From: Planctomycetota bacterium
Lineage (GTDB): Bacteria > Planctomycetota > B15-G4 > JADJEK01
Length of the DNA stretch: 19,837 nucleotides
Direction: 5' to 3'
Assembly: GCA_044225365.1 (NCBI GenBank)
Contig: JBGAIQ010000080.1
Span: forward strand, 1 to 19,837
Part shown: positions 1 through 19,837 of the stretch, piece by piece
Numbering within the stretch: position 1 is the stretch's first letter
How the letters are laid out: every line of letters begins with the position of its first letter
Notes under the pieces: generated by a model
Told to the model about the DNA's origin: nothing
Databases searched by the model: none
What the model saw: only the letters and a program-made list of their open reading frames with translations
Program-made: the position numbers and the translations under genes

Positions 1-1422
1 GGTGCCTGCAGCGATGGAAAAGAGGCGGCGACCCACCATCCCCTCGCGATCCTCGGCGGCGACGGGCTCGAATGGAGCGTGCTGCGACCGCTCCTCCTGC
101 AGGGCAAGATGCCGAACCTGAAGGCGCTGATCGAGCGCGGAGTCGCCGGGAAGCTCGCGACGTTCATCCCCACGCTCTCGCCGATCATCTGGACCTCGAT
201 CGCGACCGGCAAGCCCCTGGAGGAGCACGGGATCAACGGCTTCATCGATCCCGTCACCAAGCAGCCGTTCACGTCGAATGCTCGACGCGGCAAAGCACTT
301 TGGAACATCGCGTCGGATTACGACCTGCAGACGATCTGCGTCGGCTGGTGGGTGACGTGGCCCGCCGAGGAGATCCACGGCTACATGGTCGCGCCCTACA
401 GTGCGGCGGGACAGAACGCTCAGAACTGGAAGGGCAACTTCAACCCGAAGCTCGAGAACCAGACCTGGCCGCGCGAGCTCTTGAAGGAACTGTTGCCCGT
501 CGCGGACAATTACTCGAAGGAGGGCACGGGACTGAAGGACGTCGCGGAGCGACTTTTTCCTAGGGTCCAGGGCGCGAATCTCGAGAAGAAGGACTTGGAT
601 CTCTTCGGCCAGGCGCTGTGGTCCGCGGCCGCGGACTCGACCTATACCGATTTTGCGATCCATCTGCTCGAGAAGACGAAGGCCGAGAAGAAACCTGCGG
701 ATCTGACGATGGTCTATCTCGGCGGCCCCGACGTCTCGAGCCATCGCTTCTGGAAGTTCCGCTCGCCCGGAGAATTCGAGTTCACGATCCCGCCAGAGGA
801 ACTCGCGCTGTTCGACGCCACGATCGAGCGGTACTACGAGGACTTCGACGCCAAGATCGGTCGCATCGTCGCCGAGCTGCCGCCCGAGACGAACGTGATC
901 GTGTGTTCCGATCACGGCTTCCACGGCTTCGCGACGAAGGAGCCCGATTCGCCATTCTCCGGGCATCACATGGACGCGCCGCCCGGCGTCTTCATCGGCG
1001 CCGGTCCCGACTTTATCAAGTCGCCCAAGTCGGCCGCGATCCTCGATCCCAAATCCTCGGATGCCGTGCCGTTCGTCGGCAAGGTGATGGAGGTCGCGCC
1101 GCTCGCGCTCTACCTGCTCGGCATTCCGCTCGCGCAGGATTTCCACCTCCCGCCCGATGGAGGCCTTCTCGTCAACAAGACGCTCTTGAAGGACCTCGTC
1201 GCGAAACGCCCTCCGCAGTTCGCGATCTACACCCACGACGACGGCTTCCGCGCGCCCACCCGGCCGATCGCCGGACCCGAAGGTTCGCTGAACGACATGA
1301 CGGAGTGGATGAGGCAGAACGGGTATCTCGACGCCGCTACCGGCGGCACGAAGGAAGTGAATCCGCGGGACGGCAAGGACGCATCGACTCCCAAGGATTC
1401 GAAGCCGCCGAACGGTCATTGA
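1..1422 (+). CDS. Alkaline phosphatase superfamily (type I phosphodiesterase/nucleotide pyrophosphatase-like) protein, probable lipoprotein; 5' end outside the window
   Basis: Frame +1 is open from base 1 (GACSDGKEAATHHPLAILGGDGLEWSVLRPLL...), so the ORF-track start at 79 is too late. Motifs: first metal-ligand strand ILGGDG, nucleophile segment TLSPIIWTSIATG, GPDVSSH, SDHGF, SGHH, and a C-terminal MRQNGYL resembling the common LxxLGY tail. GAC-S at the window edge looks like the end of a lipobox. Confidence 0.85.
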   Translation, partial: GACSDGKEAATHHPLAILGGDGLEWSVLRPLLLQGKMPNLKALIERGVAGKLATFIPTLSPIIWTSIATGKPLEEHGINGFIDPVTKQPFTSNARRGKALWNIASDYDLQTICVGWWVTWPAEEIHGYMVAPYSAAGQNAQNWKGNFNPKLENQTWPRELLKELLPVADNYSKEGTGLKDVAERLFPRVQGANLEKKDLDLFGQALWSAAADSTYTDFAIHLLEKTKAEKKPADLTMVYLGGPDVSSHRFWKFRSPGEFEFTIPPEELALFDATIERYYEDFDAKIGRIVAELPPETNVIVCSDHGFHGFATKEPDSPFSGHHMDAPPGVFIGAGPDFIKSPKSAAILDPKSSDAVPFVGKVMEVAPLALYLLGIPLAQDFHLPPDGGLLVNKTLLKDLVAKRPPQFAIYTHDDGFRAPTRPIAGPEGSLNDMTEWMRQNGYLDAATGGTKEVNPRDGKDASTPKDSKPPNGH

Positions 1423-1485
1423 ACGACGTTCCGAGATAGGCGGAGCTCTCTGCCGAACGATCTCGTCGCGGAAGTACGATTCGCG

Positions 1486-2979
1486 TCAGTTCGACAACAC
1501 GCCGATCGCGCGCTCGACGCGCCGCAGGCATACGTCCTTGCCGAGGATGGTCATCGATTCGAGCAAGGGCGGCGACGCCGCTTTGCCCGTGATCGCGAGA
1601 CGCAGGCACATGAACGGCTCGCCGACCTTCCAGCCCTTCGCCGTGGCCGCGTCACGGATCGGCCCCTCGACGCTCGCGGAGTCGAGCGTGGCGGCCTTGT
1701 CGAGCGTGGCCTTCGCGATGCGGAGCGCTTCGATCTGCTCCGCTAGGGTGAGCTTCTTCATGTTCGCGGCGAACAGATCCTTCGAGAGCGGCACTTCCGC
1801 CGCGAAGAAGTAGTCGGTCCACGCCTCGAAGTCATTGAGGGTCTTGAGTCGCTCACGCACGAGGGGGATGAGCGGAAGGACGCGATCGAGCGCGTAGACG
1901 CGGGGATTCTCGGGGCGCGTCGCGTGATAGTCGACGATCTCCTTCGCGAGCACGTGGGGCTCCATCGCGCGGATGTACTCGCCGTTCACCCACAGGAGCT
2001 TCTGCAGATCGAAGACGGGACCGGTGGTGGAGATCGCGAGCGGATCGAATTCGCGCTCGAGCCGGTCGATGCCGAAGATCTCGACGCCGTCCTTGGGATA
2101 CCAGCCCATGAGCGAGAGGAAGTTGAGGAGCGCCTGCGGCAGGTAGCCGTTCTCGCGATACCAGTCGAGCGAGGTCGGGTTCTTGCGCTTGCTGATCTTG
2201 GTCTTGTCGGAGTTGCGCAGGAGCGGGAGATGGCAGAAGACGGGCGGCTCCCATGAGAATGCGCGGTACAGCAGGATGTGCTTCGGCGTCGACGTGATCC
2301 ACTCCTCGGCGCGCATCACGTGCGTGATGCCCATGAGGTGATCGTCGACGACGTTCGCGAGGTGATAGGTCGGGAAGCCGTCGCTCTTCAGCAGAACCTG
2401 GTCGTCGATCTCGCGATTCTTGATCACGATCTCGTCGCGCAGGAGATCCTTGAAGCGAGTCTCGCCGTTCTCGCGATCGGGGATCACGAGGCGGATCACA
2501 TGCGCCTCTCCCGCGGCGGCGCGGCGATCGCTCTCGCCCTTGTCGAGCGTGCGGCAATGACCGTCGTAGCCGAGGATCGAGGCCTTGGCCTTCTTCTGCT
2601 CCTCACGCAATTTCGTGAGCCGCTCCTCGGTGCAGAAGCAGCGATACGCCGTGCCGTTCTCAACGAGCATGGCGCAATGCTCGCGATAGATCTCGCTGCG
2701 CTCGCTCTGGCGATAGGGGCCGAAGGGGCCGCCGATGTCGGGGCCTTCGTCCCAGTCGAGGCCGAGCCAGCGCAGGGCGCGGAAGATCGCCGCCTCGGAT
2801 TCCTTCGTCGACCGCTCGCGATCGGTGTCCTCGATGCGCAGCAGGAACTTGCCGCCGTGGCGGCGTGCGAAGCTGCGGTTGAACAGCGCGATGTAGGCGG
2901 TGCCGACGTGCGGCGCTCCCGTGGGGGACGGAGCGATGCGAACGCGCGGCGGCATACGACCTGGGACGCCATCGACCAT
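1486..2979 (-). CDS. gltX: Glutamate--tRNA ligase
   Basis: RVRIAPSPTG, HIGH-like HVGT, LRIEDTD, GPYRQSER, CFC...YDGHC cluster, PTYHLANVVDDHLMGITHVMRAEEW, KMSKS-like KISKR, C-terminal LRLAITG..SP anticodon-binding region. AGGAAG lies 9 nt before the ATG at 2979; there is an alternative ATG at 2955. Confidence 0.97.
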   Translation of the reverse strand: MVDGVPGRMPPRVRIAPSPTGAPHVGTAYIALFNRSFARRHGGKFLLRIEDTDRERSTKESEAAIFRALRWLGLDWDEGPDIGGPFGPYRQSERSEIYREHCAMLVENGTAYRCFCTEERLTKLREEQKKAKASILGYDGHCRTLDKGESDRRAAAGEAHVIRLVIPDRENGETRFKDLLRDEIVIKNREIDDQVLLKSDGFPTYHLANVVDDHLMGITHVMRAEEWITSTPKHILLYRAFSWEPPVFCHLPLLRNSDKTKISKRKNPTSLDWYRENGYLPQALLNFLSLMGWYPKDGVEIFGIDRLEREFDPLAISTTGPVFDLQKLLWVNGEYIRAMEPHVLAKEIVDYHATRPENPRVYALDRVLPLIPLVRERLKTLNDFEAWTDYFFAAEVPLSKDLFAANMKKLTLAEQIEALRIAKATLDKAATLDSASVEGPIRDAATAKGWKVGEPFMCLRLAITGKAASPPLLESMTILGKDVCLRRVERAIGVLSN

Positions 2980-3007
2980 GTTGGATGTCTTCCTAACGCC
3001 GAACGAA

Positions 3008-3033
3008 AAGGGTTCGCAGTATAGCGATCCCTT
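3008..3033. promoter_or_regulatory. Inverted repeat enclosing a candidate -10 box (TATACT on the minus strand) in the gltX/lipoprotein divergent region
   Basis: AAGGGTTCGC-AGTATA-GCGATCCCTT: the arms match 9/10 and the 6-nt centre reads TATACT on the gltX strand, about 40 nt upstream of the gltX ATG. No convincing -35 box seen. Confidence 0.4.
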
Positions 3034-3071
3034 CCTTCCCGTCGCAGAAGCTGCCAGGATGGCGATCGATC

Positions 3072-3788
3072 ATGAAGCTCCACTTCCTGCTGACCCTCGC
3101 TGTTCTTGGCTGTTCGCGACCGCCCGAGATCACGACCGAGAAGACCCTCCATCAGGCGCGCGATCCGCAGGCGACGCGCGCCGTCGGCAAGATCCAATTG
3201 ATCGGCGGGTACCTGCAGATCGGGCCCGCGCCCGCGGGCGTCGCGAACGACCTCTGCATCGTCGACGTGAAGACGAGCCTTGCCGAGATGACGCCGACGA
3301 TCACCGCATCGACGGCGAGCGACGTCACGACGTTCGCGATCGAACATCCCAAGTACGACTCGAGTCTCGGAAAGGTGCGCAACGAGTGGCGCGTCGGCCT
3401 AGCGCCGGCGCAGCCGCTCGAACTCACGACCGGTCTCATGAGCGGGATCTGCGAGCTGAAGCTCGGCGGGCTCGCGGTGACGAAGGTCGACGCTCGCGTC
3501 GAGCAAGGTCAGTTCGCGATCGACTTCTGCAACGCGCCGATCACGGTGAGCTGCGATGTCGTCGCCGAGGTCGGGACGGGACAACTGCGCGTTCGCTTCC
3601 CCTCGGACCCGGCCGTGGGTGTTCGCGTTCGCGCGCGCAAGGCCGTCGGCGGGATCCAGGTCGAAGGGCTTCGCGCCGAGAAGGACACCTGGGTGAACGA
3701 GTCGTTCGCGACGGCGAAGATCAAACTCGATCTCGCGCTCGGATCGGCCTTCGGCGAAGTGGTCGTCGAGCCTGGCACGAATCCCTGA
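3072..3788 (+). CDS. Lipoprotein, DUF2154/toast-rack (LiaF/LiaG-like beta-solenoid) family
   Basis: Signal peptide with lipobox (MKLHFLLTLAVLG-C). Short beta-strand repeats NEWRVGL...PLEL...LKLGGLAV...VGTGQLRV...VGVRV...GTWVN-like DTWVNESF...LDLALGSAFGEV match my recollection of this family; no HMM was run. Confidence 0.7.
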   Translation: MKLHFLLTLAVLGCSRPPEITTEKTLHQARDPQATRAVGKIQLIGGYLQIGPAPAGVANDLCIVDVKTSLAEMTPTITASTASDVTTFAIEHPKYDSSLGKVRNEWRVGLAPAQPLELTTGLMSGICELKLGGLAVTKVDARVEQGQFAIDFCNAPITVSCDVVAEVGTGQLRVRFPSDPAVGVRVRARKAVGGIQVEGLRAEKDTWVNESFATAKIKLDLALGSAFGEVVVEPGTNP

Positions 3789-3795
3789 CACCGAG

Positions 3796-4108
3796 GGATC
3801 GAGGGAGGTTCGTCGGACCGCCGGGCTCTAGCCCGGCTCCGGATGGATGCGGTGCTCGAGCGGCGTGTCGTATCGCAAGAGAAGAGCCGGGCTAGAGCCC
3901 GGCTCCGGATGGATGCGGTGCTCGAGCGGCGCGTCGTATCGCAAGAGAAGAGCCGGGCTAGAGCCCGGCGGTCCCGGTTCGATGGACGCGCCGTGAGGAT
4001 CGAGGGAGGTTCATCGGACCGCCGGGCTCCGCCCGGCTCCGGATGAAAACGATGCTCGAGCGGCGCGTCGTATCGCAAGAGAAGAGCCGGGCTAGAGCCC
4101 GGCGGTCC
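3796..4108. repeat. REP/BIME-like cluster: two REP doublets (REP-spacer-inverted REP), the first with an internal 66-bp tandem duplication
   Basis: GGACCGCCGGGCTCTAGCCCGGCTC at 3815-3839 (24-nt variant at 4016-4039) and its exact reverse complement at 3950-3974 and 4084-4108, plus a partial copy at 3884-3903. 66-bp units at 3831-3896 and 3897-3962. Shared 5' flank GGATCGAGGGAGGTTC(G/A)TC at 3796 and 3997. Lies between convergent stop codons. Confidence 0.9.
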
Positions 4109-4118
4109 GTGATTTACG

Positions 4119-6983
4119 TCAGGGGCCCTTCGCGACGTGGAAGATCGCGACATCGGCGCGTTCGCCCTTCAGGTACTGCGCGGCGAGGCGTCCGATCGCG
4201 TCTCTATCGGGCCGGACGTAGAACGCTCGCTCGCGCGTGTAGCGTTCGAGAGCGTGCTCGTCGTCGTAGAGCTCGGAAAGGCGATCGTGATAGGGCCGAT
4301 CCTCTTGTTCCTCGAGCATCGGCTGGGTGAGTCGATCGAGCTCTTCCCTCTCGACGCCGTCCGAAGCGAGCCGATCCGCCACCTCGAGCGTCAGCTTTGC
4401 GACGTCGTCCTCGAGGCCGGGGTCGACCTCGAAGTGGACACCGATCCATCCCCAGTTCGACAGATTGGGATCGGCGTAGACGTCGCAGGTCGGAGCGTAG
4501 GTCCAGCCCAGCCGTTCGCGCGAGGTGCGGAACAGACGATCGGCGAGCACGCGCGACAGGACCCTCGCGGCATTCAGACTCGGCTCGTCGTGGAAGAGAC
4601 TTGGGCTGGGGAAGAGGAGCTGCACCGTCGCCTTCTTGCTGCTCGTCGTCAACGTGTACTCGCGATGCAGGCCCGTCGCGAGTTCGCGATCGGTCTGATC
4701 TGCGATGTACTTCTTGTTCGATCGCTTTGGCAGCGAGCCAAACGTCGCAGTGGCGATCGCAGCGGCGTCGTTCACCTCGAAACCGCCCCAGAAGATCACC
4801 ATGAGTTTGCCGCTCGTCACCTGCGGCGCGAGCCAATTGCGCAGGCGTGCGACGTCGAACGCCGCGACGTCCGCCGGCTGCGCGATCGACTTGAAGGCGT
4901 CGTTCTTCAGAACGGCGGGTAGGAACTCCATCGTGAATCTGCCCATCGCGTCGTGCTCGAGCGACTCGAAGTAGCCCGGATAACCGCGGCGGATCGCGAG
5001 CAGCGCGGATCGCCGGAAGCCAGGGTCTTCGAGATAGGCGGCGATGAGGCGGCACTGCGAAAGGAGTTCGTCGCTCGCGCAATTACCGCCAAGGTGGAAC
5101 GAGCCGGAGTTCGTTACGAAGGACAAGTCGATATCGTGCTGCTCGAGGACGAGTCTCCAATCCGGCGCACTGTGCTTCCCGAGTCCCATCTCGACGAAGA
5201 GTCCCTCGGACAAGTTCGGCATCCAGCGCAGCTCCGCCGGCACGCTCGCTCGCCCACCGCCGAACACCGCGCGCACTTCGACGCGCCCCGAAGGCTGCGG
5301 GCGGAAGTAGACCTCCACTCCGTTCTCGAAGACGAGGTGCTCGACGGAGTCGTCGAGTTTCTCGCGCGGCGGGATCCTCCGTGGAACGTTATGGGGATGG
5401 GAATAAGCGAACTCCGTCGAATGAAGAGTGGGGGAGACCGCATCGACATCGATCTTCGTCTCGTCGAGACGCGAGGCGAGCTCCTTCGCAATCGCCTCGC
5501 GATCCCCGCGCGGCAGCGCGATCGCTGCGAGTGCGTGCCCACCGTCAAAGGCCGTTGCGACCGCCTTCGACACCTCGTCGTCGCCGAGCTTTTCGAGCAT
5601 GGGCCGAATTCGCTGCAGGCATTCGAGCGGATCGATCGCCGAGTTCAGTCCCGAAGCTGCGCCGAGCATGCACTCGCACTTCTCGCTCGAGAGTCGAGTG
5701 CGATCGTGGTCGCCATCGACTTCGAGACCATGCGCATAGATCCGCTTCGCATCCGCGATCTCGTCCCGGCTAAATCCGCGCCCGTTCACGAGCGCGATTT
5801 GTTCGATCACGCGAGAGACTGCGGCCTCCCACGACTCGGTCGCCGCCTCGATCGTGAGCCCCACGCCGGCGCGTGGCGTGACTGCGGTCGGCGACACTTC
5901 GTAGAGTTCGGCATCGAGCAGGTCCTCGGGGTACTGCTCGGGCAGCATCGCGAGTCGACGCTGCATCGCGATCCTCGCGACCGCGAGCGGAAGCCGCTTC
6001 ACCTCGTCGGCGAAGGAGCGCGGAGCGGAGTCGGTCTCCACGACGTGCTCGATGCGGATGAACGTCTTGTCGAGCCGCGGATCGATGACGACGCGCGGAC
6101 TCGCCGGGAACGAGAATCCGCGCAGGTCGGGATCCTTCGGGACTTCCTTCGCGACGGGGATCGATCCGAAGGCCTCTTCGATCGCGCGCTTCGCACCGTC
6201 TTCCAGGGCGCCGACCATCACGATCGTGAAATTCTGTGGGACGTAGTGACGCCGATAGAAGCTCGTCGCTTGCTCCAAGGTGAAGTGGTCGCGAACGCCG
6301 CGCACGCCGATCGGATGCCGCGATGCCAGTTTGCTGCCGGCGAAGAAATGTTCGTCGAACGCGTTGCGCCGCGACTCCGCGGCACTCTCTCGCGTCGCTT
6401 CCTCGGCGTTGATGACACCGCGTTCGATCTCGAGATCCTTCGCGTCGAAGCGCCCGTCGACCGCGATGTCGCGCAGTGCGTGCAGGCATTCCCGAATGAG
6501 CTTCGGATCGTTGTGATAGGCGTGCAGGACGTACGTCGTCTCGCCCCACGAAGTGAATCCGTTCAGGTCGGGGCCGAATTCCATTCCGTGCTGCTCGGCC
6601 CAGATCTTGAGCTCTCCGGCCGCGCGATTCCCCGAGTGGCGCAGTACGAGGTGCTCGATCGTGTGTGCGAGTCCGCGCTCGTCGTCCGCTTCCGACGTGG
6701 ATCCGCATCGCACGTGGAGCCAGAGGAAGACCTCGCCCGGAGGATCGCCGAACGGTCGCCATGCGAAGCGCACGCCGTTCTTCAGATGACCGAACTCGAT
6801 CGAAGGGAGAGGGCGGAGATCGGAGACCTCGTGGGGCCAGGGTCGAAGGCCGATGATCTCCTCGTCGCTCGAGGACGGGATCGTTCCGATCGCGCCGATC
6901 GTGCCAGCGGGGCCGGCAACGAGCAGGGCCAGGGCGGCGATTCGCAACGCCGCAGTTCGCGAACGACGATTCTCGAATTGCAT
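4119..6983 (-). CDS. M16 family zinc metallopeptidase (PqqL-like insulinase), secreted
   Basis: N-terminal signal peptide, GHLKNG, inverted zinc motif ERGLAHTIEH (HxxEH), DLNGFTSWGETTY, ERGVINAE, RHPIG, FYRRHYVPQN, second-half FENG and RERLGWTY; 954 aa. Confidence 0.93.
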   Translation of the reverse strand: MQFENRRSRTAALRIAALALLVAGPAGTIGAIGTIPSSSDEEIIGLRPWPHEVSDLRPLPSIEFGHLKNGVRFAWRPFGDPPGEVFLWLHVRCGSTSEADDERGLAHTIEHLVLRHSGNRAAGELKIWAEQHGMEFGPDLNGFTSWGETTYVLHAYHNDPKLIRECLHALRDIAVDGRFDAKDLEIERGVINAEEATRESAAESRRNAFDEHFFAGSKLASRHPIGVRGVRDHFTLEQATSFYRRHYVPQNFTIVMVGALEDGAKRAIEEAFGSIPVAKEVPKDPDLRGFSFPASPRVVIDPRLDKTFIRIEHVVETDSAPRSFADEVKRLPLAVARIAMQRRLAMLPEQYPEDLLDAELYEVSPTAVTPRAGVGLTIEAATESWEAAVSRVIEQIALVNGRGFSRDEIADAKRIYAHGLEVDGDHDRTRLSSEKCECMLGAASGLNSAIDPLECLQRIRPMLEKLGDDEVSKAVATAFDGGHALAAIALPRGDREAIAKELASRLDETKIDVDAVSPTLHSTEFAYSHPHNVPRRIPPREKLDDSVEHLVFENGVEVYFRPQPSGRVEVRAVFGGGRASVPAELRWMPNLSEGLFVEMGLGKHSAPDWRLVLEQHDIDLSFVTNSGSFHLGGNCASDELLSQCRLIAAYLEDPGFRRSALLAIRRGYPGYFESLEHDAMGRFTMEFLPAVLKNDAFKSIAQPADVAAFDVARLRNWLAPQVTSGKLMVIFWGGFEVNDAAAIATATFGSLPKRSNKKYIADQTDRELATGLHREYTLTTSSKKATVQLLFPSPSLFHDEPSLNAARVLSRVLADRLFRTSRERLGWTYAPTCDVYADPNLSNWGWIGVHFEVDPGLEDDVAKLTLEVADRLASDGVEREELDRLTQPMLEEQEDRPYHDRLSELYDDEHALERYTRERAFYVRPDRDAIGRLAAQYLKGERADVAIFHVAKGP

Positions 6984-7051
6984 GGCGCCCTTCCACGAAT
7001 TGCAGGTCTGCGGTTATCGTGACGGTTCCCGAGGATCCCGCAAGGGGCTCC

Positions 7052-7071
7052 GTCTCGCGATTTCGCGAGAC
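7052..7071. promoter_or_regulatory. Perfect 9-2-9 palindrome in a divergent promoter region (candidate operator)
   Basis: GTCTCGCGA-TT-TCGCGAGAC, roughly midway between the starts at 6983 (-) and 7130 (+). Confidence 0.4.
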
Positions 7072-7129
7072 ACTTCGTGACCCTGCCGGATCCAAGGATC
7101 GACTCGTTGATCCTCCAAGGAACCCATCG

Positions 7130-8389
7130 ATGAACTTCACTCTCGGTCGTAGCTCGTTCGCTGTGGCGCTCCTGTTCGGTACGACGTCGTTCGCCGCCGA
7201 GTTCAAGGCGAACGACCTGTTCGTGACGAGCACGAGCACGAATCAGGTATTCGAGTTCGATCCCGCGGGGAATCTCGTGCGGAAGATCAACACGTCCACG
7301 TTGAACTGTCCCGACCCGACCGGCCTCGCCTTCGGTCCCACGGGTACGCTCTTCGTCGCCTCGCGCACGGGCAAGCGAATCGTCGAGATCGGTTCGGATG
7401 GATCGAAAGTGAAGGAGATCGCTCTCGATCCCGCCACGTCGCAACCCGAACAGATCACCTTCGGGCCCGACGGCTACCTGTATGTCGGCTTTGGCGCTTT
7501 CAAGGGATACGAGATCCGACGCACCGACGGCCAGCAGGTCAAGCTCGTGCAAAATGCGGCTTCGACGTTCACGAACGCGATCGGCGTAGCGCTCGATGGC
7601 TCGGTGTGGACGATGGGACAGGGCACGGGAACGCTGTTGAACTGGGACAACACCGGATCGAGCCCGCGACAATATCTGCTCACGTTCCAGGGCGACACGG
7701 CCTCGGGCGGAATCGCGATCGACTCGCGCGGACGCCTCAACATCGTCTTCAACGATTCGGTTCGTCGCTACGACGGCTTCGTTTCATCCCTCGGGCAGTT
7801 CGGATCGTCTGCGCTTCTCAACTTCGACGAGAACGGGATCACCTACGGACCCGACGGGAATCCCTTCATCGCGGGCGGAGTCAGCGCCGTCGTGTACCGC
7901 TTCGATGCGAATGATGTGAAGACGAACGACATCGGCGCGGGGCAGGGAATCAACTTCGCGAGTCATGTCGCCTTCGCTCCCTATCGGTTCGCGGCGACCG
8001 TGAAGGGTCCCTTCTCCACGGACGGTGACCAGACGAAGCTCAACGAGAAGACTGCGGTATTGACCTACTTCCCCGGCAACGGGCGGAACTTCCTCACCTT
8101 CACCGATTCGGTCGCGAACTCGCAGGACTTCGCATCGCTCTTCGCCGCGAAGGACGTCGCGTTCGCCGGATTCGAGCGTTCGACGAGCAGCAAGGTCCGC
8201 TCGTACGTCGGTTCGCAGATCCCCTACGGATCCGGCACGCTCGGAACGGCATCGATCGCGCTCGAAGTGAAGGGCAAGGTGGATCCCGCGACAGGCTTCT
8301 TCGCGGTGACGAGCGCAAAGGGCGACATCCATCGCGGCAGTGGCACCGGCGTGTTCCACGCCACGGTGAAGACGACGAAGCGACTCTGA
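7130..8389 (+). CDS. Secreted NHL-repeat/Vgb-like beta-propeller protein with an unassigned C-terminal beta-rich domain
   Basis: ATG at 7130 preceded by AAGGAA; signal peptide MNFTLGRSSFAVALLFGTTSFA. Blade repeats PTGLAFGPTGTLFVAS, PEQITFGPDGYLYVG, IGVALDGSVWT, GGIAIDSRGRLNI, NGITYGPDGNPFIA. The ORF-track start at 7019 is unlikely because it buries the signal peptide. Confidence 0.82.
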   Translation: MNFTLGRSSFAVALLFGTTSFAAEFKANDLFVTSTSTNQVFEFDPAGNLVRKINTSTLNCPDPTGLAFGPTGTLFVASRTGKRIVEIGSDGSKVKEIALDPATSQPEQITFGPDGYLYVGFGAFKGYEIRRTDGQQVKLVQNAASTFTNAIGVALDGSVWTMGQGTGTLLNWDNTGSSPRQYLLTFQGDTASGGIAIDSRGRLNIVFNDSVRRYDGFVSSLGQFGSSALLNFDENGITYGPDGNPFIAGGVSAVVYRFDANDVKTNDIGAGQGINFASHVAFAPYRFAATVKGPFSTDGDQTKLNEKTAVLTYFPGNGRNFLTFTDSVANSQDFASLFAAKDVAFAGFERSTSSKVRSYVGSQIPYGSGTLGTASIALEVKGKVDPATGFFAVTSAKGDIHRGSGTGVFHATVKTTKRL

Positions 8390-8552
8390 ATCGCGCGACG
8401 CTCACACCGACGTCCGGTCGCCGGCCCTGAATCCGTGAACCCGGGCTGGCTCCATCGAGTATCCTGACGGGCGCGACCGCGTTTATCGGCGTGGTCGGTG
8501 GATCGTTATTGGTTGGCTCTCGAACGCGACGGATCCGAAGAGGAACACGGGT

Positions 8553-10151
8553 ATGCCCGGAAATGCAGCGCTGCTCATCGATCTCGAGAACTTCTACATC
8601 GGCCGCGAACAGAATCACGCGCGCTCCCACGAGAGCGATACCTACGAGTTTCCCGTCGATCTCGATTCACTGTGTTCGTTCGCGAGATCGATCGCGGGCG
8701 AGCGGCGACTGATCGTCCAGCGCGCCTACGCCAACTTCAACGATCGGCGGCCCGGCGTCGGCGAGAAGCGCTGGGACTACTATCTGCAGCCGCAGCCTCG
8801 CTACCTCATGGAGCAGGGACTCGAGCCGGTGCAGGTGTTCCGCTTCCCGGGCGGAAACAACAAGAATGCCGCCGACATGAAGATGGCGATGGATGCGACC
8901 GTGCTGCTGCAAGCGCCGTCGTCGGTCGAACTCTTCATCATCGTCACCGGCGATTCGGACTTCATTCCTCTCGTGCTCGAGTTGAAGCGCTCGGGCGCGG
9001 AGGTGTACGTCATCGGTGTCTCGCACTGCACGAAGCCGATCTTCGAGCGCTACTGCGATCGCTTCGAGTACTTCGAGGACCTGCTCGCTGCTCGTGAATT
9101 GAAGCGCGAGGATGCGACCGATCTCGATGTGGTGAGGAAGGCTCTCGCGGTCCTCGTGTCGAGGATGGCGCCGATCAAGTTCGCGGCGGTGAAGCCTCTG
9201 CTCTCCGACGAACTCGGATTCCGGTTCGATCCCACACGTCACGGCTGCGAGAGCACCGGCGATTTCTTGCGCAAGAATGCCGCATCGCTCGGCGTCCAGG
9301 TGAAGCGCGGCGATCACGACTGGGAGATCATCGGACTGCACGACGGCATCTCGCCCGCCGTCATTCCCGGCGATCCGTCCGCGACGGATTACGAAACGAA
9401 CGCGGAAGCGGTCGCCCCACGATCCGATCCGTCCGATCACGACGAGGGTCTCGACGATCAGGACGACGATGCGCACGGCGACGATTCGGATCCGCCCTCG
9501 CGTGCGCCGCGTCGTGCGAAACCGGTCCCGCGCGCGAGGGCACCTCACGAGTCGACGCCAATCGATGCTCCCAACGCGGCGGGTGCGCAGGACGTGCATA
9601 CGGCCGCGCTCTATCGTGATCTGCTTCGCCAGGGAATGCCGCGGTGCTACGTCATCGAGTACGACGACTGGAACACCATCGTCGACACCGTGTACTCGAT
9701 CGTCGCGCCCGCCGAGGATCCGGTCGACGGTCGATCGTCTCGCGACGGCGAGAAGCCGGTGCGGATCGTGCACCAGGATCTCCTCACCGAGGTCACCGAA
9801 CAGTGCATCGATCAGGGTATGGTCGATGCGAGCCGCAAGGTGCGCGACGTCTGCTTCCAGCTCTTCAAGTCGGGTTGCTTCCATTGCGCGGAGGATGGTG
9901 CGGAGCCGGGTCAGCAGGATTTCCATTGGTCGAAGAAAGCGATGCTCGATCGCTCGCTCGCGAGCGTCGACGAGATGGTGGAGCGAGCCTGGAGCTTCCT
10001 CGCGGATCTGCTCGCCCGTCGTCTCGATCAGCGCGGAAGCGCCGCCAAGGTGCAGGTCGAGGCGTTTCGCGAACTCGTCGCGGGCGGTGATCCGACCGAC
10101 GAGGACGTCGTGCTCATCGACAAGATCCTGAAGAAGCCGCGCGCGAATTGA
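8553..10151 (+). CDS. NYN domain (LabA/DUF88, PIN-like) protein with OST-HTH/LOTUS domain, acidic linker and unknown C-terminal domain
   Basis: ALLIDLEN, RAYANF, KNAADMKMAMDA, IVTGDSDFIPLV..LKRSGAEVYVIG, CDRFEYFEDL; LOTUS-like FAAVKPLL...FDPTRHGCESTGDFLR. GAGGAA ribosome-binding site before the ATG. Confidence 0.9.
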   Translation: MPGNAALLIDLENFYIGREQNHARSHESDTYEFPVDLDSLCSFARSIAGERRLIVQRAYANFNDRRPGVGEKRWDYYLQPQPRYLMEQGLEPVQVFRFPGGNNKNAADMKMAMDATVLLQAPSSVELFIIVTGDSDFIPLVLELKRSGAEVYVIGVSHCTKPIFERYCDRFEYFEDLLAARELKREDATDLDVVRKALAVLVSRMAPIKFAAVKPLLSDELGFRFDPTRHGCESTGDFLRKNAASLGVQVKRGDHDWEIIGLHDGISPAVIPGDPSATDYETNAEAVAPRSDPSDHDEGLDDQDDDAHGDDSDPPSRAPRRAKPVPRARAPHESTPIDAPNAAGAQDVHTAALYRDLLRQGMPRCYVIEYDDWNTIVDTVYSIVAPAEDPVDGRSSRDGEKPVRIVHQDLLTEVTEQCIDQGMVDASRKVRDVCFQLFKSGCFHCAEDGAEPGQQDFHWSKKAMLDRSLASVDEMVERAWSFLADLLARRLDQRGSAAKVQVEAFRELVAGGDPTDEDVVLIDKILKKPRAN

Positions 10152-10177
10152 CGCGAGAGGTCACGCCGCGTCGGTGC

Positions 10178-10462
10178 TCAAGGCTTCACGATCTTGCGCG
10201 ATTCCTTGAGGATCGTCGCGAGGATCTTCTTGAACTGCATCTTCGAGAAGCCGCGCGCATCCGTGAGGGCTCGCTTCAGGATCGCCTTCTCGCGCTTCAG
10301 ATCGATTGCGGGCAGACGATGCGCGCGCTTGATCTTGCCGATCTTCTTGGCGAGCTCGGCACGCCGCGAGAGGATCGCGATGAGCTGCGAGTCGAGGCGA
10401 TCGACGCGGTTCCGCAGATCATCCAACTTCGAGGCGATCCGTTTCTTGATCGGCTTCTTCAT
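10178..10462 (-). CDS. Monofunctional chorismate mutase, AroQ/type II (CM_2)
   Basis: LDDLRNRVDRLDSQLIAILSRRAELAKKIGKIK...DLKREKAIL...ESR carries equivalents of E. coli CM Arg11, Arg28, Lys39, Asp48, Arg51, Glu52 and Ser84; 94 aa. Confidence 0.88.
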   Translation of the reverse strand: MKKPIKKRIASKLDDLRNRVDRLDSQLIAILSRRAELAKKIGKIKRAHRLPAIDLKREKAILKRALTDARGFSKMQFKKILATILKESRKIVKP

Positions 10463-10524
10463 GCTTCAATTCACGAACTGCATCCGAGGGCGCGCGTGAC
10501 GCCGTCGGCACACGGGGCGGACCG

Positions 10525-13305
10525 ATGGAACCGATGAGCGAGATCGAAACAACCGCATTATCGGGATCGCCGCGCGGTAAGCCAGAGGTCTTGGCGCCAG
10601 CGGGCGACATGGAGTCGCTGATCGCCGCATTGCGACACGGAGCGGATGCCGTCTACTTCGGACTCGACGTCGGGTTCAACGCGCGAGCTCGCGCCGCGAA
10701 CTTCACGATCGACGATCTGAAGGACACCGTGGAGACGATCCACCTGTGCGGGGCCCGGGCGTATCTCACATTGAACACCTTGGTCTTCGAGCCCGAGCTG
10801 AAGCACGTCGCGAACGTTTTGCGCGAAGTCGCCCGCAGCGGGGTGGACGCGATCATCGTTCAAGACCCGGCGATCTGCCTCCTCGCGCAGGCGATCTGCC
10901 CCGCGCTCCACGTCCATGCCAGTACGCAGATGACGATCAGCTCCGCGCACGCCGCATCGTTCGCGAAGGAGCTCGGCGTCGTGCGCGTGGTCGTGCCGCG
11001 TGAACTCTCCGTCGCCGAGATCGCCGAGTACCAACGGGGCACGGACCTCGAGCTCGAAGTGTTCGTCCATGGCGCCTTGTGCGTGTCGTGGAGCGGGCAG
11101 TGTTTGACGTCGGAGGCCTGGAGCGGGCGTTCGGCGAATCGGGGGCAGTGCGCGCAGAGTTGTCGTTTGCCGTATTCGCTCGAGGTCGACGGAGAGCGAC
11201 GCGATCTGGGCGACGTGCGATACCTCCTTTCGCCGAGGGATCTCGCCGGGGCGCGCGCGGTGCCCGACCTCGCGCAGATCGGCGTGAAAGGGTTGAAGAT
11301 CGAAGGCCGCCAGAAGGGCAAGGTCTACGTCGCCACCGCAGCGCACGGCTATCGGCGGCTCGTCGATGGACTCCCGCGCGCGATGGAGAGCGCCGAAGGC
11401 CGTGCCGAGCTCGAACGAGGCTTTCGCGACGACCTGCGAGCGATGTCCCTCGCCTACACGCGAGGATTCTCCGATGGCTTCCTCGGCGGTTCCGATCATC
11501 AGACCCTGATCGAGGGTCGCTTCCCCAAGCACCGCGGCACGTACCTCGGCAGAGTCCTGCGGGTGGATCTCTCTCCGACCTCGACGCGTTCGGGGCCGGT
11601 CCGCGGCGGCGAGGTGTGGGTGAGTCAGGAGCGCGCTGGACGACGAGCGGACTGCTCCGGCGCGCGCGGCCTCGCGGGCGAAGAAGGGCGAAATGCGTCC
11701 CCCTTGGGCGAGACGAGCTCGCCGCTCGAGGGATTCCGTGACGCGGCGACGGCCGATCCGCGCGACAACGGGCCCGAAGCGTCACCGATCGAGCTGCGTT
11801 CAGGGATGGGCGTCGTATTCGATGCCGGCGATCCGGAGGCGAAGGACGAACCGGGCGGGCCGCTCTTCGGAGTCGATGCGAGGGAGGGCGAATGGCTGCT
11901 GCGATTCGGCAACCCCGGGCCCGACCTGAAGCGAGTCCATGTCGGCGACCGAGTCTGGGTGACGAGTGATCCGAAGCAGCAGGTCGCCGTCGACGGCGCG
12001 ATTCGCGGCGGGCCCCCGCTCGAACGGGTTCCCCTGGCGATCCGCGTCGAAGGGCGCCTTGGCGGTCCGCTGGTCGTCGACGCGAAGGTCGTTGGGTGCG
12101 AGTACGCGTGCGAGAAGATCGAAAGCGGGTCGATGCTCGAGGCCGCGCGAGGAGGAGGACTCGATTCGGCATTGCTCGCCGACAAGCTCTGCGCTCTGGG
12201 CGGAACGCATTTTCGCCTCGCGTCGCTCGAGATGGGAGCACTCGAGGGCGGACTCCATCTCCCGGTATCGGAGCTGAAGGCGATGCGACGGCGCCTCGTG
12301 GAGCGGCTCGAGGAACTCGTACGCCGCGGCGAGCCGCGCGAGATTCGCGGAGGTGATGCGATCGGAATCGTCGCGCAGTCGCTCCGCACTCGCGTGCCCG
12401 CGGGGGTCTCTCCCGATGGCGGCGCGGGCGAGGCCCGCATCGTTCCGCTCTGTCGCAACGACGAACAACTCGCCGCGGTGATCGAGGCGCGGCTTTTCGA
12501 AGTCGAGCTCGACTACATGGAACTAATTGGGCTGAAGCGCGCCGTGGAGAGAGCGCGCGCCGCGGGACTGCGAGTGACCATCGCCACGCTGCGGATCGAG
12601 AAGCCCCTCGAGGAACGGTTCTTCGATGCCGTCGCCGCGATCTCGCCCGACGGCTTGCTCGTTCGCCACTGGTCGGGGCTCGTGCGCGCTGCGTCGCTTC
12701 GAGATCCGCCGCGTCTGCACGGCGATTTCTCGTTGAACGTCACGAATTCGCTGACCGCGCTCCTCCTGCTCGGGAAGGGTCTCTGCTCGCTGACTCCGGG
12801 GTACGACCTCGACGCACATCAGCTCGAGGCCTTGCTCGACCAGGTCTCCGCCGCGCACTTCACGCTCCCCTTGTGGCACCGCGTCCCCGCGTTCCACACG
12901 GAGCACTGCGTCTACAGCCATCTCCTCTCGAACGGTCGCGATCATCGAACGTGCGGCCGCCCGTGCGAGGAGCATCGCATCACGCTCGTGAACGAGATGA
13001 GCAAGGACTCGGAGGACGCGGAGCATCCCGTCATCGTCGATGCGGGTTGCCGCAACACGGTGTTCGACGGCATGCCGCAGAGCCCCGCGAGTCTCGTTCC
13101 CGAGCTGCTTCGCCGCGGTCTCGAGCGATTCCGCGTGGAGTTCCTCCGAGAGGATCGCGACGCGACGGCGCGCATCCTGCTCGCCGCGCGGGAACTGCTC
13201 GACGGCGGGAAGACGCCGCGTGAATTCCTCGCGGCGACGGGTGCACGCGAGAGCGTCGGCGTGGGGCGCGGTCGGATGAAGTCACTCGTCGATAGTTCGC
13301 TCTGA
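10525..13305 (+). CDS. Peptidase U32 family protein, long form with DUF3656-like region (RlhA-like Fe-S RNA hydroxylase)
   Basis: PEVLAPAG, GADAVYFG, FNARARAANF, HASTQMT, ELEVFVHGALCVSWSGQC...SANRGQCAQSCRLPY (Fe-S cysteines), LLSPRDL, KIEGR, and a C-terminal HTEHC...CGRPC...GCRNTV cysteine cluster. Alternative start at 10534. Substrate is not determined by sequence alone. Confidence 0.92.
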   Translation: MEPMSEIETTALSGSPRGKPEVLAPAGDMESLIAALRHGADAVYFGLDVGFNARARAANFTIDDLKDTVETIHLCGARAYLTLNTLVFEPELKHVANVLREVARSGVDAIIVQDPAICLLAQAICPALHVHASTQMTISSAHAASFAKELGVVRVVVPRELSVAEIAEYQRGTDLELEVFVHGALCVSWSGQCLTSEAWSGRSANRGQCAQSCRLPYSLEVDGERRDLGDVRYLLSPRDLAGARAVPDLAQIGVKGLKIEGRQKGKVYVATAAHGYRRLVDGLPRAMESAEGRAELERGFRDDLRAMSLAYTRGFSDGFLGGSDHQTLIEGRFPKHRGTYLGRVLRVDLSPTSTRSGPVRGGEVWVSQERAGRRADCSGARGLAGEEGRNASPLGETSSPLEGFRDAATADPRDNGPEASPIELRSGMGVVFDAGDPEAKDEPGGPLFGVDAREGEWLLRFGNPGPDLKRVHVGDRVWVTSDPKQQVAVDGAIRGGPPLERVPLAIRVEGRLGGPLVVDAKVVGCEYACEKIESGSMLEAARGGGLDSALLADKLCALGGTHFRLASLEMGALEGGLHLPVSELKAMRRRLVERLEELVRRGEPREIRGGDAIGIVAQSLRTRVPAGVSPDGGAGEARIVPLCRNDEQLAAVIEARLFEVELDYMELIGLKRAVERARAAGLRVTIATLRIEKPLEERFFDAVAAISPDGLLVRHWSGLVRAASLRDPPRLHGDFSLNVTNSLTALLLLGKGLCSLTPGYDLDAHQLEALLDQVSAAHFTLPLWHRVPAFHTEHCVYSHLLSNGRDHRTCGRPCEEHRITLVNEMSKDSEDAEHPVIVDAGCRNTVFDGMPQSPASLVPELLRRGLERFRVEFLREDRDATARILLAARELLDGGKTPREFLAATGARESVGVGRGRMKSLVDSSL

Positions 13306-13392
13306 ACCTTCCTTTGGCCATCGTCGAGGTTCGTCTCGACAGAACGCCTCGCCGAACGCACAATCTCGGGACACGAAGCGTGGGACACTCCA

Positions 13393-13752
13393 ATGGTCGA
13401 CGTTCCCGAACTCACCGAAGCGACGCGGCGCCTGCGCGAGATCTGTCTCGAGCTGCCGGAGACGACGGAGACGCTGACGTTCAGCCATCCGACCTGGCAG
13501 GCCGCGCGCAAGACGTTCTGCGTGCTCGATCGTTATCAGGGCGTCGATTGCGTTTGCTTCAAGACCACGCTCGATCAGCAGAAGATCTTGCTGAAGGACG
13601 ACCGCTATTTCGCTGCGCCGTACGGCGGGAAGATGGGTTGGACCTGCGCCCGAATCGACGACGCGATCGACTGGAATGCCGTCGAGGAGCACGTGATCGA
13701 GAGCTGGCGCCTGTTCGCGAATCGCCGGATGCTGGCGAAGTACGAGGAGTAG
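13393..13752 (+). CDS. MmcQ/YjbR family (DUF419) putative DNA-binding protein
   Basis: RLREICLELPETTE...HPTW...KTF...CFK...RYFAAPYGGKMGW...IDWNAVEEHVIESWRL matches the family pattern; 119 aa. Confidence 0.88.
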   Translation: MVDVPELTEATRRLREICLELPETTETLTFSHPTWQAARKTFCVLDRYQGVDCVCFKTTLDQQKILLKDDRYFAAPYGGKMGWTCARIDDAIDWNAVEEHVIESWRLFANRRMLAKYEE

Positions 13753-13755
13753 CGG

Positions 13756-13893
13756 GCCGCGCTGGAGCGCGGCGGTCCCGCATAGCCGCGCTGGAGCGCG
13801 GCGGTCCCGCATAGCGCGCTGGAGCGCGGCGGTCCCGCATAGCCGCGCTGGAGCGCGGCGGTCCCGCATAGCCGCGCTAGAGCGCGGCGGTCC
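13756..13893. repeat. Tandem array of 29-bp REP-like palindromic units (4 full, 1 partial)
   Basis: Unit GCCGCGCTGGAGCGCGGCGGTCCCGCATA starts at 13756, 13785, 13814 (1-nt deletion), 13842 and 13871 (23 nt, AG loop). Each holds the inverted repeat GCCGCGCT-NG-AGCGCGGC. It fills the gap between convergent stops at 13752 and 13901. Confidence 0.93.
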
Positions 13894-13900
13894 AGGAGGA

Positions 13901-16888
13901 CTAATGCTCGCGCTGGGCGTAGCCGGGCATCTCGATCAAGGGGGCGTAGTCCACGTCCTCGTGGATCGAAGCGAAGTCCTTGAACCCGATCGCGATTGCG
14001 GCATCGAGGAGCTCGATCGCGCGCTTCTGCCATTGCGCGATCTTGGCTTCGCGATCGAGGGGTTCGTCGAGCGAGGCATGTTGTGCCGTCAGCACGAGCC
14101 GCGCGTAGACGGCAGCGCCGTTGCGGAGCGCGGTGGGCACGTCCGAGTACGTCTTCACCAATTCTTCGCCGAGCGCGATCGCGGAAGCGACGTGGCCGAG
14201 GCGCGCGTGACAGTCGGCGGTGCTGTACAGATGCAGCCGCAGGTATCGCCTGGAGACCGAATCGCCCGGAAGTCCGAGGATGGCTTGCCGCTGCTGTTCG
14301 AGAGCCTGCGAGAAGTGTTCGAGCGCGTTGCGAACGTCTCCCGCCTCCTTGTAGCAAAGGGCGAGATTGTGGAGCGCTCCACCGAATTGCCGGCGTTGCC
14401 ACGCTTCGTCCGGATGCGCGGTAACGGCTTTCCGCCAACGTTCGACCGATTCCTCCCCCCAGCGAATGGCGCCGACGTAGTCACTCCGGTTGCGATCGCT
14501 CTGGCACATCCCGTCGATGCAACGGAATAGGTCCCCAGAGATCTTCGTGTCCTCCGGGTATTGCGCCGCCAACTTGCGGGCGAGATCGAGGGCTTCGAGG
14601 AGGATGACCCGGCCCTCGTCGAAACGCTTCTCGACGTCACCGAGCAGATAGCCGAGGTTGTAGAGCGTGCGCTCCACGTCGCGCTCGTAGTCCGGCACTG
14701 CGGGGAAATCGGCGGCGAGCTTGCGCTGGATGTCGATCGCCTTGCGCAACGTGCCTTCGCCGGGGGCATCCTTGCCGAACGTGACGGAGCCCAGGTCCAT
14801 CAACACTTGGGCGTGATGGAATCGCCATTGCGGGTCGTCGGGATGGTCGTTCGACAGCTTTTCGAACTCCGTTGCTGAGGCGGCGTACTGCTTCGCGGCG
14901 TCGGCCGTCGATCCGCCCCCGCCTTCGATCGCGACTCCGAGTGCGCTGTGCGCGCGTGCGGCACGGGCTCGATGCTCGACCTGTTCGGGTTCCCTGGCGA
15001 TGAGTCCCTCCGACAACGCGATCACGTCGCGGAATCGCTTCTGCGCATCCTGGACGTCGAGCTGGATCTCGATCTCGCCGAACGCGCGAAGGCAGTCCGC
15101 GAGCTCGCCCTGTTCGGCGGCGCTCGCGTCCTTGGCACGGGCGATCGGTTCGAGCCGCTCGATCGCGGTCTTCAACTCCTTCGCGGCATCCTGCGTTCGG
15201 CCGAGGGCAACGAGGGTCGCGGCGAGTCCGCGACGGCATGCGGCGCTCTGGATCGCGACGAATCGCTCGTCGGCGGAGTCCTTTCCGAGTCGTTCGATCT
15301 CTGCGATCGCGTCGCCGTAGGATTTCTGCGCCGTCTGCGAATCGCCGAGCTGCGACTGGAGCGAGCCCACGCGCTCCATTACACGCACGGCTCCCCTGCG
15401 GACGTCGGGATCGTCGGAGTGCTCGGAGAGGAATGCGCGGTAGAACCCGAGCGCGCGCTCGACGAGCTTCCTGCGCACGGGCTCCATGTGCGGAACCTTG
15501 CGCAAGTGTTCCGATCCGACATCCGTGAGCATCGAATCGACGGCTTCGAGGGCCATGCCGAAGTTCTTCTCGGCGAGGCGACTCTTCTCCTCGATGCGTT
15601 CGCGGGCGTGACGTTCCTGCAGGTACAGGATCGCCGGGCCCGCAGTGACGACGAACGTGCCGACGACGAGAGTGCTCGCGAGCGCCGGCCTTCGCTGGCA
15701 GAACCGCTTGAAGATGAGGATCGGCCCCGCGCGTCGCGCCTGGATGGGGCGGTGTTCGAGGACGTTTCGCAGATCGCGCGCGAGATCGGCGGCGGACGCG
15801 TAACGACGAGCCGGATCGGCATCCATCGCCTTCTGGCACACCGTTTCGATCTCCCACGAGAGCGCCCGATTGCGCGCGCGCGGCGGCAGCGGATCGCCTT
15901 CCGCGATGCGCTGCAGGATCTCGTGGGCGGAATCGCCATTGAACGGAGTGAACAGCGTGAGCATCTCGTAGAGCGCGACGCCGAGCGAGTAGACATCGGA
16001 TCGTGCGTCGAGTTCGCGGTTCTTCCCCCGCGCTTGCTCCGGCGGCATGTAGTGGATCGAGCCCATCTGACTGCCGGTCTGCGTCAGCTTGTGCGTGCCC
16101 TCCGCGGCGGCGAGTCCGAAGTCGAGCAGCATCGCTCGCCCGTCCGGAGTGAGCATCACGTTCGACGGCTTGATGTCGCGATGGATCACGCCATTGCGAT
16201 GCGCGTGCTCCAAGGCGTCGGCCACCTGCACTGCGATGCGGATGCAGACTTCCTCGTACGTGCCGGGGAATACATCGATCGGCGGCAGCGCGAGCTCGAG
16301 CGAGCGAGCGATCACTTCGGCAAAGTGAGAGCCACGCAGTTTCTCGGCGATCTCGCCATGCAGCGCCTTGATGACGACGTCGAGCGAGATGCCATGCACG
16401 CGCTCCATCGCGAAGAACGGGAGGCCGTTCTCCTCGCCGACGGTGTAGATCGGGACGATGCCGGGATGCTGCAAGCGGGCGATCGTTTCGATCTCGCGCC
16501 GGAACCGCTCGTGCGTTCCGGGGAAGTACAGCATGTCGGGTCGAATCAGCTTGAGCGCGACTTCCCTTCCGAGATTGACCTGTTCGGCGAGGTAGACGAC
16601 GCCCATTCCGCCGCCGCCGAGCTGGCGCAGGAGTCGGAATTCACCGAGACGCTCGGGGAACTGCGGGGCCTCCGTTCCACTCGGCGCTTCGAGCATGCCC
16701 ATCGCGATGAGCTGGCCGATACGCTTGCGAATCTGGCTCGCGTGCTCCGGATTCTCCGCGCAGAGCATTTCGACGGCAGAGGGCCCTTTCGACTCATAGT
16801 CCTCGAGGCATCGCGCGAGGATGTCGTCGAATTCCTCGAGTCCGTTCTTGGGTTCTTTCCCGTGTTCGTTCGGAGCGTGGCCTGTCAT
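13901..16888 (-). CDS. Membrane Hanks-type Ser/Thr protein kinase with C-terminal TPR region (995 aa)
   Basis: Likely start ATG 16888 (MTGHAPNEH...). GGGGMGVVY, VALK, HRDIKPSN, DFGLA, YMPPEQ, SDVYSLG; hydrophobic helix LASTLVVGTFVVTAGPAILYL; TPR-like helices ending AIELLDAAIAIGFKDFASIHEDVDYAPL. The ORF-track extension to 18265 is an off-frame read of the neighbouring gene. Confidence 0.92.
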   Translation of the reverse strand: MTGHAPNEHGKEPKNGLEEFDDILARCLEDYESKGPSAVEMLCAENPEHASQIRKRIGQLIAMGMLEAPSGTEAPQFPERLGEFRLLRQLGGGGMGVVYLAEQVNLGREVALKLIRPDMLYFPGTHERFRREIETIARLQHPGIVPIYTVGEENGLPFFAMERVHGISLDVVIKALHGEIAEKLRGSHFAEVIARSLELALPPIDVFPGTYEEVCIRIAVQVADALEHAHRNGVIHRDIKPSNVMLTPDGRAMLLDFGLAAAEGTHKLTQTGSQMGSIHYMPPEQARGKNRELDARSDVYSLGVALYEMLTLFTPFNGDSAHEILQRIAEGDPLPPRARNRALSWEIETVCQKAMDADPARRYASAADLARDLRNVLEHRPIQARRAGPILIFKRFCQRRPALASTLVVGTFVVTAGPAILYLQERHARERIEEKSRLAEKNFGMALEAVDSMLTDVGSEHLRKVPHMEPVRRKLVERALGFYRAFLSEHSDDPDVRRGAVRVMERVGSLQSQLGDSQTAQKSYGDAIAEIERLGKDSADERFVAIQSAACRRGLAATLVALGRTQDAAKELKTAIERLEPIARAKDASAAEQGELADCLRAFGEIEIQLDVQDAQKRFRDVIALSEGLIAREPEQVEHRARAARAHSALGVAIEGGGGSTADAAKQYAASATEFEKLSNDHPDDPQWRFHHAQVLMDLGSVTFGKDAPGEGTLRKAIDIQRKLAADFPAVPDYERDVERTLYNLGYLLGDVEKRFDEGRVILLEALDLARKLAAQYPEDTKISGDLFRCIDGMCQSDRNRSDYVGAIRWGEESVERWRKAVTAHPDEAWQRRQFGGALHNLALCYKEAGDVRNALEHFSQALEQQRQAILGLPGDSVSRRYLRLHLYSTADCHARLGHVASAIALGEELVKTYSDVPTALRNGAAVYARLVLTAQHASLDEPLDREAKIAQWQKRAIELLDAAIAIGFKDFASIHEDVDYAPLIEMPGYAQREH

Positions 16889-16935
16889 CGCGGAGAAGGA
16901 TACACCCTGTTTCGATTCCTCAAAATCGAACTGCT

Positions 16936-18546
16936 TCAGTGCTTCGCCTTCGTCTCCCGATCGACGAATTCGGGCATTTGAACGAGGAATCGGAAGTCGC
17001 GATCCTGGTGCAAGGACTCGAAGTCGTGAAAGCCGAGCGCGATCGCTTCGTCCAGCGATGCGATCGCTTGCGCTTTCCACGTCGCGACCCGGCTCGCATC
17101 CTTCGAGTCGGCGAGGGCGGCGAGGGCGGCGTAGACCGCTGCCGCGTCGCGCCGCGCTTCCTTCACGTTCGCGTAGCTCGATTCCAACTCCGCGACTCCC
17201 GCGATTGCCTCGTCGACGCGTCCGAGTCGCGCGTTGCTGTCGGCGAGGCTGTAGAGGTGGAACCGCAAGTGCAGTTTCACGATGTCGTCGTTGGGCATGG
17301 CGACGAGCGCCTTGCGTTCCTCGGCGACGGCTTGGATCAGATGCGTTCGCGCGGTCTCGTAGTCCTCGAGCGTGCGTTCGACTCGAGCGAGGTCGTGCAG
17401 TGCGCCCGCGAGATCCCGATGGATGAACGCCTGCTGCGGCCGTTTCGTGAGCGAGTTCTGCCACCAAAGCACGGCTTCCTTGCTCTCCTCGAGCGCGTGC
17501 TCGTAGTCCTTGCGACGCAGGTCGAGCTGTCCCAGGGCCTGAAGGGTTCGCGCGAGGTCGTCGGCGATGTCCATATCGTCCTTGAACCGAACGACCAGCC
17601 CTCGACTCGCTTCCACGGACGCGACCATCTCCTTGCGAGCTTCCTCGAGGCGGGTGGGATCGTTCCCCATCAGCATCCCCAGATCGGACACGATGCGGGG
17701 CAGATCGCGGCGATACTCCGCGACATCGGGGAAATCCTCGACCAGTTTCTTCTCGATCTCGATCGCCCGGCGAAGATTCGACTCCCCGTCGGGACCGAGA
17801 CCGAAGGTGCTGCTTCCGAGATCCATGAGCGCGCGCGCGTGATCGAAGCGGAATCGCGGTTCGTCCGGATACTTCGTCGTGAGCGACTCGAATTCGTCGG
17901 CGGCAGCGCGGTACTCGGCGCTCGATTTGGCGATCGCGACGCCCATGATCTCGAGTGCGATTCCAATGATCTGATGCGTCTTCGCCGATCGCGCGATGTG
18001 CTCGGGCGCGCTCGGTTCGAGTTCGGCGAGTTCGTCGTACAGCGATGCGGCATCGCGCAACGTATGCTCGGATTGCTTCACGTCGAGATCGAGCTGGAGT
18101 TCGCCCAGCTTGGCAAGGCAGTCCGCGAGTTCGGATTTCTCCGCCGCGGTTCCGTCCGAGCCTCGCGCCGTCGCGTCGAGCTTGGAAATCGCGGTCGTGA
18201 GGAGCGTTGCAGCATCCTTCGCGCGACCAAGGGACATGATGCTCTTCGCGAGTCCGCGCAGGCATCGCGCGGTGTCGAGCGCAATCGGTCGACTCTCGTG
18301 ATCCTCCCTCGTGATCCGATCGAGTTCGGTGAGCGCACGGCGATAACTCGCTTCGGCGCTCTTGGGATCGCCGAGCTGGCCCTCGAGATCGCCGACGCGC
18401 TGCATCACGCGCGCGGCGCGCTTTCGAACGGAGGGATCGTCGCTGCGTTCCTCGAGGAAGCCGCGATAGAAGTCGAGCGCCTGCTGCATGAGCTTCTTGC
18501 GCACGGGCTCCATGTGCGGGATGGTGCGCAGGTGCTCGGAGCCCAC
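16936..18546 (-). CDS. TPR-repeat C-terminal part of the second kinase paralog, separated by a frameshift
   Basis: From EVGSEHLRTIPHMEPVRKKL to GFHDFESLHQDRDFRFL it is colinear with the C-terminal half of the 13901-16888 kinase. An in-frame GTG at 18546 lies 1 nt after the upstream TGA; there is an ATG at 18513. Independent translation is unproven. Confidence 0.7.
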   Translation of the reverse strand: MGSEHLRTIPHMEPVRKKLMQQALDFYRGFLEERSDDPSVRKRAARVMQRVGDLEGQLGDPKSAEASYRRALTELDRITREDHESRPIALDTARCLRGLAKSIMSLGRAKDAATLLTTAISKLDATARGSDGTAAEKSELADCLAKLGELQLDLDVKQSEHTLRDAASLYDELAELEPSAPEHIARSAKTHQIIGIALEIMGVAIAKSSAEYRAAADEFESLTTKYPDEPRFRFDHARALMDLGSSTFGLGPDGESNLRRAIEIEKKLVEDFPDVAEYRRDLPRIVSDLGMLMGNDPTRLEEARKEMVASVEASRGLVVRFKDDMDIADDLARTLQALGQLDLRRKDYEHALEESKEAVLWWQNSLTKRPQQAFIHRDLAGALHDLARVERTLEDYETARTHLIQAVAEERKALVAMPNDDIVKLHLRFHLYSLADSNARLGRVDEAIAGVAELESSYANVKEARRDAAAVYAALAALADSKDASRVATWKAQAIASLDEAIALGFHDFESLHQDRDFRFLVQMPEFVDRETKAKH

Positions 18547-18547
18547 T

Positions 18548-19837
18548 TCAGTTCTTGTCGGCGATCTCCTTCTCGTTCTCGATGCGCTTCCTCGCATGGC
18601 GCTCCTGGAAGTAGAGCGCGGCGGGACCGACGGTGAGGAGGATCGAGCCGAGGACGAGACCGGTGGCGAGGGCGGGCTTGCGCTGGCAGAAGCGCGTGAA
18701 CTTGACGATGGGACCCGCACGCCGGGCGCGGATCGGATGGTGCTCGACGACGTTTCGCAGGTCGGTCGCGAGTTCGGCCGCGTTCCAGTATCGCCGTGAA
18801 GGATCGACCTCCATCGCCTTGAGACAGACGGTCTCGGCATCCTGCGAGATGGCGCGATTGCGCTCGCGCGGCGGGAGCGGATTGCCCTGGCCGATGCGCA
18901 GCAGGATCTCGTGGGTGGAATCGCCGCTGAACGGTGTGAACAGCGTGAACAGCTCGTAGAGCGTGACGCCGAGCGAGTAGACGTCGGTCCTTGCGTTGGG
19001 CTCCTGCGACTCGCCGCGCGCGTGCTCGGGCGGCATGTAGTGGACGGAGCCGAGCTGGCTTCCGGTGCGCGTCAAGCGATGGCTGCCCTCGCGGGCGGCG
19101 AGACCGAAGTCGAGTAGCATCGCGCGCCCATCGGGAGTGAGCATGATGTTCGAGGGCTTGATGTCGCGATGGACGACGCCGTGGCGATGGGCGTGGTCGA
19201 GCGCGAGCGCGATCTGCTCGCCGATGCGCAGGCAGGCGTCCTCGTACGAGCCGCGGAAGATCTCCGGGAGCGGCGCGTCCGGATTCGGTGCGATGGAGAG
19301 CGCGGTGTTCACCGCCGTCGCGATGTCGGAACCGCGCAATCGTTCGACGACCTTGGAATGCAGGCTGCGAACGATCACGTCGAGGGAGACGCCCTTCACG
19401 CGTTCCATCGCGAAGTACGGGATGCCGTTCTCTTCGCCGACGGTGTAGATCGGGACGATGCCGGGATGCTGGAGGCGCGCGATCGATTCGAACTCGCGAC
19501 GGAAGCGCTCGTGCGCACCTGGGAAGTAGAGCATGTCGGGGCGGATGAGCTTGAGCGCGACCTCGCGATCGAGCTTGTCCTGCTTCGCGAGATAGACGAC
19601 GCCCATGCCGCCGCCGCCGAGTTGACCGATGAGACGGAACTCGCCGAGCCGATCGGGGAAGGCGCCGGGCGCCGCGCCCTTGCCGGCTCCGAGCACGCCG
19701 ATCGCGATCAGCTCACCGATGCGCTTGCGGATGCGCGTGGCATGGGTCGGGTGCTCGGCGCAGATCGCCTCGACGGCGGTCGGCCCCTTCGATTCGTACT
19801 CGTCGAGACAGCGGACGAAGATGTCCTCGAAGTCGTT
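18548..19837 (-). CDS. Ser/Thr protein kinase domain plus TM helix (N-terminal part of the second paralog; start outside the window)
   Basis: Frame is open from the window end (NDFEDIFVRCLDEYESKGPTAVEAICAEHPTHATRIRKRIGEL...). GGGGMGVVY, VALK, HRDIKPSN, DFGLA, YMPPEH, TDVYSLG, TM LATGLVLGSILLTVGPAALYF, then a stop after IADKN. Confidence 0.88.
   Translation of the reverse strand, partial: NDFEDIFVRCLDEYESKGPTAVEAICAEHPTHATRIRKRIGELIAIGVLGAGKGAAPGAFPDRLGEFRLIGQLGGGGMGVVYLAKQDKLDREVALKLIRPDMLYFPGAHERFRREFESIARLQHPGIVPIYTVGEENGIPYFAMERVKGVSLDVIVRSLHSKVVERLRGSDIATAVNTALSIAPNPDAPLPEIFRGSYEDACLRIGEQIALALDHAHRHGVVHRDIKPSNIMLTPDGRAMLLDFGLAAREGSHRLTRTGSQLGSVHYMPPEHARGESQEPNARTDVYSLGVTLYELFTLFTPFSGDSTHEILLRIGQGNPLPPRERNRAISQDAETVCLKAMEVDPSRRYWNAAELATDLRNVVEHHPIRARRAGPIVKFTRFCQRKPALATGLVLGSILLTVGPAALYFQERHARKRIENEKEIADKN

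What the first reader, a model, noticed from the sequence alone, without database searches (positions are those of the whole stretch)
10178..13305. Chorismate mutase head-to-head with a U32 hydroxylase: possible dedicated prephenate supply for O2-independent RNA hydroxylation
Seen: a stand-alone AroQ chorismate mutase and a long U32 gene diverge from a 62-bp gap (10463-10524), with no other aromatic amino acid gene in the window. Established: U32 proteins RlhA (23S rRNA ho5C2501), TrhP (tRNA ho5U34) and UbiU/UbiV are Fe-S enzymes whose hydroxylation depends on prephenate, the product of chorismate mutase. Inference: the pair may be a co-regulated module in which the mutase supplies the hydroxylase's co-substrate rather than Phe/Tyr synthesis. 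A single adjacency could be chance.
Basis: partly seen in the sequence, partly recalled or inferred. Interest (0 to 1): 0.7.

Follow-up and report, generated by a model that had tools for sequence, protein, structure and literature searches.

The report
Orphan chorismate mutase feeding RlhA hydroxylase
A tiny gene for the enzyme that makes prephenate sits back-to-back with a gene for an iron-sulfur RNA hydroxylase that is reported to need prephenate, in a genome that appears unable to turn prephenate into phenylalanine or tyrosine, so the mutase most likely exists only to feed the hydroxylase.

Summary
A 94-aa AroQ chorismate mutase (10178-10462, -) and a 926-aa U32 gene (10525-13305, +) diverge from a 62-bp gap. 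The U32 is a long-form RlhA: U32 + DUF3656 + a second, degenerate U32 domain, with two invariant 4-Cys sites.

It is the sole mutase, but this 94%-complete genome shows no prephenate dehydratase, prephenate dehydrogenase, CmoA or second U32. Chorismate synthase is present. So no other known prephenate user was found.

The pairing recurs:
- 39 of 80 orthologous loci carry a mutase next to the U32, in three gene orders.
- In a 251-genome sample of the phylum, 13 genomes have it, and all 13 lack both Phe/Tyr branch enzymes.
- Of 17 genomes with the downstream-operon form, 15 lack the dehydratase and none has the dehydrogenase above cut-off.

Counter-examples exist. A sister family has RlhA and no mutase, and about half the orthologous loci have none nearby. 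Activity, target (23S C2501) and co-regulation are untested.

This scan has noted the pairing before on other DNA. The link to loss of the Phe/Tyr branches is new here. My paper searches found no description of the adjacency.

The parts
10178..10462 (-). Stand-alone AroQ (type II) chorismate mutase, 94 aa, the only chorismate mutase detected in the genome
   Evidence: Pfam CM_2 E 7e-17. It is the single CM_2 match in G000 and there is no CM_1 match. R17, D21, R34, K45, D54, R57 and E58 are invariant in 13 RlhA-linked mutases. In the alignment with E. coli PheA, the equivalents of R11, R28, K39, D48, R51, E52 and S84 are kept and Q88 is V/A (E. coli residue roles recalled).
10463..10524 (.). 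62-bp divergent intergenic region that must hold both promoters
   Evidence: Sequence read. No sigma-70 consensus site was found in 10100-10700 (uninformative for this phylum). Relatives of the same family also have a short gap, about 50-100 bp, estimated from tblastn and ORF positions.
10525..13305 (+). Long-form RlhA-type U32 protein, 926 aa (tandem U32 with DUF3656 in between), the only U32 gene in the genome
   Evidence: Best E. coli paralogue is RlhA. 75 full-length orthologues were retrieved.
10801..11499 (+). N-terminal Peptidase_U32 domain (residues 93-325)
   Evidence: Pfam E 6e-74. The genome search places it at the same coordinates.
11080..11163 (+). First 4-Cys site: C186, C193, C209, C213 (CX6CX15CX3C)
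   Evidence: Invariant in the window's protein and all 75 long orthologues. Aligned with E. coli RlhA C169, C176, C192, C196.
11953..12318 (+). DUF3656 domain (residues 477-598), the RlhA subfamily marker
   Evidence: Pfam E 2e-14. [quoted passage not shown]
12445..13302 (+). C-terminal second, degenerate U32-like domain (residues 641-926), RlhA2-like
   Evidence: Weak Pfam Peptidase_U32 match, E 0.0088, below cut-off. Profile-profile N-domain vs C-domain: probability 86%, E 5e-6, 238 columns. Relatives give second U32 matches in the same frame at E 1e-6 to 1e-16.
12907..13050 (+). Second 4-Cys site: C795, C810, C814, C842
   Evidence: Invariant in the window's protein and all 75 long orthologues. 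C795, C810 and C814 align with C193, C209 and C213 of the N-domain.

Best explanation
The two genes form a two-gene hydroxylation cassette.

- The small AroQ mutase converts chorismate (chorismate synthase is present) into prephenate.
- The tandem-U32 iron-sulfur protein, a long-form RlhA, uses that prephenate as the oxygen donor for an O2-independent hydroxylation. The most likely target is C2501 of 23S rRNA during 50S assembly, with phenylpyruvate and CO2 as by-products.
- The two 4-Cys sites, one per U32 domain, would each hold a [4Fe-4S] cluster. That makes the single chain the fused counterpart of the UbiU-UbiV and TrhP1-TrhP2 heterodimers.
- This genome has none of the enzymes that normally consume prephenate, so the mutase is not a Phe/Tyr biosynthesis enzyme here. 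It is kept only as the supplier of the hydroxylase's co-substrate.
- In genomes that still have PheA/TyrA-type fused mutases, prephenate is available anyway and no dedicated mutase sits beside rlhA.

Shown: gene identities, domain and Cys conservation, the recurrent pairing, and its restriction to genomes without the Phe/Tyr branch enzymes. Inferred: catalysis by both proteins, the rRNA target, and joint regulation from the 62-bp gap.
For: (a) Identities. CM_2 and U32 + DUF3656. RlhA is the best E. coli paralogue. Catalytic-type residues of the mutase are invariant. Two invariant 4-Cys sites. Tandem U32 architecture.

(b) Own genome (94.3% complete). CM_2 1, CM_1 0, PDT 0, PDH_N 0, U32 1, chorismate synthase 1 (over the NCBIfam cut-off), CmoA none over cut-off, IGPS 0.

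(c) Recurrence. A CM domain lies within 4 kb in 39 of 80 orthologous loci, and in 28 of the 47 loci with full flanks. There are three arrangements: upstream divergent, immediately downstream on the same strand, and a PDH-CM fusion downstream on either strand. Only the two genes, not the flanks, are shared with 11 same-arrangement loci.

(d) Phyletic pattern.
- Of the 41 genomes of the window's order, CM_2 is present in 11, PDT in 3, PDH in 8 and chorismate synthase in 38.
- The four genomes with an unfused mutase and no PDT/PDH (G000, G005, G010, G011) all have the long RlhA. It is adjacent in the three where the assembly allows a judgement.
- In 251 phylum genomes (at least 85% complete), 30 are CM+ PDT-. 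17 of these have DUF3656, and in 13 of the 17 the mutase is next to it, across 7 families. All 13 lack PDT, and none has PDH over cut-off.
- No adjacency was seen among the 65 CM+ PDT+ DUF3656+ genomes whose mutase positions were listed.
- Of 17 genomes with the downstream small-mutase arrangement, 15 lack PDT and 17 lack PDH over cut-off. All 11 genomes with the PDH-CM fusion arrangement have PDT.

(e) Other stand-alone mutases in this phylum sit beside other prephenate users. Two are in CM-DAHP synthase-PDH-EPSP synthase operons and one is beside an NRPS.

(f) Literature passages. Prephenate is required for RlhA, TrhP and UbiU/V function. Prephenate is the O donor for UbiU/V, with phenylpyruvate as the proposed by-product.
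Against: - The pairing is not obligatory. A sister family of the same order (6 genomes with strong U32 + DUF3656-type matches) has no CM_2 or CM_1, and no aromatic gene lies next to rlhA.
- 10 of 92 DUF3656+ phylum genomes have no CM_2.
- 41 of 80 orthologous loci, and 19 of the 47 with full flanks, show no mutase nearby. All 7 Corallococcus loci are among them.
- Four CM+ PDT- DUF3656+ genomes have the two genes apart (G125, G168, G183, G236).
- Two downstream-arrangement genomes do have PDT (G281, G294).
- The mutase misses every NCBIfam equivalog cut-off (best 49 against 52.15). The position of E. coli Q88 is V/A.
- Absences rest on draft genomes and on Pfam models. A non-homologous dehydratase (for example a PheC-type periplasmic enzyme) would not be seen.
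- The cross-tabulation was made by hand from listed rows. 43 of 193 CM matches were not listed (4 genomes were re-queried).
- Related genomes are not independent observations.
- No expression or biochemical data exist for this organism.
Confidence: 0.72

Rival explanations
1. The mutase is an ordinary housekeeping enzyme for Phe/Tyr synthesis. The downstream enzymes are either missing from the draft assembly or belong to unrecognised families, and the position next to rlhA is an inherited accident.
For: It is the only mutase in the genome. The genome is a 103-contig draft at 94.3% completeness. Six phylum genomes have PDT but no CM_2 (G046, G068, G151, G167, G253, G269), which shows that some aromatic enzymes of this phylum escape the models. 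In Myxococcaceae the rlhA-linked mutase is fused to a prephenate dehydrogenase in genomes that also have PDT.
Against: PDT and PDH were both missing in 13 of 13 phylum genomes with the pairing (7 families) and in 15 of 17 genomes with the downstream arrangement. In contrast, 146 of 251 phylum genomes have PDT. Both searches ring in 13-14 of the 14 control genomes. The pairing survives three different gene orders while the flanks change.
Confidence: 0.1
2. The coupling to the mutase is real, but the long tandem-U32 protein hydroxylates something other than 23S rRNA C2501: a tRNA base, a quinone precursor or a small molecule.
For: No NCBIfam equivalog is reached. The best hits are TrhP at 199.9 against 534 and UbiU at 170 against 440. 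Identity to E. coli RlhA is only about 36-41% and is confined to the N-terminal about 380 residues. The second U32 domain and a variable insert (about residues 345-440) have no counterpart in E. coli RlhA. Earlier scan notes report phage U32 + mutase pairs proposed to act on DNA cytosine (untested here).
Against: Kimura 2017 reports DUF3656 as unique to the RlhA subfamily, and says about half of RlhA1 proteins carry a second U32 motif at the C-terminus (passage). RlhA is the best E. coli paralogue. This is the only U32 in the genome. No quinone or tRNA-modification genes are adjacent.
Confidence: 0.18
3. The small protein is not a chorismate mutase but another AroQ-fold enzyme, such as an isochorismate-pyruvate lyase, or a non-catalytic partner.
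For: All NCBIfam chorismate-mutase equivalog cut-offs are missed. There is a weak hit to isochorismate lyase (27 bits against 126). The Q88 position is not conserved.
Against: Six active-site-type residues are invariant across 13 linked homologues. The closest solved relatives are all chorismate mutases. The genome has a single chorismate-binding enzyme, of PabB/TrpE type, and no isochorismate synthase over cut-off.
Confidence: 0.05

Closest known systems
E. coli RlhA (YdcP), 23S rRNA 5-hydroxycytidine C2501 synthase, and the RlhA1 + RlhA2a/b long forms of Kimura et al. 2017 (PMC5727448)
   Same: U32 domain followed by DUF3656. The four Cys of the U32 motif align with E. coli C169, C176, C192 and C196. 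RlhA is the best E. coli paralogue. A second U32 motif at the C-terminus matches the description of about half of RlhA1 proteins. Genetic dependence on prephenate is reported for the E. coli enzyme.
   Different: 926 aa against 653 aa. It has a full second U32-like domain with its own invariant 4-Cys site, and a variable insert after the first domain. It is encoded next to a dedicated chorismate mutase, whereas in E. coli prephenate comes from PheA/TyrA and rlhA has no aromatic neighbour. The target is not verified.
UbiU-UbiV (O2-independent ubiquinone hydroxylases) and B. subtilis TrhP1-TrhP2
   Same: U32 Fe-S proteins that work as pairs of diverged U32 subunits, each with a 4-Cys cluster site. 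Prephenate is the O donor (shown for UbiU/V in PMC10990095).
   Different: Here the two U32 modules are fused in one chain with DUF3656 between them. The NCBIfam UbiU, UbiV and TrhP cut-offs are not reached. No ubiT-like or quinone genes are nearby.
Stand-alone AroQ chorismate mutases (P. furiosus 1YBZ; intracellular M. tuberculosis / Corynebacterium mutases 2QBV, 5MPV, 6YGT; the EcCM domain of PheA, 1ECM)
   Same: About 90-aa all-helical CM_2 domain. Equivalents of the Arg/Lys/Asp/Arg/Glu active-site residues are conserved. These are the best solved-structure matches.
   Different: It is not linked to DAHP synthase, PDT or PDH. It sits in a genome without those branch enzymes. The Q88 position is V/A. 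It scores below the NCBIfam equivalog cut-offs.
Earlier notes of this scan on other DNA (e1-4764164, e1-2101719, e1-744322, e1-955437, e1-358220)
   Same: A small chorismate mutase next to a long RlhA-type U32 in Planctomycetota and Myxococcota, in several gene orders.
   Different: Those notes, as listed, argue from adjacency. The link between the adjacency and the absence of prephenate dehydratase and dehydrogenase was established here.

Membership tests
RlhA subfamily of U32 proteins | Peptidase_U32 domain | tested here: met
   PF01136 E 6e-74, residues 93-325
RlhA subfamily of U32 proteins | DUF3656 in the same chain (stated to be unique to RlhA in PMC5727448) | tested here: met
   PF12392 E 2e-14, residues 477-598; paper passage
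RlhA subfamily of U32 proteins | Conserved Cys of the U32 motif, critical in E. coli RlhA | tested here: met
   C186, C193, C209 and C213 are invariant in the window's protein and all 75 long orthologues, and align with E. coli C169, C176, C192 and C196
RlhA subfamily of U32 proteins | Closer to RlhA than to TrhP, UbiU or UbiV | tested here: met
   blastp of residues 1-340: RlhA 193 bits, TrhP 152, UbiU 123, UbiV 25. No full family tree with many reference subfamilies was built.
RlhA subfamily of U32 proteins | Second U32 motif at the C-terminus (RlhA2a/b of long forms) | tested here: met
   The Pfam match is below cut-off (E 0.0088), but profile-profile N vs C gives probability 86%, E 5e-6 over 238 columns. 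There is a second invariant 4-Cys site.
RlhA subfamily of U32 proteins | Forms ho5C2501 in 23S rRNA, prephenate-dependent | not testable with these tools
   Needs RNA mass spectrometry or complementation
TrhP (tRNA U34 hydroxylase) / UbiU / UbiV equivalogs | NCBIfam equivalog score over cut-off | tested here: not met
   TrhP 199.9 against 534; UbiU 170.3 against 440; UbiV 44.5 against 275
AroQ (type II) chorismate mutase | CM_2 domain over the Pfam gathering score | tested here: met
   61.8 bits against 27. The closest solved chains are all chorismate mutases.
AroQ (type II) chorismate mutase | Active-site residues of EcCM (R11, R28, K39, D48, R51, E52, S84, Q88; list recalled, not from a call) | tested here: inconclusive
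   Seven of eight equivalents are present, and six are invariant in 13 linked homologues. The Q88 position is V in the window and V/A in relatives.
AroQ (type II) chorismate mutase | NCBIfam chorismate mutase equivalog cut-off | tested here: not met
   The best is TIGR01808 at 49 against 52.15. All 22 listed models are below cut-off.
Bifunctional PheA / TyrA / DAHP synthase-mutase | Mutase fused to PDT, PDH or DAHP synthase | tested here: not met
   The 94-aa ORF holds the CM_2 domain only. No PDT or PDH_N match anywhere in the genome.

The most novel reading that the evidence does not exclude
The cassette may do more than modify RNA. The proposed U32 chemistry turns prephenate into phenylpyruvate. 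So a mutase plus a tandem-U32 enzyme that turned over prephenate freely would be a non-orthologous replacement for PheA. That would explain in a different way why the pair was seen next to each other only in genomes that have lost prephenate dehydratase. The evidence does not exclude this. It is made less likely because close relatives lacking the pair also lack the dehydratase, and so seem to live as auxotrophs.
Probability: 0.06. Interest if true: 0.85.

Novelty: new variant of a known kind. Interest (0 to 1): 0.62.

Why it matters
The need of U32 hydroxylases for prephenate rests on E. coli genetics and on isotope tracing for UbiU/V. The passages I read say that direct catalysis by a U32 protein has not yet been shown. 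Here evolution supplies an independent test. In lineages that have lost the Phe and Tyr branches, a chorismate mutase survives only beside an RlhA-type gene (or beside some other prephenate user). This argues that prephenate is the hydroxylase's true co-substrate well outside the proteobacteria. It also shows a branch of aromatic amino acid metabolism kept purely as a cofactor supply for RNA modification.

In practice, it offers a natural two-protein set for in vitro reconstitution: a mutase and a single-chain tandem U32 with both cluster sites. It also gives an annotation rule, namely that a lone mutase in a genome without PDT/PDH should not be read as Phe/Tyr prototrophy.

Tried and rejected
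- **Complex prediction** (U32 residues 15-340 and 440-920 with two mutase copies, using own alignments). The verdict was no answer, so it says nothing either way about binding.
- **Sequencing runs**. No RNA holder was listed, so expression and transcription starts could not be examined. No reads were laid.
- **Sigma-70 promoter scan** of 10100-10700. It found 0 sites and is uninformative for this phylum.
- **Rfam on the whole window**. 0 matches.
- **PDB sequence search with the U32**. 0 matches, so there is no solved homologue by sequence. No structure was predicted.
- **Class-level genome search**. It returned the same 42 genomes as the order and added nothing.
- **Apparent U32-mutase fusion ORFs** in L044, L057 and L073. 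They proved to be out-of-frame read-throughs of GC-rich DNA. The real mutase there is a small separate gene.
- **A substitute for the mutase next to rlhA in the mutase-less sister family.** The neighbours differ between genera and have no aromatic-pathway domain.
- **Candidate ORFs 13282-13869 (-) and 13314-13814 (+).** Rejected as coding on codon-position GC (GC3 0.62 and 0.50, against about 0.8 for neighbours).
Full report
**1. Observation**

The window holds a 94-aa ORF at 10178-10462 (-) and a 926-aa ORF at 10525-13305 (+), separated by 62 bp.
- The small ORF is a type II (AroQ) chorismate mutase: Pfam CM_2, E 7e-17. Its nearest solved relatives are all chorismate mutases.
- The large ORF has Peptidase_U32 at residues 93-325 (E 6e-74) and DUF3656 at residues 477-598.
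- None of the other large ORFs of the window that I scanned has an aromatic-pathway domain.

**2. What the U32 protein is**

- Kimura et al. [quoted passage not shown] They also state that about half of RlhA1 proteins carry a second U32 motif at the C-terminus.
- The N-terminal 340 residues match E. coli RlhA best: 193 bits and 40.7% identity, against TrhP 152, UbiU 123 and UbiV 25.
- No NCBIfam equivalog cut-off is reached.
- Residues 641-926 give only a sub-threshold Pfam U32 match (E 0.0088). A profile-profile comparison of the N- and C-terminal parts of a 46-sequence alignment aligns 238 columns at probability 86%, E 5e-6.
- In the window's protein and 75 full-length orthologues, C186, C193, C209 and C213 are invariant and align with E. 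coli RlhA C169, C176, C192 and C196. A second set, C795, C810, C814 and C842, is also invariant.

The protein is therefore a single-chain tandem U32 with two presumptive Fe-S sites. It is the fused analogue of the UbiU-UbiV and TrhP1-TrhP2 pairs described in the passages. It is the only U32 gene in the genome.

**3. What the mutase is**

- In an alignment of 13 RlhA-linked mutases, R17, D21, R34, K45, D54, R57 and E58 are invariant.
- Against the E. coli PheA mutase domain, these correspond to R11, R28, K39, D48, R51 and E52, and S84 is also kept. The Q88 position is V or A in this group. The roles of the E. coli residues are recalled, not taken from a call.
- The protein falls just below the best NCBIfam cut-off (49 against 52.15).

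I take it to be an active mutase, with that caveat.

**4.

The assembly is 6.53 Mb in 103 contigs, with completeness 94.3% and contamination 0.03. The searches gave:

| Function (model) | Result |
|---|---|
| Chorismate mutase type II (CM_2) | 1 match, this gene |
| Chorismate mutase type I (CM_1) | 0 |
| Prephenate dehydratase (PDT) | 0 |
| Prephenate dehydrogenase (PDH_N) | 0 |
| CmoA, another prephenate user (TIGR00740) | 23 bits against cut-off 193 |
| Indole-glycerol-phosphate synthase (IGPS) | 0 |
| Chorismate synthase | present, over the NCBIfam cut-off |
| Chorismate-binding enzyme | 1, PabB/TrpE-like |

The organism therefore makes chorismate, has one mutase, and has no recognisable enzyme that uses prephenate except the U32. 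With the Phe/Tyr branches missing, it supports the idea instead.

**5. Recurrence of the pairing**

The search for related loci matched 599 stretches, confirmed 574 as relatives, and kept the best 80 loci (46-59% identity). An HMM iterated from the window's mutase found a full CM domain within the fetched flanks in 39 of 80 loci.

| Arrangement | All 80 loci | 47 loci with 4-kb flanks on both sides |
|---|---|---|
| Upstream, divergent | 9 | 5 |
| Downstream, same strand | 25 | 20 |
| Downstream, opposite strand | 5 | 3 |
| No mutase | 41 | 19 |

- The upstream divergent loci are 9 (L013, L016, L024, L033, L039, L040, L052, L060, L068), in records titled Planctomycetota or Planctomycetia. In 7 of them the mutase lies within about 150 bp. 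In L039 and L060 it lies 1.4 and 2.5 kb upstream.
- The 25 downstream same-strand cases split in two. In 17, a small mutase starts within about 320 bp of the U32 stop. In 8, the mutase domain is the C-terminus of a protein of about 350-420 aa.
- That larger protein, also seen on the opposite strand in 5 Myxococcus loci, has an N-terminal prephenate dehydrogenase-like part. This was read from the translations. It is confirmed by PDH_N matches in the same frames.
- Long "fusion" frames in L044, L057 and L073 are out-of-frame artefacts.
- Only the two genes, not the window's flanking genes, have tblastn matches in 11 same-arrangement loci.
- In a FastTree of 74 long RlhA sequences rooted on E. 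coli RlhA, all mutase-linked proteins fall in one clade of 69 (support 97). The upstream-divergent type forms a basal grade. The arrangement label needs 12 changes, against 37.4 in shuffles. The window's own branch is long and its exact place is unsure.

**6. Phyletic pattern in the window's order**

The order equals its class in the collection. It holds 41 genomes including the window's.

| Function | Genomes with a match (of 41) |
|---|---|
| Chorismate synthase | 38 |
| CM_2 | 11 |
| CM_1 | 0 |
| PDT | 3 |
| PDH_N | 8 (6 over cut-off) |
| U32 | 16 |

- The seven mutases outside the window's group are fused to, or next to, PDH or PDT. G006 is an example: a CM-PDH fusion beside an aminotransferase.
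- The four genomes with an unfused mutase and no PDT/PDH (G000, G005, G010, G011) all have the long RlhA. It is divergently adjacent in G000, G005 and G010. In G011 the two genes lie on separate small contigs.

**7. Phyletic pattern in the phylum**

The sample is 251 genomes of at least 85% completeness.
- CM_2 is present in 170, DUF3656 in 92 and PDT in 146.
- Cross-tabulating the listed handles by hand gives 140 CM+ PDT+, 30 CM+ PDT-, and 6 PDT+ CM-.
- Of the 30 CM+ PDT- genomes, 17 have DUF3656.
- In 13 of those 17 the mutase lies within about 3 kb of DUF3656 on the same contig: G000, G005, G010, G083, G086, G131, G177, G179, G213, G223, G229, G249 and G255, from 7 families.
- The other four (G125, G168, G183, G236) have the two genes on different contigs or far apart.
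- None of the 13 has PDH_N over cut-off. Two have sub-threshold matches at 24.2 and 20.7 bits.
- Among the 65 CM+ PDT+ DUF3656+ genomes I saw no adjacency. There the mutase is in a frame of about 360-400 aa (longer in some families) next to PDT, that is, PheA-type. One search listed only 150 of 193 CM matches, so this zero is not exhaustive.

**8. The same test on genomes behind the first 80 loci**

| Group | PDT present | PDH_N over cut-off |
|---|---|---|
| Small mutase immediately downstream (17 genomes) | 2 of 17 (G281, G294) | 0 of 17 (7 sub-threshold) |
| PDH-CM fusion arrangement | 11 of 11 | 5 of 5 tested |
| No nearby mutase | 13 of 18 | 7 of 10 tested |

One of the 13 PDT-positive genomes without a nearby mutase is G315, which the tool flags as unpublished. 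No completeness figures were available for these genomes.

**9. Other small mutases of the phylum**

- In PDT-negative genomes without DUF3656, the stand-alone mutase sits in a CM-DAHP synthase-PDH-EPSP synthase operon (G079). In G104 it lies just upstream of PDH and EPSP synthase.
- In G049 it sits beside an NRPS and Pnkp/Hen1 genes.
- In G139 and G230 (PDT-positive) it lies beside secDF.
- In G183 and G236 the neighbours are unknown.

Where the context can be read, a lone mutase sits beside a plausible prephenate consumer.

**10. Counter-evidence**

- A sister family of the same order has strong long-RlhA genes in G014, G017, G020, G026, G029 and G033. These genomes have no CM_2, no CM_1 and no PDT, and nothing aromatic lies next to rlhA.
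- The proteins of the four of these included in the tree (G017, G020, G026, G033) form a separate basal clade and are only 42-44% identical to the window's.
- Ten of 92 DUF3656+ phylum genomes lack CM_2.
- About half of the orthologous loci have no mutase nearby.

So the hydroxylase can exist without a recognisable mutase gene. Possible explanations are uncatalysed rearrangement of chorismate (my knowledge, not tested), an unrecognised mutase, or a different donor. Six PDT+ CM- genomes also hint that some mutases of this phylum escape the models.

**11. Mechanism**

- The passages read say that RlhA, TrhP and UbiU/V functions require prephenate genetically.
- They say that prephenate is the O donor for UbiU/V, and that the proposed chemistry is decarboxylation of prephenate releasing hydroxide, with phenylpyruvate as by-product.
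- They also say that direct catalysis by a U32 protein has not been demonstrated.

On this basis the most likely working of the locus is: chorismate to prephenate by the 94-aa mutase, then prephenate-dependent, O2-independent hydroxylation by the tandem-U32 protein. The target is probably C2501 of 23S rRNA. The 62-bp divergent gap, similarly short in same-family relatives, fits joint control. No data bear on regulation.

**12. Novelty**

- Three full-text searches were run: U32 + prephenate + chorismate mutase, 5 papers; U32 + prephenate from 2020, 11 papers; RlhA + chorismate, 10 papers.
- I also read passages in PMC5727448, PMC6599085, PMC10990095 and PMC11574389.
- None of this showed a description of a mutase gene linked to a U32 gene. 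Supplementary tables were not opened, and subscription journals are not covered.
- This scan has noted the pairing before on other DNA (e1-4764164, e1-2101719, e1-744322, e1-955437, e1-358220, and phage versions).
- What is added here is the link to loss of the Phe/Tyr branch enzymes, the mutase-less sister clade, and the two invariant Cys sites of the tandem architecture.

**13. Verdict**

The finding is real. It is a new variant of a known kind: a known hydroxylase family and a known mutase family forming a dedicated two-gene cassette. Biochemistry, target and regulation remain to be shown.

Noticed in passing
window 13393-13752 (+): A 119-aa YjbR-family gene (Pfam E 2e-11, GC3 0.86) lies 87 bp downstream of the U32 on the same strand. 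The longer ORFs listed over this stretch (13282-13869 -, 13314-13814 +) have GC3 of 0.5-0.6 and are probably not coding.
   Followed up: partly
window 8553-10151 (+): A 532-aa protein with an N-terminal NYN (RNase-like) domain ends 26 bp from the stop of the mutase, in convergent orientation. It has no counterpart next to the pair in 11 related loci.
   Followed up: partly
G000 whole genome and the 41 genomes of its order: The order keeps chorismate synthase (38 of 41 genomes) but mostly lacks CM (11 of 41), PDT (3 of 41) and PDH (8 of 41). The window's genome also lacks IGPS. This suggests widespread auxotrophy for aromatic amino acids, with the shikimate trunk kept for other products.
   Followed up: partly
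L088, L089, L090, L091, L098, L099 (G020, G017, G026, G014, G033, G029): A sister family has long RlhA genes but no recognisable chorismate mutase. The four of these proteins included in the tree form a separate basal clade, and their neighbours differ between genera. Where their prephenate comes from is unexplained.
   Followed up: partly
G046, G068, G151, G167, G253, G269 (phylum sample): Six genomes have a prephenate dehydratase but no CM_2 match. A mutase of an unrecognised type may exist in this phylum.
   Followed up: no
L112 (G049:C1:7429500-7439800): A 10-kb stretch of only 35% G+C holds a Hen1-Pnkp RNA-repair pair, a 94-aa chorismate mutase and the start of a large NRPS. It looks like an acquired island in which the mutase may serve a natural-product pathway.
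   Followed up: no
L005, L011, L012, L014, L017 and others (Myxococcaceae loci): Next to rlhA lies a fusion with prephenate dehydrogenase at the N-terminus and chorismate mutase at the C-terminus, the reverse order of E. coli TyrA. It is on either strand depending on the genus. All 7 Corallococcus loci lack it within the fetched flanks.
   Followed up: partly
window 11560-11845 (U32 residues about 345-440): A Gly/Ser/Pro/Arg-rich insert after the first U32 domain is poorly conserved among orthologues and absent from E. coli RlhA.
   Followed up: no
window 13901-18265 (-) and 18548-19837 (-): Two Ser/Thr protein kinase genes lie here. The first encodes 1454 aa with TPR repeats.
   Followed up: no
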